Sequence record: MT446390.1
Length of the DNA stretch: 64,000 bases
Source: Escherichia phage TH12
Direction: 5' to 3' (one strand)
Shown here: piece by piece, positions 1 to 64,000 of the stretch
Layout: each line of letters opens with the position of its first letter
How positions within the stretch are numbered: position 1 is the first letter of the stretch
The notes under the pieces: generated by a model
What the model saw: only the letters and a program-made list of their open reading frames with translations
What the model was told of the DNA's origin: nothing
Databases searched by the model: none
Position numbers and translations under genes: made by a program

Positions 1-11
1 GTGGAACACTC

Positions 12-302
12 ATGATTCTTTATGCTAAAGTAAAATCTGTCGAGAATGGATACGAAAGCGATCAACGTGCAGCTAAAGCATTGATCGATGATTATGGCAT
101 TTTAACATATTTTGAAGTTGAAAAGGTTTACATTGACCGTTCGTCTTCACAGGTTAAATTACTCTGTGAAGATGATAAATTTAACACAGTTAACTTTGAT
201 TTCTTTATTGAAACAGAAAAAGGCCCTCTTGAATATGATATTTTCAAGAATCCTTTGAAATTACGTTGCATTGAATATAATTACATTAATATGGTACGGT
301 GA
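12..302 (+). CDS. hypothetical protein (96 aa); frame is open to the window edge so may be 5'-truncated
   Basis: ORF track; first ATG at 12, no upstream stop in frame. Confidence 0.4.
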   Translation: MILYAKVKSVENGYESDQRAAKALIDDYGILTYFEVEKVYIDRSSSQVKLLCEDDKFNTVNFDFFIETEKGPLEYDIFKNPLKLRCIEYNYINMVR

Positions 303-306
303 TTAA

Positions 307-822
307 ATGAATATTCGATTAGGCAGTACAATTCCTAAGGGCTACGTAATTGATGTCACTACCTATGAAAGTGATGGTGACAACTATAAAACCAAAACAT
401 TGTTTGAAGTGGAAGAGCATGAGCTCCAACAGTTTAAATATCTCTTGAAGAAATTTAAGAGCCGTCATTCTAGCACCAAAGCCGAACGTTATTGCGGTAA
501 TACACCATTCGGTCGTTGCTCGCTTATTATCTACGAATATCTGGTTGAAGGACTGTTCTCAGACCAACTCCAACCGGAATTCATTAAAAAGGTCTTTGGT
601 ATCGAAGTAGACCTTGGTGATAAATCTGAAGAAGACGAAGCCCGCGTATTCGACCTGTTCTTTGTGAAAGGCGATGAGATATCTCAAGGACTTATTGATA
701 TTCTTGGCTATGCTTCTGAATACTACGACTATGATTTCTTGCGTGTAGTTGAACGTGTTGAATTCGCTTATATTGAAGAAGAAATTGTTTTGCCGACTGT
801 TAAAATGATTGATTTGCTTTAA
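307..822 (+). CDS. hypothetical protein (171 aa)
   Basis: ORF, tight spacing to upstream gene. Confidence 0.5.
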   Translation: MNIRLGSTIPKGYVIDVTTYESDGDNYKTKTLFEVEEHELQQFKYLLKKFKSRHSSTKAERYCGNTPFGRCSLIIYEYLVEGLFSDQLQPEFIKKVFGIEVDLGDKSEEDEARVFDLFFVKGDEISQGLIDILGYASEYYDYDFLRVVERVEFAYIEEEIVLPTVKMIDLL

Positions 823-901
823 GAATTATGTGTTATTATTAATTCATACCCTCTATTACCAAAGGTGCTCTAAAGTGCCTTTCATAATAGAAAGTTATTA
901 A

Positions 902-976
902 GGCCCTGTAGCTCAATGGGAGAGCTGTCAGCTCATAACTGATAGGTAGCTGGATCGAAACCAGCCAGGGTCACCA
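902..976 (+). tRNA. tRNA, anticodon CAT (Met or Ile2); CCA encoded
   Basis: Manual cloverleaf: acceptor GGCCCTG/CAGGGTC, D-arm GCTC/GAGC, anticodon loop CTCATAA, T-arm GCTGG/CCAGC. Confidence 0.75.
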
Positions 977-979
977 ATC

Positions 980-1056
<77 letters not shown>

Positions 1057-1074
1057 ACTTTAAGTGAGGAAAAT

Positions 1075-1419
1075 ATGAAAGGCAATATTTATTTTGTAGT
1101 TCATGATTTAACGTTTTATTTTAATGAATATGATACAGTTATTTCTCATCGATTGATTAATTCACTTTATCAGCATGCCGATTACATCTATGTTCAAAAT
1201 GAATTCGGACATTGGAAGTTCATTAAAAACCGTTCAGGGTTAACTAGTTTTGAATACTTTGATCGTAAAGACCTTTTAAACGAAATCCCATTGCAACATC
1301 GGTTTCAGAAACGTGAATCATTATATTATTGCCGTCATATACCAAACGCCGAATGTGTTAATGAAGCGATTAATCTATGGCGTCGGCGTCGAGAGCAAAT
1401 TGATGATATGCCAAAATAA
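1075..1419 (+). CDS. hypothetical protein (114 aa)
   Basis: ATG at 1075 after GAGGAAAA; the track's TTG start at 1027 would overlap the tRNA. Confidence 0.5.
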   Translation: MKGNIYFVVHDLTFYFNEYDTVISHRLINSLYQHADYIYVQNEFGHWKFIKNRSGLTSFEYFDRKDLLNEIPLQHRFQKRESLYYCRHIPNAECVNEAINLWRRRREQIDDMPK

Positions 1420-1723
1420 GAAGCCGGGTCGCTACCGGCAAGTCGTCGGACTGATGTTCCCTGAGTAAGGACTGGTCTTAATAAATCTTTACGATTTGTT
1501 AATATCCCCTTACATCACAGCAGAAACGGCGCACAGAATTATCGATTCGAGGAAATATCTTTGCCGTAAGCCGAGTAGCGTTTTTGACGGAACGTTCGGA
1601 TATGGTCGAGATATGGCCTTTTAAAAATATTGAGTAGCGTCAACTGCTTAATAACCGGGTTCGAATCCCGGCGTTTCGTACAAACACTTGCCTTAGTAGG
1701 TGGAAACCCCGACAAGGTATATA

Positions 1724-1751
1724 GCCCCTTCCGAAAGGTTGGGGCTTTTTT
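1724..1751 (+). terminator. intrinsic terminator (GC stem, GAAA loop, T-run)
   Basis: GCCCCTTCC-GAAA-GGTTGGGGC followed by TTTTTT. Confidence 0.6.
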
Positions 1752-1752
1752 G

Positions 1753-1760
1753 TATAAATA
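1753..1760 (+). promoter_or_regulatory. T4-type late promoter TATAAATA
   Basis: Exact TATAAATA about 35 nt upstream of ATG 1796. Confidence 0.5.
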
Positions 1761-1795
1761 TAGTAAACAATAAACCTACTTTCTAAGGACCATCA

Positions 1796-2422
1796 ATGTA
1801 TACTTTTAATGAATTTTTAGCCGAAACGGAAGTAATCACCGAAGCCGGTGTACGTATGACAAAAGAGAAATGGCAAGCTGCTTACGATGCTATTTCTGGT
1901 ACAAAAACTAGTACAGAGTTTTTCAAAAACGTTCAAGCCATGTACGGTATCGACACTTCCAGCCAAAAAGAATATTACAGAGCTTCTAAAGCATTCAAAG
2001 ATATTGTTAGTGGTGGTGTTTCTGCTAAATCTGGTTCGCCTAAAGTAAAACCTGCTCCTACCATTCCTAAACCTGCGACCCCTAAAGCAATAGCAAAACC
2101 TGAGCCTAAGCCGGAAGTAAAAGCAACTCCTAAAGCTCCCGCTCTTAAGTTTGATACTTCTAGCCTGGAAAAAAAATATAAACAACTATCTTCGCTTGTT
2201 CGTGATATTGAATCCGATACATCTTCACTCGTTCGTGAATTCAACAGTCTTCGTAATGGCCAACATATCAACAACCTTGATACCCCAGACCTTTATCGTC
2301 TTTATTTGACTATCGAAGGTTTGAAGTATACTCAACCACTTCACGATGCGATTAAAGAAAAACTTCGTCAGGCAGGTCGTTTGGCCGCTGACGCTGCTCA
2401 GTATGCAAAAACTCGTAAGTAA
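1796..2422 (+). CDS. internal-protein-like capsid cargo (208 aa) with N-terminal capsid-targeting-like sequence MYTFNEFLAE and Pro/Lys-rich linker
   Basis: N-terminus resembles T4 IP capsid targeting sequence MKTYQEFIAE; late promoter upstream. Confidence 0.55.
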   Translation: MYTFNEFLAETEVITEAGVRMTKEKWQAAYDAISGTKTSTEFFKNVQAMYGIDTSSQKEYYRASKAFKDIVSGGVSAKSGSPKVKPAPTIPKPATPKAIAKPEPKPEVKATPKAPALKFDTSSLEKKYKQLSSLVRDIESDTSSLVREFNSLRNGQHINNLDTPDLYRLYLTIEGLKYTQPLHDAIKEKLRQAGRLAADAAQYAKTRK

Positions 2423-2427
2423 AGAAT

Positions 2428-2446
2428 GGGGACTTCGGTCCCCTTT
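2428..2446 (+). terminator. UUCG-tetraloop hairpin terminator
   Basis: GGGGAC-TTCG-GTCCCC then TTT. Confidence 0.5.
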
Positions 2447-2474
2447 AGGGGGTCTATAACTTACTGAAAAAGTT

Positions 2475-2503
2475 GTTTACTTCTTCCCTAGATGTGTTAC
2501 TAT
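2475..2503 (+). promoter_or_regulatory. T4-type early promoter (-35 GTTTAC, -10 TACTAT)
   Basis: GTTTAC, 17-nt spacer, TACTAT. Confidence 0.5.
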
Positions 2504-2531
2504 GGTCCTATTAAAACATGAGGAGAATAGT

Positions 2532-2837
2532 ATGAGTCTTTATACTGAACTGAATAAAAAATCTGAAGAATCTGCTGAAACTATTTTTAAAAACGTGCAA
2601 AAGCGTATTTTAGAAAAGATGTATAACACTGCAGCTAAAGGTGAAAAATCTTGCCGGTTCCCGATGAGGTGTTCTTCTGATTTATGCGCAAATACTATTG
2701 AATGGCTGGAAAGTGAAGGTCTTACGGTAGAGAAAAACCCGGCGATTTCTATTGACAGCGAATCATATATTAGTATTTCTTGGGATAAACCACGTACGAA
2801 TGAAGGATACTACAAGTTGTTAAGTTGGAAAAATTAA
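2532..2837 (+). CDS. hypothetical protein (101 aa)
   Basis: ATG after GAGGAG RBS. Confidence 0.55.
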   Translation: MSLYTELNKKSEESAETIFKNVQKRILEKMYNTAAKGEKSCRFPMRCSSDLCANTIEWLESEGLTVEKNPAISIDSESYISISWDKPRTNEGYYKLLSWKN

Positions 2838-2846
2838 AAATAATGA

Positions 2847-2875
2847 TGTACAAACACCAAGGATGGTGATACTAT
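2847..2875 (+). promoter_or_regulatory. early promoter-like (GTACAA -35, TACTAT -10) with CACC/GGTG hairpin in spacer
   Basis: Motif match to neighbouring early promoters. Confidence 0.45.
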
Positions 2876-2905
2876 AGACTTATCAACTACAGAGGAGTAA
2901 ACAAA

Positions 2906-3070
2906 ATGACTACTTTAATTATTTGGTTCGATGAAAATGAAGAAACATACTGTGTGAATATTGGTGAAAGTCCAATGCCTGAATTTGAATCCTCAGATAA
3001 AAACTCTGTTGTATCTTGGGCTGAAGGTTATAAAGCCGCTAAAGGTGACGTTGAAATAATTTACATCTAA
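2906..3070 (+). CDS. small hypothetical protein (54 aa), absent from ORF track
   Basis: ATG 11 nt after AGAGGAG; fills promoter-to-gene gap. Confidence 0.45.
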   Translation: MTTLIIWFDENEETYCVNIGESPMPEFESSDKNSVVSWAEGYKAAKGDVEIIYI

Positions 3071-3117
3071 GTACGTTTATGTTATAGTAATCACATCAAA
3101 TCAAGAGGAGAAACAAA

Positions 3118-3372
3118 ATGGCTAAAGTTAGTATTGATGTCGTTGATTACGAATACACCGAAGAAGTTATTCGCAACCGTCACCCTGAAGTTCGTATCGA
3201 TTCAGCCCAAGATTCCAAGTTCTGGACAACTGAGCTTAATCTGAGTGGTCCTTATGAAGCTGTTAAGAAGTTCATGGTTGAAGAATACTGTGAAGGCATG
3301 CACCCCGAAGACGCCAAGTTTTATGTCAATTTGATTAAAAATAATTTACAAACTCTTGAGAGCAGAGTATAA
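3118..3372 (+). CDS. hypothetical protein (84 aa)
   Basis: ATG after AGAGGAG RBS. Confidence 0.55.
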   Translation: MAKVSIDVVDYEYTEEVIRNRHPEVRIDSAQDSKFWTTELNLSGPYEAVKKFMVEEYCEGMHPEDAKFYVNLIKNNLQTLESRV

Positions 3373-3392
3373 TGCTCTCATTGGATAATAAA
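3349..3392 (+). repeat. 44-bp repeat copy 1 (hairpin GAGAGCA..TGCTCTC with TATAAT in loop)
   Basis: Near-identical to 32461-32504, one mismatch. Confidence 0.8.
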
Positions 3393-3414
3393 CCACCAAT
3401 TGAAAGGTAATAAT

Positions 3415-4008
3415 ATGAACACACTGAAGAAACTTGTTGAATTCATCCGCACTAAACTGGGTACTGCTATGGCTAAAAATCTGACTGTCGAAGAACAGTA
3501 TAACGCAGCTGCAGATAAGTTGATTACCCAAATCAAAGAACTAAAAACGGCTTCTGTTAAATCTATTAATGAAGAAAAACGTATTCGCGAACTTGTTATT
3601 GAAAAGAATAAGCAAGCCGCTTCTAAGGAACGTGAAATTCGTAAGCTCCTGGCTGAAGGACAAGATGTTACCATGCATGCTAAGCTTGGTCTTCTGTATC
3701 GTCGAACTGCCGAACAACTTAATACAAAAGCTGACGGGTATGCCGCTATGCGAATTGAAATTGCTCGTAAGGTGGTTGAACTTGATGATGCTCGTCAGAA
3801 TCTGGCAATCAAACTCGAATACATTCGTGAAACTCGAGCAGCCAATGCCCTTGGTATCTCTACGGCTGATGATGTAATTGAAATCGCTGCACTGACTAAG
3901 GTTGATATCGAAGACACTCTGACTCGTGTTGAAACGTTCAATGGTACTCCAGCCGGTGTCGAAACCACTTCTGCTGATGTACAAGAATATATTAACTCTT
4001 TGAAATAA
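3415..4008 (+). CDS. coiled-coil protein (197 aa), possible PspA/IM30-like
   Basis: Heptad-rich, charged sequence; family call from recollection only. Confidence 0.5.
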
Positions 4009-4016
4009 AATAATAC

Positions 4017-4038
4017 GGAGGACTCCGGTCCTCCTTTT
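4017..4038 (+). terminator. hairpin terminator GGAGGAC-TCCG-GTCCTCC + TTTT
   Basis: Perfect 7-bp GC-rich stem then T-run. Confidence 0.6.
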
Positions 4039-4057
4039 GGATAATAAAGGAGTTAAC

Positions 4058-4654
4058 ATGCGAAACCAAAATAATGATATTGACTCAATGTTCGAAGAGT
4101 TCCGAGATAAGGTAAATCCACCTACGTCTTTAGTTGATTCATTACGATATGTTGCAACCGGACGTAAATGGTACTGGTCGTCTTCTTATGAGACAACTGA
4201 ATATGCAAATAACCGAAAATCTTTATTAGCCCCAGGTATTATGATTCATGATATCGGAGCTATTGCTAAACTAGTTGCAGACCATGATATTAGATTCACT
4301 GATTTCGTTGCTCCTACGTGGTCTGTTTGTTGTTTAAACACCGAATGGGACTATATCAGTGAACGTTCAGATGATTACGTAGGCTTTAGAGACAAGCTTT
4401 TAAGGTCTAACATGTTTTATATTGATACAGAAGTTCTTGTCAATAATAAAAAATACTACTTCACTTTAATCGTCGATTCTGAAACTATGTATGAAGGCAA
4501 GCCTTTGCTTAAGAGAGTTGATGCTTTAAGTGCTATTGATGCGCTTTATGAAACTATGGTTGTTAGTCCTAATTTCACTAACAATTTAATCCTTGAGCAA
4601 TTTATTATGGAATGTAGAGAATATGTCAAAGCCAACCCTATACATGCCAAGTAA
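4058..4654 (+). CDS. hypothetical protein (198 aa)
   Basis: ATG after AAAGGAG. Confidence 0.55.
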   Translation: MRNQNNDIDSMFEEFRDKVNPPTSLVDSLRYVATGRKWYWSSSYETTEYANNRKSLLAPGIMIHDIGAIAKLVADHDIRFTDFVAPTWSVCCLNTEWDYISERSDDYVGFRDKLLRSNMFYIDTEVLVNNKKYYFTLIVDSETMYEGKPLLKRVDALSAIDALYETMVVSPNFTNNLILEQFIMECREYVKANPIHAK

Positions 4655-5015
4655 GCCCTGGGCGTATGAATACAAGCGTAAATTAATCCCAAATGAAGTA
4701 CTATTTGGCCCTATTTTAGCTTTAGCATTTTTAATCTTTATGATTATAGGAGCCGTTTTAGATTCTAGTGAAGTTATATCGTCTGATGCAGCATTTTCAT
4801 TAATGTTCGACGCACCACTTATTGTACCGTTTTTATTAATGCCTATTAACTGGATGGGATATTGGTACCAAGGACGTCATCACAGAGCCCGATTAAGAGA
4901 ATGGAAAGTTCAGTGCGCAAAAGCCCAAGCTCAGTATGATGAAGCTGTTAAAAAGTATGAATATGAAGAAGCTATGGAATTCGTTAAGGAAATAAGATGC
5001 AAAAGCCTTAACTGA
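4623..5015 (+). CDS. small membrane protein (about 130 aa, two hydrophobic helices); start uncertain
   Basis: ORF track; first in-frame ATG at 4623. Confidence 0.45.
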   Translation: MSKPTLYMPSKPWAYEYKRKLIPNEVLFGPILALAFLIFMIIGAVLDSSEVISSDAAFSLMFDAPLIVPFLLMPINWMGYWYQGRHHRARLREWKVQCAKAQAQYDEAVKKYEYEEAMEFVKEIRCKSLN

Positions 5016-5024
5016 ATTTATGCT

Positions 5025-5054
5025 GTTTACGCTTCTCAAATGATTAGTTATAAT
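5025..5054 (+). promoter_or_regulatory. early promoter (GTTTAC, 18 nt, TATAAT)
   Basis: Consensus-like -35 and -10. Confidence 0.55.
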
Positions 5055-5113
5055 GAACTCCTAGCTAAACGTGAAAATGAAACAATCGAAAACTTTATTA
5101 AGGAATGTAGAAA

Positions 5114-5419
5114 ATGAGTAAGATTATTGAAATTAAAGTACCAGAGTTTAATGATGCCAAATCCGCTTCAGATGCAATTTATAAACTTCTGAATCAAGCT
5201 GAACGTATCGAAGAAGAAGCAACAAAGATCGCAGACCAATATGCAGTATCATTTTCTGTAGGTGATTATGGTAGCGGCCGTACTTATTATCCTAAGGGTG
5301 AAATCGTATCCCAGTGGATGAAAGATGAAATTGAAAATAATGGTGGCGATGTTAAGCGTGAAGGTAATGGTTACGTTATTACTGAAGGTGCTTGGGTTTC
5401 GTCTTCTGCGTTGTGCTAA
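5114..5419 (+). CDS. small protein, paralog family member 1 (C-terminus GAWVSSSALC)
   Basis: ORF; shared C-terminal motif with the next two genes. Confidence 0.55.
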   Translation: MSKIIEIKVPEFNDAKSASDAIYKLLNQAERIEEEATKIADQYAVSFSVGDYGSGRTYYPKGEIVSQWMKDEIENNGGDVKREGNGYVITEGAWVSSSALC

Positions 5420-5428
5420 GGAATCATT

Positions 5429-5701
5429 ATGTCTAAAGAACAAACCGAACTGGCTGAAGCTGTAGCAAAAATCTATGCAGCTATTGAGGCTGCCAAAGAA
5501 ATTGCTAATAAACAAAACACAACATTCAACTTGTATCCAGCTTATGGCATGGGTGGAACCTATCATTCACCAGGACATCTTAAAGCCGATCTTGAACGTT
5601 GTACAAAAAACGGTTATGCTGAATGGGCCGACGTTTACCAATACGACTACAACTTGAGCCTTGAAGATGGTGGTTGGGTTGCATCTTCTCACACTTGTTA
5701 A
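5429..5701 (+). CDS. small protein, paralog family member 2 (C-terminus GGWVASSHTC)
   Basis: ORF; RBS AAGGAA. Confidence 0.55.
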   Translation: MSKEQTELAEAVAKIYAAIEAAKEIANKQNTTFNLYPAYGMGGTYHSPGHLKADLERCTKNGYAEWADVYQYDYNLSLEDGGWVASSHTC

Positions 5702-5710
5702 GGAAATCAT

Positions 5711-5908
5711 ATGTCTCGTGAATTAGATTGTGCTGTACGTACGGCCGTAGCTGCTCTAGAAAACCTGTTCCAGATTGCAACCGAAGAGCGTGAAGAAGTT
5801 ACATTGTGGATTGAAGATAATGCAGGTCTGAATCTCCAGGACGCAATCTCGTTATCAAATAATAGTATTACTGTTCAAGGCTGGGTATCATCTAGTTATT
5901 CTTGCTAA
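5711..5908 (+). CDS. small protein, paralog family member 3 (C-terminus QGWVSSSYSC)
   Basis: ORF; RBS AAGGAAA. Confidence 0.55.
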   Translation: MSRELDCAVRTAVAALENLFQIATEEREEVTLWIEDNAGLNLQDAISLSNNSITVQGWVSSSYSC

Positions 5909-5912
5909 AACA

Positions 5913-5942
5913 GTTTACAACAAGATAGGGCTATGTTATAGT
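5913..5942 (+). promoter_or_regulatory. early promoter with embedded stem-loop (GTTTAC ... TATAGT)
   Basis: Near-palindrome GATAGGGCTA / TAGTCCTATC around the -10. Confidence 0.5.
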
Positions 5943-5970
5943 AGTCCTATCAAATTAAATGGAGACAACA

Positions 5971-6210
5971 ATGGTTTATTACGAAAGTATAGGAACCGAA
6001 GTAGTTGCTAAAACTATTACTCGTGAAAAGTTTGCAAAGATATTCGATATGCGTTATAAAAAATCTGAACACAAAGGCATCCGATTCGAAGATGCGCACT
6101 GTACAATTTGCCCTTATAATGAAGACATAAACGGCACAATCGTTCCATTAGTAGAGGCTTCACATGACGACCTCTGGGATGAATATAATATCGCATGTCG
6201 CGAAATTTAA
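5971..6210 (+). CDS. hypothetical protein (79 aa)
   Basis: ATG after GGAGA. Confidence 0.5.
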   Translation: MVYYESIGTEVVAKTITREKFAKIFDMRYKKSEHKGIRFEDAHCTICPYNEDINGTIVPLVEASHDDLWDEYNIACREI

Positions 6211-6235
6211 GTAATCTAAATTCGAGGAAAATATT

Positions 6236-7192
6236 ATGATGTTAGTTATTGGTTCTCGTGCACTTCACTATCACGGTCTTATTGATTCTAGCGCTATCAA
6301 AAATAGTGACTGGGACTTTATTGCGGACCAAGGTTCTTGGAATGTATTCAAAAATCAAATGATGGGTGTATATGTTCACCAAGATAACCCTGATGTCCAA
6401 GTTTTCAAATGCTTCCATAATGGACGCGAAACTCATTTTGAAGCATATATTGTTCCGGCAATCACTAATGTCCGTGAATTAGTCGGTGAACTCACTCCTG
6501 AAGATTTCACGTCTTCTTATGACCTTTTAAAATACGCCAAGAAAAATTTGACTAAAGACCGTTTGAACGGGTTTTACTGGGCAACTCCTGAGATGTGTCT
6601 TGCAATTAAGATGTCTCATCGTTTCAAGAAAAATAATCCATTCTTTTTAAAGACTATGAACCATATTCAGTATCTTCGTGGTAAAGGTGTTACACTTAAC
6701 GATGAACTTACTGAAATTATGCTGAAACGCCAGAAAGAAACCTTGAACTATGCTCACCCAGTTCTTGACACTTCTAAAAGCGCATTCTTTAAAGATGACA
6801 TCTATACGTATGACCATGATACTATTCACGAAGCCATTGCACTAACAGACCGTCCAGCGTATACATTTTATATGAAAGATGGTTCTGAAGTCATGACCTC
6901 ACGCGAGAAGTTCGAATCATTACCAGAAATGGTCAAATTAGCCGGCGTATACGAAGAATCATGTGTACTAGCGTTAGAACGTTCTCAGATTCCTAATAAC
7001 TTTGAAATCCATCCACGTGATAGTTTTATGATGGCATTAGAAAAAGTCTGTACTTCAATCACGTCAGGCTGGTTCCGTGAATACGCTTGGGAAAACTACA
7101 GCAAAGTTGTAAGTATGTACCAAAGCTTAGGACATGACGATTATGTAAAACGTTTTAAACAAAATTTCCATATGGTAAAACCTTTCAAATAA
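6236..7192 (+). CDS. hypothetical protein (318 aa)
   Basis: Long ORF, GAGGAAAA RBS. Confidence 0.6.
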   Translation: MMLVIGSRALHYHGLIDSSAIKNSDWDFIADQGSWNVFKNQMMGVYVHQDNPDVQVFKCFHNGRETHFEAYIVPAITNVRELVGELTPEDFTSSYDLLKYAKKNLTKDRLNGFYWATPEMCLAIKMSHRFKKNNPFFLKTMNHIQYLRGKGVTLNDELTEIMLKRQKETLNYAHPVLDTSKSAFFKDDIYTYDHDTIHEAIALTDRPAYTFYMKDGSEVMTSREKFESLPEMVKLAGVYEESCVLALERSQIPNNFEIHPRDSFMMALEKVCTSITSGWFREYAWENYSKVVSMYQSLGHDDYVKRFKQNFHMVKPFK

Positions 7193-7204
7193 TTTCGCAA
7201 AACT

Positions 7205-7234
7205 GTTTACACAATTATAGGACTATGTTATAGT
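7205..7234 (+). promoter_or_regulatory. early promoter with palindrome ATAGGACTAT/TAGTCCTAT
   Basis: GTTTAC, 18 nt, TATAGT. Confidence 0.5.
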
Positions 7235-7262
7235 AGTCCTATTAAAACATGAGGAGAATATT

Positions 7263-7568
7263 ATGAAATTAGGCGAAACCAACCGAATTGGTCTTTTAAC
7301 TATATTTGTATCACTTTTTTACGTAGCTCTTTCTGTTGCAGTATTACAAAAGGCTTACGATATGGATGGTGTTCCTGGTTTTGTATTCTTATCACCATTT
7401 TTATTATTCGTCGGGGCTTTGTTATTATATGCCACGACTAGTTTTGACCATAACGTCTGGGTTAATTATAAATGTAAATTGTCTGAAGAAGAACACGCAG
7501 AAGCTCGTAAAAAAGCTATTGAATCTACCAATCTAGAAAATTTCATTAAAGAATGTCGAGGAAAATAA
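7263..7568 (+). CDS. small membrane protein (101 aa)
   Basis: GAGGAGAA RBS; two hydrophobic segments. Confidence 0.55.
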   Translation: MKLGETNRIGLLTIFVSLFYVALSVAVLQKAYDMDGVPGFVFLSPFLLFVGALLLYATTSFDHNVWVNYKCKLSEEEHAEARKKAIESTNLENFIKECRGK

Positions 7569-7569
7569 T

Positions 7570-8256
7570 ATGAATAGTTCTAAAGTGTTTAATAGTCAAG
7601 CTCGTGCAGTAGGTGGTTTTGCTCATAACGTACAAAATGACCAAATCAAAAATGAACCAATGTTCTTTAACTGTGATTTGAGTTTTGCTTGGGATAACGG
7701 CGGTCCTATTACTCGTAGCTTTATTGCCAATCTCCCAATTGATTGGACTAATCAACATGTTGTATTTGATTCTCGGGTTCATATGCTGATGCCTGGTTGG
7801 TATCCTGCTATTCCTGGATATCACCATGACGATGTTCCTCGCCCTGATATTCCAGTCGGCCAACACTTTATTACTGCAGGACAACCTGACTATGATAACC
7901 CTCGTTACCATTCTGAACATATTCTTGGTCTTGTTAACGCTGACGTGTGTCCTACTCATTTTGCAACAGGAACTGCAGAGTTCAGTCAGATTCCTGATGG
8001 CGAACTTATCTATCGCCAATGGCACAAAGAAGTCCTCGAAAAAATTGAAAAAGGTGAACTAGAGAAATGGGAAGCTCCAGACCGTACTCTTCTTCAGTTT
8101 GATTGGCAAACATGGCACACTGGTTCTCGTGCAATTAGTAATGGATGGCGTTGGTTCGGACGTGTATCTCGTAATACAGACCGAGTTAAAAAGATTACCA
8201 ATGAAATTCGTGTCAATGCCCAAGTTTATCTGGAATTCCCTATGGAAGGCTGGTAA
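7570..8256 (+). CDS. hypothetical protein (228 aa), His/Asp-rich
   Basis: ORF; GAGGAAAA RBS; no confident family. Confidence 0.55.
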   Translation: MNSSKVFNSQARAVGGFAHNVQNDQIKNEPMFFNCDLSFAWDNGGPITRSFIANLPIDWTNQHVVFDSRVHMLMPGWYPAIPGYHHDDVPRPDIPVGQHFITAGQPDYDNPRYHSEHILGLVNADVCPTHFATGTAEFSQIPDGELIYRQWHKEVLEKIEKGELEKWEAPDRTLLQFDWQTWHTGSRAISNGWRWFGRVSRNTDRVKKITNEIRVNAQVYLEFPMEGW

Positions 8257-8747
8257 TGATTAACAAAACATATTGGTCTAATATTGACGACGGCAATGAA
8301 GGTATTTCATACTATTCAGTAGATTGGACAGGATGTCCATCCTACTTAGTGAAACGTATTTGTCAAGAATTTAAAATCGACCAGCCAGCAGGTATTATCG
8401 TGAACAGATACATTAATGGATATCAACCTATCGATGAAGTAATACGAACAACTCAAGCTGATCTTGAAAAGTTTTTCAATAAGTGTCAATGGATAACAGG
8501 ATGGATTATATTTGTACCGTCGGTATGGTTTTTTAGTACTAAAGTAAGTGCCTTTGCCATACCAGATATTATCGCTATCTTATTAGCATCTACTATCGTA
8601 AGTATTATTGGTGGTATTATTGGTGGAGGTACTATAGGCATCATTATTAATCTTGTTAAAAGTAGTTTACAGGAACGTAAAGACAAGATAAAGGCCAAGA
8701 ATAATGAAGTTGAACGTTTTATTACCGAATGCAGGAATTTGAGATGA
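8256..8747 (+). CDS. membrane protein (163 aa)
   Basis: Stop/start overlap; hydrophobic Gly/Ile-rich core. Confidence 0.5.
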   Translation: MINKTYWSNIDDGNEGISYYSVDWTGCPSYLVKRICQEFKIDQPAGIIVNRYINGYQPIDEVIRTTQADLEKFFNKCQWITGWIIFVPSVWFFSTKVSAFAIPDIIAILLASTIVSIIGGIIGGGTIGIIINLVKSSLQERKDKIKAKNNEVERFITECRNLR

Positions 8748-8980
8748 GTATAGCAATTTACATTAAATCAGAATCATGTGATAGTTATCTGTACACATAT
8801 GATAAAGATGTGTCAGAAGAAAAAATCAAAGACGATCTTAATATGGACCTTGATTTGTTCAGTCCTATTGCAGATTACAAACTTGCGGTCTCTAATAGTG
8901 AAAGTCCATCTAAAGAAACGCGTATTGAAGAATTTATGTCCGAATTAATGGCCAAATCATGGGACCGAGATGATGAGTAA
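8744..8980 (+). CDS. hypothetical protein (78 aa)
   Basis: ATGA overlap with upstream stop. Confidence 0.4.
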   Translation: MSIAIYIKSESCDSYLYTYDKDVSEEKIKDDLNMDLDLFSPIADYKLAVSNSESPSKETRIEEFMSELMAKSWDRDDE

Positions 8981-9428
8981 GAAAAATAAAGTGAAAGAAC
9001 TATCAGCCGGTATTATCTTCATGACAAAAGATAAAGAATTATTCATGGGTCGTGTAACTGGTTCTCGTCCTAAAGGTGCATTAGCTCATCGGTGGGATAT
9101 TCCTAAAGGCCGTGTCGAACCTGGCGAATCTCCTATCGAAGCCGCTATTCGTGAATGCGAAGAAGAAACTGGGTTTACACAATATGACCCTGCCTTCCTG
9201 AAAGACCTAGGTGAACATCATTACTCAGATAATAAGAATATTCATCTGTTCCTATATACCATCCCTGTAGAGCACGAGCAATTCAGAAACAGTGTTTGTA
9301 ATTCATATCATACATTCCCGGACGGACGACAGATTCCTGAATTTGATGCATTCGCTTTAATTAAACCTTCTCAATGGGAATATGTAATGGGCAAATCATT
9401 ATATAAGGTGCTCACTACCATCCTATAA
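8970..9428 (+). CDS. nudE: Nudix hydrolase (T4 NudE-like)
   Basis: Nudix box GRVEPGESPIEAAIRECEEETGF; sits just upstream of e as in T4. Confidence 0.8.
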   Translation: MMSKKNKVKELSAGIIFMTKDKELFMGRVTGSRPKGALAHRWDIPKGRVEPGESPIEAAIRECEEETGFTQYDPAFLKDLGEHHYSDNKNIHLFLYTIPVEHEQFRNSVCNSYHTFPDGRQIPEFDAFALIKPSQWEYVMGKSLYKVLTTIL

Positions 9429-9462
9429 GTAATAAATACCTCCTATAAACGTGGGAGGTATT

Positions 9463-9951
9463 ATGAATATATTTGAAATGCTTCGTAATGACGAAGGTCT
9501 TAGACTGACTTTATACAAAGACACTGAAGGCTTTTGGACGATTGGCATAGGCCATTTAGTAACAAAGAACCCGTCTTTAGCCGTAGCTAAAGCTGAACTT
9601 GACAGAATGATCGGTCGTAAATGCAACGGTACAATTACCCTTGATGAGGCTGAAAAGCTATTTAATGAAGACGTCGATAAAGCCGTTCGCGGAATCTTGG
9701 GTAATGCTAAACTTAAACCGGTATATGATTCTTTAGACGCGGTTCGTCGATGTGCATTGGTCAATATGGTCTTCCAAATGGGTGTAGCAGGCGTTGCTGG
9801 TTTTACTAATTCTCTTCGTATGCTTCAACAGAAACGTTGGGATGAAGCGGCAGTAAATCTCGCCCAATCTAAATGGTATCGTCAGACACCTAATCGCGCG
9901 AAACGCGTAATCTCAACATTTAAAACAGGAACTTGGAAAGCGTATATATGA
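9463..9951 (+). CDS. e: T4-type lysozyme (endolysin)
   Basis: [15 protein letters not shown]...TGTW, near-identical to T4 lysozyme over full length. Confidence 0.95.
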
Positions 9952-10229
9952 AAACATATAGTGAATTTTTATCAGAATCTATTCTTAACGAAGCTACTGA
10001 CACATTTGCAACTAAGCTAGGTGCAGCTTTGGTTGAAGCCGAAAGTCTATTAGCACGTATTTCTGAACTTGCTAGTAAGATAGATACTCGCAAATTTGAA
10101 CGTACCAGCGATATCGCTAAGCTTGAAGCCTTGTTACGTATGTGCGATAAACCGGAAGAAATCGCTAAGAACGGCTCGCTGATGAAACAACGTCTTGAAA
10201 AATATATTTCAGGCGCTTCAGAAAAATAG
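9948..10229 (+). CDS. internal-protein-like (93 aa) with capsid-targeting-like N-terminus MKTYSEF
   Basis: CTS-like N-terminus; ATGA overlap with e stop. Confidence 0.5.
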
Positions 10230-10230
10230 T

Positions 10231-10260
10231 GTTTACTTCCTCCAAGGGTTTTGATACTAT
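10231..10260 (+). promoter_or_regulatory. early promoter (GTTTAC, 18 nt, TACTAT)
   Basis: Motif. Confidence 0.5.
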
Positions 10261-10287
10261 ACATTCATCAACTACTTGGAGGAAATT

Positions 10288-10701
10288 ATGACTCGTATCA
10301 ATTTAACACTTGTTTCTGAACTGACCGATCAACATCTTATGGCTGAGTATCGTGAATTACCACGCGTATTTAGTGCAGTCCGTAAACATGTCCAAAACGG
10401 TAAACGTGTAAAGGATTTTAAAATCTCTCCAACATTTATCTTAGGCACAGGTCACGTAACATTCTTTTACGACAAACTTGAATTTTTACGTTTACGACAA
10501 ATCGAGCTAATCGCTGAATGCTTGAAACGTGGTTTCAAAATCAAGGACACGACAGTCCAGGATATTTCCGACATCCCTGCCGAATTTCGTAATAATTATG
10601 TCCCGTCCGAAGCGTCCGTTGCGATAAGTCAAGCACGCTTAGATGAAAAAATTGCTCAACGTCCTACTTGGTACAAATACTATGGTAAATCAATTTACTA
10701 A
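10288..10701 (+). CDS. denV: endonuclease V (pyrimidine-dimer DNA glycosylase)
   Basis: [12 protein letters not shown]...TWYKYYGK, near-identical to T4 DenV. Confidence 0.95.
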
Positions 10702-10707
10702 GGAAAA

Positions 10708-10968
10708 ATGAAAATGTATCAAGAATTTATCATTGAAGCAGATGCCAAAGGTCCTAAATTTAAAGTTAAAGCTTTCATTGGTGATGCCGAAGACTTTGGC
10801 TCATTAAAACGTAATGGGTATTCTTTCTTAGGTGGCGATGGTAAAGAAATCAACACCTATGCAAAACGTAGTGAAATTGCTTATGTTGTAGTAAATCCTA
10901 AAGTAGATGTTGACGATATTGGATACGATTTTAACAACTTCGGAATTATTTCTGGCGGTAAAGCTTAA
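10708..10968 (+). CDS. internal-protein-like (86 aa) with CTS-like N-terminus MKMYQEFIIEA
   Basis: CTS-like N-terminus. Confidence 0.5.
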   Translation: MKMYQEFIIEADAKGPKFKVKAFIGDAEDFGSLKRNGYSFLGGDGKEINTYAKRSEIAYVVVNPKVDVDDIGYDFNNFGIISGGKA

Positions 10969-10972
10969 ATTG

Positions 10973-11001
10973 TTTACGCTTAAGTATTAATATGGTATAA
11001 T
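10973..11001 (+). promoter_or_regulatory. early promoter (GTTTAC, 17 nt, TATAAT)
   Basis: Consensus match. Confidence 0.55.
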
Positions 11002-11032
11002 TACTCTATCAAAACAAACAAGGAAACAAAAA

Positions 11033-11335
11033 ATGAAAACATATCAAGAATTTATTACTGAAGCGCGAGTGAGTGCAGGTAAATTAGAAGCCGCTATAAA
11101 TAAAAAGGCCCATTCATTTCATGATTTGTCCGATAAAGACCGTAAGAAACTTGTAAGCCTTTATATTGACAAAGAGCGTATTCTCGCTCTTCCTGGCGCT
11201 AATGAAGGTAAACAGGCCAAGCCTTTGAATGCTGTCGAAAAGAAAATTGATAACTTTGCTTCTAAATTCGGTATGTCTATGGATGACCTTCAGCAAGCGG
11301 CTATCGAAGCAGCTAAAGTAATTAAAGGTAAATAA
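11033..11335 (+). CDS. internal protein (IPII/IPIII-like, 100 aa) with CTS MKTYQEFITEA
   Basis: N-terminal region matches my recollection of T4 internal proteins. Confidence 0.7.
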   Translation: MKTYQEFITEARVSAGKLEAAINKKAHSFHDLSDKDRKKLVSLYIDKERILALPGANEGKQAKPLNAVEKKIDNFASKFGMSMDDLQQAAIEAAKVIKGK

Positions 11336-11337
11336 CA

Positions 11338-11367
11338 GTTTACTTTCTCCTAGAATTGTGATAGTAT
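11338..11367 (+). promoter_or_regulatory. early promoter (GTTTAC ... TAGTAT)
   Basis: Motif. Confidence 0.45.
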
Positions 11368-11448
11368 ATTCATAATTACTTAGAGGGGTAAATACAGAAA
11401 TGGACAATTCATGCGCCACGGAATGGCCCAACCTAAAAGAGAAACTAA

Positions 11449-11988
11449 ATGAGAACATTTTTAACTGGTCCTTATCTATCCCTGATGAATGCTTTTACAC
11501 ACCATTCTGATGTTAGAGTAGAAGAAATTTGTAAGAACGGTTATGCCCCACCATTTGAAGACGTACTCAAGCAGTACTGTACACTTCGTTTAGACGGCGG
11601 CAGACAATCAGGTAAATCGACTGCAGTAACTAATTTTGCTGTTAATTGGCTGTATGACGGTGGAACAGTTATTGTTCTTTCTAATACTTCAGCCTATGCT
11701 AAAATTTCTGCTGGCAACATTAAAAAAGAATTTTCTCGTTATTCTAGCGATGATATTCGATTCCGTTTATTTACCGATTCTGTCCGTAGTTTTATTGGCA
11801 ATGAAGGTTCTAAATTCCGTGGATTAACGCTTTCTCGTATTCTGTACATAATTGACGAGCCTATTAAAGCTCCTGATATGGATAAGATTTACAATGTCCA
11901 TATTAAAACAGTCCAACACTGTTGCAAAAGCAAATATTGCATCGGCGGTAATGCTCGTCCTCAATTTTTTGTGATTGGAATGCAATGA
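11449..11988 (+). CDS. P-loop NTPase-like protein (179 aa)
   Basis: Walker A-like GGRQSGKST. Confidence 0.5.
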   Translation: MRTFLTGPYLSLMNAFTHHSDVRVEEICKNGYAPPFEDVLKQYCTLRLDGGRQSGKSTAVTNFAVNWLYDGGTVIVLSNTSAYAKISAGNIKKEFSRYSSDDIRFRLFTDSVRSFIGNEGSKFRGLTLSRILYIIDEPIKAPDMDKIYNVHIKTVQHCCKSKYCIGGNARPQFFVIGMQ

Positions 11989-12293
11989 TGACCACTATTG
12001 AAGTTTTTGAATATTGTTATAACAGCCCAGTATGCAATAAAAGGGCTCTTGTAGAAAATTATGAGATTTACCATTTTAAACCTAAACGATATCGTTTGAC
12101 TAAAGGCCCGTTCGCAGGGCAGCAGGTTCTTTGTACTGCTCCTAATGCACGGTTTATGACTAGTATTCCGCATTTCAAAATGGAATTTATTGATGGGCCG
12201 TTTAAGGGATTAATCACTCAAAGTTTAATGGCGTTTAATTCTGACCCATTTTTGATTAAAGAAAAAACTTGGATAAATTTATTTTCTAATTGA
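11985..12293 (+). CDS. hypothetical protein (102 aa)
   Basis: ATGA overlap. Confidence 0.5.
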   Translation: MMTTIEVFEYCYNSPVCNKRALVENYEIYHFKPKRYRLTKGPFAGQQVLCTAPNARFMTSIPHFKMEFIDGPFKGLITQSLMAFNSDPFLIKEKTWINLFSN

Positions 12294-12299
12294 GGTTAT

Positions 12300-12662
12300 A
12301 TGAAAGCATATCAAATTCTTGAAGGCACACACAAAGGCACTATTTATTTTGAAGACGGTACTCAAGCCCGGATTATTGTCTCTAAGACTTTTAAAGAAGA
12401 CGCTATTGTAGACCCGGAAATTTTCTACGGTTTGAATGCCCGTGAAATTGAAATTGAACATCAACCTAAAGTTAAAATTGAAGGTGGTCAACACCTGAAC
12501 GTTAATGTTCTGCGTCGTGAAACTCTGGAAGATGCAGTTAAGCATCCAGAAAAATATCCGCAGTTGACCATCCGTGTATCCGGTTATGCAGTTCGCTTTA
12601 ACTCTCTGACTCCGGAACAGCAGCGTGACGTTATCGCTCGTACCTTTACTGAGAGTCTATAA
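12300..12662 (+). CDS. autonomous glycyl-radical cofactor (GrcA/YfiD-like)
   Basis: C-terminal [25 protein letters not shown] glycyl-radical motif. Confidence 0.8.
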
Positions 12663-12886
12663 TGGCTAAATTGATTATAGAAGGGTCTGAAGATGTTTTA
12701 AAATGTTTTGCCGCCTGGTTTAGTTGCTCAGGCGAGCAATCATTCATTGAAGCATTTAGAATGGGTGATATTACTGGAAACTATCCGACAACTGATATAA
12801 TTGTACGTGGATATGGCATTAATGAGCCTATCCAATTAGTCGAATATGACCTTGCCACTGATGAGGAAATTCCTTATGTCGATTGA
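12662..12886 (+). CDS. hypothetical protein (74 aa)
   Basis: Stop/start overlap. Confidence 0.45.
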   Translation: MAKLIIEGSEDVLKCFAAWFSCSGEQSFIEAFRMGDITGNYPTTDIIVRGYGINEPIQLVEYDLATDEEIPYVD

Positions 12887-13142
12887 AGACATCAAAGGCT
12901 ACAAGCCGCATACCGATGATAAAATCGGTAAAGTGAACGCTATTAAAGATGCAGAAGTCCGTCTTGGATTGTTGTTTGATGCTCTGATTGAAGAAGCATA
13001 TATCTTGAAAGAAAATGAAACAGAGCAACAAACCAAAGAAGATATGGATGCAGTACAGGCTCTTAAGTATGCTAAGCAACATCTAAAAGAAGCCAGCATG
13101 TGGGCCTGTCGTGCAGTATTTCGACCTGAGGAAAAATACTAA
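12876..13142 (+). CDS. hypothetical protein (88 aa)
   Basis: ATG after GAGGAAA. Confidence 0.4.
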
Positions 13143-13441
13143 TGGCTCAAATCCTATCAGGCTTTGGAACTCATTATGAAGCATCTAGACGCATAACTGA
13201 AAGCAATCCTTTTGGCCTTGTTCCGAAGCACAAGAAAATTCAAAGCCTTGATGACTTTGAGAACCGCCTATGGGCCCTCTTTAATGAGTACAAGGCATAT
13301 CTGAAAGAAGACGCTGACGATTGTCTTGAAGAAGATGAGATTGCGTATTACGAACAACGCCTTGAACAGCTCAAGAACTTCCATCAGGTTCGTGACGAAG
13401 TATCTAAAGCAGTTAAAAAGTTAATTCCTTTCAAAGAGTAG
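13142..13441 (+). CDS. hypothetical protein (99 aa)
   Basis: Stop/start overlap. Confidence 0.5.
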
Positions 13442-13469
13442 TTTACTTCTCCTCTAGTTGTGTTACTAT
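13441..13469 (+). promoter_or_regulatory. early promoter with inverted repeat CTCCTCTAGTTG/CAACTAGAGGAG bracketing the -10 and RBS
   Basis: GTTTAC, 17 nt, TACTAT; 12-bp inverted repeat. Confidence 0.5.
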
Positions 13470-13497
13470 AGACTTGTCAACTAGAGGAGAAATCAAA

Positions 13498-13956
13498 ATG
13501 ACTATCAATTCGGAAGTTTTTATCCGCCGTAATAAACTCCGTCGAATCTTTGAAACGGAGTTCCGCAAAATAAATGCCGGTATAAAAGATGCTGCAAAGT
13601 CTCTTGGACTACCAGGCTTTCATATCAAGTATTCTCAACATCTCTTAGATCGTGCCATCCAGAGAGAAATAGATGAGAATTACGTTTTTGAATTATTTCA
13701 TAAAGTAAAAAATCATGTTAAAGAAGTTGCAGAATTTTTATCAATGCCGGCACGTCCAGATGTTGATGAAGATTTTGTCGAAGGTGTCGAATATCGCCCA
13801 GGCCGTTTAGAAATAACTGATGGAAATCTTTGGTTAGGTCTTACAGTTTGTCGCGAAAATCCGGCATTCAAAATGAAGACTCTTCAATGTAGAATGGCTA
13901 TTATTAACAGTAAACGACTACCAGGAAAAGCTTCTAAAGCAGTGATTAAAATCTAG
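13498..13956 (+). CDS. regB: RegB site-specific endoribonuclease
   Basis: MTINSEVFIRRNKLRR...PGKASKAVIK matches T4 RegB. Confidence 0.9.
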   Translation: MTINSEVFIRRNKLRRIFETEFRKINAGIKDAAKSLGLPGFHIKYSQHLLDRAIQREIDENYVFELFHKVKNHVKEVAEFLSMPARPDVDEDFVEGVEYRPGRLEITDGNLWLGLTVCRENPAFKMKTLQCRMAIINSKRLPGKASKAVIKI

Positions 13957-13964
13957 AGGTAAAC

Positions 13965-14507
13965 ATGAGAAAAGCACTACTCGCTGGTCTATTTGCTCTT
14001 TCGTTATCAGCACATAGCTCCGAGCATACTTTTAGTAATGTCCAACTCGATAACTTGAATTATGCTTATCAGTTTGGGGAACAGTTTTCTAAGGACGGAA
14101 AATTTAAAACGCATGAAAATATGCATAAGAAAGGACTTGGATACATAATGGCCGCAATACTATGGCAAGAATCATCCGCAGGTATTAATCTTAAAGATAA
14201 GAAAGGTCACCATGCGTATGGAATGTTCCAAAACTATCTACCAACAATGAGGGCAAGAATTAACCAGCTTGGTTATAATATGACTGATGCCCAAATTAAG
14301 AAAATGCTATCTAAGCGGTCTAATTCAGCAAGATGGGCTTATATCGAATTTTCTTATTGGTTAAATATACATAACGGGGATATAAGAAAAGCTATATCCT
14401 CATATAATGCGGGATGGAAGACAAGTGCTGGAAGTAAATATGCTTCTGAAGTCCTAGAAAAGGCTAATTACCTTAAATCAAATAAACTACTGGAAATAAA
14501 AGAATGA
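13965..14507 (+). CDS. secreted lytic-transglycosylase-like protein (signal peptide; ES, GMFQ, YNAG motifs)
   Basis: N-terminal signal peptide plus SLT-like motif order. Confidence 0.55.
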   Translation: MRKALLAGLFALSLSAHSSEHTFSNVQLDNLNYAYQFGEQFSKDGKFKTHENMHKKGLGYIMAAILWQESSAGINLKDKKGHHAYGMFQNYLPTMRARINQLGYNMTDAQIKKMLSKRSNSARWAYIEFSYWLNIHNGDIRKAISSYNAGWKTSAGSKYASEVLEKANYLKSNKLLEIKE

Positions 14508-14851
14508 CCAAAATGTTGGCTTTAATAGTTAGCTTGGTTTCATTTAACGCTCTTGCTAATACTACATATACTGATGTAACGGAGTATACAAACAGAACGG
14601 CGTCTGATTATTGTGGTAAAAGTCAAGAGTGTAAAGTAGATTTTTCACAAAAATTGTTATATGCGTATAAAGACGGAGAAAAAGATGGGGCGTCTAGTAG
14701 GTTCAAGGCGTCTACTTTAATTAAAAGATACTATAAAAAATGGCAAATATTAGAATGCTCGGTGGCGGAACCTAAAGATAAGGCAGCATGCAATTCTATG
14801 GTGGACCGTCTAGTTGACTCTTATACTAGAGGACTTGTAGCAAGTGATTAA
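14504..14851 (+). CDS. secreted hypothetical protein (115 aa)
   Basis: Signal-peptide-like N-terminus. Confidence 0.5.
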   Translation: MTKMLALIVSLVSFNALANTTYTDVTEYTNRTASDYCGKSQECKVDFSQKLLYAYKDGEKDGASSRFKASTLIKRYYKKWQILECSVAEPKDKAACNSMVDRLVDSYTRGLVASD

Positions 14852-15311
14852 AAACTATATCAAGGGCGATATTGTCGCCCTGTTTTCTAAAGGTAATAAT
14901 ATTGCTCATGGGTGCAATTGTTTTCATACAATGGGTGCCGGTGTAGCAGGTCAATTGGCAAAGGCTTATCCAAAAATTTTAGAAGCCGATAAACTTCAAA
15001 CCGAATTCGGAGACGAGACTAAACTCGGGACTTATTCGGTTTATGAAAAATATTTTAAGACCCATAAAGCTTATTGCTTTAATCTTTATACACAGTTTGA
15101 GCCGGGACCTAATTTTGAGTACTCTGCTTTAATGAATTGTATAATAGAATTAAATGAATTCGGAAAAAATAAGATAACAAAGCCTGTAATTTATATGCCA
15201 AGAATTGGTGCAGGTATTGGTGGTGGAAACTGGGATGTCATCGAAGAGATTTTAGATACGTATTCCACTAAACTAGAAATTGTGATTGTTGATTGGGAAC
15301 CATTGTTATGA
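14844..15311 (+). CDS. macro-domain-like protein (ADP-ribose binding/hydrolase fold); GTG start
   Basis: Motifs resembling macro domain: GAGVAG and PRIGAGIGGG. Confidence 0.55.
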   Translation: MIKNYIKGDIVALFSKGNNIAHGCNCFHTMGAGVAGQLAKAYPKILEADKLQTEFGDETKLGTYSVYEKYFKTHKAYCFNLYTQFEPGPNFEYSALMNCIIELNEFGKNKITKPVIYMPRIGAGIGGGNWDVIEEILDTYSTKLEIVIVDWEPLL

Positions 15312-15514
15312 GCCAAACAAAAATTCTTACAGGTGCTAAATGCGAAAAATGCGAATGGCCTGTAGTTTTTGCTTTATGCAATGACGAAATGGCTTGTGAT
15401 TTTGATTATTGGTGTTACTGTTCGAACAAAGGTTGTAGCAATCATAAAGGTGAAGGGTTTTACTCAGGATTTTACCCTTACCCAGATTTCGTTAAAGAAG
15501 GTGAACCTAAATGA
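15308..15514 (+). CDS. Cys-rich small protein (68 aa), possible zinc-binding
   Basis: CEKCEW ... CYCSNKGC; ATGA overlap. Confidence 0.45.
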   Translation: MSQTKILTGAKCEKCEWPVVFALCNDEMACDFDYWCYCSNKGCSNHKGEGFYSGFYPYPDFVKEGEPK

Positions 15515-15693
15515 AATTGACTAAAGAAGAGAAAACTAAACTGTTCGAACTTATCCATGACCTATTGGATGAGCAAGCAGCCACTAATGCGTACGATGAA
15601 TATGCTCCTTTAACAGACGAAGAATATCAAGCATTGATGGAATCATTTGACAGGAAAGAACAAGAACTCATTGACTACGTGAATTCACTATAA
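15511..15693 (+). CDS. hypothetical acidic protein (60 aa)
   Basis: ATGA overlap. Confidence 0.45.
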   Translation: MKLTKEEKTKLFELIHDLLDEQAATNAYDEYAPLTDEEYQALMESFDRKEQELIDYVNSL

Positions 15694-15702
15694 GGGACTC
15701 TT

Positions 15703-16284
15703 ATGGCTAGTTTAATTTTTACCTATGCCGCTATGAACGCTGGTAAGTCTGCTTCATTACTTACTGCCGCACATAACTATAAAGAACGTGGCATGGGTGT
15801 ATTAGTTCTTAAACCGGCTATTGATACTCGCGATTCAAAAGGTGAAATAGTCTCCCGTATTGGTATTCGTCAGGATGCCAATATAATTACAAAAGACATG
15901 GATATCTTTGAATTTTATAAATGGGCTGCAGCACAAAAGGATATTCACTGTGTATTTGTTGACGAAGCTCAGTTCTTAACTACTGAAAAGGTGTATCAAC
16001 TTAGTCGTATTGTTGACGTATACAATGTGCCGGTAATGGCATACGGACTACGAACAGATTTTAAAGGTAATCTATTTGAAGGTTCTCAAGCATTAATGGC
16101 TATTGCCGATAAGCTTGTTGAACTTAAAGGTGTCTGTCATTGTGGTAAAAAGGCCACTATGGTAGCTAGAGTCACGGAAGACGGACTTCCAATTACAGAT
16201 GGCAGTCAAATTGAAATTGGTGATACCGATAGATACGTGTCATTATGCCGGAAGCATTGGAATGATTTGACAGGGTTGTTATAA
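15703..16284 (+). CDS. tk: thymidine kinase
   Basis: P-loop AAMNAGKSASLL and zinc-ribbon Cys pairs; matches T4 Tk. Confidence 0.95.
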   Translation: MASLIFTYAAMNAGKSASLLTAAHNYKERGMGVLVLKPAIDTRDSKGEIVSRIGIRQDANIITKDMDIFEFYKWAAAQKDIHCVFVDEAQFLTTEKVYQLSRIVDVYNVPVMAYGLRTDFKGNLFEGSQALMAIADKLVELKGVCHCGKKATMVARVTEDGLPITDGSQIEIGDTDRYVSLCRKHWNDLTGLL

Positions 16285-16290
16285 ATACTA
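16283..16290 (+). promoter_or_regulatory. late promoter TATAAATA
   Basis: Exact motif overlapping tk stop, about 22 nt upstream of ATG 16312. Confidence 0.4.
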
Positions 16291-16311
16291 ATATCTAACC
16301 AAGAGGTATAT

Positions 16312-16524
16312 ATGCAGCAATTAAACGAAAGACAACTTCGTAATCTTACTGTAACCCAATTGGATGAAATCCGAAGAGAATTAGGACATTCTATTTCTCA
16401 TTTAAACGAGGATATCCGTCAAACTGGTTCTAAAGCTGATTATACACGCAAGCGCAAGCTGGAAAAATACCTCACAGATGTTAAGGCCGTCCAAAGGCGA
16501 AAAATAAATACTGGCCAAAATTAA
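16312..16524 (+). CDS. hypothetical basic protein (70 aa)
   Basis: ORF. Confidence 0.5.
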
Positions 16525-16536
16525 CAGGAGGCCTAT

Positions 16537-16839
16537 ATGGCCTTAAGAGCGATAGCTGTCATGGCGATGCTGGGGTTTTTTGCAGCAACAACTCCTATCG
16601 TTGGTACTGCACATATTGACCCATATTTTGATAACTTTATGGAATCAGGGATTAAAAACGTATATACTTTGTTTGAAATTCAAAATGTCGAGAATTCTGA
16701 AAAATTCTATAAGTATATGGCAAAGCATTACAAAAATAGCCCCTGTGATGATGCATTTGAATGTCATGAACAAGGCATAAAAACTGCCAGACAATTTGCT
16801 GAGTTCATGAAAATAAAATTAGAGCCTACATCTATCTAA
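16537..16839 (+). CDS. secreted hypothetical protein (100 aa)
   Basis: Signal-peptide-like N-terminus. Confidence 0.5.
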   Translation: MALRAIAVMAMLGFFAATTPIVGTAHIDPYFDNFMESGIKNVYTLFEIQNVENSEKFYKYMAKHYKNSPCDDAFECHEQGIKTARQFAEFMKIKLEPTSI

Positions 16840-16846
16840 TTTACTA

Positions 16847-16873
16847 GCCCCTTCCTTATGGTTGGGGCTTTTT
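16847..16873 (+). terminator. intrinsic terminator, same GCCCC..GGGGC stem as 1724
   Basis: GCCCCTTCC-TTAT-GGTTGGGGC + TTTTT. Confidence 0.6.
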
Positions 16874-16884
16874 GGCATTTAACA

Positions 16885-16913
16885 GTTTACTTCTCCTTGA
16901 GATGTGTTATAGT
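16885..16913 (+). promoter_or_regulatory. early promoter (GTTTAC, 17 nt, TATAGT)
   Basis: Motif. Confidence 0.5.
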
Positions 16914-16940
16914 AGTCCTTACTTACTAGAGGAGAACGTT

Positions 16941-17120
16941 ATGACACGTAAAGAAAAGATTTCTAAGTTGATGTTTTTGATTGAAGAGTACGCTAATGCG
17001 GTATCTGATTGGGAAAATGCTCATGGTTGCGAAGATGGAGACATCGACATTAACAGGGCTATGAAAAAGATGGCCGACGCTCACACCGAATTGCAAATGT
17101 ATGTTAACGAGATTATGTGA
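16941..17120 (+). CDS. hypothetical protein (59 aa)
   Basis: ATG after GAGGAGAA; track start at 16872 would run through the promoter. Confidence 0.45.
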   Translation: MTRKEKISKLMFLIEEYANAVSDWENAHGCEDGDIDINRAMKKMADAHTELQMYVNEIM

Positions 17121-17127
17121 GGATATT

Positions 17128-17334
17128 ATGCTTTACGATTATACTGGAAAATCTGAAGACGGTGTACTTGAACTTTTACCTGAAAGCGCTGAAGATGATG
17201 ATATGGTGGTGATGTTTTGTAAAAATGGCCCTGGGGATAAGGGATGGATTTATCTTCGCCAAGAAAATGACCTAATTGTTTTAGACCCTAAACAAGTTGA
17301 AGAACTTTATCAACATTTAAAACACAATCGGTAG
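17128..17334 (+). CDS. hypothetical protein (68 aa)
   Basis: ATG after GAGGA. Confidence 0.45.
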   Translation: MLYDYTGKSEDGVLELLPESAEDDDMVVMFCKNGPGDKGWIYLRQENDLIVLDPKQVEELYQHLKHNR

Positions 17335-17363
17335 TTTACATCTTGGTAGGACTATGTTATAGT
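17334..17363 (+). promoter_or_regulatory. early promoter with palindrome GGTAGGACTA / TAGTCCTACC
   Basis: GTTTAC ... TATAGT. Confidence 0.5.
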
Positions 17364-17391
17364 AGTCCTACCAAAACAAACGGAGAACAAA

Positions 17392-17502
17392 ATGAAACTT
17401 TTGCTTATCGCTTATGTTGTAGTACAATACAATTATCCGATGTTTACTTATAACATGGTAAACGGCATAGTGAATCTTATTGAAACGAGTATGGTAAAAT
17501 GA
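17392..17502 (+). CDS. micro-ORF (36 aa, hydrophobic), absent from track
   Basis: ATG after GGAGAA; ATGA-coupled to next ORF. Confidence 0.3.
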   Translation: MKLLLIAYVVVQYNYPMFTYNMVNGIVNLIETSMVK

Positions 17503-17678
17503 CCCGTGAACAAGCTAATAAATTGATGGACCTTATCCATGACCTACGTGAAGCCGATTCAGATTTGAATGATGTAGCTTATCACGCGGTAAATGATAAC
17601 GGAGACTTTTATGAAAATCAGGTTGATGCTTGTCAGAATGATTTGGTGAATTTTGTTGAAACTTTAATTGGTGAATAA
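17499..17678 (+). CDS. small acidic protein (59 aa), absent from track
   Basis: ATGA overlap on both sides. Confidence 0.35.
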   Translation: MTREQANKLMDLIHDLREADSDLNDVAYHAVNDNGDFYENQVDACQNDLVNFVETLIGE

Positions 17679-17679
17679 T

Positions 17680-18210
17680 ATGAAAATTGTAATTGAAACA
17701 ACCGAGTTGTTTGGTGATTTATGTATCGAAAAACGTGGTTATGCTTACGTTCTGACACAAGAAGATGATTCTGTTACTATTCTTCCTATGGAACTGGACA
17801 AGATTTTGAAACTCAATCCACCGGGCCATGCATCTGTAATTAACATTGATGAAGACCTTCAAGTTCGTTTTTATCATGGACTTTATAGTGGGGTTAATAT
17901 CGAAACAGAAGATGAATGCCTTTCTATTAATAATTGGAAAACATTCGTCACTAAAGTGAAAGAATTCATTGAATCTGAAACAGCCAAAAAGGCCAAACTT
18001 CAATGGGCTAAATGCCGTAATGCTTTTATTACAAATCAGGACCGCCCTGACTATACAACGGTCCTAGGCGTTAATCCTTCTTATGAAGATGGCGATGTTG
18101 TAGTTATTCGTCAAATTGATGACCTTCGTCAACATATCGTTACATTAGACAAAGATGAAGCAGTTGCTCTTAAAGCTTATCTTGATTCTATTATCCCAAC
18201 TTTGAAATAA
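17680..18210 (+). CDS. hypothetical protein (176 aa)
   Basis: ATG directly after upstream stop. Confidence 0.55.
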   Translation: MKIVIETTELFGDLCIEKRGYAYVLTQEDDSVTILPMELDKILKLNPPGHASVINIDEDLQVRFYHGLYSGVNIETEDECLSINNWKTFVTKVKEFIESETAKKAKLQWAKCRNAFITNQDRPDYTTVLGVNPSYEDGDVVVIRQIDDLRQHIVTLDKDEAVALKAYLDSIIPTLK

Positions 18211-18219
18211 GGAATTATT

Positions 18220-18693
18220 ATGATTATCAATGAAAACTCTTGGCACTTTAAAATTTATGCCGCGTTCAATAGTACATGGAATCGTCCGAAAACGTTGTGT
18301 GCTTATTTTTGGAAAACGTTAATCCCAGTATTGTCTGTTTCAATTATTGGATTTGCGATTTTAGCAGCAGTCGTAATCATTGGCCAGGAAATTTTAACTA
18401 GATTCTTTGTTTTTAGCAGTCTATGGACATTAGTTCCGGCCTCAATTGGCGTAGGCATTTTAATGGTAGCAGTCATGTCTCTTATTGCTGTCGGGTTGGT
18501 AATTGGCCCGTCTTGGTTGTTAGACAAATATAACGACAGAAAATATTATAAAGAAGTTGAGCTCATTGCACAAAACCAAGAACGAATTAAAAATGGACTT
18601 GAGCCTATTGAACGTAAGAAATCATTAATAGGTGAATACCTTAAAGCTCGTAAAGAAAAAGTCTGTCCTACTCTTGAATATAAGGCTAAATGA
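18220..18693 (+). CDS. membrane protein (157 aa)
   Basis: Two long hydrophobic helices. Confidence 0.5.
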   Translation: MIINENSWHFKIYAAFNSTWNRPKTLCAYFWKTLIPVLSVSIIGFAILAAVVIIGQEILTRFFVFSSLWTLVPASIGVGILMVAVMSLIAVGLVIGPSWLLDKYNDRKYYKEVELIAQNQERIKNGLEPIERKKSLIGEYLKARKEKVCPTLEYKAK

Positions 18694-19679
18694 TGAAAAC
18701 AATTATGAAAGGCTACTTTGGTAGTCACCTTTATGGAACGTCTACTCCTGAATCTGACGTCGATTTTAAAGAAATTTATGTCCCTCATGCTCGTGATATC
18801 TTGACCGGTAACGTTAAAGAACACATGAGCAAGAACACGAATAACACATCTTCTAAGAACACAAAAGACGACGTGGACCATGAGTTGTATAGTCTCAAAT
18901 ATTTCTTTAAACTAGCTGTGGATGGTGAAACCGTCGCATTAGATATGCTTCACACTCCACAAAGTCTAGTAGTTAAATCTGATTTGCCTGATGTATGGAA
19001 GTATATTCAAGATAACAGATCTCGTTTCTATACCACTAACATGAAATCTTATTTAGGGTATGTCCGTAAGCAAGCTTCTAAATATGGCGTCAAGGGTTCT
19101 CGTCTGGCTGTTCTCCGCCAAGCCCTTAAACGTTCTAATGAATGGGGACGATACTTTGATAATGGCGCAGTAATTCGTTTATCACATATGAAGAACGTTC
19201 TGCCTGTAGGTGAATTTGCTTCATGGGTTGAAACTGAAAACGAGAAAACAGGTAAGCAAACATTCTATAGTCTGTTGGACCGTAAATTCCAAGACACGTT
19301 AACCAATAAAGAGTTCAATGCCATCCTGGTTAAACTTGAAGAGAACTACGGTGAACGTGCTCGTAAGGCAGAAGCCAATGAAGGTATTGATTGGAAAGCA
19401 TTGAGTCATGCATGCCGTGGTGGACTTCAGCTCTTAGAAATTTACAAAACCGGCGACCTGGTTTACCCGCTTCAGGATGCTCCATTTATTCTCGATGTTA
19501 AGCTTGGTAAACATACGTTTAAAACCGTACAGGAATTCTTAGAAGATATCGTTGACCAAGTTGAACATGCGGCAGAACAAGCTGCTAAGAACGGTATGCA
19601 GCAAAAAGTAGATATGAGTTTCTGGGATGACTTCCTTGAGCAAGTCTACTTAGAAAACCACAATTCATACTATAAATGA
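18690..19679 (+). CDS. nucleotidyltransferase-fold protein (329 aa; pol-beta-like GS..SDVD motif)
   Basis: YFGSHLYGTSTPESDVDF resembles the NTase signature. Confidence 0.5.
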   Translation: MMKTIMKGYFGSHLYGTSTPESDVDFKEIYVPHARDILTGNVKEHMSKNTNNTSSKNTKDDVDHELYSLKYFFKLAVDGETVALDMLHTPQSLVVKSDLPDVWKYIQDNRSRFYTTNMKSYLGYVRKQASKYGVKGSRLAVLRQALKRSNEWGRYFDNGAVIRLSHMKNVLPVGEFASWVETENEKTGKQTFYSLLDRKFQDTLTNKEFNAILVKLEENYGERARKAEANEGIDWKALSHACRGGLQLLEIYKTGDLVYPLQDAPFILDVKLGKHTFKTVQEFLEDIVDQVEHAAEQAAKNGMQQKVDMSFWDDFLEQVYLENHNSYYK

Positions 19680-19682
19680 TAA

Positions 19683-19699
19683 GGGCCTTCGGGCCCTTT
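19683..19699 (+). terminator. UUCG-tetraloop hairpin
   Basis: GGGCC-TTCG-GGCCC + TTT. Confidence 0.5.
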
Positions 19700-19726
19700 A
19701 GGGGGTCAAAATATTTTTAAAAAGTA

Positions 19727-19755
19727 GTGTACATGTTTTTAGGATATGTTATTAT
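19727..19755 (+). promoter_or_regulatory. early promoter (GTGTAC, 17 nt, TATTAT)
   Basis: Motif. Confidence 0.45.
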
Positions 19756-19794
19756 AGACCTATCAAAACGAAATGAGTAAATTTGGAGAATAAA

Positions 19795-20775
19795 ATGTTC
19801 AACGTTCAAATCAAAAAAGGTATCTATCGTAATAATGAAATCTCCGGTTCTTATGTTGCCACAAAGACATGGTTCCCAGCAAAGCTTAATCCTGAATGTT
19901 CCCACTTAGGTGACGGTAAAATTTTCGTTATGATTGATGGTTCTGAACGTGGAGTATGGGTCTTCAAATCAGACATCGTAATGGAAGGAGTTGAGACGAC
20001 ACCAGTTGCAGTTGTTGAAAGCACTGAAGATATGAAAACTCGTATCAACAAACGCTTTAAAGTAATGAACATGATGACGAATGGCATTATCGATGGCAAA
20101 ATTCGTTCACTCATTATTTCAGGTGCAGCTGGTATTGGTAAGACGTATTCTCTGGATAAAGCGCTTAATAATGCTAATGATAATGGTTTCATCAAATACA
20201 AAAGCATTAATGGTAAAATCTCTGGTATTGGCCTTTACGAACAACTTTGGCTCAACCGTGATGCAGACAGCGTTCTCTTAATCGACGATGTTGATGTATT
20301 CTCGGATATGGATATCTTGAACCTTCTTAAAGCAGCATTAGATACTGGTGATAAACGCAAAGTTTGCTGGAGCACTGCATCATCTTATCTTGATGATAAG
20401 GGTATCGATAAAGAATTTGAGTTTGAAGGTACTATTGTTTTCATTACAAACGTTGATATCGATAAAGAGTTAGAACGCGGTTCGAAACTTGCTCCGCACC
20501 TTCAAGCTTTAGTATCTCGTTCAGTGTATCTCGACCTTGGAGTACACTCTAATGAAGAGATTATGGTTCGAGTTGAAGATGTAATATTATCTACTGACAT
20601 GATGCAGAAACGTGGTCTGACGGATGCAGAAACGTATAAAGCATTGTCCTGGATGAAGGCTAACGTATCTCGTCTTCGCAATGTATCATTACGTACGGCT
20701 CTTTATGTAGCAGATTTTATTTCAACCGATAAAGATGGTTGGGAGGAAATCTCTGAAGTAACTTTACTGAAATAA
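19795..20775 (+). CDS. AAA+/P-loop ATPase (326 aa)
   Basis: Walker A GAAGIGKT, Walker B LLIDDVD. Confidence 0.6.
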   Translation: MFNVQIKKGIYRNNEISGSYVATKTWFPAKLNPECSHLGDGKIFVMIDGSERGVWVFKSDIVMEGVETTPVAVVESTEDMKTRINKRFKVMNMMTNGIIDGKIRSLIISGAAGIGKTYSLDKALNNANDNGFIKYKSINGKISGIGLYEQLWLNRDADSVLLIDDVDVFSDMDILNLLKAALDTGDKRKVCWSTASSYLDDKGIDKEFEFEGTIVFITNVDIDKELERGSKLAPHLQALVSRSVYLDLGVHSNEEIMVRVEDVILSTDMMQKRGLTDAETYKALSWMKANVSRLRNVSLRTALYVADFISTDKDGWEEISEVTLLK

Positions 20776-20791
20776 GCTTATAGGAAGTTCT

Positions 20792-20831
20792 GAGGTAAGC
20801 CATAAAGATGAATAATCATATGGCTTACCTC
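20792..20831 (+). repeat. 12-bp perfect inverted repeat with 16-nt loop
   Basis: GAGGTAAGCCAT ... ATGGCTTACCTC, just after the ATPase gene. Confidence 0.7.
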
Positions 20832-20907
20832 AAAGAAGGACACCAGGAACCTACTGAGGGCATAGAAATATTTAAAATAATGATGTACAAATCAAAGAGG
20901 ATATGTT

Positions 20908-21195
20908 ATGGATTTTATGCAAAAAAATAAAGCCGCAGTCGAACTCTATGCTCATCGTATGGTTAGTTCTACAATGCAATATAGCGAGGAAGTTCGCCAG
21001 GACTCTTCCTTGAAAGGAAAAACTAAAGCCTTAATTACCTTAGATCGTTTGCAAAAGAATGCCATAGAGATGCTCCAGTACGACAAGAGTGTATATAAGA
21101 AAGAACAGGAAGAGAAACTTAAATCTGAAAAGTTACAGAAAACCCCGAAGTCGGTTTGGTTCAGTGGAAAAAATACTGAAAAAAGTTTCTTTTAG
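20908..21195 (+). CDS. hypothetical protein (95 aa)
   Basis: ORF. Confidence 0.5.
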   Translation: MDFMQKNKAAVELYAHRMVSSTMQYSEEVRQDSSLKGKTKALITLDRLQKNAIEMLQYDKSVYKKEQEEKLKSEKLQKTPKSVWFSGKNTEKSFF

Positions 21196-21197
21196 TT

Positions 21198-21226
21198 GTT
21201 TACAAGGTCTATGGTTGTGTTATTAT
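21198..21226 (+). promoter_or_regulatory. early promoter (GTTTAC, 17 nt, TATTAT) with conserved leader TATAGACCTATCAACTACTGGAG
   Basis: Leader near-identical to that at 54610-54660. Confidence 0.55.
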
Positions 21227-21253
21227 AGACCTATCAACTACTGGAGGTAAAAC

Positions 21254-21781
21254 ATGAACGCTAAAGATATTTTCAACCTGGTAAATTATAACGACGGTAA
21301 ATTTAAATCTGAAGCACAGAGCAAGTTCTTTAATGACGTTGCTTATGGTAACGAGATTACCGTGGATGGAGGTCAGATTTTCAAATCTCGCTGGAATTGG
21401 ATTGCTATCATCGATTCAGTTGGAATTGTGGAAGTCTACAAAAACACTAACAAAAAACGTACATTATTCTGGTCTCGTGAAACTAACGAACAGTACAAAA
21501 AGGATAAAGCATCTCGTTTATCCAAAGTAACCCAGGAAGATATCGAGTTTATCAAGAAAGATATCGAGATGTACGAAAATTTAATAGCTGAAGACCAGGC
21601 AGTACTCGATAAGTTTGATGAAATTAAAGCTTCTCGTGAAATCCCTGACTTCATGAAAGAAACAGTAAACGAACGATACGCTCTCACTTCAGAACGTATT
21701 GCAAACTATACAAAACAGAAAGCAGAACGTATTAGTACTCTTCGGAAATTTGAAGAACGTTTAAAGACGGTTCACGCATAA
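21254..21781 (+). CDS. hypothetical protein (175 aa)
   Basis: ORF. Confidence 0.55.
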   Translation: MNAKDIFNLVNYNDGKFKSEAQSKFFNDVAYGNEITVDGGQIFKSRWNWIAIIDSVGIVEVYKNTNKKRTLFWSRETNEQYKKDKASRLSKVTQEDIEFIKKDIEMYENLIAEDQAVLDKFDEIKASREIPDFMKETVNERYALTSERIANYTKQKAERISTLRKFEERLKTVHA

Positions 21782-21843
21782 ACGCTTTACCCAAGGACGG
21801 GTTATAATGGTTTTGAGTTCCAATTCAATCTGAGGAAATAGTT

Positions 21844-22839
21844 ATGAGCATTATATCTGATGCGGTAAAACATGAAATTAACGGTTTATGTGCTTCACAG
21901 ATTAAAGTGTGGTTTAAAGACCATAACGATCGCAGAGCACTTAATTATGAGCAAATTGCTATCCAAGTTCATCAATTACTGACTAGTAAATTTGATTTTC
22001 ATATGCCATCTGAAATCTATACTAATCTGCCACGAGCACTTATTAAAGCGTGTAAAGGTTATGGAAAATCAATGGCTGATGGAATCTTCAGCGCGCTGAA
22101 TAAACTTAACGTTCTGTCGATGATTAACTCTAACAATATCCTGCGTAATCTAGGACGTACTGATTTGTTCGGACGTGAACAGTGTAAAATGCCTTTGAAA
22201 TGGATTGTTGCTCATCTTAACGAGAACCAAACACGTTTTATGGCCGTAACAGCACGTTTACAAATGGGCTTAGATCGTCAGATGAACTTTAAAACTCATC
22301 CATGTTATTCAGGTTCAACAGACTTTTATAAATGCGAGCTTCAAAAGGTCGGTGGCAAAACTGTCTTAGTAGTTCGTGTAACGTTTGAAGGACGACGTCA
22401 AGGATATTTTGACATAATCGGCTCTGGTCTTAAACATTGTGGATTTATCAACGAAGTTGATATCAAGCGAGACAGCGTTGGATACCGTATTGGGTATGTT
22501 TGTACTCTTAAAGAAGAGATTTCAGGACCAGCACCAGGACTAAAAGACGTTAGATATAAAGACGAGCTCGTTGAAGAAATAAAAGAAGTTGAATATGATA
22601 TCAACCAAGAAGATGCTCTTAAAGACCTTATTGACGAACTAAACCAAGACGTTATTCCGGTTCAGAAATTTGAATCAAAACATGCTGAGCAAATCAAATA
22701 CTTTGAAGCTTTGATTAACGAACTTAATGTAACTATTCAACAGACTGACGATGAAATCTCACGATTAGCAGGCTTAAATGGTAAAAATAAAACAGAACGA
22801 GCTAATCTTATTCAAGTAGTAAAACTTCTTAAGGAATGA
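21844..22839 (+). CDS. hypothetical protein (331 aa), C-terminal coiled coil
   Basis: ORF. Confidence 0.55.
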   Translation: MSIISDAVKHEINGLCASQIKVWFKDHNDRRALNYEQIAIQVHQLLTSKFDFHMPSEIYTNLPRALIKACKGYGKSMADGIFSALNKLNVLSMINSNNILRNLGRTDLFGREQCKMPLKWIVAHLNENQTRFMAVTARLQMGLDRQMNFKTHPCYSGSTDFYKCELQKVGGKTVLVVRVTFEGRRQGYFDIIGSGLKHCGFINEVDIKRDSVGYRIGYVCTLKEEISGPAPGLKDVRYKDELVEEIKEVEYDINQEDALKDLIDELNQDVIPVQKFESKHAEQIKYFEALINELNVTIQQTDDEISRLAGLNGKNKTERANLIQVVKLLKE

Positions 22840-22840
22840 T

Positions 22841-22869
22841 GTACAACCAAGGATGGTTGGAGTATAATA
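22841..22869 (+). promoter_or_regulatory. early promoter (TGTACAA ... TATAAT), duplicated at 23859
   Basis: Shared spacer CCAAGGATGGTTGGAG. Confidence 0.5.
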
Positions 22870-22894
22870 AATTTTTCAACATGAGGAATATAAA

Positions 22895-23854
22895 ATGGCT
22901 TTTATTACACGTAGAGAACTTATCAAAGAATTTACCTCGAACGCATATACTCCAGGACCTAATCCTATCCGTATGCCTGTAAAGACTCCTGAAGAGATTG
23001 AGGAAATCTGTTCGTATTATGGGATTACTTCTCGTATGTTTACTCAATTTGAATGTGTTACTAACACGCCCGTTAAAGAGTTCATTAAAAATGGTGAGTT
23101 CAGCCGTTTATTAGCCAAACAGAAACTTCGTAATTTTTGTATTGGCGGTTGTGGACAATATTTCGCTAAGCAGTTCCGGAATAACCTTAACAATCTGATG
23201 GCCATTGCTTCTCGTATTCGTCCTCAAGCAATTAACATGAAACATTTGAAATATACTTACGATAAGTTAGAAATCATGGTTATCAGTGAGAACGAGTTCA
23301 CTCTTACGTATAAACCTAAGAATGATAACGTTGCTCGTGTATTCCACCAAGCGCTAGAAGTGTTAGGCGATAATATCCATGAGATTAAAGCAATTTATTC
23401 TCGTGAGCTTAATATTATCGACCCTATCAAGAATAAGGGCCATATCGCTATCCAGGCTCGTGTATCTATTGGTAAAAAGGTTCCTGCGCCATGGTGGCAC
23501 AAAGACTCTGAATACTATCAAAATCTTAAAAAGGAAAATGCAACGTTCGAAGGCAATATCACAGCAACACCAGTCGGTAATGCAGAGGTTCTAAGCGCAT
23601 ATTCTCCGACACAACCCGGTATGTTTAAAGGTTTGCCAAATGTGTGCAAACTGTCGGCAGTAAAACTAAATGTTTCTAATGACCTTCTTCCGGCCGAAGA
23701 TTATCATTACAACCAAATCAAGGCTACTGTAGACCAACTGTCCGTTGAACTTGACAAAGCACAAGCTAAGCTTCGTGATGCTCAAAGTGTTGTAACGAAT
23801 CTCCAGTTGCAGTACTCTAAACTTTTTAATGCAATGAATGCATTAAAATCATAA
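22895..23854 (+). CDS. hypothetical protein (319 aa), C-terminal coiled coil
   Basis: ORF. Confidence 0.55.
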   Translation: MAFITRRELIKEFTSNAYTPGPNPIRMPVKTPEEIEEICSYYGITSRMFTQFECVTNTPVKEFIKNGEFSRLLAKQKLRNFCIGGCGQYFAKQFRNNLNNLMAIASRIRPQAINMKHLKYTYDKLEIMVISENEFTLTYKPKNDNVARVFHQALEVLGDNIHEIKAIYSRELNIIDPIKNKGHIAIQARVSIGKKVPAPWWHKDSEYYQNLKKENATFEGNITATPVGNAEVLSAYSPTQPGMFKGLPNVCKLSAVKLNVSNDLLPAEDYHYNQIKATVDQLSVELDKAQAKLRDAQSVVTNLQLQYSKLFNAMNALKS

Positions 23855-23858
23855 AACG

Positions 23859-23889
23859 GTTTACAACCAAGGATGGTTGGAGTATAATG
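23859..23889 (+). promoter_or_regulatory. early promoter (GTTTAC ... TATAAT), duplicate of 22841
   Basis: Shared spacer. Confidence 0.5.
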
Positions 23890-23916
23890 AATCTATCTTA
23901 ACGAGAGGAAAATATT

Positions 23917-24867
23917 ATGACACGTTCACATTACATTGAATACTTTGCCGGTCTTATCGCTAACGTTCATGCCCAGCGCGCTGTTGGTGCACTAGGATTT
24001 GATGTTCCACACCGAGATGTAGTAAGTGGTATTCTTCGCGATTTTGGTACATACACAGGTCAAGAAAATCATATCTGTAAAGATACTCAGAATGCGTATT
24101 CTCATTCATTAGGGACACTGCTTCAATGGTTCAAACGTTCTCGTTTATTATCTTCTACTGTAGCTCGCGATAACATTAAAAACTTTATGAAACCGAGCTT
24201 TATTAAATCTGTGACATCTAAAACCGATTTGGTTGAATTCACTATTGTTAATGATGTTAAAAAGACTCATTTGGCTGATTGGTTATCTACCATTCCTGAA
24301 ACTAAATTCGCTGATAAATTTGCTTGTGAATTCAATAACCAAGTGAATATGCTTTTTAAACATTCTCGTAAATTATTCACGGGCGGTGATGGTCGTACAA
24401 ATAAAGTTCATGTTAAAGATTGGGTTACTGCAGTATTCAAACCGACCGGTAATGGTAACGCATCATTATCAATTGATATCCAGGTTCCTTATTACTACTC
24501 ACGTAATCTCGGTACCATGAAAGCTGAAGAAATTAATAAGCATAACAAAACCGTTCGTTCATTGTCTTATAAACTTATTACATTGTTAGAGACTATGGAT
24601 GTTGTTGAAACGTTCGACGAATCCGAAGATAACGGTTCAATGTTATACAGTTCTCGCACCCGAATTAAGCTGAAGAACCCTAACGAGTATAAACTTAAGA
24701 CTATTAAAGAACCTAAAGTAGAAAAAGTTGACAACTTGAGCGAAGAACGTGAATATCTCAAATCTCGTCTGAAAGAAGTCGAAGCCCAGATTAAAGAACA
24801 GACTAAATCATTAAAAGCTCTGAATGCAAAAGCTGATGGTTTACGAAATGCTATTGAGGTTTTATAA
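23917..24867 (+). CDS. hypothetical protein (316 aa), C-terminal coiled coil
   Basis: ORF. Confidence 0.55.
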   Translation: MTRSHYIEYFAGLIANVHAQRAVGALGFDVPHRDVVSGILRDFGTYTGQENHICKDTQNAYSHSLGTLLQWFKRSRLLSSTVARDNIKNFMKPSFIKSVTSKTDLVEFTIVNDVKKTHLADWLSTIPETKFADKFACEFNNQVNMLFKHSRKLFTGGDGRTNKVHVKDWVTAVFKPTGNGNASLSIDIQVPYYYSRNLGTMKAEEINKHNKTVRSLSYKLITLLETMDVVETFDESEDNGSMLYSSRTRIKLKNPNEYKLKTIKEPKVEKVDNLSEEREYLKSRLKEVEAQIKEQTKSLKALNAKADGLRNAIEVL

Positions 24868-25172
24868 TGAAACTACGTCTTTTAGAGGATATTGATATGA
24901 GCACTAATCATGGCTTGGTTAAGTTTATTGACGATAGTTCAAAGATTGAATTTGTTCAGCGAGATAAAATCCACGGTGAAGAAGAGTTCGTTCCTCCGGC
25001 ATGGAACGAAATCATGAAAATGGTTGAACGACGTGAAAATGCTGCCAAATCGGCGGCAAAACATCCATGCCCGGAATGTGGAACTATCCAAGTCCAACTG
25101 GTTAACTGGACCACTGATAACTTGAAATTGAAATGCCGTAAATGCTTCCACAAATTTGAGAGAATATTATAA
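24867..25172 (+). CDS. zinc-ribbon protein (101 aa; CPECG ... CRKC)
   Basis: Two Cys pairs. Confidence 0.5.
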   Translation: MKLRLLEDIDMSTNHGLVKFIDDSSKIEFVQRDKIHGEEEFVPPAWNEIMKMVERRENAAKSAAKHPCPECGTIQVQLVNWTTDNLKLKCRKCFHKFERIL

Positions 25173-25585
25173 TGAGATATAGCCTTCGTTGTTTTATCGC
25201 AGCTTTAGTTTTTGCCGTTATTCCATTCATTTGGAACAGTCAGAATACTTACATGGAAACTAAAGTAATTCCTGTGGAGGTAGTGGAATTAATCTCAGGC
25301 CAATCTACAGGAAAATATTCTAAATTAGAATTTATTGCAGTCTATAAAGATGAGCAAGGACGAGTTTTTGACAGGCGTGTATCGCCATCGTTTTATACGC
25401 TTCTGAATAAAGGTGATACGATAGCTATAGAAATTCGTGAGATGGATATCAAACAAACTACTAAAGATAACTTGATTTGGTTCTTTGGTACAGTGTTGTT
25501 GGTTTCTATTTGTATCACAGGTTTTATTACATGTATTGTATTTGGCATTGCATATTTAATCGATGAAAGGAAAAATAATGTTTAA
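25172..25585 (+). CDS. membrane protein (137 aa)
   Basis: N- and C-terminal hydrophobic helices. Confidence 0.5.
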   Translation: MRYSLRCFIAALVFAVIPFIWNSQNTYMETKVIPVEVVELISGQSTGKYSKLEFIAVYKDEQGRVFDRRVSPSFYTLLNKGDTIAIEIREMDIKQTTKDNLIWFFGTVLLVSICITGFITCIVFGIAYLIDERKNNV

Positions 25586-25841
25586 AGTGTACGGGTATGA
25601 CTCTACTATTCATAAATGCATTTATTGCGATAATGCGAAACGACTGCTGACTGTTAAGAAACAGCCATTCGAATTCATTAACGTTATGCCAGAAAAAGGT
25701 GTATTCGATGATGAGAAAATTGCTGAGCTTCTGGTTAAGCTTGGACGTGAATCACAAGTTGGATTGACTATGCCTCAAGTGTTTGCTCCTGACGGAAGTC
25801 ACATTGGTGGATTTGACCAACTACGAGAATATTTTAAATGA
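25578..25841 (+). CDS. nrdC: glutaredoxin/thioredoxin (T4 NrdC-like)
   Basis: MFKVYGYDSTIHKCIYCDNAK ... matches T4 thioredoxin. Confidence 0.9.
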   Translation: MFKVYGYDSTIHKCIYCDNAKRLLTVKKQPFEFINVMPEKGVFDDEKIAELLVKLGRESQVGLTMPQVFAPDGSHIGGFDQLREYFK

Positions 25842-26134
25842 GTATTGATTTAACTTTCCCTGGCCCTTATGACCAGAACGAATTAGAAACTTTGTTATAT
25901 CAAGAAATGTGCTCTCGTGCTAAGAACGATATTCAGTATGCTATTGATAATCCATGGGGCGAATTTCGGGTAATGATGGGTAATAGAATCATCGGTGTCC
26001 AATGGCGATTCGTTGGCCTTGAGCCTGAGGACTATGAAGAAAACGAGCATGGTGACTGGATTCCTGTTGGTGAATACCACTGGGAATACGGTGGTCCTGA
26101 CTTCGAAGTTTCCTGTGCATGGGTAGAACAATAA
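25838..26134 (+). CDS. hypothetical protein (98 aa)
   Basis: ATGA overlap. Confidence 0.5.
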   Translation: MSIDLTFPGPYDQNELETLLYQEMCSRAKNDIQYAIDNPWGEFRVMMGNRIIGVQWRFVGLEPEDYEENEHGDWIPVGEYHWEYGGPDFEVSCAWVEQ

Positions 26135-26152
26135 ACTGCGAGAATATTTTAA

Positions 26153-26488
26153 ATGAACGATATTGATTTCGCCAAAGCATATAAATTTGTAGCAACTCTT
26201 CTCGGTCCTGACGCTCCTACTAAGCTTGAAGTTTTAAATTCTATTCCGACTTCATTGGTTCGAGATGCTGAAATATGGACATGGGACGACTCGGCTGTTT
26301 GTGAAGATCTGTACATTCTGATGAATGACATGATGGTTAAAAAGCCTGAAACAATGGTTACTATTACTGTTGAAGAATATAATCGCCTGCAAGCCATTGA
26401 AGAGCTTCTGTGGAACATTGAATGTGACCTGCCGTCAGGGCTAGAATCCTGGATTGATTATGAAGAGCTCAATAAACTCCGGGGTTAA
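26153..26488 (+). CDS. hypothetical protein (111 aa)
   Basis: ORF. Confidence 0.5.
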   Translation: MNDIDFAKAYKFVATLLGPDAPTKLEVLNSIPTSLVRDAEIWTWDDSAVCEDLYILMNDMMVKKPETMVTITVEEYNRLQAIEELLWNIECDLPSGLESWIDYEELNKLRG

Positions 26489-26616
26489 ACCGTGGTATTC
26501 TGCTCGATGGGAGACTGTCGAGCCAGACGTCGAAACGGTTTACAACGACGAAGAACCATGTTATGATGAACCTTCAATAAATGAATTAATTGATATGGAA
26601 ATGGGAAGAGATTATT

Positions 26617-26787
26617 ATGCAAGTTAAATTATTGTACCGTTTATTAAAAAATGGCAAGCATGATTGGTATTTGCTTATTAAAACCGATCCGAATTTTTTC
26701 TCTGGACAACCATTTACAGTTCGTCCTACTAAACGTCAGCTTCGCAAAGCTAAACGTTCTCATCGTAACTTTTATAGAGAATATTGA
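26617..26787 (+). CDS. small basic-tailed protein (56 aa; C-terminus VRPTKRQLRKAKR)
   Basis: Paralog of 55172-55384. Confidence 0.45.
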   Translation: MQVKLLYRLLKNGKHDWYLLIKTDPNFFSGQPFTVRPTKRQLRKAKRSHRNFYREY

Positions 26788-26788
26788 T

Positions 26789-27202
26789 ATGAATATTTCT
26801 GAAACTCGCGGTAAATGGTTCAAGATTGTTAAAGAAGACGAAGAACTACAAGACAAGTTTCCTGAATTAAAGAAAGGAACAATCATCAAGGTAATTGGTA
26901 CTACTACCGAAGATGGTTATGGCGACCATGGCATTATCGAAGTGATGTTGAACACAGGTGAGAAACTTTGCATCTATGACCGTGATACTTCTCTTTGGTG
27001 CTTCTGGGAATCCCATTCAATAGATGAACTCGAAGAAATTGACCAAGTAGTTTGTGATGGTGGACTTGGTGAATTCGAAGGTGAACGTATTTCTTATGCT
27101 TTAGCTAAATTAGCTGGTCAAGAAAATAATGACGGTTATGAAGGTAATCTGATGCAAGCCGCAGCGGAATACATTGAATATTTAGAAAGACGTTTAAGTT
27201 AA
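26789..27202 (+). CDS. hypothetical acidic protein (137 aa)
   Basis: ATG 2 nt after upstream stop. Confidence 0.5.
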   Translation: MNISETRGKWFKIVKEDEELQDKFPELKKGTIIKVIGTTTEDGYGDHGIIEVMLNTGEKLCIYDRDTSLWCFWESHSIDELEEIDQVVCDGGLGEFEGERISYALAKLAGQENNDGYEGNLMQAAAEYIEYLERRLS

Positions 27203-27237
27203 TAAATACCCTTATCTATTTAAGGTAAGGGTTTATT

Positions 27238-27711
27238 ATGTTATTATCTGGCAAATTATACAAAGAAGAAAAACAAAAATTTTATGATGCACAGAACGGT
27301 AAGTGTCCTATTTGCCACCGTGAATTAGACCCTGATGTTCAAGGTAACCATCTTGACCACGACCACGAGTTAAACGGGCCAAAAGCCGGTAGAGTTCGTG
27401 GATTACTCTGTAATCTGTGCAACGCAGCAGAAGGCCAAATGAAGCATAAGTTCAACCGTTCTGGTCTTAAAGGTCAAAACGTTGATTACCTCGAATGGCT
27501 TGAAGCTCTTCTTGCTTATTTGAAACAAGATTATTCTGATAATAATATCCATCCTAATTTTGTTCCAGACAAAACTAAAGAGTTCTCAAGACTAGGTAAA
27601 GAGGAAATGATGGCTGAGATGCTTCAAAGAGGATTTGAATATACTGAATCTGATACTAAAACACAATTAATAGCTTCATTCAAAAAGCAGCTTAGAAAGA
27701 GTTTAAAATGA
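27238..27711 (+). CDS. 49: endonuclease VII (Holliday-junction resolvase)
   Basis: MLLSGKLYKEEKQKFYDAQNGKCPIC ... near-identical to T4 gp49. Confidence 0.95.
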   Translation: MLLSGKLYKEEKQKFYDAQNGKCPICHRELDPDVQGNHLDHDHELNGPKAGRVRGLLCNLCNAAEGQMKHKFNRSGLKGQNVDYLEWLEALLAYLKQDYSDNNIHPNFVPDKTKEFSRLGKEEMMAEMLQRGFEYTESDTKTQLIASFKKQLRKSLK

Positions 27712-29525
27712 AAATTGAAAAAGAAATTGAAGGATTAATTTATAAAACTAATAAAGATCTTTTGAACGAGAATGCTAATAAAGATTCTCGTGTTTTTCCA
27801 ACTCAACGGGACCTTATGGCTGGTATTGTGTCTAAGCACATTGCCAAAAATATGGTCCCGTCTTTTATTATGAATGCGCATGAAAGCGGAATCATTCATA
27901 TGCATGATATTGATTATTCTCCTGCTCTTCCGTTTACTAATTGTTGTTTAGTCGATTTAAAGGGGATGCTTGAGAATGGATTTAAATTAGGCAATGCTCA
28001 AATTGAAACGCCTAAATCGATTGGTGTTGCTACTGCAATTATGGCACAAATTACTGCACAAGTTGCTTCCCATCAGTATGGCGGAACTACATTTGCGAAT
28101 GTCGATAAAGTTCTTTCTCCTTATGTTAAACGTACATACGCTAAACATGTTGAAGATGCAGAAAAATGGCAAATACCAGACATTCTGAATTATGCTCAAT
28201 CTAAAACAGAAAAAGACGTATACGATGCATTCCAAGCTTATGAATATGAGGTAAATACTCTTTTTAGTTCAAACGGTCAAACGCCTTTTGTAACAATTAC
28301 ATTTGGTACTGGAACTGATTGGACCGAACGAATGATTCAGAAAGCAATTCTGAAAAATCGGATTAAAGGTCTCGGTCGTGATGGAATAACTCCTATTTTT
28401 CCTAAACTTGTTATGTTTGTTGAAGAAGGTGTTAATCTTTATAAAGATGATCCGAACTATGATATTAAACAACTTGCGTTAGAATGTGCAAGCAAAAGAA
28501 TGTATCCTGACATTATTTCGGTTAAGAATAATAAAGCTATTACTGGTTCTTCAGTTCCAGTTTCTCCAATGGGTTGCCGTAGTTTCTTGAGTGTATGGAA
28601 AGATTCGACTGGTAATGAAATTCTTGATGGACGTAATAATCTCGGTGTTGTAACACTGAATCTTCCTCGCATCGCGTTAGATTCTTATATTGGAACACAG
28701 TTCAATGAACAGAAATTTGTTGAGCTATTTAATGAACGAATGGATCTGTGCTTTGAAGCCTTGATGTGTAGAATTAGTTCCTTAAAAGGAGTTAAAGCGA
28801 CTGTTGCTCCTATTCTTTACCAAGAAGGTGCATTCGGGGTTCGTCTTAAACCTGATGACGACATAATTGAGTTATTTAAAAACGGTAGAAGTTCAGTGTC
28901 TTTAGGATACATTGGTATTCACGAATTGAATATTCTTGTCGGACGTGATATTGGACAAGAAATTTTAACTAAAATGAATGCTCATCTTAAACAGTGGACC
29001 GAAAGAACTGGATTTGCTTTTAGCTTATATTCTACTCCTGCTGAAAACCTTTGTTATCGCTTCTGTAAACTTGATACAGAAAAATATGGAAGTGTAAAAG
29101 ATGTCACTGATAAAGGCTGGTACACTAACAGTTTCCATGTTTCAGTAGAAGAAAATATTACTCCGTTTGAAAAGATTTCTCGTGAAGCCCCATATCATTT
29201 CATTGCGACAGGCGGTCACATTTCTTATGTTGAACTTCCTGATATGAAAAATAACCTAAAAGGTCTTGAGGCTGTATGGGATTATGCTGCACAACATTTA
29301 GATTATTTTGGTGTTAATATGCCAGTAGATAAATGTTTTACATGTGGAAGTACTCATGAAATGACTCCTACTGAAAATGGATTTGTTTGTTCAGTTTGCG
29401 GAGAAACTGATCCTAAAAAGATGAACACTATAAGAAGGACCTGCGGTTATTTGGGAAATCCGAACGAGCGCGGATTTAATCTAGGCAAAAATAAAGAAAT
29501 CATGCATAGGGTTAAACACCAATGA
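27708..29525 (+). CDS. nrdD: anaerobic ribonucleotide reductase, uninterrupted
   Basis: 605 aa, C-terminal glycyl-radical motif RTCGYLG; matches T4 NrdD. Confidence 0.95.
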   Translation: MKIEKEIEGLIYKTNKDLLNENANKDSRVFPTQRDLMAGIVSKHIAKNMVPSFIMNAHESGIIHMHDIDYSPALPFTNCCLVDLKGMLENGFKLGNAQIETPKSIGVATAIMAQITAQVASHQYGGTTFANVDKVLSPYVKRTYAKHVEDAEKWQIPDILNYAQSKTEKDVYDAFQAYEYEVNTLFSSNGQTPFVTITFGTGTDWTERMIQKAILKNRIKGLGRDGITPIFPKLVMFVEEGVNLYKDDPNYDIKQLALECASKRMYPDIISVKNNKAITGSSVPVSPMGCRSFLSVWKDSTGNEILDGRNNLGVVTLNLPRIALDSYIGTQFNEQKFVELFNERMDLCFEALMCRISSLKGVKATVAPILYQEGAFGVRLKPDDDIIELFKNGRSSVSLGYIGIHELNILVGRDIGQEILTKMNAHLKQWTERTGFAFSLYSTPAENLCYRFCKLDTEKYGSVKDVTDKGWYTNSFHVSVEENITPFEKISREAPYHFIATGGHISYVELPDMKNNLKGLEAVWDYAAQHLDYFGVNMPVDKCFTCGSTHEMTPTENGFVCSVCGETDPKKMNTIRRTCGYLGNPNERGFNLGKNKEIMHRVKHQ

Positions 29526-29992
29526 ATTATGATAGATTTTATCCTTGCGATTTTGTGAATGGTCCTGGTTGTAGGGTCGTTCTTTTCGTTACGGGGTGTT
29601 TGCATAAATGCGAAGGGTGTTATAATAAATCAACATGGAATGCTAGAAATGGTATTCCATTCACTGGTGAAACACTAGAACAATTAATTGAATGTTTGAA
29701 TAATTATTATATAGAAGGATTAACTATAACCGGAGGAGACCCTCTCTATCCTGATAACCGAGATGTTATTCATTACATTGTTCAAACAGTAAAAAATCTT
29801 TATCCCAATAAAAGCATTTGGTTGTGGACAGGATATAAGTTTGAAGATATTAAACAGCTAGAAATGCTTAAATATGTTGATGTTATTATTGATGGGAAGT
29901 ATGAGAAAAATCTTCCGACCAAAAAGCTGTGGCGAGGATCAGATAATCAGCGACTTTGGTCAAATACCGATGGGGTGTGGAAACATGATTAA
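29522..29992 (+). CDS. nrdG: anaerobic RNR activating enzyme (radical SAM)
   Basis: CLHKCEGC CxxxCxxC motif; ATGA-coupled to nrdD. Confidence 0.9.
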   Translation: MNYDRFYPCDFVNGPGCRVVLFVTGCLHKCEGCYNKSTWNARNGIPFTGETLEQLIECLNNYYIEGLTITGGDPLYPDNRDVIHYIVQTVKNLYPNKSIWLWTGYKFEDIKQLEMLKYVDVIIDGKYEKNLPTKKLWRGSDNQRLWSNTDGVWKHD

Positions 29993-30103
29993 ATTGAATT
30001 ACATTATGGATACTATAAATGATATGATTTTTCATTTTGGTCCAGAATTTTATTCGCAATATGGTTTGCTTATCAATGCTTGGTTAATTAATTAAGGGTA
30101 AAT

Positions 30104-30319
30104 ATGTATAAATTTCGTAAAGGTTTAGCTGATTTTCTTACAACTGTAACGTTCTTTTTGTTTATGGCAGTTGGAGCTATTTTTCTTATTCCTTTTACTG
30201 GTGTATTTTTCGTGATTAGTTTAATTTCTCCAGAAAAGGGCTTATCTTCTAATGAGTTCAATGAGCGTCTGGATAAAATTACTAACAAACTGAATTCTGT
30301 TCTTGATAAAAAGGCTTAA
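30104..30319 (+). CDS. small membrane protein (71 aa)
   Basis: Hydrophobic helix. Confidence 0.5.
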   Translation: MYKFRKGLADFLTTVTFFLFMAVGAIFLIPFTGVFFVISLISPEKGLSSNEFNERLDKITNKLNSVLDKKA

Positions 30320-30321
30320 TT

Positions 30322-30639
30322 ATGATTAGTTTTGAGCGGTATGTAGTAGAGAGTTGGAATGGGTTTGATATGTTCGGTAATGACTATTATTTTTACGAAT
30401 GTAATCTAAATCCTAGTTTTTGGGCTGGACGTGAACGAGATCTCGAAGAAATTAATGCTCGCGCCGAATTGTTAGGTGAACTGCCTACAGTTTATTTTAC
30501 ATTTGATGAATCTGGATTTGTTATCCAGGTTTATTTTCCTGAAGAAAACTCTGGTGAGGATTCTGTTAATCCTCCTTATTGGGCTTATCAAGGAATTATT
30601 TCTCGTGGAACAAAACTCGAACTTAAAGAACAAGATTGA
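30322..30639 (+). CDS. hypothetical protein (105 aa)
   Basis: ORF. Confidence 0.5.
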   Translation: MISFERYVVESWNGFDMFGNDYYFYECNLNPSFWAGRERDLEEINARAELLGELPTVYFTFDESGFVIQVYFPEENSGEDSVNPPYWAYQGIISRGTKLELKEQD

Positions 30640-30928
30640 AATCTATGGCATCCCTGAAGAAGTTGGACGTTGTCCAGGATGTTATACTGTTACAAAACTT
30701 TTAAAGGAGCTCAATGCTCCTTATACATTTTATAAAGTCCTCACTAATAATGGTAAGATTGAATATGACCGTCCTTTAATCGTATCTCTTGCTAAACGTG
30801 CAGGATTCACTTCACTTAATATTCGTTATCCTGTCATATTTTTAAATGGTAAGAAACAAAAGAATATTGCAGAGTTTAAAAAGTCCTTGATTTCATTAGG
30901 ATACGACTCTGATATCATAGAAGATTGA
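30605..30928 (+). CDS. nrdH: glutaredoxin-like protein (NrdH-like; CPGC); start unresolved (GTG at 30605 or frameshift from upstream ORF)
   Basis: KIEIYGIPEEVGRCPGCY resembles NrdC N-terminus; no in-frame ATG near fold start. Confidence 0.45.
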   Translation: MEQNSNLKNKIEIYGIPEEVGRCPGCYTVTKLLKELNAPYTFYKVLTNNGKIEYDRPLIVSLAKRAGFTSLNIRYPVIFLNGKKQKNIAEFKKSLISLGYDSDIIED

Positions 30929-30951
30929 CCAGGTGCCGCCTGGTCTTCTTT
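30927..30951 (+). terminator. hairpin terminator GACCAGG-TGCCG-CCTGGTC + TTCTTT
   Basis: 7-bp stem then T-rich run. Confidence 0.5.
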
Positions 30952-31036
30952 ATCCCATTTCTAATATAATCTATTGGAACCCTCACTTCACTATCTCCTT
31001 GTGCCCCTCTCAAATCAAAAATATTTTCATAAAACA

Positions 31037-31065
31037 GTTTACATCCTCGATAGATATGTTAAGAT
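31037..31065 (+). promoter_or_regulatory. early promoter (GTTTAC, 17 nt, TAAGAT)
   Basis: Motif. Confidence 0.45.
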
Positions 31066-31093
31066 TAAACCATCTGCTATAGAGGAAAACAAA

Positions 31094-31276
31094 ATGACAA
31101 TTGAAGATAAAGAAATTAAGGTTGACCAGTACTATTCTGTCAACGGTAATGCAGTACAGATAACCAGAGTTTCAAGCCTGGATGTTTGGTACCGTTCAAT
31201 CAAATATCCAGAAATTGGTGAAATGCTTTGTGACCGTAGTATCTTCTGTTCAATTGCGAAGGAAATTAAGCCATGA
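31094..31276 (+). CDS. hypothetical protein (60 aa)
   Basis: ATG after AGAGGAAAA. Confidence 0.45.
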   Translation: MTIEDKEIKVDQYYSVNGNAVQITRVSSLDVWYRSIKYPEIGEMLCDRSIFCSIAKEIKP

Positions 31277-31521
31277 TTAGTTTAGATTCAAAGAAAGTTG
31301 TTCTAACCCTTAAAGTTAATGATGAGCGACCGGTATTCGTTACCATTTCCGATTTGCATGTTGAAATTGCTAATGGCGTTCGTACTTATCAAACGTCTAA
31401 AACTCAATGGGACTATATCCCAATGTTGACGCTTACTCAGCGTTTAGAATCAATCGGACTTAAAGACCTTTCAGTAAGTGAAGTGAATTTTATCAAACGC
31501 ATTGTATCAATCAACCTCTGA
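31273..31521 (+). CDS. hypothetical protein (82 aa)
   Basis: ATGA overlap. Confidence 0.5.
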   Translation: MISLDSKKVVLTLKVNDERPVFVTISDLHVEIANGVRTYQTSKTQWDYIPMLTLTQRLESIGLKDLSVSEVNFIKRIVSINL

Positions 31522-31528
31522 GGTACTT

Positions 31529-31822
31529 ATGGGTAAAACATATCGTCGTAAAGATTTGAAAGTTCGCGATTACGACTATTTTGGTAAGCGTAAAGCTCCT
31601 GATGGTGTTAGCCACAAAGACATGGTTGAAAACATCTTCCGCTCAGATAAATGGAAACGTATGAAAGGCGTTGATTCTGAAGTCAAGAATGAAATGAATC
31701 GACAACTCCGCAAAGAAGTTCGTAAGTTGAAAAAAGATGTTTACAGTAAAGAAGATTATGATTATAATACTTCTCATACTGAAGCCAAACGTAAAGCTAA
31801 CGAATGTTATCGTTACAGTTGA
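31529..31822 (+). CDS. basic hypothetical protein (97 aa)
   Basis: ATG after GAGGT. Confidence 0.45.
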   Translation: MGKTYRRKDLKVRDYDYFGKRKAPDGVSHKDMVENIFRSDKWKRMKGVDSEVKNEMNRQLRKEVRKLKKDVYSKEDYDYNTSHTEAKRKANECYRYS

Positions 31823-31829
31823 GGAAATT

Positions 31830-31964
31830 ATGAATATCAAACGAATGCTTTTTAAGCAGGGATTATATACTTTAAATGTTAATCCAAAGGGTGATACAAC
31901 TAAATGGTCTGTAAATGACTGGATTAAGTTCATCGATGAAAATGGGGCATGGAACACAAAATGA
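31830..31964 (+). CDS. small hypothetical protein (44 aa)
   Basis: ATG after GAGGAAA. Confidence 0.35.
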   Translation: MNIKRMLFKQGLYTLNVNPKGDTTKWSVNDWIKFIDENGAWNTK

Positions 31965-32161
31965 ATCCTGAAAATATTGTGTCATGGCAACTTCGTGAAG
32001 AACGTGCAGAATTCTTTGCCAATATGAAACTCAACGGTGTTGAGGATGAAGACTTTTTACGCTGGTTCTGGATTTACAAATACAAAGAATGCCAACATGC
32101 TGTGCTATTGACTTGCGCAATTATGTACGAAGGCTGGAAAGGCGCTAAAAAGTTCGGTTAA
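31961..32161 (+). CDS. hypothetical protein (66 aa)
   Basis: ATGA overlap. Confidence 0.45.
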   Translation: MNPENIVSWQLREERAEFFANMKLNGVEDEDFLRWFWIYKYKECQHAVLLTCAIMYEGWKGAKKFG

Positions 32162-32216
32162 TAGTTTATGATGGTAGGAAGATAACACTTCTTCCTACCA
32201 ATTTGAGGAGAATATC

Positions 32217-32456
32217 ATGGAACAAGAATTAGACATTATTACATCGAAAAAACGTCTTGAAGTTGTAGTGAATGGCTCAACTATTAAGTTTGTATATGAC
32301 ACTTTAACTGATGCTATTACCGTTAGTTGTGGTGGAAAGGCTTTTAGTCTAGATTCTACTGAAAACAAATACCCGTTCTATAAAGGTATCTTTGATATGG
32401 GTGTTGATATCAGTGTTCGTCAAGCAAACTATTTACATTATCTTATCACTAAATAA
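32217..32456 (+). CDS. hypothetical protein (79 aa)
   Basis: GAGGAGAA RBS. Confidence 0.5.
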   Translation: MEQELDIITSKKRLEVVVNGSTIKFVYDTLTDAITVSCGGKAFSLDSTENKYPFYKGIFDMGVDISVRQANYLHYLITK

Positions 32457-32460
32457 CGCA

Positions 32461-32504
32461 CAAACTCTTGAGAGCAGAGTATAATGTTCTCATTGGATAA
32501 TAAA
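32461..32504 (+). repeat. 44-bp repeat copy 2
   Basis: Near-identical to 3349-3392. Confidence 0.8.
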
Positions 32505-32522
32505 ATAACCGAGGAAAATAAT

Positions 32523-32855
32523 ATGTCTACTAAAATCAAAAACGTGGTGAACTCTTTCGCTTTCGATAAAGTTGTTAGTCTTCTAGAAAAAGGCGGTATT
32601 GTTACTCCTCAAGTTCTTGACGCATGGGAATTCCGTCTTTATGAAATCATGCAAAAACACGACCAGAAAATTGGACGTAATTCTATTCGCGAAATTCTAG
32701 TACAATATATTCTTTCTGAATTTGACGTTGCTGCATTTGGTGTTGAATCTAAAGCTTATCAGAAACATGAAATCTCTGAAAAGACTATCCGTCGTATGAA
32801 AAATCAACGTAAGAAAAAATTCGTTGACCTGAAAATTGTTAAGGCGGTAAAATGA
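32523..32855 (+). CDS. hypothetical protein (110 aa)
   Basis: ATG after GAGGAAAA. Confidence 0.5.
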   Translation: MSTKIKNVVNSFAFDKVVSLLEKGGIVTPQVLDAWEFRLYEIMQKHDQKIGRNSIREILVQYILSEFDVAAFGVESKAYQKHEISEKTIRRMKNQRKKKFVDLKIVKAVK

Positions 32856-33079
32856 GCGTATTAACAGAAACTTTGATTAATGACCTGCGTCTAGCTGGTT
32901 ACGAAGTTGGTACAAATAGTCTAGGTCTTCCTCAGATTGAAGGTCCTGGATTTATTCTAGAATATGAATTTAAACAATGGTGGCTATATGCTACGGTTGA
33001 CGATGCGTTGAATATTGATTTCGTTGACCAATTTGATTCGCTGGATGCTGCTCTTGAAGCAGCAAAGGAACTAGAATGA
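32852..33079 (+). CDS. hypothetical acidic protein (75 aa)
   Basis: ATGA overlap. Confidence 0.5.
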   Translation: MSVLTETLINDLRLAGYEVGTNSLGLPQIEGPGFILEYEFKQWWLYATVDDALNIDFVDQFDSLDAALEAAKELE

Positions 33080-33345
33080 AACTATCTCGAATCGCTATAA
33101 CTGAAGAAAAGCTGGGCGAATTTTACGTCGACAACTTTATGAAAGTTACGTATTTTCCATTTGTTAAAGGTGTCGGTTTTTGGGAAACTCATGTATCTCA
33201 ATTAAATGAAGGCGACTATAACGAAACACATGAGAACTTTTTAGATTTTCTTTATAACGCTGGTCTTACTGAGCTTTATATCGATATCCATGAGTTCAAA
33301 CGTTTAATGGAAAAAGTATTCCAGGCGTATTGTTTGCTCCGATAG
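33076..33345 (+). CDS. hypothetical protein (89 aa)
   Basis: ATGA overlap. Confidence 0.5.
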   Translation: MKLSRIAITEEKLGEFYVDNFMKVTYFPFVKGVGFWETHVSQLNEGDYNETHENFLDFLYNAGLTELYIDIHEFKRLMEKVFQAYCLLR

Positions 33346-33417
33346 TATCTCGTGCTTTAAGATAGGTCTCTAAATATTATGATATAATAGACCTATGAAT
33401 TGAGCCAAGAGGTACTT

Positions 33418-33975
33418 ATGACTGAACAAAAACCTAAAAATAACTATGTGAATAATAAAGAGCTTCTCGCCGCTATAATCGAGTGGAAAAAGGAGCTCTT
33501 AAATAATAAAGACCCAAACAAAATTATTCGTCAGAATGATACCATCGGTTTAGCAATTATGCTTATCGCCGAAGGCCTGTCCAAACGTTTCAACTTTTCA
33601 GGATATACCCAGTCTTGGAAGCAGGAGATGATTGCAGATGGGATTGAAGCCTCTATTAAGGGACTTCATAATTTCGACGAAACTAAGTACAATAACCCAC
33701 ATGCATACATAACTCGAGCTTGTTTTAATGCTTTTGTCCAACGTATCAAAAAAGAACGTAAGGAAGTTGCAAAGAAATATAGTTACTTCGTTCATAATGT
33801 CTACGACAGTCATGACGATGATATGGTAGCGTTGGTAGATGAAACGTTTATTCAAGACATCTACGATAAAATGACGCATTATGAAGAATCCGCTTATAAA
33901 GCTCCTGGGGCTGAAAAGAAGGAAGTTGTTAGCGATTCGCCTAGTTTGGATTTTTTATATGAGGATGACAATTGA
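33418..33975 (+). CDS. 55: late-transcription sigma factor gp55
   Basis: [24 protein letters not shown] ... near-identical to T4 gp55 (185 aa). Confidence 0.95.
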
Positions 33976-34174
33976 TATCTCTAACTACTTAGAAGAACCT
34001 TTTGACGAAGCAATCCCTTATTTGGTAAAACTGTTGGGTCGAGAATTTAAAATTAATTTTGACATCGACCCTTTGAACCCACATGACGTGTCATTTTCGA
34101 TAAATGGGACTCCAGTTGAGTACGAGTTCTGTATTGAAGAGGACGGACGTTTTTATTTTAATTTAATGAGATAA
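33965..34174 (+). CDS. hypothetical protein (about 70 aa); start uncertain
   Basis: ORF overlapping gene 55 end; poor RBS. Confidence 0.3.
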
Positions 34175-34175
34175 T

Positions 34176-34499
34176 ATGACTACCGAGATTATTGAAAATA
34201 AAGAAGCAGAAGATGCAGTAGCTAAAATGCTACAAGAAATCCAAAAGAAAAATGAAGCTGAAGCACGTAAAAAATCCGAAAAGATTCTTAAAAAGAATCG
34301 TTTTGAACTAAACCGTCTTTATGCTCATGCTCAAGAAGCAGCAATTCAAAACAACTTCGAAGCTTACGAATATGCTATTAAGAAATCTCGGGATATTCTA
34401 CGACAACCATATAATGAAAAGTTAATTAAAATCCAATGGGTTACTACTCGTCAGGCTATTGAGGACATCATTAATGGCACTACTTCAAACAAAGTTTAA
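34176..34499 (+). CDS. hypothetical protein (107 aa)
   Basis: ORF. Confidence 0.5.
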   Translation: MTTEIIENKEAEDAVAKMLQEIQKKNEAEARKKSEKILKKNRFELNRLYAHAQEAAIQNNFEAYEYAIKKSRDILRQPYNEKLIKIQWVTTRQAIEDIINGTTSNKV

Positions 34500-34680
34500 A
34501 CGTCTGAATTTGAACGCAGGGTTCACCCTTAAATTGGGAGGTCCTCTTTGTGTTAAAATTTCTGAAAAGGAATATCACGACGGTTCTATTACAGAAATTT
34601 GTCCGCCTATTGTAAAGGCAGACCCAAAACAACTCGTGTGGGTTGATTCATTTCAAGTTAAGAAATGGTGGAAACGATGA
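34474..34680 (+). CDS. hypothetical protein (68 aa)
   Basis: ORF. Confidence 0.35.
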   Translation: MALLQTKFKRLNLNAGFTLKLGGPLCVKISEKEYHDGSITEICPPIVKADPKQLVWVDSFQVKKWWKR

Positions 34681-34769
34681 TAACGTGGACAGGTGGCTAA
34701 TGAAAGACGAACACCCGGATTTTTAAGCTTATGAATGACAAATACGAAAAAGTTTAAGGGGTCATATGA

Positions 34770-34943
34770 ATGACGAATTTGACGGATTTTGATAAGATTA
34801 AATCTGACAAAAATGAGATGATACTTCAATTTGAAGCCGCTCGTATTAAAGCAGAAAATGAAGGTACTATTACCCGCAAGAAAATCAAGTTCACGTCTAG
34901 TCGCGAACCTCTGTACGGTGTGTTAATTGGAAAGGAAGCCTAG
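34770..34943 (+). CDS. small hypothetical protein (57 aa), absent from track
   Basis: ATG 9 nt after AAGGGG; stop inside terminator hairpin. Confidence 0.35.
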   Translation: MTNLTDFDKIKSDKNEMILQFEAARIKAENEGTITRKKIKFTSSREPLYGVLIGKEA

Positions 34944-34957
34944 TGCTTCCTTTTTTT
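34934..34957 (+). terminator. intrinsic terminator GGAAGC-CTAGT-GCTTCC + TTTTTTT
   Basis: Stem-loop plus 7-T run. Confidence 0.65.
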
Positions 34958-35004
34958 GCTTTATATTCTGGATGATAAAATGAACCAACTAATGAGGAAA
35001 ACAT

Positions 35005-35148
35005 ATGATTATATTTTTAGGTGTGACCATATTGATATTAGCCTTCTATCTATTCACTAGGGCGTGCTGGATAGGTTTCTTTAGTGCCCCAGATGGATTA
35101 ATTTCTGTGGTTTTATTTTGCATTGCGATAACGGCGTTAGACTTATGA
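35005..35148 (+). CDS. small membrane protein (47 aa), absent from track
   Basis: ATG after TGAGGAAA; ATGA-coupled to gene 47. Confidence 0.4.
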   Translation: MIIFLGVTILILAFYLFTRACWIGFFSAPDGLISVVLFCIAITALDL

Positions 35149-36164
35149 AAATTTTACATTTAGGTGACTTCCATATCGGCGTTAAACAGGACGACCCATG
35201 GGTTCAAGATATTCAACGGGATGGTATTCGTCAAGCAATTGAATACTCTAAGAAACACGGTATTAAAACTTGGATTCAGTACGGTGATTGGTTTGACGTC
35301 CGTAAAGCAATTACACATCGTACGATGGAATTCAATCGTGAAATAGTTGATATGATTTCTAAGGCAGGCATTCACGTTCATGTCACGATAGGAAACCATG
35401 ACATGGCGTTTAAGAATACAATAACACCTAACACTGTTTCTGAATTGTTAACTCAATTTGAAAACTTTACTATTTACGAACATCCAACTACTGTAGATTT
35501 TGACGGATGTCTGATCGATATCGTTCCGTGGATGTGTGAAGAAAATACAGGTGAAATCTTAGAGCACATCAAGACTTCTTCCGCAGCGTACTGTGTTGGG
35601 CACTGGGAACTGAACGGCTTTTATTTCTATAAAGGAATGAAGTCTCATGGGCTTGAACCTGATTTCTTAAAGACCTATAAACAAGTCTGGTCTGGCCACT
35701 TCCACACAATCTCTGAAGCTGCTAACGTCAAATATATTGGGACACCATGGACCCTTACTGCAGGTGATGAGAACGATCCGCGAGGATTCTGGGTATTTGA
35801 CACTGTTGTTGAACGTATGGAATTTATTCCCAATGAAACGACATGGCATCGACGAATCACTTATCCATTTAAAGGCAAAATCAATTATTCTGATTATACT
35901 AATCTAGCCGTACGTGTTATAGTATCAGAAATTGATTCAGAGTTGACTAAATTTGAATCTGAACTTGAAAAAGTAGTTCACTCTCTTCGTATGGTTTCTA
36001 AAGTTGATAACAGTGTTGAATCTGATGACGACCAGGAAATCGAGATTAAATCACTTCAAGATATCATTAAAGAATATATTGACGCGATTCCGGATATCTC
36101 AGACGAAGACAGAGAAGCGCTGGTCAAATATTCCAACGAACTTTATATTGAGGCAACACAATGA
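35145..36164 (+). CDS. 47: recombination nuclease subunit gp47 (Mre11/SbcD-like)
   Basis: MKILHLGDFH ... GNHD phosphoesterase motifs. Confidence 0.95.
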   Translation: MKILHLGDFHIGVKQDDPWVQDIQRDGIRQAIEYSKKHGIKTWIQYGDWFDVRKAITHRTMEFNREIVDMISKAGIHVHVTIGNHDMAFKNTITPNTVSELLTQFENFTIYEHPTTVDFDGCLIDIVPWMCEENTGEILEHIKTSSAAYCVGHWELNGFYFYKGMKSHGLEPDFLKTYKQVWSGHFHTISEAANVKYIGTPWTLTAGDENDPRGFWVFDTVVERMEFIPNETTWHRRITYPFKGKINYSDYTNLAVRVIVSEIDSELTKFESELEKVVHSLRMVSKVDNSVESDDDQEIEIKSLQDIIKEYIDAIPDISDEDREALVKYSNELYIEATQ

Positions 36165-36418
36165 CTTTAGATGAATTTAACAATGCTGGGCTTGGGCTTG
36201 AAGTTGAAATAGACGTTAAAGATGATGATGGATTCGAGAACACTATCAAGTATTGGATTGAGCCATTACGCGTTGAAGGCAATGAAGTTAAAGCCGTTCA
36301 TGTCTGTACCGACTGGGCTATTGAATTTAGCTTTAATATAATGGACAACGATACTCCTGGCTCTATTCTTAAAATGGCTGAAGCGTGTATTGAGGATGCG
36401 TATAATGACGAAGACTGA
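36161..36418 (+). CDS. hypothetical acidic protein (85 aa)
   Basis: ATGA overlap. Confidence 0.5.
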   Translation: MTLDEFNNAGLGLEVEIDVKDDDGFENTIKYWIEPLRVEGNEVKAVHVCTDWAIEFSFNIMDNDTPGSILKMAEACIEDAYNDED

Positions 36419-36644
36419 TTATGAAATCCATCGTCATGAATTTAGTATTGGTGATGGTTATATTGGTATCGTTGAATGGACTGAGAATTACGAGGAATCA
36501 ACTCCTCGTTTCTTTGGAACAATGTATGTTACCTGTGAGTACGCACCAGGTGTTGTTATGTATGCAGAACTAGATGAATATTTTGCTGATAGGGATGACA
36601 TGTTAAAATATGTAGAGGACTTCATTCGAAGAGAATACATATGA
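36405..36644 (+). CDS. hypothetical protein (79 aa)
   Basis: ATG 8 nt after GAGGA. Confidence 0.45.
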   Translation: MTKTDYEIHRHEFSIGDGYIGIVEWTENYEESTPRFFGTMYVTCEYAPGVVMYAELDEYFADRDDMLKYVEDFIRREYI

Positions 36645-38329
36645 AATCATTTAAATTAAATCGTGTTCGTTATCAAAACATCATGTCGGTAGGTGGGAAT
36701 CCTATTGATATCCAATTAGATAAAGTCCAAAAGACATTAATCACTGGTAAAAATGGTGGTGGTAAATCTACGATGTTAGAAGCCATTACTTTCGGACTTT
36801 TCGGTAAACCATTTCGTGATGTTAAGAAAGGACAAATCATTAATAGCACTAACAAGAAAGAGCTCTTAGTTGAGCTTTGGATGGAATTCGATGATAAAAA
36901 ATACTTCATTAAACGTGGCCAAAAGCCCAATATTTTCGAAATCTCCGTTGACGGTGTTCGTCTTGATGAATCTGCCAGCAGTCGCGACTTCCAAGAAGAA
37001 TTTGAACGTAGCATCGGAATGTCATACGCGTCTTTTAAACAGATCGTTGTGCTTGGGACGGCAGGGTATACCCCTTTCATGGCTCTTAGCACCCCTGCTC
37101 GCAGAAAACTTGTTGAAGACTTATTAGAAGTTGGAATACTTGCCGAAATGGATAAAATCAATAAGTCTCAAGTTCGAGAACTTAATTCCCAGGGACAAGT
37201 TCTCGATGCCAAGAAAGATGGTGTTATCCAACAAATTAAGATTTATAATGAGAATATCGAACGTCAAAAGAAATTATCTGGTGATAATGTAGCGCGTCTA
37301 CAGAATATGTATGACGACCTAGCCAAAGAAGCTCGTTCATTAAAAGCAGAAATTGAAGAAGCTAACGAGCGTCTACTTAATATCGTTCTTGACGAAGACC
37401 CTACTGAGGCATTCAACAAGATAGGACAAGAAGCATTCTTGATTAAATCTAAAATTGACTCATATAACAAAGTTATTAAGATGTATCATGATGGCGGTAC
37501 ATGTCCTACTTGCGCATCACAGTTGCACCAGGGTGACCCTATTGTCTCTAAGATTACCGATAAGCTTCATGAATGTAATCACTCATTCGAGCAACTTACC
37601 TGTCACAGAGATAACCTGAGTGTCCTAGTGGACGAATATAGAGCTAATGTTAAGACTAAACAGGACCTTGCATCTGATATTCGTACCAAGAAACAAGCAA
37701 TGATTGCCACTATTGATAAAGCTAAGAAAGTTAAAGCTGCAATAGAACAAGCCTCGGCGGAATTTATCGACCATGCCGATGAGATAGCTTTGCTTCAAAA
37801 AGAACTTGATAAAATCATTAAAACAAAATCGGATATCGTTCTTGAAAAATACCATCGTGGTATTATCACAGATATGTTAAAAGATTCTGGTATTAAAGGT
37901 GCTATCATTAAAAAATATGTGCCTCTGTTCAACAAGCAGATTAACCATTATCTTAAAATCATGGAAGCCGATTACGTGTTTTCTATTGATGAAGAATTCA
38001 ATGAATCTATAAAATCACGTGGTCGTGAAGAGTTCAGTTATGCTTCATTTAGTCAAGGTGAAAAGGCACGTATCGATATCGCATTGTTGTTTACATGGCG
38101 AGATATTGCTGAAAAGGTCTCTGGTGTTAGAATCAATACATTAATTATGGACGAAGTCATGGATTCCGCGACTGATTCTGAAGGTATTAAAGCTATTTCA
38201 ACAATTCTTAACTCTCTAACCGATGCAAACGTGTTTATAATTAGTCACAGAGACCATGACCCACAAGCTTATGGACAACATCTTCAAATGAGCAAAGTTG
38301 GACGATTTACTGTAATGACTGTTTCATAA
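36641..38329 (+). CDS. 46: recombination nuclease ATPase subunit gp46 (Rad50/SbcC-like)
   Basis: Walker A GKNGGGKST, zinc hook CPTC, coiled coils. Confidence 0.95.
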   Translation: MKSFKLNRVRYQNIMSVGGNPIDIQLDKVQKTLITGKNGGGKSTMLEAITFGLFGKPFRDVKKGQIINSTNKKELLVELWMEFDDKKYFIKRGQKPNIFEISVDGVRLDESASSRDFQEEFERSIGMSYASFKQIVVLGTAGYTPFMALSTPARRKLVEDLLEVGILAEMDKINKSQVRELNSQGQVLDAKKDGVIQQIKIYNENIERQKKLSGDNVARLQNMYDDLAKEARSLKAEIEEANERLLNIVLDEDPTEAFNKIGQEAFLIKSKIDSYNKVIKMYHDGGTCPTCASQLHQGDPIVSKITDKLHECNHSFEQLTCHRDNLSVLVDEYRANVKTKQDLASDIRTKKQAMIATIDKAKKVKAAIEQASAEFIDHADEIALLQKELDKIIKTKSDIVLEKYHRGIITDMLKDSGIKGAIIKKYVPLFNKQINHYLKIMEADYVFSIDEEFNESIKSRGREEFSYASFSQGEKARIDIALLFTWRDIAEKVSGVRINTLIMDEVMDSATDSEGIKAISTILNSLTDANVFIISHRDHDPQAYGQHLQMSKVGRFTVMTVS

Positions 38330-38383
38330 ACGCTTTAACACGATGTGGTTATAATGACCACATCAAATTAAATGGAGAACAAC

Positions 38384-38572
38384 ATGGAGTATTCAACCGG
38401 ACAACATCTTCTTGTTGTCCCTGAAATTAAAAAATATGTTTTGACCAATACGTTTTCAGGTGAAGAACATATTGTTACTGAACAAATGCTCAAATCTGCT
38501 TTTAAAGATGAGTATAATAAAATAATGTCTAATCGCAATTCCGCATGGACAGTTACTGACTTCTACGAATAA
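38384..38572 (+). CDS. hypothetical protein (62 aa)
   Basis: ATG after GGAGA. Confidence 0.45.
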   Translation: MEYSTGQHLLVVPEIKKYVLTNTFSGEEHIVTEQMLKSAFKDEYNKIMSNRNSAWTVTDFYE

Positions 38573-38584
38573 GAGAGAAATAAT

Positions 38585-39001
38585 ATGTTTACTACTGCTA
38601 AAGGTTTCACTGCTGCTGATCTGAAAGTTACTTCTATCCGTACTGACGCTAACCCGCATAACCATAATCGTGTTCGTAAAGCATGGGTCCTGCATTGTGA
38701 TGACGCAAGTGCTAAAAAGCTTCAATCTTTGCCACAAGAAACTCGTTTTATGATTTATGGTTTTATTGATAACGATGTATCTGATATGTGGATTCATCTG
38801 ATGCGTAAGCACTATAAAGATTCTATTGAAGCTGGTGGAAAAATCGTTCTTGATAAAGATGGTTCTGAGCGTCTGGAAGATTTCTACTGTGTTGATGCCG
38901 ACGAACAATTAATTGCAGCTGGCGAAATTGTTGCTTCTAAAATTCCAGAATATATTGAATCACTACCTGAAGCTATTAAAAAGCAGATGGTCGCTGCATA
39001 A
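38585..39001 (+). CDS. hypothetical protein (138 aa); position of T4 rpbA
   Basis: Position between 46 and 45 only; sequence not recognised. Confidence 0.4.
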   Translation: MFTTAKGFTAADLKVTSIRTDANPHNHNRVRKAWVLHCDDASAKKLQSLPQETRFMIYGFIDNDVSDMWIHLMRKHYKDSIEAGGKIVLDKDGSERLEDFYCVDADEQLIAAGEIVASKIPEYIESLPEAIKKQMVAA

Positions 39002-39043
39002 TAAATTTGTTATAAACTTTGAATTGTCTTGAAAGGAAATAAA

Positions 39044-39730
39044 ATGAAACTGTCTAAAGATACTATCGCTATTCTGAAAAACTTTGCCTCTATTAACTCC
39101 GGTATTCTGCTGAGTCAAGGTAAATTTATTATGACGCGTGCAGTTAATGGCACTACTTATGCGGAAGCAAATATCTCTGATGAAATTGATTTTGACGTAG
39201 CACTTTATGATTTGAATAGCTTCTTAAGCATTTTGAGTCTAGTGTCTGACGATGCTGAAATTTCAATGCACACTGACGGCAATATTAAAATTGCCGATAC
39301 GCGTTCCACAGTTTATTGGCCTGCTGCCGACAAGAGCACCATTGTTTTTCCTAATAAGCCAATTCAATTCCCAGTGGCTTCTGTGATTACTGAAATTAAA
39401 GCTGAAGACCTTCAACAATTGCTTCGAGTTTCACGTGGTCTTCAGATTGATACAATTGCTATTACAAATAAAGATGGTAAAATTGTTATCAATGGTTACA
39501 ATAAAGTTGAAGATTCTGGCTTGACTCGTCCTAAGTATTCTTTGACTCTTACCGATTATGATGGTTCTAACAACTTTAACTTCGTAATCAACATGGCTAA
39601 TATGAAAATCCAGCCAGGTAACTATAAAGTAATGTTGTGGGGAGCTGGTGATAAAGTTGCAGCCAAGTTTGAAAGCTCTCAAGTAAGTTATGTTATTGCA
39701 ATGGAAGCCGATTCTACTCACGACTTCTAA
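39044..39730 (+). CDS. 45: sliding clamp gp45
   Basis: MKLSKDTIAILKNFASINSG ... ALEADSTHDF, near-identical to T4 gp45 (228 aa). Confidence 0.95.
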   Translation: MKLSKDTIAILKNFASINSGILLSQGKFIMTRAVNGTTYAEANISDEIDFDVALYDLNSFLSILSLVSDDAEISMHTDGNIKIADTRSTVYWPAADKSTIVFPNKPIQFPVASVITEIKAEDLQQLLRVSRGLQIDTIAITNKDGKIVINGYNKVEDSGLTRPKYSLTLTDYDGSNNFNFVINMANMKIQPGNYKVMLWGAGDKVAAKFESSQVSYVIAMEADSTHDF

Positions 39731-39805
39731 GTCAAAGCTTTACGTTTAATGTAGTACGATTATGGAGGAGAAATCCTCCAGATTAATGATAATGAGGAAA
39801 ATTAC

Positions 39806-40768
39806 ATGATTACTATCAATTCCAAAGAACACATTCTAGAACAGAAATATCGTCCTTCTTCCATTGACGAATGTATTCTGCCTGCGTATGACCATGAAAT
39901 ATTCAAGTCTTTAGTATCTAAAGGAAAACTTCCTCATATTATTTTGCACTCTCCTTCTCCTGGTACAGGTAAAACAACCGTAGCAAAAGCATTATGTAAT
40001 GATATCAATGCCGAAATGATGTTCGTCAACGGTTCTGATTGTAAGATTGATTTTGTGCGTGGTCCGTTAACTGCATTCGCTCGTTCAGTCTCAATGGAAG
40101 GCAAGCCTAAAGTTATTGTTATTGACGAATTTGACCGTAGTGGCCTTGCCGAATCACAACGTCACCTTCGTACGTTTATGGAAGAATTCTCTAGTAACTG
40201 CTCTATTATTATCACTGCTAACAATATTGATGGAATTATTGAACCATTACGTAGTCGTTGTCGAGTTATCGAATTCGGTCGTCCGACTGAAGAAGATAAA
40301 ATCTCGATGATGAAGAAAATGATTCATCGTATGGTTGAAATCTGTAAGAACGAAAATATCGAAATCGCTGATATGAAAGTTGTTGCAGCTCTGGTTAAAA
40401 AGAACTTCCCAGACTTTCGTCGTACAATTGGCCAATTAGACCAGTACTCGTCTAAAGGTGTTCTTGATGCAGGTATTCTGTCTATCGTAACTAATGACCG
40501 TGGCACAGTCTCCGATGTTATCGAAGCAATGAAGAACAAAGATATCAAACAACTTCGTGCATTAGCTCCAAAATATGCTGCAGATTATTCATGGTTCATC
40601 GATAAATTAGTTTCAGAATGTTATGATCAAGTTGCACCTGGTAAAAGTATTATTTCGCTTTACGAAATTGCAGGCGAAAATAATAAGTTTCATGGACTAG
40701 CAAGTAATATTGAATTACATGTTATGTATATGCTTCTTCAACTGACCTGCGAACTGACTTGGAAATAA
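39806..40768 (+). CDS. 44: clamp loader large subunit gp44
   Basis: AAA+ motifs [15 protein letters not shown]. Confidence 0.95.
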
Positions 40769-40769
40769 T

Positions 40770-41333
40770 ATGAACTTATTCGATGATGACGTCCAGCTTA
40801 ACGAGCACCAAATTGCATGGAAGTCTAATGACGCTGATGCGATTCAAAAATGTGCTGATATGTTTAAAGAAAAACCTGAGAATGAATTCTTTAAAATCAT
40901 TAATGCTATTAATGAAAAGAAATCTATGTCAATTGCTCAGGTCGACTACTCAAAATTTATGGTTGAGAACTCATTATCACAGTTTCCAGAATGTATGCCA
41001 GCCGTTTACATGATGAACTTAGTCGGTTCTGAATTAAGTGATGAAGCGCACTTCAACTATATGATGGCGGCAATTCCACGTGGTCGTCGATTCTCTAAAT
41101 GGGCTAAACTAGTCGAAGACACTTCAGAGTTACTAGTTATCAAACTGTTGATGAAACATTACACAATCAACATGAATGATGCTACCGAGTATAAGCGGCT
41201 CCTTGAAAAAAATAACAAGTTGCCAATAGTCCTTAAAGAACTGAAGGCCATGGTCACTGATGAATTTCTCAAAGAAGTTACTAAAAACGTAAAAGAACAA
41301 AAACAATTTAAAAAATTAGCATTGGAATGGTAA
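40770..41333 (+). CDS. 62: clamp loader small subunit gp62
   Basis: Position and size (187 aa) downstream of gene 44. Confidence 0.85.
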
Positions 41334-41335
41334 AA

Positions 41336-41704
41336 ATGATTGAAATTAAATTGAAGAACCCTGAAGATTTTCTGAAAGTCAAAGAGACTCTAACCCGTAT
41401 GGGCATCGCTAATAACAAAGATAAAGTCCTTTATCAGTCCTGTCATATCCTCCAAAAGCAAGGTAAATATTACATCGTCCACTTTAAAGAAATGCTGCGT
41501 ATGGACGGACGTCAGGTTGATATTGATGGTGAAGACTATCAGCGACGTGATTCGATTGCTCAGCTGCTTGAAGACTGGGGATTGATTGTTATTGAAGACT
41601 CTGCTCGTGAAGATCTGTTTGGCCTGACTAATAACTTCCGTGTTATCTCTTTTAAACAGAAAGATGACTGGACTTTGAAAGCAAAATACACAATTGGTAA
41701 TTAA
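41336..41704 (+). CDS. regA: translational repressor RegA
   Basis: MIEIKLKNPEDFLKVKETLTRMGIANNKDK ... matches T4 RegA (122 aa). Confidence 0.95.
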   Translation: MIEIKLKNPEDFLKVKETLTRMGIANNKDKVLYQSCHILQKQGKYYIVHFKEMLRMDGRQVDIDGEDYQRRDSIAQLLEDWGLIVIEDSAREDLFGLTNNFRVISFKQKDDWTLKAKYTIGN

Positions 41705-41709
41705 AGCAA

Positions 41710-41728
41710 TGGGACTTCGGTCCCATTT
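41710..41728 (+). terminator. UUCG-tetraloop hairpin
   Basis: TGGGAC-TTCG-GTCCCA + TTT. Confidence 0.5.
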
Positions 41729-41785
41729 GGAGTATAATAAGTTCATCAACAAACAAAAGACAATAACTCGTCTAAAGGAAATTAA

Positions 41786-44497
41786 ATGAAAGAATTTTAC
41801 TTAACGGTTGAACAGATTGGTGATTCAATTTTTGAACGTTACATCGATTCTAATGGCCGTGAACGTACTCGTGAAGTAGAATATAAACCATCGTTGTTTG
41901 CACATTGTCCAGAAAGTCAGGCTACTAAATATTTCGATATCTACGGTAAACCTTGTACTCGTAAGTTGTTCGCTAATATGCGTGATGCCTCCCAATGGAT
42001 TAAACGCATGGAAGATATCGGACTTGAAGCACTTGGCATGGACGATTTCAAATTGGCGTATTTGTCTGACACTTATAACTATGAAATCAAATACGACCAT
42101 ACAAAAATTCGTGTGGCTAACTTCGACATCGAAGTAACATCTCCGGATGGGTTCCCTGAGCCGTCACAAGCAAAACATCCGATTGATGCTATCACCCATT
42201 ATGACTCAATTGACGACAGGTTCTACGTATTTGATCTATTGAATTCTCCGTATGGTAATGTAGAAGAATGGTCTATCGAAATTGCGGCTAAGCTTCAAGA
42301 ACAAGGCGGTGATGAAGTTCCATCTGAAATTATCGATAAAATCATTTATATGCCATTCGATAACGAAAAAGAATTGTTGATGGAATATCTCAACTTCTGG
42401 CAACAGAAAACTCCTGTCATTTTGACTGGATGGAACGTTGAGTCATTTGATATTCCATATGTGTATAACCGAATCAAGAATATTTTTGGCGAATCTACTG
42501 CGAAACGTTTATCACCACATCGTAAAACTCGTGTTAAAGTTATCGAAAACATGTATGGTTCTCGTGAAATCATTACATTGTTCGGTATCTCTGTTCTTGA
42601 TTACATTGACCTTTACAAAAAATTCTCTTTTACCAATCAACCGTCGTATTCTCTGGATTACATTTCAGAATTTGAATTGAACGTTGGTAAACTGAAATAT
42701 GACGGCCCTATTTCTAAGCTTCGTGAAAGCAATCACCAACGATATATAAGCTATAACATCATCGACGTGTATCGTGTATTGCAAATTGATGCTAAGCGCC
42801 AGTTCATCAACTTGAGTTTGGACATGGGTTATTATGCTAAGATACAGATTCAATCTGTGTTTAGCCCAATTAAAACATGGGATGCTATTATTTTTAATAG
42901 CCTTAAAGAGCAGAACAAGGTGATTCCACAAGGTCGTTCTCACCCGGTTCAACCTTATCCTGGCGCTTTTGTTAAGGAACCTATTCCAAATCGATACAAA
43001 TATGTAATGAGTTTCGACCTTACATCTCTGTATCCAAGTATTATTCGCCAAGTGAATATTAGCCCAGAAACAATAGCAGGAACGTTTAAAGTAGCTCCAT
43101 TGCATGATTATATTAACGCAATCGCTGAACGTCCTTCAGATGTGTACAGTTGCTCCCCTAACGGCATGATGTATTATAAAGACCGTGATGGTGTAGTTCC
43201 AACTGAAATCACTAAGGTCTTTAATCAACGTAAAGAACATAAAGGTTACATGCTTGCAGCTCAACGTAATGGTGAAATAATTAAAGAGGCATTGCATAAT
43301 CCTAATCTTTCTGTTGACGAACCATTAGATGTTGATTATCGTTTCGACTTCACTGATGAGATTAAAGAAAAGATTAAAAAGTTGTCTGCTAAATCTCTTA
43401 ATGAAATGTTGTTTAGAGCTCAACGTACTGAAGTTGCAGGTATGACTGCACAGATTAACCGTAAATTGCTCATCAACTCACTTTATGGTGCACTTGGCAA
43501 CGTTTGGTTCCGTTATTATGATTTGCGTAATGCTACTGCAATCACAACATTTGGTCAAATGGCTTTACAATGGATTGAACGTAAAGTTAATGAATATCTG
43601 AACGAAGTTTGTGGTACAGAAGGTGAAGCTTTCGTTCTTTATGGTGATACAGACTCTATTTACGTATCTGCAGATAAAATTATTGATAAGGTTGGTGAAT
43701 CTAAATTCCGTGATACCAACCATTGGGTAGACTTCTTAGATAAGTTCGCACGTGAACGTATGGAACCAGCTATTGATAAAGGTTTCCGTGAAATGTGTGA
43801 ATACATGAACAATAAACAACACTTAATGTTCATGGACCGAGAAGCTATCGCTGGTCCTCCGCTTGGTTCTAAAGGTATTGGCGGATTCTGGACTGGTAAG
43901 AAACGTTATGCATTAAACGTGTGGGATATGGAAGGAACCAGATACGCTGAGCCTAAACTCAAAATCATGGGTCTCGAAACACAGAAATCTTCGACCCCTA
44001 AAGCAGTACAGAAAGCTCTTAAAGAATGTATTCGCCGTATGCTTCAAGAAGGTGAAGAATCATTACAAGAATATTTTAAAGAGTTTGAAAAAGAATTCCG
44101 TCAATTGAATTATATTAGCATCGCGTCGGTATCTTCTGCGAATAACATTGCTAAATATGACGTTGGTGGATTCCCTGGTCCTAAATGTCCGTTCCATATT
44201 CGTGGAATTCTGACATATAACCGAGCTATCAAAGGTAATATTGATGCTCCACAAGTTGTAGAAGGCGAAAAGGTATACGTTCTGCCTTTACGTGATGGAA
44301 ACCCGTTCGGTGATAAATGTATCGCATGGCCTTCTGGTACTGAAATCACAGATTTAATTAAAGACGACGTACTTCATTGGATGGACTACACTGTTCTCCT
44401 TGAGAAGACATTTATTAAACCACTTGAAGGATTCACATCAGCAGCGAAACTCGATTACGAGAAGAAAGCATCTCTGTTCGATATGTTCGATTTTTGA
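41786..44497 (+). CDS. 43: DNA polymerase gp43 (family B), RB69-type
   Basis: 903 aa; exo motif FDIEV, pol motifs SLYPS and YGDTDS; matches recalled RB69 gp43. Confidence 0.98.
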   Translation: MKEFYLTVEQIGDSIFERYIDSNGRERTREVEYKPSLFAHCPESQATKYFDIYGKPCTRKLFANMRDASQWIKRMEDIGLEALGMDDFKLAYLSDTYNYEIKYDHTKIRVANFDIEVTSPDGFPEPSQAKHPIDAITHYDSIDDRFYVFDLLNSPYGNVEEWSIEIAAKLQEQGGDEVPSEIIDKIIYMPFDNEKELLMEYLNFWQQKTPVILTGWNVESFDIPYVYNRIKNIFGESTAKRLSPHRKTRVKVIENMYGSREIITLFGISVLDYIDLYKKFSFTNQPSYSLDYISEFELNVGKLKYDGPISKLRESNHQRYISYNIIDVYRVLQIDAKRQFINLSLDMGYYAKIQIQSVFSPIKTWDAIIFNSLKEQNKVIPQGRSHPVQPYPGAFVKEPIPNRYKYVMSFDLTSLYPSIIRQVNISPETIAGTFKVAPLHDYINAIAERPSDVYSCSPNGMMYYKDRDGVVPTEITKVFNQRKEHKGYMLAAQRNGEIIKEALHNPNLSVDEPLDVDYRFDFTDEIKEKIKKLSAKSLNEMLFRAQRTEVAGMTAQINRKLLINSLYGALGNVWFRYYDLRNATAITTFGQMALQWIERKVNEYLNEVCGTEGEAFVLYGDTDSIYVSADKIIDKVGESKFRDTNHWVDFLDKFARERMEPAIDKGFREMCEYMNNKQHLMFMDREAIAGPPLGSKGIGGFWTGKKRYALNVWDMEGTRYAEPKLKIMGLETQKSSTPKAVQKALKECIRRMLQEGEESLQEYFKEFEKEFRQLNYISIASVSSANNIAKYDVGGFPGPKCPFHIRGILTYNRAIKGNIDAPQVVEGEKVYVLPLRDGNPFGDKCIAWPSGTEITDLIKDDVLHWMDYTVLLEKTFIKPLEGFTSAAKLDYEKKASLFDMFDF

Positions 44498-44537
44498 TAT
44501 AATGCCATGGACGGTAAACTAATTAAATGAGAGAAAT

Positions 44538-45173
44538 ATGAAAACTACACCAATCACTATCGCTATTGACGCAATCGTAAAACAAGCTTCATCTCTTGCC
44601 ACTATGGCTAAAGTAATTAGTCAAAACTCTGCCCGATATAATGCTATTCTTGAAACTCTTCGTCGCCCTGGACTGAGTAATTATGAAAGCCGAGTAATTA
44701 TTACAGGTGTTGGTAAGAACGCTAATATCGCAACTAAAGCTTCCGAGACTTTTGCTTCACTAGGTATTCCTAGCATGTATTTGAACACCGGGCATTATTC
44801 TCATGGCGACGCAGGGTTTATTGCACCTAATGATGTATTAGTTCACATCAGTCGTTCTGGTAAGACTGAAGAAATGATAGGTGTTGCTAAACATCTTCGT
44901 ATGATTCGTCCTCAGGTTAAACAGATTCTGTTACATTGTAACCCTGACATTCCGCAAGAATACGAAGCTCTTTTTGATTATACGTTCTGTACAGGCATCG
45001 CGGTAGAGGTTGATGAGAATTCTCTGGCTCCGACCATGTCCACTACATTGTTGTTAGCGCTTATCGATACGTTTGCTATCAACCTTTCGTCTGAACGTGG
45101 ATTTACCTCTAATGACTTCCTTAAGTTCCACCCTGGTGGTGCACTAGGTGCCATGTTACGAGGCGAACAATGA
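44538..45173 (+). CDS. SIS-domain sugar-phosphate isomerase (arabinose-5-phosphate isomerase-like)
   Basis: SIS motifs ITGVGKN and SRSGKTEE. Confidence 0.7.
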   Translation: MKTTPITIAIDAIVKQASSLATMAKVISQNSARYNAILETLRRPGLSNYESRVIITGVGKNANIATKASETFASLGIPSMYLNTGHYSHGDAGFIAPNDVLVHISRSGKTEEMIGVAKHLRMIRPQVKQILLHCNPDIPQEYEALFDYTFCTGIAVEVDENSLAPTMSTTLLLALIDTFAINLSSERGFTSNDFLKFHPGGALGAMLRGEQ

Positions 45174-45313
45174 AAGCAATAACAATAGGACTTTTACTAT
45201 TGATGCTTGTCATGACTATCTACTGGAGCTTAACGGCTCCAGTAATGATTCCGACTCTTATAATCGGATGGATTATGATTGGACTACAAACAAAGTATGA
45301 ATGCTTTAACTAG
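45170..45313 (+). CDS. small membrane protein (47 aa), absent from track
   Basis: ATGA-coupled to isomerase gene; hydrophobic throughout. Confidence 0.35.
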   Translation: MKAITIGLLLLMLVMTIYWSLTAPVMIPTLIIGWIMIGLQTKYECFN

Positions 45314-45326
45314 AATAGTGTACAAT
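45299..45326 (+). promoter_or_regulatory. candidate MotA-dependent middle promoter
   Basis: gaaTGCTTTA, 12 nt, TACAAT, about 30 nt upstream of ATG 45355. Confidence 0.35.
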
Positions 45327-45354
45327 ACACCTACTTACCAATGAGGACCACAAC

Positions 45355-47040
45355 ATGAAAAAAGCTGTTATTCTTGGTGCTGGACTGGCAACTCGTTTGT
45401 ATCCAATAACGCACCATATTCCTAAGGTGCTTGTTAACTATAAACAAGACACTATTCTGAGCAATTTGTATACAATTTATTCTGACCTTGGTGCAGATGA
45501 AATTATTGTAGTAGTTCATTCAAAATTTGTTGAAACTGTTCGAGCTTATTGTGAGCAAGAAGGGTTCAATGTGACTATTCGTACAGTTGATGAAGCGTAT
45601 GGTTCTGCTTATGCTCTTGCTAAATTATACAAAGATTTAGATGGCCATAATGTAATTGTTAACTGGTGTGATATTATTCCTGATTTTGGTTCATGGTCTT
45701 GGAATGTTAACGCAATCTATGTTAAGGGTGACGAATGTCGATATAATTTCGACGGTGAAAATATCACTAGCGTAGGTTCAACAGGTGGTAATGTTGTAGG
45801 AATTTATCAGTTCAAAGACTGGGAATTCTATATGGGTTCTACTGATGAGGAAATTCATGAATACTGCAAAGGACGTGATTTCGTAGAATTCCTTTACGGC
45901 AGCGCATTCAATAAATCAGAGCTTATGAATCTAATTGATTTAGGTGATATGCCTAAACTTGAAAAAGCTCATGAAGTTCGTGAACTTAATCGTAGTTTTA
46001 ATGCAGTTGAAATTGGTGAAGAAACTGTAACTAAATTCGCATTAACCGAACAGGGCCGAGCTCTTCAGAAAGATGAGATTTCATGGTATCTTAAAGTGAA
46101 ATCAGATTCAGTTCCTCAGTTAGTTTCTGTTAATGAAAATAACTTTGAAATGGAACGCATTAAAGGTAAGCCGGCATTTGAATATATTAAATCCAAATCG
46201 AGTCTTGCTCGTCCACAAATTGTTGATGCAATTTTAGATGCACTGAAATTCAGCACAGACACTTATTTTGTAAGTCCTGAAACTGTTCGTCGTGATTTCA
46301 CTAAAGAATTCTATACGAAAGTTATTGATCGTTGTGAAAGCATTCAACCATTGATTGATTCATTTGGTAAAATCACACATGTGAACTACACTAAGATTGG
46401 ACGTCTGAAGCCAATGCTGAAACAAGCTTTAGAACACCTTATTCGTTATCATAACCGTTCTCAGGGACAGTACTCTGTTATTCATGGTGACCCGAACTTC
46501 AGTAATACTATGATTACTGATAACGGCGAAGTCAAGTTTATCGACCCTCGTGGATATTTTGGCGAAACCAAGATTTACGGGCCAAAATTGTACGATGAAG
46601 CTAAAGTGCTTTATGCTGTTTCAGGTTATGATGAATTCAATGCTAATCCGACCTGGGGACAGTTTACTATTGATGAAACAACTTGTAATGTGACTATTAA
46701 CATCAATCCATTAATTTACAAATATGGAAAGATGAGTTCGTTTAACGAGTATCATCATTTGGCGGTGGCAATTATCTGGATTGCATTAGGTGGTTATTTC
46801 AAGAATAATCCACTTAAAGCGGTAGCCGCATATTATAAAGGTATGGAACTTCTGACTAAGCAATTACGCAACATGGGCCGTGTACTTCAAGACGGCTCTA
46901 TTAGTTATGACGTAGCAGAACCTGTAACGGCTACTCTGATTACAAAAAATCCTGGTAAATGGGTACTAACTGATAAAGAAACTGGTGTTTCCTATCGTCC
47001 AATCGGTGGCGATATCACTCATCAATGGGAACGAATCTAA
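45355..47040 (+). CDS. bifunctional sugar-1-phosphate nucleotidyltransferase / anomeric sugar kinase fusion (MurU-AmgK-like)
   Basis: N-terminus GAGLATRLYP; C-terminus HGDPNFSNTMI ... FIDPRGYFG. Confidence 0.65.
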   Translation: MKKAVILGAGLATRLYPITHHIPKVLVNYKQDTILSNLYTIYSDLGADEIIVVVHSKFVETVRAYCEQEGFNVTIRTVDEAYGSAYALAKLYKDLDGHNVIVNWCDIIPDFGSWSWNVNAIYVKGDECRYNFDGENITSVGSTGGNVVGIYQFKDWEFYMGSTDEEIHEYCKGRDFVEFLYGSAFNKSELMNLIDLGDMPKLEKAHEVRELNRSFNAVEIGEETVTKFALTEQGRALQKDEISWYLKVKSDSVPQLVSVNENNFEMERIKGKPAFEYIKSKSSLARPQIVDAILDALKFSTDTYFVSPETVRRDFTKEFYTKVIDRCESIQPLIDSFGKITHVNYTKIGRLKPMLKQALEHLIRYHNRSQGQYSVIHGDPNFSNTMITDNGEVKFIDPRGYFGETKIYGPKLYDEAKVLYAVSGYDEFNANPTWGQFTIDETTCNVTININPLIYKYGKMSSFNEYHHLAVAIIWIALGGYFKNNPLKAVAAYYKGMELLTKQLRNMGRVLQDGSISYDVAEPVTATLITKNPGKWVLTDKETGVSYRPIGGDITHQWERI

Positions 47041-47426
47041 TGCACCGTGTAGAAAACATGCTTAATCTTTGTTTTGATGTCGATGATTGTATAACAGAGT
47101 GGAATAACAATCGTGATTACGTGAACTTCAAACCAGACGTCGAAATGGTGTCTGCCATTAATGCCCTGTATGATGCAGGGCATACCATAACGCTTTACAC
47201 TGCTCGTGGTATGAAGTCAGTAGGTCCTGGTCGTATAGCAATTGACATTCTCCCAAGTCTGATTCAGAACTTGGCAAACATTGGCTTGAAGTACCATAAT
47301 TTGCTAACACATAAACCAGTATATGATTGGATTATCGACGACAAAGCTATGCGTCCTGACGAATTCAAAGCTCTTATGAATAAAGGCGAATTCGAAACAT
47401 TTAAATCGTATAAACCGAATCTATAA
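47040..47426 (+). CDS. HAD-superfamily phosphatase-like protein
   Basis: HAD motif I FDVDDCIT near N-terminus; start may be 47025 or 47058. Confidence 0.55.
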   Translation: MHRVENMLNLCFDVDDCITEWNNNRDYVNFKPDVEMVSAINALYDAGHTITLYTARGMKSVGPGRIAIDILPSLIQNLANIGLKYHNLLTHKPVYDWIIDDKAMRPDEFKALMNKGEFETFKSYKPNL

Positions 47427-47484
47427 TAATTTAAGTAAGACCTGCAAAAAAACCATCGCATCAATTAACGCGAGATGCAAAAAA

Positions 47485-48645
47485 ATGAATACTTTTAAAA
47501 TCGGAACGAATTTTGATTTAGCTCTTCTTGATAAAATCGTAGAGCTCAATAAAACCTATCCTAATAGCTTGATAAACGAAGTATATGGCTCTACAAGAGA
47601 AATGGCTTTTGTAGCAGCCAGACCTGATTTTAGGCTTCCTGACGTTGACAAAAAGATGTTAGAAGACTACGTTAAACGTTGTAACGAATTAGGTATTTGC
47701 TTTAACTATACACTCAACACGATAAATCCTGGTTCAAAAAGAGAACTAGTTGAGTGGAAGAAGAAAGCTATTCAGGATTATGTTCAGTATCTTTGGTCAA
47801 TAGGCGTATGGCGTATTACTATCGCTAACCCTGTTGTTATGGAAATTGTTCGTGAAGTCAATAAAGATATTGAGATTGAAGTTTCAACAATTCTACATGT
47901 CGATGCGGTAACTCAAATCAAATACTTACATGACCAATATAACATCAAAAAGGTCTGTTGCGGAATTCATAAGAACCGTTCAGTTTCTTTCCTGAAGCGT
48001 GCAGCAGAGTTTTGCAATAAGAACAATATAATATTTGAAGTTCTTGTAAATGAGTTCTGTTCTAATGCTGGTAAAGGGTATACAACACATTGTAGTTATC
48101 GTGACTCTTGCTATATTTTCCATAGTACTGATGTTACAGCTGATGATGCTAAATCCTTAAATGGATATCCAATGCAACACTGCATTAAAGCTCGTGATAC
48201 AGACCCATTTAACTGGTTGAGAACTCGTTTTGTTCGTCCTCAAGATTTGAAACTTTATAATGATATTGGTATCACTCAATTCAAAGTTTCAGGACGTACA
48301 GGTAGCACAGACTACATTTTGAAAGTTCTTGAAGCATACGCTTCTGAAAAGTTTGAAGGTAATTTGTTAGAACTGTGGAAGCCTTTAGAGACTATTTTCA
48401 CTCTTGAAAATGAGACTGAGTTTTCACATACAGTAAATATTGAAACCTCTTTGTTAGATGGCTTTTTAGAAAAAAGGTGGTTCAGACATCCAGATTTTGA
48501 TTGTGCTAATGAAATCTGTGGGTCAACGTGTACATATTGTGAAAGGTATTATAAACGTCAATTATCTAAAAACGGGTTAGCAGAAAACTCCATATCTATT
48601 ATTGATATAACTAACTCTGATGACGCTTTGAGGTACCCGGAATGA
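47485..48645 (+). CDS. Cys-rich putative Fe-S enzyme (386 aa); weak peptidase-U32-like features
   Basis: YTLNT motif, C-terminal CxxxCxxC; family call is tentative. Confidence 0.35.
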   Translation: MNTFKIGTNFDLALLDKIVELNKTYPNSLINEVYGSTREMAFVAARPDFRLPDVDKKMLEDYVKRCNELGICFNYTLNTINPGSKRELVEWKKKAIQDYVQYLWSIGVWRITIANPVVMEIVREVNKDIEIEVSTILHVDAVTQIKYLHDQYNIKKVCCGIHKNRSVSFLKRAAEFCNKNNIIFEVLVNEFCSNAGKGYTTHCSYRDSCYIFHSTDVTADDAKSLNGYPMQHCIKARDTDPFNWLRTRFVRPQDLKLYNDIGITQFKVSGRTGSTDYILKVLEAYASEKFEGNLLELWKPLETIFTLENETEFSHTVNIETSLLDGFLEKRWFRHPDFDCANEICGSTCTYCERYYKRQLSKNGLAENSISIIDITNSDDALRYPE

Positions 48646-48881
48646 TTTCTAGAAAAAGTTTTAATTATAAACTTAACGAAGAGATTTTGACTATGAAACT
48701 GAACACTAACGAACAAATTCTTAAAAAGGCCCTTATGGGCCTGTTTGAAACCAAAGCGGCTAAAGTGATTAAAGAACCTGTTCAATTGGAATACTACACT
48801 GATGCATTCCTTCATAGTGTTCTTGGAAGTATAGATTCTGAAGCTTTACGTTATATCAACATTGTCAAGAAATTCAAATAA
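48642..48881 (+). CDS. hypothetical protein (79 aa)
   Basis: ATGA overlap. Confidence 0.45.
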   Translation: MISRKSFNYKLNEEILTMKLNTNEQILKKALMGLFETKAAKVIKEPVQLEYYTDAFLHSVLGSIDSEALRYINIVKKFK

Positions 48882-48923
48882 GCTTTATGAATTGAGTATA
48901 TAATAAATTGTATTGAGGTAAAT

Positions 48924-49640
48924 ATGGGAAAACATAACACAATGAAATATATCAAAGCCGCAGATTTTCAAACCGCATTTAAAGCAGTCAATCGTGAAAT
49001 TTTAGAAAACCCCGAATTCGTAACTGATTCTCGTATTGGACGTTGTAATGAAATTGGGTCTATGACAGTAGTTGTTGACACTCCATCATCATTCAAAATG
49101 ACCGACCCACGTATTAACCGCATCTCTTATGAATATGCCGAAGACTTCTGGAAGTTTATGATTTCTGGTGGTACCAACGCAGAAGAAGCGTTTAAGGCAT
49201 ATCCTAATGTCGCTAAATTTATTTCTAAACCAAAATCAGATGTTTTGCCGGCGAACTTCAACACTTTCTATGGTCCTCGCATTGCGGCCCAATTACCAAC
49301 TCTTCTAAAAGAACTTAAAGAAAAACCTAACTCTCGAAGAGTTGTGTTCCAAATTCTAGAAAGTTCTGATCAGGCTTTGCTTGATTCGGACGAAACACTT
49401 GAATATCCATGTACTGACTCAGTAACTTATTATATTCGTGATGGTAAGCTTTATACCCACTGTCATATGCGTTCTCAGAACTGTGCTGTTGTTATGCAGT
49501 TGGATTTTTATCTCCAAGGAAAATTACTTCATTATATCGCTAACGAATGTGGTGTAGAAGTTGGTGATTATACTCATACCATGGTAAGTGCCCATGTGTT
49601 TGAACGTGATTTTGATTATGTTAAAGGATTCCTTGACTAA
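48924..49640 (+). CDS. 42: thymidylate-synthase-fold pyrimidine hydroxymethylase (dCMP hydroxymethylase, gp42 position), divergent
   Basis: NSRR, YPCTD, MRSQN..D motifs; position between 43 and uvsX. Confidence 0.6.
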   Translation: MGKHNTMKYIKAADFQTAFKAVNREILENPEFVTDSRIGRCNEIGSMTVVVDTPSSFKMTDPRINRISYEYAEDFWKFMISGGTNAEEAFKAYPNVAKFISKPKSDVLPANFNTFYGPRIAAQLPTLLKELKEKPNSRRVVFQILESSDQALLDSDETLEYPCTDSVTYYIRDGKLYTHCHMRSQNCAVVMQLDFYLQGKLLHYIANECGVEVGDYTHTMVSAHVFERDFDYVKGFLD

Positions 49641-50539
49641 TGGCTATTTTCCGCGTACCAATCTTGAGTATGCGGTCTTATGAAACTGGACAGTATGCTA
49701 TCCTTAAGGATGGCAACTTCCAACTTCATTTGCACCGTGCTAATCCGGGTGATGTGATTACATATCCACGTAATGCATCTGATATTAAAGAATGCGAACG
49801 TCTTTTCCCAGAATTTAAGTTTGTTCCATTATGGTATAAAGATAACGCGTATAACACTCGTAAATATTTCTGGACTGAAAATGAATTTGTGGTTGATTCA
49901 TTAATTGATTATTATGATTGTGATTTTCTAATCACAGATATCACTGGTTATGGCGGCGCTTTTGATGTGGAATTCAATTTCAATATCACTGCAGACCCTA
50001 ATAAACCACGTTTTTATATTGATGAATTCTTAAAAACCGACATGTTGTCTGTTAATCGTTCACTTCAAACTACTGTGTTGAATGAACGTCAAAAAGGAGT
50101 GCTGGTTAACGCAGGTGCAGATGGTAATAAGATTATCGTAACGCAGAAAGTTATACGTCCTTCCATCATGCAGCGTCTTGTAGGTGATTTGGCTCCTATT
50201 CATCTAGATGGTATTTTTCATCCATTTCGAATTAGTGACCCATGTTATCGTTTTGAACAAGTGGTTGAATGTGCAATTCAATTAGGTCAACCGCTTTATA
50301 TAACCGATCCAAATAATAGCTTCGACAGAAATAAGTATCCTGAAGAAGCGCTGATTCGAATTTTTAAACCAACTAAAACTGAGTACTATCAAATTCTTAA
50401 AGGACGTCCGAAAATTCAATATTTCGAAAATCCTGAAGAAGTATTCCATCCAGGTCTTGGTGAGTTCATCTACTTTAATGCTTTAATTTCTTCGCCGTAT
50501 AATATACCTAAATACGAAGATGTCGTAATCGAGGAATAA
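49640..50539 (+). CDS. hypothetical protein (299 aa) at the T4 beta-gt position; candidate DNA glycosyltransferase
   Basis: Position only; no resemblance to T4 beta-gt. Confidence 0.35.
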   Translation: MAIFRVPILSMRSYETGQYAILKDGNFQLHLHRANPGDVITYPRNASDIKECERLFPEFKFVPLWYKDNAYNTRKYFWTENEFVVDSLIDYYDCDFLITDITGYGGAFDVEFNFNITADPNKPRFYIDEFLKTDMLSVNRSLQTTVLNERQKGVLVNAGADGNKIIVTQKVIRPSIMQRLVGDLAPIHLDGIFHPFRISDPCYRFEQVVECAIQLGQPLYITDPNNSFDRNKYPEEALIRIFKPTKTEYYQILKGRPKIQYFENPEEVFHPGLGEFIYFNALISSPYNIPKYEDVVIEE

Positions 50540-50540
50540 A

Positions 50541-51089
50541 ATGGCTAAAATTATTTTAGTAGACGGCCCAGATAATGCTGGTAAAACAACTTTCATTAAT
50601 GACATAATGGAAATTAGTGAAAGATATGTAAAGATTGATTTCCCTAAACGAACAGTTGATGGACGTTTCGATGTTAAGTCTCGAAATGAAGTTGGTTGTT
50701 TCGAAACGATGTTGAATTATTTAGACCCTACTAAGATTTATCTGTTAGACCGTGGATATATTAGTAACTGGGTTTATGGACGTATTCGACAAGATGCGGA
50801 CTCGGTTCTTGACGTTTATGAACAGGACTATGTTCGTCTTTGCCAAAACCATGATGTGTTCACAATTATTTTAACACGTAACGAAATGACTGAAAGTTTT
50901 GAAGACGACCTTATTACTTTGTCTTCATTCGGTTTTAATACAGTCGTTTCACATTTTGAAGAGTTTGCAATTCATAACAAAATCCAAACATATCAATTAC
51001 TTAATCATGATGGTGCTAACAAAGTTATAGGATTTAATGCAAGCGAACGTAATTGTTTGATTACAGAAATCATCAAATGGGCTCGTTAA
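50541..51089 (+). CDS. P-loop kinase-like protein (182 aa)
   Basis: Walker A DGPDNAGKTT at N-terminus. Confidence 0.5.
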   Translation: MAKIILVDGPDNAGKTTFINDIMEISERYVKIDFPKRTVDGRFDVKSRNEVGCFETMLNYLDPTKIYLLDRGYISNWVYGRIRQDADSVLDVYEQDYVRLCQNHDVFTIILTRNEMTESFEDDLITLSSFGFNTVVSHFEEFAIHNKIQTYQLLNHDGANKVIGFNASERNCLITEIIKWAR

Positions 51090-51187
51090 GAGCCATTTAA
51101 AGTTTTAAATGCTGTATAACCCTTAGTATATAATCGTCTTATCTTTTAAACATGAGTAAAATATAATGATGCCTATGGAAAAATACA

Positions 51188-52360
51188 ATGTCTGATTTAA
51201 AATCTCGTCTGATTAAAGCTTCTACTTCTAAAATGACTGCGGACTTGACTAAGTCTAAGCTGTTTAATAATCGTGATGAAGTCCCTACTCGTATTCCGAT
51301 GTTGAATATCGCACTAGGTGGTGCTCTGAATGCAGGATTGCAATCAGGCTTGACTATTTTTGCTGCACCTTCTAAACACTTTAAAACGCTGTTTGGACTA
51401 ACTATGGTTGCAGCGTATATGAAGAAATATAAAGATGCAATCTGTTTGTTTTATGACTCAGAATTTGGTGCTTCAGAATCTTATTTTCGTTCAATGGGTG
51501 TTGATTTAGACCGTGTAGTTCATACTCCGATTCAATCTGTCGAACAACTTAAAGTTGATATGACTAATCAGCTTGACGCGATTGAACGCGGTGATAAAGT
51601 TATTATCTTTATCGATTCAATCGGTAATACTGCATCTAAGAAAGAAACCGAAGATGCATTGAATGAGAAAGTCGTAGGTGATATGTCTCGTGCTAAGGCA
51701 CTTAAATCTCTGTTCCGTATTGTGACTCCTTATCTGACTATTAAAGATATTCCATGTGTTGCAATCAACCATACAGCAATGGAAATCGGCGGATTGTATC
51801 CTAAAGAGATTATGGGCGGTGGTACAGGTATTCTTTATTCTGCCAACACGGTATTTTTTATCTCTAAACGTCAGGTTAAAGAAGGTACAGAATTGACCGG
51901 TTATGACTTCACGTTGAAAGCGGAAAAATCTCGTACAGTTAAAGAGAAATCTACTTTCCCGATCACGGTTAATTTTGATGGCGGTATTGACCCATTCAGT
52001 GGCTTGTTAGAAATGGCAACTGAAATTGGTTTTGTAGTTAAGCCTAAAGCCGGGTGGTATGCTCGTGAATTCCTTGACGAAGAAACAGGCGAAATGATTC
52101 GTGAAGAGAAATCATGGCGTGCTAAAGCTACTGATTGTGTAGAATTCTGGGGACCTTTGTTTAAACATAAGCCTTTCCGAGATGCAATTGAAACTAAATA
52201 TAAACTAGGTGCTATCTCTTCTATTAAAGAAGTTGATGACGCTGTTAACGACCTTATTAATTGCAAAGCAACAACTAAAGTTCCGGTTAAAGCTTCTGAT
52301 GCTCCGTCTGCAGCAGATATAGAAAACGACCTTGACGAAATGGAAGATTTCGATGAATAA
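51188..52360 (+). CDS. uvsX: RecA-like recombinase UvsX
   Basis: MSDLKSRLIKASTSK ... matches T4 UvsX (390 aa). Confidence 0.95.
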   Translation: MSDLKSRLIKASTSKMTADLTKSKLFNNRDEVPTRIPMLNIALGGALNAGLQSGLTIFAAPSKHFKTLFGLTMVAAYMKKYKDAICLFYDSEFGASESYFRSMGVDLDRVVHTPIQSVEQLKVDMTNQLDAIERGDKVIIFIDSIGNTASKKETEDALNEKVVGDMSRAKALKSLFRIVTPYLTIKDIPCVAINHTAMEIGGLYPKEIMGGGTGILYSANTVFFISKRQVKEGTELTGYDFTLKAEKSRTVKEKSTFPITVNFDGGIDPFSGLLEMATEIGFVVKPKAGWYAREFLDEETGEMIREEKSWRAKATDCVEFWGPLFKHKPFRDAIETKYKLGAISSIKEVDDAVNDLINCKATTKVPVKASDAPSAADIENDLDEMEDFDE

Positions 52361-52694
52361 TCTCGATGATTTAAATCTAGAAATCGTTGATGAATCCCCT
52401 TCTTCGGAAGGGGAAGACATTCGCAAAGAACGAGTGTTTAATGAATCTCTTAAAATTATCCGTTCAGCAATGGAAAATGTCATTCAAGAGATTCTGATTA
52501 CACTTGAAGACGGTTCTCATCATATAGTCTATATTACAAAACTAGACTGGGTTGATGGTAAAATCGTAATGGACTTTGCAGTTCTTGACCAGGACAGAAA
52601 AGCAGAACTTGCACCACATGTTGAAAAATGTGTTACAATGCAGGTACAACAAGCTTTTAATGAACGAACCAAGAAAAAATTTAAATTCTTTTAA
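52353..52694 (+). CDS. 40: gp40-like protein (by position)
   Basis: Position between uvsX and 41; overlaps uvsX stop. Confidence 0.45.
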   Translation: MNNLDDLNLEIVDESPSSEGEDIRKERVFNESLKIIRSAMENVIQEILITLEDGSHHIVYITKLDWVDGKIVMDFAVLDQDRKAELAPHVEKCVTMQVQQAFNERTKKKFKFF

Positions 52695-52703
52695 GGAGTT
52701 ATC

Positions 52704-54146
52704 GTGGTAGAAATTATTTTGTCTCATCTCGTATATGACCAGGCTTATTTTTCTAAGGTCTGGCCTTATATGGATTCTGATTACTTTGAGCGTGGACCGG
52801 CAAAAAATGTCTTTAAAATTATAAAGAACCACGTTAACGAATATAACGCAATGCCATCCATTAATGCATTAAAGGTGGCTTTAGATAACAGTTCTTTAAC
52901 TGAAGCCGAATATAAAGGAACTTCAGACTTAATTGAAAAATTGGCTGATACTCCTGAAGACCACGAATGGTTGGTTAAAGAAACTGAGAAATATGTCCAG
53001 CAAAAAGCGATGTATAATGCTACATCCAAAATCATTGAGATTCAGTCTAATGCTGAACTACCTCCAGAACAACGTAACAAGAAAATGCCTGATGTAGGAG
53101 CTATTCCTGATATTATGCGTCAAGCACTTTCAATTTCGTTCGATAGTTATGTTGGACATGACTGGATGGAAGACTACGAAGCACGCTGGCTTTCTTATCT
53201 AAATAAAGCACGTAAGGTCCCGTTCAAATTAAACATTTTGAATAAAATAACCAAAGGTGGTGCAGAAACAGGTACACTAAACGTTTTAATGGCCGGTGTT
53301 AACGTCGGTAAATCTTTAGGCCTTTGTTCACTTGCTGCAGATTATCTTCAAACAGGTCATAATGTTCTTTATATTTCCATGGAAATGGCTGAAGAAGTTT
53401 GTGCTAAGCGTATAGATGCAAACATGCTTGACGTATCACTCGATGATATCGATGATGGTAACGTATCTTATGCTGAATATAAAGCCAAGATGGAAAAATG
53501 GCGTTCAAAAACAACATTAGGACGTTTAGTAGTTAAACAGTATCCTACTGGTGGAGCTAATGCTAATACATTCCGTGCGTTGCTTAATGAGTTAAAACTT
53601 AAGAAGAACTTTGTGCCATCTGTAATCATGGTTGATTACTTAGGTATTTGTGGGTCTTGTCGTATCAGAGTTTACACTGAAAATAGCTACACATTAGTTA
53701 AAGCTATCGCAGAAGAACTTCGTGCATTAGCAGTAGAATCTGAAACAGTTCTATGGACTGCAGCTCAAGTAGGACGTGCAGCATGGGATGCTTCAGACAT
53801 GAACATGAGTGATATCGCAGAATCAGCAGGTTTACCAGCAACGGCAGATTTCATGTTGGCCGTAATTGAAACCGAAGAACTTGCACAAGCTGAACAACAA
53901 CTTATCAAACAAATCAAATCACGATACGGTGATAAGAATAAGTGGAACAAGTTCTTGATGGGTGTACGTAAAGGCAATCAGAAATGGGTTGAGATTGAGC
54001 AAGAAGGCATGAACACACCTAACACAGTAAATGAAAACGCAGGTGCTCAGATGCGTCAGGCAGAGGTGAATCGTACGGAACGCGTAGGTAAAGCCAAAGC
54101 AACACGTGCTGACCTAGATAGCTTAGCCAATGAGTTAAAATTTTAA
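52704..54146 (+). CDS. 41: replicative DNA helicase gp41; GTG start
   Basis: MVEIILSHLVYDQAYFSKVW ... Walker A GVNVGKS; AAGGAG 8 nt upstream of GTG. Confidence 0.95.
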   Translation: MVEIILSHLVYDQAYFSKVWPYMDSDYFERGPAKNVFKIIKNHVNEYNAMPSINALKVALDNSSLTEAEYKGTSDLIEKLADTPEDHEWLVKETEKYVQQKAMYNATSKIIEIQSNAELPPEQRNKKMPDVGAIPDIMRQALSISFDSYVGHDWMEDYEARWLSYLNKARKVPFKLNILNKITKGGAETGTLNVLMAGVNVGKSLGLCSLAADYLQTGHNVLYISMEMAEEVCAKRIDANMLDVSLDDIDDGNVSYAEYKAKMEKWRSKTTLGRLVVKQYPTGGANANTFRALLNELKLKKNFVPSVIMVDYLGICGSCRIRVYTENSYTLVKAIAEELRALAVESETVLWTAAQVGRAAWDASDMNMSDIAESAGLPATADFMLAVIETEELAQAEQQLIKQIKSRYGDKNKWNKFLMGVRKGNQKWVEIEQEGMNTPNTVNENAGAQMRQAEVNRTERVGKAKATRADLDSLANELKF

Positions 54147-54152
54147 TAAAAA

Positions 54153-54171
54153 GGAGACTTCGGTCTCCTTT
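54153..54171 (+). terminator. UUCG-tetraloop hairpin
   Basis: GGAGAC-TTCG-GTCTCC + TTT. Confidence 0.5.
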
Positions 54172-54234
54172 CGGGGTTTACATCTTCCTCTAGGCATGAT
54201 ATGATGAACTTACACCAACCAAGAGGAAAACATT

Positions 54235-54609
54235 ATGAATATGTCTCAAGCAATTTTTACTGCAATCACAGAAAACACAACTGTTGAAGTAGTTTCTCCA
54301 CTGGCAACCTACGTTATTCTTGCCCCTAAAACTATTGTATCTCGTATGGAAAACATGGGCAAACGTATCGTACAAATTGTCGGAGCCGGAAATCAAAAAC
54401 TTGATTATCTGCGAACCATCAAAGCTTATGAACATTTCCAACTCGAAAAAGGTTCTCCTATCCGGGTAGAACTCGTAAATGGTGATATCGTTCGAGCAAT
54501 GTTCCATCATTTCTATGCATTGAATGACCCATCTAAAGCGGTTCGTTTAATTGCATACGACGCAAACCAAAACGAAATCAACGCAGATATATCTAAATTA
54601 CGTTTTTAA
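54235..54609 (+). CDS. hypothetical protein (124 aa)
   Basis: AGAGGAAAA RBS. Confidence 0.5.
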   Translation: MNMSQAIFTAITENTTVEVVSPLATYVILAPKTIVSRMENMGKRIVQIVGAGNQKLDYLRTIKAYEHFQLEKGSPIRVELVNGDIVRAMFHHFYALNDPSKAVRLIAYDANQNEINADISKLRF

Positions 54610-54638
54610 GTTTACTTCTCCGGTAGTTGTGTTATTAT
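54610..54638 (+). promoter_or_regulatory. early promoter with inverted repeat CTCCGGTAGTTG/CAACTACTGGAG
   Basis: GTTTAC, 17 nt, TATTAT. Confidence 0.55.
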
Positions 54639-54664
54639 AGACCTATCAACTACTGGAGAACAAA

Positions 54665-54982
54665 ATGAAAACCATCGATTGTAAAGCAGAATTTAAGATT
54701 TTTTATCACGGTTCAAGTAGTTCAGCTAACATCGAAAACATGCTTTGTCCTCCTGAAGAAACAGGAGTTCTGTCTGAAACTGGACGTAAGAAAAACTTGG
54801 ATCGTGTATTCTTTACTGAAGATATCGGTTTAGCAAAGATTTATGCAGGACGAGCAGCACGCTCTTATGGAGGTGAACCACGTCTCTATCGAGTAATTTC
54901 TCCGGTAGACGTAGTTCAAATGAATAATACTAAAGGTGCTACAGTTTATCACGCTGAATGGGCCTTCTGTGAGGAAATATGA
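54665..54982 (+). CDS. hypothetical protein (105 aa)
   Basis: ORF. Confidence 0.5.
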   Translation: MKTIDCKAEFKIFYHGSSSSANIENMLCPPEETGVLSETGRKKNLDRVFFTEDIGLAKIYAGRAARSYGGEPRLYRVISPVDVVQMNNTKGATVYHAEWAFCEEI

Positions 54983-55170
54983 GCAAATTAACTAAAGTTA
55001 CTTTTATCGGTTGGTTTAAAAGCGGCGAGATGTTCACTAAAGATATCATGTTATCAGGTGATCGCGAAGAAATCGAGTGGGTTGCGGTACAACTTGCTGA
55101 AGTGAACAAAGCATTAGTTAAAGCATTTGTTAATGACGAGAAAGTTTTTGAAGCTGATTTCAGAGGATAA
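54979..55170 (+). CDS. hypothetical protein (63 aa)
   Basis: ATGA overlap. Confidence 0.45.
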   Translation: MSKLTKVTFIGWFKSGEMFTKDIMLSGDREEIEWVAVQLAEVNKALVKAFVNDEKVFEADFRG

Positions 55171-55171
55171 T

Positions 55172-55384
55172 ATGTATTCAACTGTGTTTAAACCATCGAC
55201 ATACGAATTTGCATCAACTACACAATGGAAAGCTCTTATTCTGGAAGGATGGGAACTAATGATGGACTGCGAAGCATCTGAAAAGTTTCCACACGGCAAA
55301 GTGGACTTCGTTAAATTTGCTGTACGTCCGACTAAACGACAAATTCGTCAAGAAAAACGCAAATTTCGCAAAAGTTTAAAATAG
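55172..55384 (+). CDS. small basic-tailed protein (70 aa; VRPTKRQIRQEKRK)
   Basis: Paralog of 26617-26787. Confidence 0.45.
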   Translation: MYSTVFKPSTYEFASTTQWKALILEGWELMMDCEASEKFPHGKVDFVKFAVRPTKRQIRQEKRKFRKSLK

Positions 55385-55386
55385 CT

Positions 55387-55416
55387 GTTTACAAGCACTA
55401 CATAATGTGTTACTAT
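55387..55416 (+). promoter_or_regulatory. early promoter (GTTTAC, 18 nt, TACTAT)
   Basis: Motif. Confidence 0.5.
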
Positions 55417-55444
55417 CTTTCTATCAACTACAGAGGAAATTGAA

Positions 55445-55813
55445 ATGAAAAAATTAATCACTTTAGCAATGGTATTTGGATTAACCGGATGTGGTGCCCA
55501 TGGCTTTATCCCTAATAATGTTGGCCAATTGATTTATAACCCGAATGTTAAACAGTACAACCAACCTAAAGTTGAAGTGGAAGACCCGGTTACTGTAGGT
55601 AATCGAATGATTCAAGCTGATGCCCATGCTCAACGTTATCGTGATTCTGATACTGTAGCATTGTCAAAAGAACAACGCGTTAAAGAACATTGTCTACAGG
55701 CTACTGAAATCGCATTCATTCGCTATGTTGAAACAACTGGTAAAGAGCCTTCCCAGAAACAAATCGCGAATAACTACGTCCAGTGTATTGAACGTTTAAA
55801 CAAATTTAATTAA
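55445..55813 (+). CDS. predicted lipoprotein (122 aa; lipobox LTGC)
   Basis: Signal peptide ending in lipobox Cys. Confidence 0.55.
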   Translation: MKKLITLAMVFGLTGCGAHGFIPNNVGQLIYNPNVKQYNQPKVEVEDPVTVGNRMIQADAHAQRYRDSDTVALSKEQRVKEHCLQATEIAFIRYVETTGKEPSQKQIANNYVQCIERLNKFN

Positions 55814-55874
55814 TTGGTTTACGCCAAAGTTAAAACAAGATACTATAAACATAACAAATCAAGAGGAAATTAAC

Positions 55875-56123
55875 ATGGAATTATTCGTAGCTAGTTCAGT
55901 AGCAGTTTTAATCGCAGGTATTGGTTCAATCATCATTTACATGTTGCCTTGGGTAATCGCACTTATTCGTGGCACAAAAAGCACAACAGCAATCTTCTTT
56001 GTATCTTTACTCTTTAACTGGACGATGATTGGTTGGATTGGAACTTTAATTTGGTCTATCGTTGCCGAAAAGAAATCTGCTCAGCAGCCTCAACAAGTAA
56101 TTATTATTCGCGAAAAAGAATAA
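55875..56123 (+). CDS. two-helix inner-membrane protein (82 aa); Imm-like size and topology
   Basis: Two hydrophobic helices. Confidence 0.45.
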   Translation: MELFVASSVAVLIAGIGSIIIYMLPWVIALIRGTKSTTAIFFVSLLFNWTMIGWIGTLIWSIVAEKKSAQQPQQVIIIREKE

Positions 56124-56127
56124 ACTT

Positions 56128-56158
56128 GTTTACATTATAGATGGACTATGGTATAGTA
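56128..56158 (+). promoter_or_regulatory. early promoter with palindrome
   Basis: GTTTAC ... TATAGT. Confidence 0.45.
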
Positions 56159-56186
56159 GTCCTATCAAATCAACTAAGGAGTTAAA

Positions 56187-56480
56187 ATGAAAAAGTTATC
56201 ATTGGCAGCAATCTTACTCGCAGTATCATGTGCACCAGCTCCAGTTACAGCAGGTTATGATAAAGACCTCTGTGAGTGGTCAATGACTGCAAATCAAGAA
56301 GATGTTGAACAACAAATCTTCTCTGATATCGTGAACATCACTAAACGAGACCGTCCTAATATGGTTAATAAAGTTGTTGAACAACTTAAGTCTGGCGGTA
56401 TCATGCAGTACAACTATGTTTTGTATTGTGACCCTAATTTCGATAACAAAGATATCGTAACCGAAATCACAGGTGAGTAA
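56187..56480 (+). CDS. sp: periplasmic Spackle-like protein (97 aa)
   Basis: Signal peptide then GYDKDLCEWSMTA, matching my recollection of T4 Sp. Confidence 0.6.
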   Translation: MKKLSLAAILLAVSCAPAPVTAGYDKDLCEWSMTANQEDVEQQIFSDIVNITKRDRPNMVNKVVEQLKSGGIMQYNYVLYCDPNFDNKDIVTEITGE

Positions 56481-56481
56481 T

Positions 56482-57132
56482 ATGATTTATTATATGCACA
56501 AAAATGCACCATTTAAATATGGTAAATTTCCTAATGCACAATGTTATAATATAACGCCGAATGAAAATAATAACGGATACCATATTGGTGTAATTTTTGT
56601 AATTGTTAAAGATAATGAAATCGTTGCCTGGGCAGATTTTAAAGGTACAACATATGATGTTAATCCTGTGCCTTTCACATATTACAATATAATGGATTTG
56701 GCATATGATTATAATTGGTTTACTCATGATACTCTGGCACATGTTGAAGGCGTAGGATTTGATATCTCTTATTCTAGTTATTCATTATGTCCTATGAGCC
56801 GAGCTCACGGTAAAGATGTATCATATCTTTCAATTCGGAAACGTGTAAACTTCAAACGTAGTACAGAGTATGTTGGTGGACTCTTTGTTAAAGATAATAA
56901 AATAACTCGTATTAGTTATCCTTTAAGTGTAGGTCAAAAAGATGTTGATGTTGATTTAGACTTAACTGAAAGTAACATTAATCGTATTGCTTCTGTATAT
57001 TTTGATATCGATGAAAAAATTGTAGTGTGTGGATACGAATTACCACCTGAAGAAAAGGTTGAAGCAATTGAAGTCGAATTAGAAATTTCTGTTGATGACC
57101 AAATATTTAATGCATTTATGAATCGAGGTTAA
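56482..57132 (+). CDS. hypothetical protein (216 aa)
   Basis: ATG 2 nt after upstream stop. Confidence 0.5.
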   Translation: MIYYMHKNAPFKYGKFPNAQCYNITPNENNNGYHIGVIFVIVKDNEIVAWADFKGTTYDVNPVPFTYYNIMDLAYDYNWFTHDTLAHVEGVGFDISYSSYSLCPMSRAHGKDVSYLSIRKRVNFKRSTEYVGGLFVKDNKITRISYPLSVGQKDVDVDLDLTESNINRIASVYFDIDEKIVVCGYELPPEEKVEAIEVELEISVDDQIFNAFMNRG

Positions 57133-57133
57133 A

Positions 57134-57331
57134 ATGACTACTGCAATTTGCACTGGTTCTAAAATTAGTGTTTTTACAAGTTTTGAAGATTATGAAGTTG
57201 TTTCAAAACACCAATACAATATTAGCGTAAAAGCTAATGATGGTGTAATTTGGAATATTCCACACTATGAAGACACTACATATGAAGTCACAGATGCGAA
57301 CGGTGATAAAGCGATCTTTGTGATTGATTAA
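57134..57331 (+). CDS. hypothetical protein (65 aa)
   Basis: ORF. Confidence 0.45.
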   Translation: MTTAICTGSKISVFTSFEDYEVVSKHQYNISVKANDGVIWNIPHYEDTTYEVTDANGDKAIFVID

Positions 57332-57350
57332 ATATACTCAGGAGGTACCT

Positions 57351-57818
57351 ATGGGTATTATTAACACTGCAATAGATTCTGTTTACGCATATAAGTTTAT
57401 TCGACTAATGCAAAAACCTTTTACCGAATGGAAAGCGTACGAAGCCAAAATAATCGACGAACGTGGAAGTGTTCTTAAACGTCCTTCTACTCCCGAAGAG
57501 AAAGCGGCTTATACACCTTTTCATGCTTCAGTTCGTTCAATGAAGCGAATGATGAGTACTGTTCCAGGTCTTAATGGAATGGCCTCAATGATGTCTGCCT
57601 GGAGTGCTGTAGCTTCACGCTATAACATTACAGAAGAACAGCAGAAAGAAATATTTAAAGAACTCCCTTTATTTGAGGATATGGTGGCTGGTGATTCAGG
57701 TGGCAGTCCTCAAGCTATTGCATCAGGAACTACTACAGGTGCAATTGTAAATAAAGGTCCAGAACAAATTCCTTCCAAGAAAAGAAAGCGAATTAAAGTA
57801 AATATTAATAAGTTGTGA
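57351..57818 (+). CDS. hypothetical protein (155 aa)
   Basis: ATG after AGGAGG. Confidence 0.5.
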   Translation: MGIINTAIDSVYAYKFIRLMQKPFTEWKAYEAKIIDERGSVLKRPSTPEEKAAYTPFHASVRSMKRMMSTVPGLNGMASMMSAWSAVASRYNITEEQQKEIFKELPLFEDMVAGDSGGSPQAIASGTTTGAIVNKGPEQIPSKKRKRIKVNINKL

Positions 57819-57857
57819 TAAGATGGCCTTATTAATTTAAGGCCTCTGGAGAATACT

Positions 57858-58880
57858 ATGGCTGAATGGATAGATAATGAATTTGCTTATCGTGCGTTTT
57901 CTCACCTCCCTCGTTTTAGACAAATCAATAATTCAAGCACATTTAAATTAACATTTCGTTGTCCAGTTTGTGGCGACTCTCAGACAGATGCAATGAAAGC
58001 CCGCGGATGGTATTATGGCGGTACTCCAGGTAATGTGCATTGCTATAACTGTCAATATCATAATACAATTTCTGGATACTTAAAAGAGTACGATGAAGAG
58101 CTTTATCGCGAGTATCTAATGGAAGTTCGTAAAGAAAAAGCTAGAATGGAACCAAAGATTGAAAAGGTTCCTGAAGCTAAGCCGGAGCCAGAGAAAAAGA
58201 CTATAAATTCTTTGCCGTCTTGTTCTCGTCTGGACAAGTTGCCTGAAGAGCATCCTATTGTGAAATATGTTAAGTCTCGGTGTATTCCTAAAGAATCATG
58301 GAACAGATTATGGTTCACATTAGAATGGCCCAAATTGGTCAACAAGATTCAACCTGGTACGTATAAGAAAGAGATTCCTGAACCGCGTTTAGTGATTCCT
58401 ATTTTTAATAAAGATGGGAAGGCCGAGTCATTCCAAGGACGTGCACTTCGTAAAGATGCTCCTCAGAAATATATCACTATTAAAGCGTTTGAGTCTGCAA
58501 CAAAAATTTATGGTGTTGAACGTGTTAAGGAAGGAGACGTCTGGGTAATGGAAGGTCCTATTGATAGTTTATTCATACCCAATGCAATCGCTATTACAGG
58601 CGGCTCAATAGATTTAGATGTGGTACCATTTAAAGAACGTCGGGTATGGGTAATGGATAATGAACCTAGGCATCCAGATACTATAGCTCGTATGAAGCGA
58701 TTAGTTGATGCAGGCGAACGTGTCATGTTCTGGGACCGAGCTCCATGGAGATCAAAGGATGTGAATGATATGGTAATGAAAGAAAATGCAACACCACAAG
58801 AAATTTTAGAATATATGAAACAGAATATTTCAAGTGGGTTGCATGCTAAAATGAGATTATCTCGTTATTCGAAGATTTAA
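57858..58880 (+). CDS. 61: DNA primase gp61
   Basis: WIDNEFAYRAFSHLPRF ... zinc ribbon CPVCGDS / CYNC; matches T4 gp61. Confidence 0.95.
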   Translation: MAEWIDNEFAYRAFSHLPRFRQINNSSTFKLTFRCPVCGDSQTDAMKARGWYYGGTPGNVHCYNCQYHNTISGYLKEYDEELYREYLMEVRKEKARMEPKIEKVPEAKPEPEKKTINSLPSCSRLDKLPEEHPIVKYVKSRCIPKESWNRLWFTLEWPKLVNKIQPGTYKKEIPEPRLVIPIFNKDGKAESFQGRALRKDAPQKYITIKAFESATKIYGVERVKEGDVWVMEGPIDSLFIPNAIAITGGSIDLDVVPFKERRVWVMDNEPRHPDTIARMKRLVDAGERVMFWDRAPWRSKDVNDMVMKENATPQEILEYMKQNISSGLHAKMRLSRYSKI

Positions 58881-59074
58881 ACAAGCCCTATAATAGCAAA
58901 GGCCAAATCAACTACAGTATCCAATGGAACAGAAGGAACTATAATACCATTAGCAACTAACAATGGTGCAATCCCGAAGTTCCATGAAATAATGCCACCT
59001 ACAACTATTGCAGCGATAGCAGTTTTCTTTTTATTGCCTTTAATAGCGTTGATTAACGATGGAAGTTTAAACAT
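58877..59074 (-). CDS. small hydrophobic membrane protein (65 aa) on the opposite strand
   Basis: AAGGAG 5 nt upstream of ATG on minus strand; sits in an otherwise empty gap. Confidence 0.5.
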   Translation of the reverse strand: MFKLPSLINAIKGNKKKTAIAAIVVGGIISWNFGIAPLLVANGIIVPSVPLDTVVDLAFAIIGLV

Positions 59075-59163
59075 AATATCTCCTTAGTTACCTATTATTT
59101 ATTACGCTTTATAAAATTAATGTTAGAATTAAACTCTCTTACACTGAATTGAAAGGAAAAATA

Positions 59164-59685
59164 ATGGCGCACTTTAACGAATGTTCACAACTTATTTCTG
59201 GTGTTGATAAAGCAGAAGAAGCTTATTTTAATGCTCTGATTCACGAAGATAAAGACCCACTGCAGGTAATGCTTGATATGCAGAAATCTTTACAGGTTCG
59301 TTTGGCAAATGACAAGCCTGAACATAACAAACATCCTGATGAATTGGCTACTGCCGGTGATGTTGTTGATTGGCTGCGTAATCAGAAAGATTATATTGAT
59401 GATGAATTCCGTGAACTGTTGACTTCACTTGGCGGTATGAGCAATGGTGAAAAAGCCGCCAGCAGTGTATGGAAGCCGTGGAAAGCACAACATGCCGAAT
59501 ATCGTAATCGTCGTATCGATGAACTGTCTCCTGAAGACCAGCTTGAAATTAAATTCGAGATGATTGATATCCTCCACTTTGTTCTGAACATGTTCCAAGG
59601 CCTTGGACTTACTGCAGAAGAAATCTTTAAACTTTACTACTTGAAAAACCAACACAACTTTGAACGCCAGGATAATGGTTACTAA
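59164..59685 (+). CDS. 56: dCTP pyrophosphatase gp56-like
   Basis: MAHFNECSQLISGVD... recalled as T4 gp56-like; position. Confidence 0.6.
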   Translation: MAHFNECSQLISGVDKAEEAYFNALIHEDKDPLQVMLDMQKSLQVRLANDKPEHNKHPDELATAGDVVDWLRNQKDYIDDEFRELLTSLGGMSNGEKAASSVWKPWKAQHAEYRNRRIDELSPEDQLEIKFEMIDILHFVLNMFQGLGLTAEEIFKLYYLKNQHNFERQDNGY

Positions 59686-59690
59686 TTAAG

Positions 59691-59698
59691 TTATAAAT
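59691..59698 (+). promoter_or_regulatory. late promoter TATAAATA
   Basis: Exact motif about 33 nt upstream of soc. Confidence 0.55.
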
Positions 59699-59730
59699 AC
59701 ACCTGTAATTAAACAACAAAGGAGTTAATT

Positions 59731-59967
59731 ATGGGTGGTTACGTTAATATCAAAACCTTTACACATCCGGCTGGCGAAGGCAAAGAAGTTAAAGGTATGG
59801 AAGTTTCTGTACCGTTTGAGATTTATTCAAACGAACATCGAATTGCAGATTCCCATTACCAAATCTTTCCATCAGAAAAGGCAGCTTATTCTGATGTCGT
59901 TTCTGATGCAGCAACTTGGAAAACTAAGAACGCTGCAATGTTTACCCCTACACCAGTAAGTGGTTAA
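59731..59967 (+). CDS. soc: small outer capsid protein Soc
   Basis: MGGYVNIKTFTHPAGEGKEVKG ... matches recalled RB69 Soc. Confidence 0.9.
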   Translation: MGGYVNIKTFTHPAGEGKEVKGMEVSVPFEIYSNEHRIADSHYQIFPSEKAAYSDVVSDAATWKTKNAAMFTPTPVSG

Positions 59968-59976
59968 ATAATTTAA

Positions 59977-60001
59977 GGAATCCTTCGGGATTCCTTTTTT
60001 C
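59977..60001 (+). terminator. UUCG-tetraloop terminator
   Basis: GGAATCC-TTCG-GGATTCC + TTTTTT. Confidence 0.65.
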
Positions 60002-60010
60002 GTTTCTAGA

Positions 60011-60040
60011 GTTTACAACCACTAAAAACTGTGTTAAGAT
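60011..60040 (+). promoter_or_regulatory. early promoter (GTTTAC, 18 nt, TAAGAT)
   Basis: Motif. Confidence 0.45.
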
Positions 60041-60068
60041 ATTCTTACTTACTCAAGAGGAGAACAAT

Positions 60069-60296
60069 ATGTTAAATCGTTGGATTAAACCTAATAACAC
60101 ATTAGGTGCTTTGATTGCTCAAGAAGTTTCGTTGAAATACGGTCTTGGATATTACGATGATGTAGTCGTACACTCATTCATGATGGATGGTGAAGACGTC
60201 AAATTTAATGCCGAAATCCGTTGGGATGATGGTGGTGTTCGTTTTGTTCGAGGAACAATTAATGCTTACGATGCTGAAGAAGTTTTTTGCTGTTAA
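60069..60296 (+). CDS. hypothetical protein (75 aa)
   Basis: AGAGGAGAA RBS. Confidence 0.5.
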   Translation: MLNRWIKPNNTLGALIAQEVSLKYGLGYYDDVVVHSFMMDGEDVKFNAEIRWDDGGVRFVRGTINAYDAEEVFCC

Positions 60297-60309
60297 ACCA
60301 GGCGAAGGT

Positions 60310-60498
60310 ATGATGCCTATTCCTGATACACACGAAAAAAGTTGGGAATACATTGGTGACGGCATGATGGAAGAAGTTGTTCGTCCTAAGTCTGCTTTAA
60401 ACTCTTCAAGTTATAATCATTCATACGTATCGTCTTGGCCTGGTGATTCCGGGTCAAGTTATTCTGATTGTGGTTCAAGCTCAGGGAGCTGCGAATGA
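60310..60498 (+). CDS. Ser/Gly-rich small protein (about 62 aa); start uncertain
   Basis: ORF. Confidence 0.35.
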   Translation: MMPIPDTHEKSWEYIGDGMMEEVVRPKSALNSSSYNHSYVSSWPGDSGSSYSDCGSSSGSCE

Positions 60499-60674
60499 AC
60501 AAGATAGTTAAATGGTTTAAAAGCTGGGACGATGGTGTCGGTCCAGAAGATTGGCTGGATGTTCTTGAAGAGAATATGGCTAAAGAATTCCAGAAACATG
60601 AAGAAAAGCTCGTCGAAGATGAAGGCGAACGTATTGTAAAACTTTATATGGGTGAACCATCGAGGAAATTATAA
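60495..60674 (+). CDS. hypothetical protein (59 aa)
   Basis: ATGA overlap. Confidence 0.4.
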   Translation: MNKIVKWFKSWDDGVGPEDWLDVLEENMAKEFQKHEEKLVEDEGERIVKLYMGEPSRKL

Positions 60675-61138
60675 TGGATGCTATGCTATTTAAAATGTAT
60701 TTGCTTGAAGCCAAGTCATTTAAACATATACCGGTGGAAGATAAGACTCCACTAGAAATAGCTATTCTCATTAACAAAAGTCTAAATAATCCGCAATATA
60801 TCGTAGAAGAATTCTGTAAATTGCAGATTCCTAAAGGTTACAAAATTCGTGTAGAGCGAGTTGGAGCTATTACTCGTTCTAAAAATTCTCCGTTTAGTCT
60901 TGAAGAAGGCATAAAGGACTTAGGTTATGAATCTACGGAAAATGCAGTTTATGTGAATCCTGAAAAGCGTTTAGACTTGTTTGAAAAGCGAGACCATAAG
61001 TATTTTGCCAAAAAATACTTTATTACATCATTAGCAGATTTAGTCCATTTGCAACGAGCTATTTGGAAATTTTTTAAGACAAAAGGTGTAGCACTAGAAA
61101 CATTCTCTGAACCAGCTAGTTTTTATCTAGGTGAATAA
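60674..61138 (+). CDS. hypothetical protein (154 aa); position of T4 mrh
   Basis: Position only. Confidence 0.45.
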   Translation: MDAMLFKMYLLEAKSFKHIPVEDKTPLEIAILINKSLNNPQYIVEEFCKLQIPKGYKIRVERVGAITRSKNSPFSLEEGIKDLGYESTENAVYVNPEKRLDLFEKRDHKYFAKKYFITSLADLVHLQRAIWKFFKTKGVALETFSEPASFYLGE

Positions 61139-61139
61139 T

Positions 61140-61319
61140 ATGGACCTTATGAGTATGTTTGACGAGCCTGAAGTTGAGGCTCCTAAAGTGCATCGTAGTG
61201 AACTTGTTGATGAACTAGATAGTATTATACAACGACACGGCTTTAGTTTACCTGTTGAAGCCCTGAAAGACCTTGCATCTTATTATGACGACCCTCCACC
61301 ATGGAGTCCTTGGAAATGA
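61140..61319 (+). CDS. hypothetical acidic protein (59 aa)
   Basis: ORF. Confidence 0.4.
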   Translation: MDLMSMFDEPEVEAPKVHRSELVDELDSIIQRHGFSLPVEALKDLASYYDDPPPWSPWK

Positions 61320-61480
61320 AAGAGAAATTTAAAGAGAAATTCTTACTAGAAATCAAGGAAAAAGACTTTGAGACATGGTACCGAATGGTGAAAGGGTTGA
61401 CATTGCTTTTTAAAGCATCCTTATTCATGTTAGAACAACCCGGTCCTGATGGTCCTTTAGTAGGAAAGCTTAAAAAGTAG
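61316..61480 (+). CDS. small hypothetical protein (54 aa), absent from track
   Basis: ATGA overlap with upstream stop. Confidence 0.35.
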   Translation: MKEKFKEKFLLEIKEKDFETWYRMVKGLTLLFKASLFMLEQPGPDGPLVGKLKK

Positions 61481-61509
61481 TTTACATTCCCTCCTCTCGT
61501 GTTATGATA
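61480..61509 (+). promoter_or_regulatory. early promoter (GTTTAC, 18 nt, TATGAT)
   Basis: Motif. Confidence 0.45.
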
Positions 61510-61535
61510 GGCTTATCTTTAAATGGAGGTCTATC

Positions 61536-62117
61536 ATGACATGTCAATCTGAACTTCAAGAACGCGAATACCTAACAAATCTGATTGATAGCAAATTCAC
61601 CCGCCAAGAACAAAACATTCTCTGGGCTTGCACTGATTCTAAGGAAGACCCAGATTTCCACTATGAATTAGACCATCTTGTCCGTAAGCATATGACTTCT
61701 ACAGTACCAGTAGAACTCTACCGTGGTGTAACTCCAGAAGAAGTAGAACGTCTTTCCCTTCTTTCTGTTGGATGCCATTGGTCTCCTGGACGCGCGACAT
61801 CATTCACAACTGATTTCAGTACAGCTCGTCAATTCTCTGGGAGATGGGAATATCAAACGTACACTATTCTTAGTCTTCGAAATGCTCCATTCATTTTTGA
61901 TTACTACCAAAACATGGTTAACATTATACTCGCTGGAAAGAATCCTAAGCATGTTATGGAAGAAACGCGTGTTGACGTCCTAGATATGATTGAATCTGAA
62001 CAAGAATACATGGTCTCAGGTATCTCTAGATTTGAGATTGTGGAAATTGAAGACTTAGAATATGACCCTTTATCTCGGTTATACAAAATCATTCATTTGA
62101 AAATGTTGAATTTTTAG
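61536..62117 (+). CDS. modB: ADP-ribosyltransferase (ModB-like by position)
   Basis: R-S-E type ART motifs (YRG ... TTDFSTA); tandem paralog of next gene. Confidence 0.55.
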   Translation: MTCQSELQEREYLTNLIDSKFTRQEQNILWACTDSKEDPDFHYELDHLVRKHMTSTVPVELYRGVTPEEVERLSLLSVGCHWSPGRATSFTTDFSTARQFSGRWEYQTYTILSLRNAPFIFDYYQNMVNIILAGKNPKHVMEETRVDVLDMIESEQEYMVSGISRFEIVEIEDLEYDPLSRLYKIIHLKMLNF

Positions 62118-62146
62118 TGTACAAACTCTTCCGATGATGATATTAT
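62118..62146 (+). promoter_or_regulatory. early promoter (GTGTAC, 17 nt, TATTAT)
   Basis: Motif. Confidence 0.45.
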
Positions 62147-62174
62147 ACTTTTATCAACCACAGGAGAAACCTAA

Positions 62175-62783
62175 ATGTTTATGCCGTATAACGAGTGTGA
62201 AATTGAAGAAATGGTTCGTCGTGCTCAAAACCCCGAATATCAAGATGTATTGCAGTACGAAATTGATAGTCAATTCAGCGACATTGAACAAAGTGTACTG
62301 TGGCAGTGTATGGAAAACAAGCCAGATAGCATCCAACAGGAGTTAAGTTCAATCGTTCGTAGAAATTGGACGTCTTCTGTTCCTGAGACAATGTATCGTG
62401 GAATCTCTAAGAAAACTATGGCCACACTTGATGATAAAGGCATTGGTAGTATTATTAAATTTGACAGAGTAATGAGCTTCAGCCCAGTGTTCGGTGTAGC
62501 ACGTAACTTTGCTTCGTATAATTTTTACGGAACATTTAATATGTTCTGCATCAAAGATGCACCATTTGCTTTCAACTTCCGTGAACATATGCTTAATATG
62601 ATTCTGGCTGCGCCATCTTGCGAGTTCAATGGAGCTTTCCCTGAAGCAACAAGACGGTCTAATGCTAGACTTATATCTGACGAATGCGAATTTATGCTCC
62701 CTATAGGGACTACACTGCGTGTAGATTCTATTATTCAAGATGGACGTTATACAATCTGGAATCTGTCTATTGTCAGTTACTGA
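62175..62783 (+). CDS. modA: ADP-ribosyltransferase (ModA-like by position)
   Basis: YRG ... SFSPVFGVARNF; paralog of 61536. Confidence 0.55.
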   Translation: MFMPYNECEIEEMVRRAQNPEYQDVLQYEIDSQFSDIEQSVLWQCMENKPDSIQQELSSIVRRNWTSSVPETMYRGISKKTMATLDDKGIGSIIKFDRVMSFSPVFGVARNFASYNFYGTFNMFCIKDAPFAFNFREHMLNMILAAPSCEFNGAFPEATRRSNARLISDECEFMLPIGTTLRVDSIIQDGRYTIWNLSIVSY

Positions 62784-62858
62784 CTGAATTAGAATAACCG
62801 GATGGAACTCAGAACCATTATAACACATAAAAAATTAAAGCATTTTATGAAAAAAAGA

Positions 62859-62887
62859 GTGTACACTACCTGAGGGCATGATATTAT
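62859..62887 (+). promoter_or_regulatory. early promoter (GTGTAC, 17 nt, TATTAT)
   Basis: Motif. Confidence 0.45.
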
Positions 62888-62937
62888 AGACTTATCAGCT
62901 AAATGACCTTAACGTCCGTAAGACAGAGGAAAATATT

Positions 62938-63684
62938 ATGTTATCAAATAATAAAATTAACAAAATCAATCGTCGTCTTGACCACACCAGAGCTTCTGCG
63001 AAGAGACGCTCTAAGGATTTTAACTTAGACTTTAATTACCTTAAAAACATTCTTGATCAAAAGGTCTGCGCTTACTCAGGTGAATCTTTCAATAACTCTG
63101 TTGAAGGTGAGAAATTATCCTTAGAACGTTTTAATAACGATATCGGCTACATTAAAGGTAATGTTATCCCAGTTAAGAAAAAATATAACACGGCTCGTTC
63201 TGATTTAACATTAGAAGAACTTATTGAGAAACGTGATGCCATTGCAAGACGTATCGCTAATCCTTCTGCCCGTAAAGTAGAGAAACTTAATCTCGACGAG
63301 AAGAAATGGGCCCAAATCAAAAAGGTTTATGGTACTATTTTAAAAATCCGAGCAAAACGTGAAAATCGTGTTAAGCATATGGCGAACATGTTGAAAAATC
63401 AACCTTTATCTAACGAATCTAAACTTAGAATTGTTGCTTTGAAAGCACGCATTAATGGCTCACATCAAGCAGAAGGCCATGAACTTACTAAACTCAACGT
63501 TCTTCTTAAAGGCTCTGACTGGAAAACTAAAACTAAATTAACCGATGCTGAATCGCTTTTCGATACATATGATAAAGTTATCCAAGGTCTGCAACGTTTT
63601 GAAAAGATTGGTTTCATTGGTAAATTAAAATTGAAACGTGGCTTACCACTTAGCGCATCATTATTCCAACTGATTAAAGGTTAA
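62938..63684 (+). CDS. hypothetical basic protein (248 aa); position of T4 srd
   Basis: Position only. Confidence 0.45.
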   Translation: MLSNNKINKINRRLDHTRASAKRRSKDFNLDFNYLKNILDQKVCAYSGESFNNSVEGEKLSLERFNNDIGYIKGNVIPVKKKYNTARSDLTLEELIEKRDAIARRIANPSARKVEKLNLDEKKWAQIKKVYGTILKIRAKRENRVKHMANMLKNQPLSNESKLRIVALKARINGSHQAEGHELTKLNVLLKGSDWKTKTKLTDAESLFDTYDKVIQGLQRFEKIGFIGKLKLKRGLPLSASLFQLIKG

Positions 63685-63686
63685 TT

Positions 63687-63998
63687 ATGGTTTATGTATA
63701 TGCAATAGTTTATCGAGATATGGAAGGATTTACTGTCCCGGTTCCACTTGATGAGCATCGTCCTGCAGTATTTTTTAGAAAGGATATTGCAGATAAAGTT
63801 TTCGATACTTTGAAAACACAGTATAAAACAGATTTAAAAATGGGAGTTCTAAGAATGGTCGAAACTCCGCGTAAGTTCTGGTTTAATAAGCTTGAAATGA
63901 AACACGTTAAACTAGATGCGGAGACGCAAAGATTGTATCAACGAATCCTGGACACAGGCCGTATTGTTAGTATTCCAATTGCAGGGACTTTACGATGA
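63687..63998 (+). CDS. hypothetical protein (103 aa); next gene starts at ATG 63995 and runs off the window
   Basis: ORF; ATGA overlap at 63995. Confidence 0.5.
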   Translation: MVYVYAIVYRDMEGFTVPVPLDEHRPAVFFRKDIADKVFDTLKTQYKTDLKMGVLRMVETPRKFWFNKLEMKHVKLDAETQRLYQRILDTGRIVSIPIAGTLR

Positions 63999-64000
63999 TA

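Follow-up and report, generated by a model that had tools for sequence, protein, structure and literature searches.

Three consecutive genes of a T-even-like phage, here called A, B and C, encode proteins of 331, 319 and 316 aa, and closely similar promoter sequences precede the last two. A sequence-only reading, which gave these near-identical lengths correctly, interpreted the locus as the tandem duplication and divergence of a gene together with its regulatory cassette. This raises the question of whether the proteins are related at all, whether the cassettes share their history, and what such an array might do. We analyzed the region within a 64,000-nucleotide stretch of DNA (the window). 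Our best overall explanation, which we regard as probable, combines paralogy of the three proteins, early promoters of the promoter-early stem-loop (PeSL) type, use of these cassettes as recombination sites and an anti-defense role.

Mosigvirus genomes have 98% DNA identity to the window and a T4-like gene order. The sequence places the source of the window among the T4-like Mosigvirus and the region in the nrdC-mobD hyperplastic segment, with predicted transcription on the + strand. Genes A, B and C are real open reading frames, all on the + strand, each with a GAGGA Shine-Dalgarno (SD) sequence 7-8 nt 5´ of its ATG. BLASTP comparison with T4 proteins identified them as the counterparts of nrdC.6 (E 9e-19, 29% identity), nrdC.5 (E 4e-12 over 312 aa, 24-27% identity) and nrdC.3 (E 3e-118, 56% identity), respectively; T4 nrdC.6 and nrdC.3 are uncharacterized. 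The family of gene A comprises 741 phage records, every one of them T-even-like. Gene B matches DUF7235 (PF23882) over its full length (residues 15-318, E 1e-119, 400 bits with the cut-off at 30), and gene C is also a paralog of T4 nrdC.4. The order nrdC.6-nrdC.5-(nrdC.4)-nrdC.3 is common to this locus and T4, with nrdC.4 absent from the window and the nrdC.7 homolog placed elsewhere (25172-25585). The array ends after gene C, where the ATG of an nrdC.2-like gene overlaps the stop codon (TAATG) and no cassette is found. Many GenBank records label A, B and C as thioredoxins; we rejected this label, for which there was no thioredoxin or glutaredoxin match in Pfam or NCBIfam and which derives from the locus name nrdC.x. 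Much of the biology of the locus (early genes, promoter cassettes, gain and loss of the middle gene) is largely known already, and apart from the paralogy, the anti-defense role and the hybrid junctions described below, this is ordinary T4-type early-gene organization.

Table 1. Features of the A/B/C locus, in window coordinates.
Feature	Position	Strand	Details
Cassette upstream of gene A	21784-21808	+	GCTTTA 21784-21789; imperfect hairpin ACCCA-AGGA-CGGGT 21789-21802; TATAAT 21803-21808
Gene A	21844-22839	+	331 aa; T4 nrdC.6 homolog (PF26899, phrog_2257)
Gene A, block common to B/C/D families	22060-22278	+	residues 73-145; hhalign
Gene A, C-terminal helical segment	22672-22836	+	~aa 277-331; GLNGKNK break; end ...RANLIQVVKLLKE
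Cassette 1 (PeSL type)	22835-22877	+	-35 TGTACA 22840-22845; -10 TATAAT 22863-22868
Cassette 1 stem-loop	22844-22859		CAACCA-AGGA-TGGTTG; SD GAGGA 22883-22887
Gene B	22895-23854	+	319 aa; DUF7235 member, distant T4 nrdC.5 homolog
Gene B, block aligned with nrdC.3/nrdC.4	23072-23428	+	residues 60-178; hhalign
Gene B, C-terminal coiled coil	23693-23851	+	aa 267-319; end ...KLFNAMNALKS
Cassette 2 (PeSL type)	23855-23897	+	-35 TTTACA 23860-23865; -10 TATAAT 23883-23888
Cassette 2 stem-loop	23864-23879		CAACCA-AGGA-TGGTTG; SD GAGGA 23905-23909
Gene C	23917-24867	+	316 aa; T4 nrdC.3 homolog (PF26897, phrog_1435)
Gene C, C-terminal coiled coil	24715-24864	+	aa 267-316; end ...GLRNAIEVL
nrdC.2-like zinc-ribbon gene	24867-25172	+	101 aa; 51% identity to T4 nrdC.2

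All three proteins had been described as ending in heptad-rich segments, which holds for B and C and is marginal for A. The C-terminal heptad scores of B (1.18) and C (1.21) exceeded the 95th percentile of shuffled sequences (0.93 and 0.99). In the AF2 models, residues 267-318 of B form one long helix and helix 275-315 is the best-scoring part of C, and the C-terminal coil of B matches the C-terminus of phrog_26858. For A, the score was 0.97 against a threshold of 0.99, the segment is interrupted by GLNGKNK and its matches to coiled-coil Pfam families were weak only. This segment is conserved, with 60% identity to slur14 nrdC.6 versus 24-28% in the rest of the protein; the T4 reference copy of nrdC.6, unlike gene A, is frameshifted ahead of the coil, which is lost. 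A and B share 27-31% identity with their T4-type orthologs, compared with 76-79% for the flanking nrdC.10 and nrdC.11, while identity rises to 44-60% over the last 55 aa, indicating that the bodies diverge fast and the C-terminal coils are kept.

What function might such proteins have? T4 NrdC.5 counteracts the SIR2 defense Dsr1, and plasmid expression of nrdC.5 alone is enough to rescue infection of cells carrying Dsr1 (Srikant et al. 2022, PMC9391042). Of the neighboring genes, gp49.2 inhibits OLD (PMC13096335) and nrdC.1 inhibits Septu (bioRxiv 2025.11.20.689424). Gene B occupies the same position as T4 nrdC.5, flanked by the homologs of nrdC.6 and of nrdC.3/.4, and has an early-gene context and a C-terminal coiled coil in common with it. 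By analogy, gene B may neutralize a Dsr1-like SIR2 defense as T4 nrdC.5 does, though the transfer is weak given the low identity (24-27%) to the tested T4 protein, and the target specificity may differ. More generally, A, B and C would be anti-defense or host-takeover factors in which the fast-evolving body recognizes a host target and oligomerization occurs through the conserved coiled coil, with A and C acting on targets other than that of B.

Alternatively, the three proteins might have no part in anti-defense, their coiled coils instead joining them in a hetero-oligomeric early complex that does something else, for instance host takeover or remodeling of the nucleoid or membrane. The adjacency of three genes, each with a conserved C-terminal helix and a similar end motif, would fit such a complex, as would the facts that all are early genes and that nrdC.3, nrdC.4 and nrdC.6 are without a tested function. 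We nevertheless think this unlikely: an obligate complex is hard to reconcile with the free variation in gene content (21 relatives lack B, there are four members in T4, and only remnants are left in Pinarejo and ACG-C40), with the sufficiency of plasmid-expressed T4 nrdC.5 against Dsr1 or with the loss of the nrdC.6 coil in the T4 reference.

We then asked whether A, B and C are related to one another. Pairwise BLASTP detected no similarity among them (E 0.23-4), PHROGs and Pfam place them in separate families, and a search of NCBIfam with the three proteins gave no match. Profile-profile comparison by hhalign, with z calculated against column shuffles, did find similarity, using the nrdC.4 family (D) as a hub. 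C matched D with a probability of 97% (E 5e-11), and B matched nrdC.3 and nrdC.4 combined over 138 columns (E 9e-5, probability 59.5%, z 11.0). A matched D at E 0.01 (z 4.9) and the merged B/C/D profile with a score of 35.5 (E 3.9e-4, z 10.4 from 60 column shuffles); this link of A to the superfamily consists of one block of ~73 columns with an hhalign probability of 35%. In the block shared by B, nrdC.3 and nrdC.4, the motif is KxFxKxGxxsRxxAxxKLrNF ... FxxxFRnNLxxLxxiAsRi, followed in B by a helix ending IKAIYS that is the counterpart of MDVVE; the block shared by A with the other families reads aLnKxxxLSxiNsxxILrN ... NQxRxxAxxARLxxGLDrQM. An unguided MAFFT alignment of the superfamily, in which B and C are 13% identical, brought together the co-linear motifs M(K)TRxxYIxxF, FKxSRLLSxxxAxxxIxNF and FRxNxxxLxxxAxRLxxGDxR and, in the same order, MDVVE, PVxK(F/W)xxHAxxI and the C-terminal +LxxAhxxLK. 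The proposal of three tandem-duplicated proteins thus survives at the level of profiles only, and outside the coiled coil, with no support from pairwise similarity.

Structure prediction added little. The AF2 models of B (from the superfamily alignment, pLDDT 48.8) and C (from its own-family alignment, pLDDT 53.9, pTM 0.33) have secondary-structure elements in the same order, at a confidence too low for 3D comparison. Foldseek searches of BFVD with these models returned their own families, the RB69 nrdC.5 model being the sole BFVD match of B; weak full-length matches to 318-332 aa proteins of other T4-like phages (e.g. Melville, E 1.6e-3) were set aside as non-evidence. The four-family profile matched the heptad repeats of GCN4, Lpp and spike in its C-terminal part only, and a PDB profile search gave generic coiled-coil matches only. 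In an exhaustive HMM search of 1.84 billion proteins, the C-family profile found only five, too few for a deeper alignment, and a search for related loci that started from one protein yielded just 2, both near-identical. Two further candidates were discarded: a match of the B/C/D profile to the ORF at 57822-58877, which is a primase matched via a low-complexity linker, and P0056, an apparent nrdC.5-nrdC.3 link (E <1e-30) that was excluded once recognized as a deletion chimera.

Could the profile matches simply reflect helical composition, with A, B and C being unrelated ORFans juxtaposed by cassette shuffling and similar in length and helices by coincidence or convergence? The absence of BLASTP similarity, the separate families, the hhalign probabilities of just 35-60% and the gain and loss of genes at cassettes in this region are all compatible with such an origin. 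Yet no column-shuffled or reversed profile reached the observed scores (0/60, z 10-11), and the same-sized neighboring families nrdC.10 and nrdC.11 were at the null (z ~0). Moreover, scores went up upon merging families, the matches are co-linear and lie away from the coiled coil, the order in which five or six short motifs align is identical, and nrdC.3 and nrdC.4, clear paralogs of each other, bridge to B. Unrelated origins are therefore improbable, somewhat more so than the hetero-oligomeric complex. The co-linear motifs outside the coiled coil instead point to A, B and C being ancient paralogs, at 13-20% identity, for which a tandem origin is plausible. On these comparisons, nrdC.3-.6 constitute one small superfamily limited to T-even phages, with a predicted alpha/beta body spanning the N-terminal and central parts and, at the C-terminus, a conserved helix of ~50 aa.

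The cassettes have a different history. As the sequence-only reading had noted, genes B and C are preceded by nearly the same promoter and leader: an exact 25-mer, CAACCAAGGATGGTTGGAGTATAAT, starts at 22844 and 23864, occurs exactly twice in the window and had no match in 100 shuffles, and the repeat reaches 43 nt at 86% identity (37/43). Both cassettes are intergenic, following the stop codons of A (22837-22839) and B (23852-23854) and followed by the SD sequence and ATG. With TTTACA-17-TATAAT (11/12 consensus positions) in cassette 2 and TGTACA-17-TATAAT (10/12) in cassette 1, they outscore every other sigma-70-like match in the surrounding 10 kb (18-28 kb) and fit the PST/T4 early promoter consensus TTTACW-N17-TAYWAT (PMC4122927). 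These features identify a predicted sigma-70-type T4 early promoter for each of B and C, from which host RNA polymerase would transcribe both genes right after infection. At least 14 T4 early promoters of the form T(T/G)TACA-N17-TATAAT are present in the window. Among the 91 pairs of 14 such promoters, cassettes 1 and 2 are the most similar (37/43 versus 24.5 on average, sd 4.0). Scores of 34-35/43 are attained by other pairs, making this pair the top of a repeated family and not a unique duplication.

We also detected a third cassette, upstream of gene A, that the earlier reading had missed. Its core, CCAAGGACGG, has the same CCAAGGAYGG as both downstream cassettes, with a spacer 5 nt shorter, and it is orthologous to the region upstream of T4 nrdC.7, CCGCTTTATACCAAGGATGGTATAAT. 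The MotA-box consensus is the basis for assigning the promoter class of gene A. Its spacing is in keeping with a middle promoter of the MotA type and not with a sigma-70 early promoter, so that transcription of gene A would start from a MotA-type version of the cassette.

In 21 related phage records gene B is missing and A is joined directly to C. The three junctions that were read (ESCO47, p000v and JM10) are hybrid cassettes with the crossover within the shared core, and moha has the reciprocal junction. The two cassettes around B are thus direct repeats that act as homologous-recombination sites for the gain and loss of B. A recent tandem duplication of gene plus promoter, with the matching cassettes as its remnant, could account for the 25/25 core and for the highest similarity of any promoter pair in the window, but we consider it the least probable of the alternatives, since B and C are too divergent (13%), their DNA similarity stops at the cassettes with none in the coding regions, the gene order is shared with T4, whose counterpart cassettes differ from one another (the genes are thus older than the cassette identity), the flanks of the cassettes belong to different genes and the hybrid junctions reveal ongoing recombination. 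The identity is better accounted for by exchange at a shared element, or by Campbell-type insertion there. Such a duplication would be supported by cassette cores that track the gene tree and not the phage lineage, and the present data point the other way. Intergenic DNA could not have stayed 25/25 while the proteins fell to ~15% identity, and the cassettes belong to the family of at least 14 promoters, match PeSL and serve as recombination sites. Ancient paralogy of the genes was therefore kept, and the joint duplication of gene and cassette was not supported.

Cassettes 1 and 2 each have a 6-bp stem with an AGGA loop in the spacer between the -35 and -10 elements. Across 15 cassettes, the stem covariation score was 0.48 versus 0.13 for shuffled sequences (0/500 shuffles reached it), and pairing was found in 85% of cells versus 65% when shuffled and 25-46% with slid partners. 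Extended stems were seen in promoter context only, with the chance control, a scan of viral contigs for CCAAGGATGG..TATAAT, returning mostly unrelated contigs. These alignments support a predicted spacer stem of 5-7 bp with an AGGA loop and outer pairs covarying across phages, making promoter and stem-loop a PeSL cassette. At -6.9 kcal/mol (z about -2) the RNA hairpin is weak, and there is no T-run, which makes terminator activity doubtful; in read-through RNA it might be a 3´ stabilizer or an attenuator. PeSLs (Arbiol et al. 2010, PMC2839356; Comeau et al. 2014, PMC4122927) likewise combine an intergenic sigma-70-like early promoter and a stem-loop, followed by SD and ATG, and one of their five stem-loop subclasses has the stem-loop between -35 and -10 (PMC2839356). 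They too lie in a hyperplastic region, as direct repeats around a dispensable gene with indel crossovers inside the element. The stems differ: in the window they have a CCA-AGGA-TGG core with covarying outer pairs, whereas those of RB49/phi1 are G-rich/C-rich and that of PST/T4 is reported as AGNA...TCNT, and the stem in the window is weak and without a T-run.

A comparable arrangement is found in the internal-protein (IP) loci of T-even phages, described, as cited in PMC2839356 and PMC4122927, as fast-diverging arrays of dispensable genes (Repoila et al. 1994). As far as these citing accounts go, host-range or anti-defense genes are likewise shuffled there between related phages at conserved regulatory sequences, with the difference that IPs are small, packaged and carry a capsid-targeting signal, whereas the proteins of this locus are ~320 aa long, contain coiled coils and lack such a signal. 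A bolder and quite tentative extension is that nrdC.3/.4/.5/.6 form a diversifying array of anti-defense inhibitors, built on one common scaffold with a variable target-binding body on a conserved coiled-coil stalk, each paralog directed against a different immune system (Dsr1 for nrdC.5) and the AGGA-loop cassettes being integron-style exchange sites at which members are swapped, deleted and re-inserted.

The clean hybrid junctions add a natural and well-resolved case of genes being gained and lost through cassettes. Should both the paralogy and the anti-defense role be correct, four "hypothetical" T4 families would be one scaffold, and the known Dsr1 target of one member would be a rational start for finding the targets of the others. 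This would also explain differences in host range between therapeutic T-even phages that differ only in the members they carry.

Three consecutive ORFs of near-equal length, A, B and C, were present as the sequence-only reading had described, each with a GAGGA Shine-Dalgarno sequence 7-8 nt before the ATG. The region from 21600 to 25100 matched 515 phage records, and the top matches listed (Shf125875, CCU7 and PhAPEC2, 96.9-98.3% identity) are T4-like phages of the Mosigvirus (RB69-like) group. The equivalent in the annotated T4 genome is the nrdC-mobD hyperplastic segment, and nrdC, gp49 and nrdD lie farther downstream in the window. In T4 the nrdC.5-nrdC.3 interval holds nrdC.4, a fourth gene of this size, which is absent from the window phage. 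PHROGs and precomputed Pfam assignments place A, B and C in three distinct uncharacterised families, with DUF7235 covering the full length of B (E 1e-119). Many GenBank records (e.g. those for loci L005 and L012) apply the name "thioredoxin" almost throughout the nrdC.x block, to A, B and C among others; no thioredoxin domain was found in these three, and the name was propagated from the locus label. We also noted that the nrdC.7 homolog sits 3´ of the nrdC.2-like gene, whereas T4 nrdC.7 is upstream of nrdC.6, a gene-order rearrangement inside the hyperplastic region. The gene C stop overlaps the nrdC.2-like start (TAATG, 24865-24869), as for nrdC.3 and nrdC.2 in T4, and this arrangement suggests translational coupling.

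Features of the A-B-C locus and associated promoters
Feature	Coordinates	Strand	Description	T4 counterpart
Third early promoter with AGGA-loop hairpin	2847-2875	+	TGTACA...TACTAT	
nrdC.11	18690-19679		nucleotidyltransferase	
nrdC.10	19783-20775		ATPase	
nrdC.8	21254-21781			
Cassette before gene A	21784-21808		GCTTTA-N13-TATAAT	
Gene A	21844-22839	+	331 aa	nrdC.6, 29% identity, E 9e-19 (BLASTP)
A-B cassette	22835-22877	+	promoter and stem-loop	
Gene B	22895-23854	+	319 aa	nrdC.5, 26% identity, E 4e-12 (BLASTP)
B-C cassette	23855-23897	+	promoter and stem-loop	
Gene C	23917-24867	+	316 aa	nrdC.3, 56% identity, E 3e-118 (BLASTP)
nrdC.2-like gene	24867-25172		zinc-ribbon	
nrdC.7 homolog	25172-25585		predicted membrane protein	nrdC.7, 42% identity

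The sequence-only reading had proposed tandem duplication of a gene together with its regulatory cassette. Pairwise BLASTP revealed no similarity among A, B and C (best E 0.23). ORFs of 200-420 aa from the locus in eleven further phages, together with database homologs, were clustered into families. P0056, which seemed to bridge two families, is a chimera produced by deletion between nrdC.5 and nrdC.3 and was taken out, leaving A/nrdC.6, B/nrdC.5, C/nrdC.3 and D/nrdC.4. Profiles were compared with hhalign; the z values refer to 60 profiles with shuffled columns, all of which scored below the real match. C matched D at 97% probability (E 5e-11), while B matched D (40%, E 2.9e-4, z 10.5) and merged C+D (60%, E 9e-5, z 11.0). 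The matches for A to D (4%, E 0.01, z 4.9) and to B (2%, E 0.025, z 3.9) rose to 35% (E 3.9e-4, z 10.4) against merged B+C+D. Reversed profiles and the same-length neighbours nrdC.10 and nrdC.11 stayed at null level (z -0.6 to 0.5). The matches were co-linear and fell beyond the coiled coil. MAFFT, run unguided on 26 members, brought into register M(K)TRxxYIxxF at the N-terminus (B, C and D), FKxSRLLSxxxAxxxIxNF, FxxxFRxNxxxLxxxAxRLxxGDxRxx, MDVVE, PVxK(F/W)xxHAxxI where the last helix begins (A and B), and a shared C-terminal end, +LxxAhxxLK-stop; the order of secondary-structure elements in two AF2 models is consistent with this alignment. Thus, B is a true remote paralog of C, and A very probably belongs with them; the genes are ancient tandem paralogs, their similarity beyond the coil being visible at the profile level. 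The superfamily has a narrow distribution: among 1.84 billion representative proteins, searched exhaustively with a profile, five matched, the tblastn matches listed for each member are T-even-like phages of enterobacteria, and the 64-kb window held no further member.

A heptad-rich C-terminal segment had been claimed for each protein. This held for B (267-319) and C (267-316), which passed a simple heptad test against shuffles and form one long helix each in AF2 models; A scored marginally, with a glycine-rich break. The superfamily profile matched GCN4, Lpp and viral heptad repeats in this segment only. Compared with T4-type orthologs, the last 55 residues were 60% identical in A (rest 24-28%) and 44% in B (rest 23-25%), indicating a fast-evolving body and a constrained stalk; whole-protein identity was 27-31%, versus 76-79% for the flanking nrdC.10 and nrdC.11. 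Separately, the T4 reference nrdC.6 (NC_000866, 52066-52893) carries a 1-nt deletion (gagctg-at versus gagctgAat in slur14) that leaves its 36 conserved terminal residues, which make up the C-terminal coil, in the wrong frame. Another frame still encodes the intact coil, ending 9 nt before the nrdC.5 ATG, and the deletion reflects either a frameshift in the lab strain or an error of sequencing.

The near-identity of the sequences preceding B and C was confirmed, with an exact 25-mer at 22844 and 23864 (chance expectation none) within a 43-nt repeat of 86% identity. Both look like T4-type early promoters (TGTACA-N17-TATAAT and TTTACA-N17-TATAAT), of which the window has at least 14, all on the + strand (the 14 sites span 2476 to 62860). 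The consensus extends past the hexamers (A-rich upstream tract, G(T/G)TTAC(A/T), and post -10 AGACCTATCAACTAC..GGAG..ATG), so the early promoters make up a family of dispersed repeats, each 40-70 nt long. The two cassettes are the closest of 91 promoter pairs (37/43 versus a mean of 24.5), other pairs reaching 34-35/43.

The spacer of both cassettes holds the inverted repeat CAACCA-AGGA-TGGTTG. The CCA-AGGA-TGG core recurs upstream of gene A (stem ACCCA/CGGGT), and in T4 the core occurs upstream of nrdC.7 (TACCA/TGGTA), nrdC.4 (CCACA/TGTGG) and nrdC.3 (AGCCA/TGGCT). A third early promoter, at 2847, carries the core in its spacer too, with another stem (CACCA/TGGTG). The cassette before gene A, orthologous to the region upstream of T4 nrdC.7, has a spacer 5 nt shorter with the core unchanged and looks like a MotA-dependent middle promoter. 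In a viral-contig scan for the core plus TATAAT, the stem was longer by 3-4 pairs in 10 of 20 matches with a -35 box, while extension was near chance level in the 100 without. Across 15 distinct cassettes, 85% of cells were paired, versus 65% after shuffling and 25-46% when the partners were slid; double changes affected 5/7 stem pairs, and the covariation score (0.48 versus 0.13) was equalled in 0/500 shuffles. Occasional G-U pairs hint at a role for the structure in + strand RNA. At -6.9 kcal/mol (z about -2) the hairpin is of modest strength, and it has no T-run. GGAG, the target of the RegB endoribonuclease, lies directly 3´ of the stem and touches the -10 box (GGAGTATAAT, 22859-22868 and 23879-23888), and is placed likewise in cassettes of several other phages; speculatively, RegB might cut read-through transcripts just past the hairpin. 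Early promoter, stem-loop, Shine-Dalgarno and ATG in a hyperplastic region constitute the promoter-early stem-loop (PeSL) element (Arbiol et al., 2010, PMC2839356; Comeau et al., 2014, PMC4122927).

The cassette repeat could be a remnant of the ancient gene duplication, but the corresponding T4 cassettes are unlike each other and junctions in other phages counter this reading. A is joined straight to C in 21 phage records; in ESCO47, p000v and JM10 the junction combines the A-B left flank with the B-C right flank, the crossover falling within the shared 27-nt core. The reciprocal product lies upstream of B in moha (L012 5699-6000), where ~25 nt from the 3´ end of B are followed by the core and then the B leader, a pattern characteristic of a B circle or tandem B duplication. 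Given these hybrid and reciprocal junctions, the near-identity of the cassettes is best accounted for if exchange, or Campbell-type insertion, took place at a functional element that they share. The promoter repeat is therefore a PeSL cassette that recombination maintains and homogenises, and not a relic of duplication, so the proposed joint duplication of gene and cassette is half correct. Moha also has a 66-aa hydrophobic ORF between A and B, ahead of the junction. Natural deletion products inside the array are P0056 (an in-frame fusion at short FN..VN homology), ACG-C40 (L009 6805-7213; a 71-aa nrdC.5 stub and nrdC.3 C-terminal remnant) and Pinarejo (L007 6001-6135; nrdC.6 reduced to its last 45 codons).

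Neither a domain nor a solved structure nor a confident match to a fold was found for A, B or C. The same T-even region encodes pin, a Lon inhibitor, gp49.2, an OLD inhibitor (PMC13096335), and nrdC.1, a Septu inhibitor (bioRxiv 2025.11.20.689424). With T4 nrdC.5 expressed alone, a deletion mutant plates again on cells that carry Dsr1, a defence of the SIR2 type (PMC9391042); gene B is 24-27% identical to this protein and may still target Dsr1. Taken with early expression, the dispensability and presence/absence polymorphism of the genes and the fast divergence of the body, these observations argue indirectly that the A, B and C proteins most likely act in counter-defence, where the coiled coil may serve as an oligomerisation stalk. 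Most of these findings are known biology of T4-type hyperplastic regions; modestly new are the unification of nrdC.3 to nrdC.6 at the profile level, the PeSL stem variant with an AGGA loop and covarying pairs, and the clean reciprocal junctions.

Follow-up and report, generated by a model that had tools for sequence, protein, structure and literature searches.

To our knowledge, TifA, the product of gene 61.4 of phages T4 and RB69, is so far the only phage protein described as disarming an RNase toxin by trapping it on RNA. Its target, ToxN, is a type III toxin whose inhibition by TifA restores plating on toxIN+ hosts; gene 61.4 was renamed tifA in the study reporting this, and the RB69 protein is more potent against ToxN than that of T4 (PMC9391042). 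When isolated alone, TifA co-purifies with RNA, and it binds RNA, ssDNA and dsDNA with little sequence preference, the synthetic protein having KD values of 0.36-2.3 uM for RNAs of 45 to 15 nt (PMC10853763). Together with ToxN it yields a high-molecular-weight ribonucleoprotein enriched in 16S rRNA, and the published model holds that ToxN, trapped on abundant RNA (for example 16S rRNA), is kept from cleaving phage transcripts (PMC10853763). The structure modelled by the same authors comprises a three-stranded sheet, a C-terminal helix and a loop of about 20 residues, the sheet and the loop being the ToxN contacts (PMC10853763). Residue 41, in the loop, modulates the inhibition of ToxN and is predicted to come close to the active site of the toxin. 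The RNA-binding element is the predicted C-terminal basic helix with its Pro53-Thr54 cap, and either set of substitutions, P53A/T54A or K55A/R56A/R59A, abolishes both RNA co-purification and ToxN neutralisation (PMC10853763). TifA homologs from six other phages neutralised no tested ToxN or TenpN, from which the authors infer that members of the family differ in specificity. They also compare TifA with the HIV-1 Vif-RNA-APOBEC3 "molecular glue", in which a viral inhibitor likewise needs RNA to engage a host antiviral enzyme; the analogy concerns mechanism only, Vif and TifA being unrelated in sequence and structure.

The gene adjoining tifA encodes Dmd (T4 gp61.5), which resembles TifA in being a small early protein that neutralises a host RNase toxin, but which belongs to an unrelated family (PF17587) and inhibits RnlA directly (PMC9391042). 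The dmd-tifA operon is known, and its transcription in T4 starts from an early promoter that precedes dmd (PMC9391042). The region holding dmd, tifA and a homolog of RB69ORF040c has been regarded by the TifA authors as a possible anti-TA island. Neither of the two TifA papers (PMC9391042, PMC10853763) mentions paralogs or several copies per genome, and a literature search on DUF7279, the Pfam family of TifA, gave no result.

The DNA analysed here, referred to as the window, is a stretch of 64,000 nucleotides of Escherichia phage TH12 (MT446390.1). Judged by its sequence it is part of an RB69-like (Mosigvirus) T-even genome, reading opposite to the usual T4 map: around pin and gene 49 it shares 99.5% identity with Escherichia phage Mizar and 97% with other RB69-like phages, and around dmd about 98% with RB69 and its relatives. 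A first-pass annotation had pointed out two distant open reading frames encoding small proteins with a common basic tail, and both are present on the + strand. We refer to them as copy A and copy B.

26617..26787, + strand: copy A, a 56-aa short TifA-family (DUF7279) paralog of the subtype called A-type below (open reading frame, PF23945, phrog_3272)
26713..26745, + strand: core motif in copy A, F33-T-V-R-P37-T38-K39-R40-Q-L-R43 (from alignments)
55172..55384, + strand: copy B, tifA (gp61.4), 70 aa, ToxN inhibitory factor A
55316..55348, + strand: core motif in TifA (copy B), F49-A-V-R52-P53-T54-K55-R56-Q-I-R59 (residue count from the sequence)

The two proteins, MQVKLLYRLLKNGKHDWYLLIKTDPNFFSGQPFTVRPTKRQLRKAKRSHRNFYREY (copy A, 56 aa) and MYSTVFKPSTYEFASTTQWKALILEGWELMMDCEASEKFPHGKVDFVKFAVRPTKRQIRQEKRKFRKSLK (copy B, 70 aa), both contain F-[TA]-V-R-P-T-K-R-Q-[LI]-R followed by a Lys/Arg-rich stretch, and copy A, of about 7.0 kDa, has a pI of 10.8 and a net charge of +11.

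The identity of copy B is the simpler matter. Its translation, the same in the window and in the fetched locus L001, is identical to the RB69 orthologue, which is annotated as gp61.4 and lies directly after dmd, and it matches phrog_2375. Copy B is, by sequence identity, TifA, an already characterised protein. It carries H41, which is typical of the potent RB69-type TifA and lies within the loop, and its gene occupies the expected position, the dmd stop codon being 1 nt before the tifA ATG.

54979..55170, + strand: dmd, antitoxin against RnlA/LsoA (PF17587 Dmd, E 3.7e-21; RB69 annotation)

The cluster is headed by a 105-aa open reading frame at 54665-54982 (+), an RB69ORF040c homolog belonging to phrog_2110, which overlaps the dmd start by 4 nt and gave no match in Pfam.

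Copy A is related to this protein beyond chance similarity, as seen from both BLASTP and the matches of the two sequences to PF23945. A direct BLASTP comparison of A and B aligns 19 residues, 12 of them identical (E = 8e-7 as a single comparison), and when all 322 window ORFs with 45 aa or more are compared with each other by BLASTP the pair is recovered at E = 5e-4, being one of just two paralog pairs in the window at E < 1e-3. Both copies score above the PF23945 (DUF7279) gathering threshold of 24.5 bits and cover the 53-position profile almost entirely: copy A with 54.5 bits (E 1.1e-14; residues 7-53 on profile positions 1-53) and copy B with 72.1 bits (E 3.5e-20; residues 18-68 on positions 2-52). 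Copy A falls in phrog_3272 (E 6e-27) and also matches phrog_2375, the group of TifA, and the reverse holds for copy B. NCBIfam contains no matching model. A search of all six frames of the window, with the motif as a regular expression and with the family HMM, revealed no third copy. Copy A and TifA share only about 28-33% identity. Within the common 19-codon stretch the DNA is identical at 38 of 57 positions, and in the 11 codons of the core FxVRPTKRQxR synonymous differences amount to a proportion of 0.67 and non-synonymous ones to 0.08; the shared peptide has thus been kept by selection at the protein level and is not a recent DNA copy.

Wider searches place the pair within a small phage family. 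By word-indexed protein search each copy matched only two near-identical clusters, and an IMG/VR locus scan returned 5 loci. A profile built from A and B and run with HMMER against 1.84 billion cluster representatives gave 8 matches at E <= 1e-3, of which 7 are small phage-type DUF7279 proteins; the eighth, a 1294-aa protein with sulfatase-modifying-factor-like repeats, was rejected as spurious. None of these matches pointed to a bacterial or larger-domain context.

The conserved positions of the family are those that matter in TifA. In an alignment of 11 members W, T, K, R, K, R and R are invariant and P nearly so, the Trp being located on strand 2 (W17 in A, W27 in B). The hallmark of PF23945, a Pro-Thr cap with an adjoining basic cluster (PMC10853763, Fig. 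5C), is found in both copies, as P37-T38-K39-R40-x-x-R43-K-x-K-R in copy A and P53-T54-K55-R56-x-x-R59 in copy B. All five residues of TifA defined by mutagenesis (P53, T54, K55, R56 and R59; 5/5 by residue count on the window sequence) lie within the shared VRPTKRQIR, and in the alignments P37/T38 of copy A are equivalent to the TifA helix cap and K39/R40/R43 to K55/R56/R59. The suggestion, made in the first-pass annotation, that the tail binds nucleic acid was therefore right, since the motif holds the cap and the basic residues whose mutants lose RNA binding (PMC10853763); what had been spotted from the letters alone is the experimentally defined RNA-binding element of TifA.

A different idea put forward along with it was that this basic tail is portable, a peptide for binding nucleic acid or for localisation that is attached to two unrelated small domains. 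Some of the data do have this appearance: BLASTP aligns just the 19-residue tail, and PF23945 gives the isolated tail fragments 32-33 bits, over half of the total score. Yet the profile matches both proteins end to end, the Trp of strand 2 is invariant and the predicted architecture is the same. Moreover, when the N-terminal parts are compared alone with PF23945, that of copy B passes the threshold with 24.8 bits, and that of copy A, at 13.5 bits and E 0.068, aligns in the correct register. Sequence support for N-terminal homology is modest when taken alone, as the N-terminal half of copy A reaches only this E-value, and the homology rests on the full-length profile alignment together with the invariant Trp and the predicted fold. 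As to localisation, no signal peptide or transmembrane segment is visible in either sequence, and both proteins are cytoplasmic early-gene products. We consider a portable peptide on unrelated domains very improbable; the N-termini differ as a result of divergence, of the shorter N-terminus of copy A and of its shortened loop.

We have modelled copy A with AF2 using the 11-sequence alignment (pLDDT 87.1, pTM 0.63). The model has strands at residues 2-9, 15-24 and 27-33 and a helix at 39-55 that begins right after P37-T38, so that the predicted fold of copy A is the three-stranded sheet with a C-terminal helix described in the published TifA model. The confidence depends on the alignment, a run with 5 sequences reaching pLDDT 66 and reproducing the C-terminal helix and two strands out of three. 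A Foldseek search of viral models retrieved, as best matches, small uncharacterised proteins of T4-like phages such as Citrobacter phage Merlin and Salmonella phage S16. Copy A and TifA therefore have in common the profile, the Trp, the Pro-Thr cap, the positions of the K/R/R residues and, according to prediction, the sheet-plus-helix fold.

The differences lie in the remainder of the molecule. Copy A is 14 residues shorter than TifA: its N-terminus is about 10 residues shorter and the stretch from the Trp to the motif is 6 residues shorter. In the model the turn between strands 2 and 3 consists of residues 25-26, a tight turn in place of the TifA loop, and consequently the ToxN-contact loop with residue 41, which copy B possesses, is predicted to be missing from copy A. 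The sheet part is basic and not acidic, its charge being +4 in copy A versus -1 in TifA. A further strict feature of TifA, the location directly downstream of dmd, is shared by copy B and not by copy A: TifA adjoins dmd, whereas copy A adjoins pin.

These differences bear directly on whether copy A could be a redundant or back-up ToxN inhibitor, doing the same job as TifA. Membership of the same family and conservation of the cap and basic residues needed in TifA would be in agreement with such a role, and copy A occurs in Mizar, a phage without TifA at the dmd locus, where it could act as a substitute. However, the tight turn that in the model replaces the residue-41 loop, the shortening between Trp and motif and the low identity to TifA all argue against it, as does the fact that even the full-length TifA homologs of six other phages failed against ToxN. 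We regard redundancy as improbable.

That copy A is a gene in use is evident from its conservation. By tblastn it is present at an identity of at least 80% in some 145 phage records, almost exclusively from RB69-like coliphages and Shigella phages. Seven distinct alleles retain an uninterrupted frame of 56 codons, and diverged pairs (dS 0.5-0.75) have dN/dS values of 0.10-0.18. Copy A is a genuine gene, conserved and subject to purifying selection. The records inspected list it, like its relatives, as "hypothetical protein" or leave it unannotated, the latter for instance in PhAPEC2 and mar005P1. A decaying remnant or a chance open reading frame without function might be suspected from these missing annotations, and also from the RB69 reference (NC_004928, L014 ~48375-48530), where copy A codons 10-12 hold a run of A7 in place of the A6 found in the window and in six other alleles; the resulting frameshift leaves the RB69 A-type gene with just the annotated 38-aa ORF089c. 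This A7 run could be a laboratory-strain mutation, homopolymer slippage or a sequencing error. Against a remnant stand the 7 intact alleles, the low dN/dS, the presence in some 145 genomes and a score well over the family threshold, which make it a most unlikely explanation.

The genes around copy A are tightly packed, in the manner typical of a T-even early or middle gene cluster.

26153..26488, + strand: 111-aa protein, two genes upstream of copy A (phrog_3402, E 1e-31, residues 58-111)
26460..26627, + strand: gp49.1 homolog (Mizar annotation, by BLASTp to T4 gp49.1; phrog_2382)
26789..27202, + strand: pin, encoding PinA, inhibitor of the host Lon protease (PF10465, E 8e-49; annotations)
27238..27711, + strand: gene 49, endonuclease VII (ORF list, annotations)

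Copy A shares its first 11 nt with the end of the gp49.1 homolog, an overlap suggestive of translational coupling, and a single nucleotide separates its stop codon from the pin ATG. The phrog_3402 group, which matches the C-terminal half of the 111-aa protein, is annotated as "antitoxin from a toxin-antitoxin system". This protein also resembles the Pfam T7 gp5.9 RecBCD inhibitor family, below threshold (E 0.0085), and its C-terminal half exists as a stand-alone 56-aa version in PP01_087 (L004 429-599).

We have carried out a scan of fetched loci with the family HMM and observed three DUF7279 subtypes in T-even phages, namely TifA-like long forms, which adjoin dmd or gene 61, the A-type, located between 49.1 and pin, and the C-type, located between pin and gene 49. 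The C-type comprises proteins of 58-61 aa, such as RB69ORF087c, PP01_083, VR20_080 and the IME08 and SF homologs, which are PF23945 members and fill the slot between pin and gene 49 in RB69, SF, PP01, VR20 and IME08. These proteins, together with RB32 ORF078c, are the nearest relatives of copy A, with which they share the short length, the pattern K-x-NG-x-K-x-W, a tail of the form RPTK..R..KR.HR.FY and the PF23945 match. Written out for the two types together, the common tail is RPTK[RK][QM][LI]R..KR.HR.FY and the common N-terminal pattern NG.K.W; the identity between A-type and C-type is 37-43% (tblastn), and in a neighbour-joining tree the two form one clade of short members (56-61 aa) apart from the long forms. 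The C-type differs from copy A in lying downstream and not upstream of pin, in being absent from the window and in being far more widespread, with 356 phage records among Mosigvirus, Tequatrovirus, Dhakavirus and Gaprivervirus. Its absence from the window follows from the gap between pin and gene 49, which measures only 35 nt.

Which subtypes occur together differs between phages. In the window there are TifA and an A-type gene and no C-type; RB69 has TifA, a C-type gene and the frameshifted A-type; and A-type and C-type are found together in some phages, for example 308Ecol101PP and O157 typing phage 3. In T4 neither of the two was found, and since in addition the RB69 reference copy is frameshifted, the copy A gene seems dispensable. 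Mizar, scanned at positions 1-50,000 (the copy search covered these and the window), has an A-type gene and no TifA after dmd. In the equivalent slot (L018, 19918-20058) it carries a 46-aa acidic, Cys-rich protein, MEEVECVVCGCSVYEDEAVFDAYDNATCLDCDRESEEHAYEHEDEE, of phrog_13952, and the slot after dmd is thus polymorphic among RB69-like phages. RB69-type TifA (at least 95% identity) is present in only 68 records versus about 145 for the A-type, and this, together with the pattern in Mizar, indicates that A-type and TifA are inherited independently. We have also considered copy A as a heterodimer or obligate partner of TifA, which is unlikely given that Mizar has copy A without TifA and that the A-type is about twice as common. 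JS98/VR7-like phages (the IMG/VR T4-like contigs L007-L009) have, close to the primase gene 61, a pair of long DUF7279 genes at ~1314-1608 and ~2387-2620, with about 0.8 kb between them; one belongs to the JS98/VR7 TifA type, its companion to the vB_EcoM_005 type. Tested separately, neither of these types neutralised ToxN (PMC10853763). The panel of TifA homologs tested by those authors held neither an A-type nor a C-type protein.

Taking these observations together, copies A and B are best described as DUF7279 paralogs, B being TifA and A a minimal member with, as predicted, the same fold; we assign this reading a probability of roughly 0.85. Copy A would bind RNA as TifA does, through the conserved capped basic helix, and its different sheet face, fully basic and predicted to be devoid of the loop, may contact a protein that is not ToxN, the most plausible candidate being some other defence or toxin protein that targets RNA. 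A different specificity of copy A is supported by the inactivity of the six TifA homologs on ToxN and TenpN, by a distribution of the accessory type and by the neighbourhood, which fits counter-defence because pin encodes a Lon inhibitor and the phrog_3402 "antitoxin" match lies two genes upstream. If so, the pin region could be a second counter-defence cluster. Such a role in counter-defence is proposed by family analogy and from the neighbourhood only, and that copy A has a specific defence target other than ToxN we put forward tentatively, at somewhat less than even odds. Alternatively, the modelled loss of the ToxN-contact loop could be a sign that copy A engages no protein at all.

In the latter case copy A might be a general small RNA-binding protein, for instance an RNA chaperone, an mRNA-protecting or a ribosome-associated protein, with no specific defence target. 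The charge of copy A is in line with this possibility, the whole protein being basic (+11) and its sheet part likewise, unlike that of TifA, and so are the predicted lack of the protein-contact loop and the broad binding of RNA, ssDNA and dsDNA by TifA alone. On the other hand, the presence of the gene is patchy and its position variable, as seen from its absence in T4, the frameshift in RB69 and the alternation of A-type and C-type around pin; as an argument from pattern only, this suits accessory or counter-defence genes better than core RNA metabolism. We consider a general RNA binder rather unlikely, albeit clearly less so than a redundant ToxN inhibitor.

Returning to an RNA binder with a partner other than ToxN, copy A is, as far as sequence and model allow one to say, an uncharacterised member, within a sub-clade, of the known DUF7279/TifA family and not a new kind of system. 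T-even phages carry two or three diverged copies of the TifA fold in varying combinations, and the short clade has, according to the model, lost the ToxN-contact loop while keeping the predicted RNA-binding helix. It is conceivable, and we say so with reserve, that the short DUF7279 proteins flanking pin, both A-type and C-type, are a second, so far unrecognised branch of RNA-dependent anti-toxin factors, whose individual targets would be defence nucleases or toxins other than ToxN. If this were true, the nrdC-49 region, with a short DUF7279 protein, PinA and the protein of the "antitoxin" PHROG, would be a second anti-TA or counter-defence island. The comparison of the short clade with TifA offers a natural experiment on which part of TifA sets the target, and proteins of 56-61 aa are small, synthesisable candidates for new counter-defence specificities. 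A suitable label for copy A and its relatives in annotations would be TifA-like (DUF7279).

Scans of the copy A and tifA regions for transcription signals gave two promoter-like sites, both weak and from a consensus scan.

26539..26567, + strand: promoter-like (G)TTTACA-17-TATGAT and an upstream TG, roughly 50 nt ahead of the copy A ATG
54611..54638, + strand: promoter-like TTTACT-16-TATTAT with TG, before the ORF040c-dmd-tifA cluster

The numbers of promoter and terminator sites in these regions were not above those of shuffled controls, and for this reason the two sites are suggestions only. The 35 nt separating pin from gene 49 contain a hairpin of 10 bp with a T-rich run behind it, at 27208-27232 (+), directly upstream of the gene 49 start; this could be a terminator or a structure masking the ribosome-binding site of gene 49. 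The second paralog pair of the window consists of the adjacent open reading frames 61536-62117 and 62175-62783 (+), 33% identical over 147 aa (E 6e-25), which from their position relative to the Mizar annotation are probably the modA/modB pair of ADP-ribosyltransferases.

Follow-up and report, generated by a model that had tools for sequence, protein, structure and literature searches.

The window analysed here is a stretch of 64,000 nucleotides from Escherichia phage TH12 (MT446390.1), an RB69-like (Mosigvirus) T4-type phage, and the genes considered below all lie on its + strand. The genes nrdD (27708-29525) and nrdG (29522-29992) are followed by a gene for a predicted membrane protein of 71 aa (30104-30319; phrog_1930, E=6e-35), whose homologue is named 55.8 in RB69 and T4. 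Next come a 105-aa ORF of the RB69ORF082c family (30322-30639) and nrdH (30605-30928, TGA stop at 30926-30928), which encodes a T4 gp55.7-type glutaredoxin of 107 aa with a CPGC motif. Directly after nrdH, a terminator scan detected an intrinsic-terminator-like hairpin with a T run (30927-30945), likely the end of an nrdD-nrdG-55.8-ORF-nrdH transcription unit. By comparison with the RB69 and T4 annotations, the nrdH gene of the window sits in the order nrdD-nrdG-55.8-(ORF)-nrdH-55.6, and RB69 is annotated with the very same series as the window, namely nrdD, nrdG, 55.8, RB69ORF082c, nrdH and 55.6. The locus is widespread: region 30050-31000 has matches in 659 phage records, the best at 98% identity and RB69 at 96.4%, and 418 phage records span at least 80% of it at an identity of at least 80%.

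Two smaller features flank this gene series. The end of nrdG shares 8 nt with a 36-aa ORF (29985-30095), to which the records of ESh15, AV109, CT01 and PSD2001 assign a hypothetical protein, whereas those of RB69 and T4 leave it unannotated. On the other side, 165 nt separate the nrdH terminator from the next ORF (start ~31094), and a promoter-like site in this gap, at 31038-31065 (TTTACA, 16 nt, TG-TAAGAT), resembles a T4 early promoter (GTTTAC...).

The 105-aa ORF ends with the TGA at 30637-30639, and the nrdH frame is +1 relative to it. A sequence-only reading of this DNA had placed the beginning of the glutaredoxin fold about 3 nt before the stop of the upstream ORF, in another frame. The overlap of the two genes in different frames is indeed real and, as read from the sequence, comprises 35 nt (30605-30639), with an ORF tail of RGTKLELKEQD plus stop and an NrdH head of MEQNSNLKNKI. 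K-I-E-I-Y-G starts at 30632, 5 nt before the stop codon, with CPGC downstream. GTG 30605 lies in the glutaredoxin frame and gives a product that begins MEQNSNLKNKIEIYG. It had been regarded as the only canonical start, which turned out to be wrong: from 30476 onwards the frame is free of stops and offers six in-frame candidates (GTG 30476, TTG 30503, ATG 30506, TTG 30518, GTG 30554 and GTG 30605). Similarly, the supposed ATG at 30476 is a GTG, the in-frame ATG being 30506, and initiation at 30476 would add 43 residues instead of the 50 that had been stated. The same layout as in the window was found at all 17 of the 17 junctions that we read in genomes with the upstream ORF.

The NrdH protein of the window is an orthologue of T4 gp55.7. 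In tblastn searches its residues 8-107 are 85% identical to T4 NrdH, Mosigvirus records match at 96-99%, and nrdH homologues were found in 1352 phage records. In an alignment with T4 glutaredoxin 1AAZ, the CxxC motif after the first beta strand (IYGIPEEVGRCPGC, from 30641) falls on the CVYC region. NrdH is matched by PHROG 22 ('thioredoxin domain') with E=3e-15, while the Pfam Glutaredoxin model PF00462 gives 22.2 bits (E=1.6e-4) against a gathering threshold of 22.9. Among solved structures the closest is that of T4 glutaredoxin, the nrdC product (1ABA/1AAZ, E=0.03), and not that of E. coli NrdH. No bacterial NrdH-redoxin model was matched in an NCBIfam scan at E<=1, which returned TIGR02196 (YruB) alone, at 13.4 bits versus 88.55. 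The name nrdH is used here as the T4 gene name, and does not place the protein in the bacterial class Ib NrdH family. Glutaredoxin activity is predicted for the window protein by analogy, from the record notes of T4 and RB69, which read 'has glutaredoxin activity'. The first beta strand, KIEIYG, is preceded by a lead (MEQNSNLKN) that is short, variable and probably unstructured; across relatives, the lead before this strand ranges from 0 to 9 residues.

The 105-aa ORF belongs to phrog_2749, a family of unknown function, and neither the Pfam nor the NCBIfam scan gave a match for it. A profile run against 1.84 billion representative proteins gave 10 matches. Eight of them, 88-100 aa in length, are stand-alone proteins, and the other two (802 aa and 1503 aa) were judged spurious, being partial matches in which Pfam finds no significant stretches and which seem compositional. 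An AF2 model of the 105-aa protein reached a pLDDT of 77.6 and had no convincing structural neighbour. Its tail (residues 99-105) is predicted to be disordered, with pLDDT below 50; together with the variable lead of NrdH, this suggests that the dual-coding stretch encodes two unstructured protein ends. The ORF is present in some members, and absent from others, of both Mosigvirus and Tequatrovirus. Two distant members of its family likewise lie between a 55.8-like membrane protein gene and nrdH, and at these loci the ATG start of nrdH overlaps the upstream stop (ATGTTTAA in one case, ATGA in the other). In a separate comparison with Tequatrovirus teqhad, the 105-aa ORF showed 96% identity and the nrdH-only segment (30640-30925) 79%, from which it would follow that the ORF and the 5' end of nrdH have been exchanged between genera as a cassette; this sequence comparison indicates a putative recombination boundary near the nrdH start.

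The initiation signals of nrdH lie inside the upstream gene. GTG 30605-30607, which corresponds by homology to the T4 nrdH start, also a GTG, is preceded by the Shine-Dalgarno (SD) sequence AAGGA at 30590-30594, within the Y-Q-G codons of the 105-aa ORF, and both elements are thus enclosed by the same-strand ORF that ends at 30639. The anti-SD duplex of AAGGA has an energy of -5.4 kcal/mol. The spacer from AAGGA to the GTG measures 10 nt, which is long for such a spacer though still within what is usual, and this counts against the GTG as start. No SD was found before 30476, 30503, 30506, 30518 or 30554, where anti-SD energies were -1.0 kcal/mol or weaker. An AAGG core followed after 6-10 nt by GTG is found in T4, AV109, the Tequatrovirus relatives, Gaprivervirus, Dhakavirus and Kanagawavirus. 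Across genera, the codon of the upstream ORF that holds the GT of this GTG varies between cgt, tgt and agt (R, C or S), while the GTG itself is fixed.

The pattern of substitutions shows a switch of coding frame at 30605. Variable columns were counted by codon position in an alignment of 30322-30928 with nine close relatives from Mosigvirus and Tequatrovirus. From 30322 to 30604, 2, 5 and 38 variable columns fall on codon positions 1, 2 and 3 of the 105-aa ORF (chi-square p=3e-12), and from 30640 to 30925 the third, first and second positions of nrdH codons have 45, 16 and 6, respectively (p=1e-8). By this phasing the 105-aa ORF is a real gene and the nrdH frame is without coding constraint upstream of 30605, which rules out long extensions from 30476 or 30506. 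The overlap itself (30605-30639) is nearly invariant in the close relatives, and its sole change, AAC to AAT, leaves the NrdH protein unaltered and converts a Q codon of the upstream ORF into a stop.

A start at ATG 30506 or GTG 30476, with an N-terminal extension of 33-43 residues, would make use of a frame that is open in the window from 30476; ATG 30506 lies in it and has been chosen by some annotators, as in ESh15, a point to be counted against the GTG. Such an extension is nevertheless barely credible, as the stretch in question evolves in the frame of the 105-aa ORF and not in that of nrdH, 30476 and 30506 are without an SD, and stop codons just before the GTG close the frame in RZ, T4, AV109, IME523 and others. 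The extension is also hydrophobic, looks like off-frame sequence and has no homologue in T4 NrdH.

Further evidence for GTG 30605 comes from relatives in which there is no choice of start. The sequence-only reading had proposed a comparison with T4 nrdH, and the T4 gene (gp55.7, NP_049686) is likewise started from GTG in its annotation (aaggaatagttGTGaaacaaaataagattgaa; also taaggaatagttGTGaaacaaaataagattgaagtc), preceded by AAGGA, with a product that starts VKQNKIEVYG. Since T4 nrdH has no methionine codon and a TAA four codons upstream of the GTG closes its frame, this GTG is the only possible canonical start of the gene. T4 shares with the window the neighbours nrdG, 55.8 and 55.6 and a terminator-like GC hairpin after nrdH, but it lacks the 105-aa ORF, and its nrdH follows the 55.8 stop by 2 nt. 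The lead of T4 NrdH is five residues shorter (MKQN-KIEVYG versus MEQNSNLKN-KIEIYG in the window). A GTG as the single start candidate was also observed in AV109, a Mosigvirus without the 105-aa ORF, in the Gaprivervirus RZ, which has this ORF and an nrdH-frame stop two codons before the GTG, and in four metagenomic contigs. CIP9 and RB69 (AY303349) are already annotated with nrdH from the homologous GTG. A literature search for experimental data on the N-terminus of T4 NrdH returned nothing relevant, only general RNR papers.

RB69 (AY303349, NC_004928), which belongs to the same genus as TH12, has the same nrdH GTG and the same 35-nt overlap, although its upstream ORF is annotated from a later start, giving 89 aa versus 105 aa in the window. 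The RB69 record also has a gap of 2 nt in the 3' portion of nrdH, which shortens the protein to 90 aa and leaves it with an off-frame tail, whereas nrdH of all other relatives reads through to ...DSDIIED. The gap lies at ~2310-2331 of the RB69 locus, corresponding to ~30857-30862 of the window, and changes AAAAGAATATT into AAA--GATATT. In Shigella phage CT01 (OK018184, locus 512-775) we noted a deletion at a shared ttctgtt microhomology. It has removed the first ~80 codons of the ORF and fused 55.8 in frame to the last ~22 codons, and the AAGGA...GTG and an intact nrdH are retained. A pattern scan of IMG/VR for junction variants gave nothing beyond the five contigs that were already in the set.

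The sequence-only reading had also held that a clean ATG-initiated nrdH at the equivalent position in related genomes would speak against its view. Genes of this kind do exist, but in distant genera only, T4 and all close relatives having GTG. We found them in Jiaodavirus KP1 and YP11, Roskildevirus IT22, Gelderlandvirus Melville, Pseudotevenvirus Nando, Slopekvirus phT4A, Krischvirus Sf20 and Lazarusvirus Konradin. In these Straboviridae the ATG lies 1-4 codons before IE(I/V)YG, and the core IE(I/V)YG...CxxC is the same. Their nrdH often overlaps the upstream gene by 4-41 nt (either as ATGA or over 11-41 nt); most of these upstream genes bear no relation to the 105-aa ORF. Because many distant Straboviridae overlap unrelated upstream genes in this manner, an overlap at the nrdH start is the norm.

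We therefore favor, with a probability of roughly 90%, the interpretation that nrdH is an independent gene translated from GTG 30605 and served by the AAGGA at 30590-30594, with both signals embedded in the 3' end of the 105-aa gene. Of the three options that the sequence-only reading had left side by side, namely a GTG start with a short N-terminal extension, a programmed frameshift and a sequencing indel, only the first is supported by the data. Ribosomes would initiate de novo at the SD and GTG of nrdH, possibly helped by ribosomes arriving from the upstream gene, that is, by translational coupling. In the local MFE fold (-8.1 kcal/mol over 81 nt), GTG 30605 is placed in a weak stem, and this modelled structure is only suggestive of coupling. 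The layout is an ordinary one, as phages T4 and RB69 were already annotated with a GTG-started nrdH. T4-like phages routinely have short same-strand overlaps in which the upstream gene encloses the SD and start of the downstream one, and we see no new biology in this case.

In one genome the two genes are fused, a point to be counted against independent initiation of nrdH. Searching BFVD by fold with the 105-aa protein model led to PM2_077, a 199-aa 'glutaredoxin' of Pectobacterium phage PM2 (KF835987.1, 41901-42500), in which a homologue of the 105-aa protein (47% identity) and NrdH (60%) form one ORF, WSYQGIISSGKKYPKIEIYG, fused in frame. The junction lies at a run of seven A residues (caaggaattatttctaGTGgAAAAAAAtatcctaaaattgaa), in a tract at about 42205-42230 of the record. 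PM2 has the same caaggaattatttct-GTG motif as the window, with SD and GTG both retained, but its GTG is out of the nrdH frame. With eight A residues the usual layout is restored: the upstream ORF then ends SGKKIS plus stop, and nrdH reads GTG-EKKYPKIEIYG. No close relative of PM2 was found in the collection searched; its nearest relatives (MY742, CIP9 and IME523) have two overlapping genes with the start cGTGgaaaac. The fusion may be a homopolymer error, given that it is seen in a single record, or it may be a real 1-nt deletion and fusion. As the window has no such A run, PM2 is not evidence for frameshifting there.

The 105-aa protein and NrdH might be functional partners whose fused form is tolerated or used. 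The two genes are adjacent in every T4-like genus that has the 105-aa ORF and, in PM2, form a single polypeptide, and these two observations are the basis of such a partnership. A fused form could arise by mutation of the A run, by transcriptional slippage there, or by a rare +1 shift in the overlap. We consider this partnership improbable; were it true, phrog_2749 would belong to the phage anaerobic ribonucleotide-reduction or redox module.

A programmed +1 frameshift within 30605-30639 would fuse the 105-aa ORF to NrdH, with all or part of the NrdH being made as a fusion of ~200 aa. The two ORFs do overlap in a +1 relation, the 105-aa family lies directly upstream of nrdH in every genus examined, distant ones included, and the deposited PM2 sequence is such a fusion in the form of a single ORF. 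Even so, we regard frameshifting as most unlikely. In the upstream frame the overlap reads CGT GGA ACA AAA CTC GAA CTT AAA GAA CAA GAT TGA, and by reading 30605-30639 we found no slippery or hungry-codon site: no X XXY YYZ heptamer, no CUU-UGA or CUU-AGG and nothing resembling prfB or Ty1. The CTT-A is followed by the common codon AAA, GAT-TGA allows no re-pairing, and a -1 shift could not reach the nrdH frame. Moreover, the overlap varies between genera, being 35 nt, 29 nt (with an earlier TAA) or 20 nt (Gaprivervirus), and ends in TGA or TAA. An intact upstream ORF is missing from T4, AV109, YP11 and CT01, all of which encode nrdH, and the downstream ORF has its own conserved SD and GTG, or an ATG in distant relatives. 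The frame relation is the opposite one in KP1, whose upstream gene is unrelated and overlaps nrdH by ATGA. None of the 10 matches in the profile search of 1.84 billion representative proteins is a fusion of ~200 aa. The PM2 fusion itself is found in a single record (with GenBank and RefSeq copies), and one extra A at its junction gives the usual two genes.

Equally far from the preferred GTG start in our estimate, initiation could take place by termination-reinitiation at the non-canonical ATT 30635, where an ATTGA overlap lets the ATT share 1 nt with the TGA stop and the product would begin at I-E-I-Y-G. The start positions of distant homologues, 0-3 residues before IE(I/V)YG and in some cases in an ATGA overlap, agree with such a site. 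We hold it to be very doubtful, however. ATT is a very poor initiator, and at -0.9 kcal/mol this one is without an SD; in T4 and AV109 no upstream ORF ends at the ATTGA position, and the conserved SD and GTG would be left without explanation. We had considered ATTGA as a degenerate ATGA coupling signal as well. This was dropped, because the upstream ORF stops 6 nt earlier, at a TAA, in many close relatives, and T4 and AV109 have no ORF there.

A sequencing indel in the window that splits or shifts one of the ORFs can be given next to no weight: beyond the change of frame itself nothing in the window speaks for it, and the frame-breaking differences nearby in other records (the 2-nt gap of RB69 and the A7 run of PM2) may be errors or real mutations, whereas 16 other genomes, sequenced independently, have the junction in identical or almost identical form, which excludes such an error, hundreds of independent genome sequences show the layout again (~420 records carry the 105-aa ORF at a protein identity of at least 90% beside nrdH), and the longest homopolymer in 30590-30650 is at most 4.

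The main value of GTG 30605 as the nrdH start concerns annotation quality. In the records of close relatives, nrdH is annotated from the GTG (RB69, Mizar and CIP9), from an upstream ATG (ESh15, IME523 and MY742) or from an internal ATG (MN04), and these inconsistent starts can be corrected. The upstream-ATG annotations append off-frame sequence to the protein. As far as sequence comparison goes, the comparative evidence settles the predicted nrdH start on the T4-type GTG. In IME523 and MY742, the annotated ATG lies 6 codons upstream of the conserved GTG. Lastly, the Dhakavirus MN04 (locus 886-1203) has its nrdH annotated from an internal ATG (MRCPGC...), whereby the first beta strand is lost.
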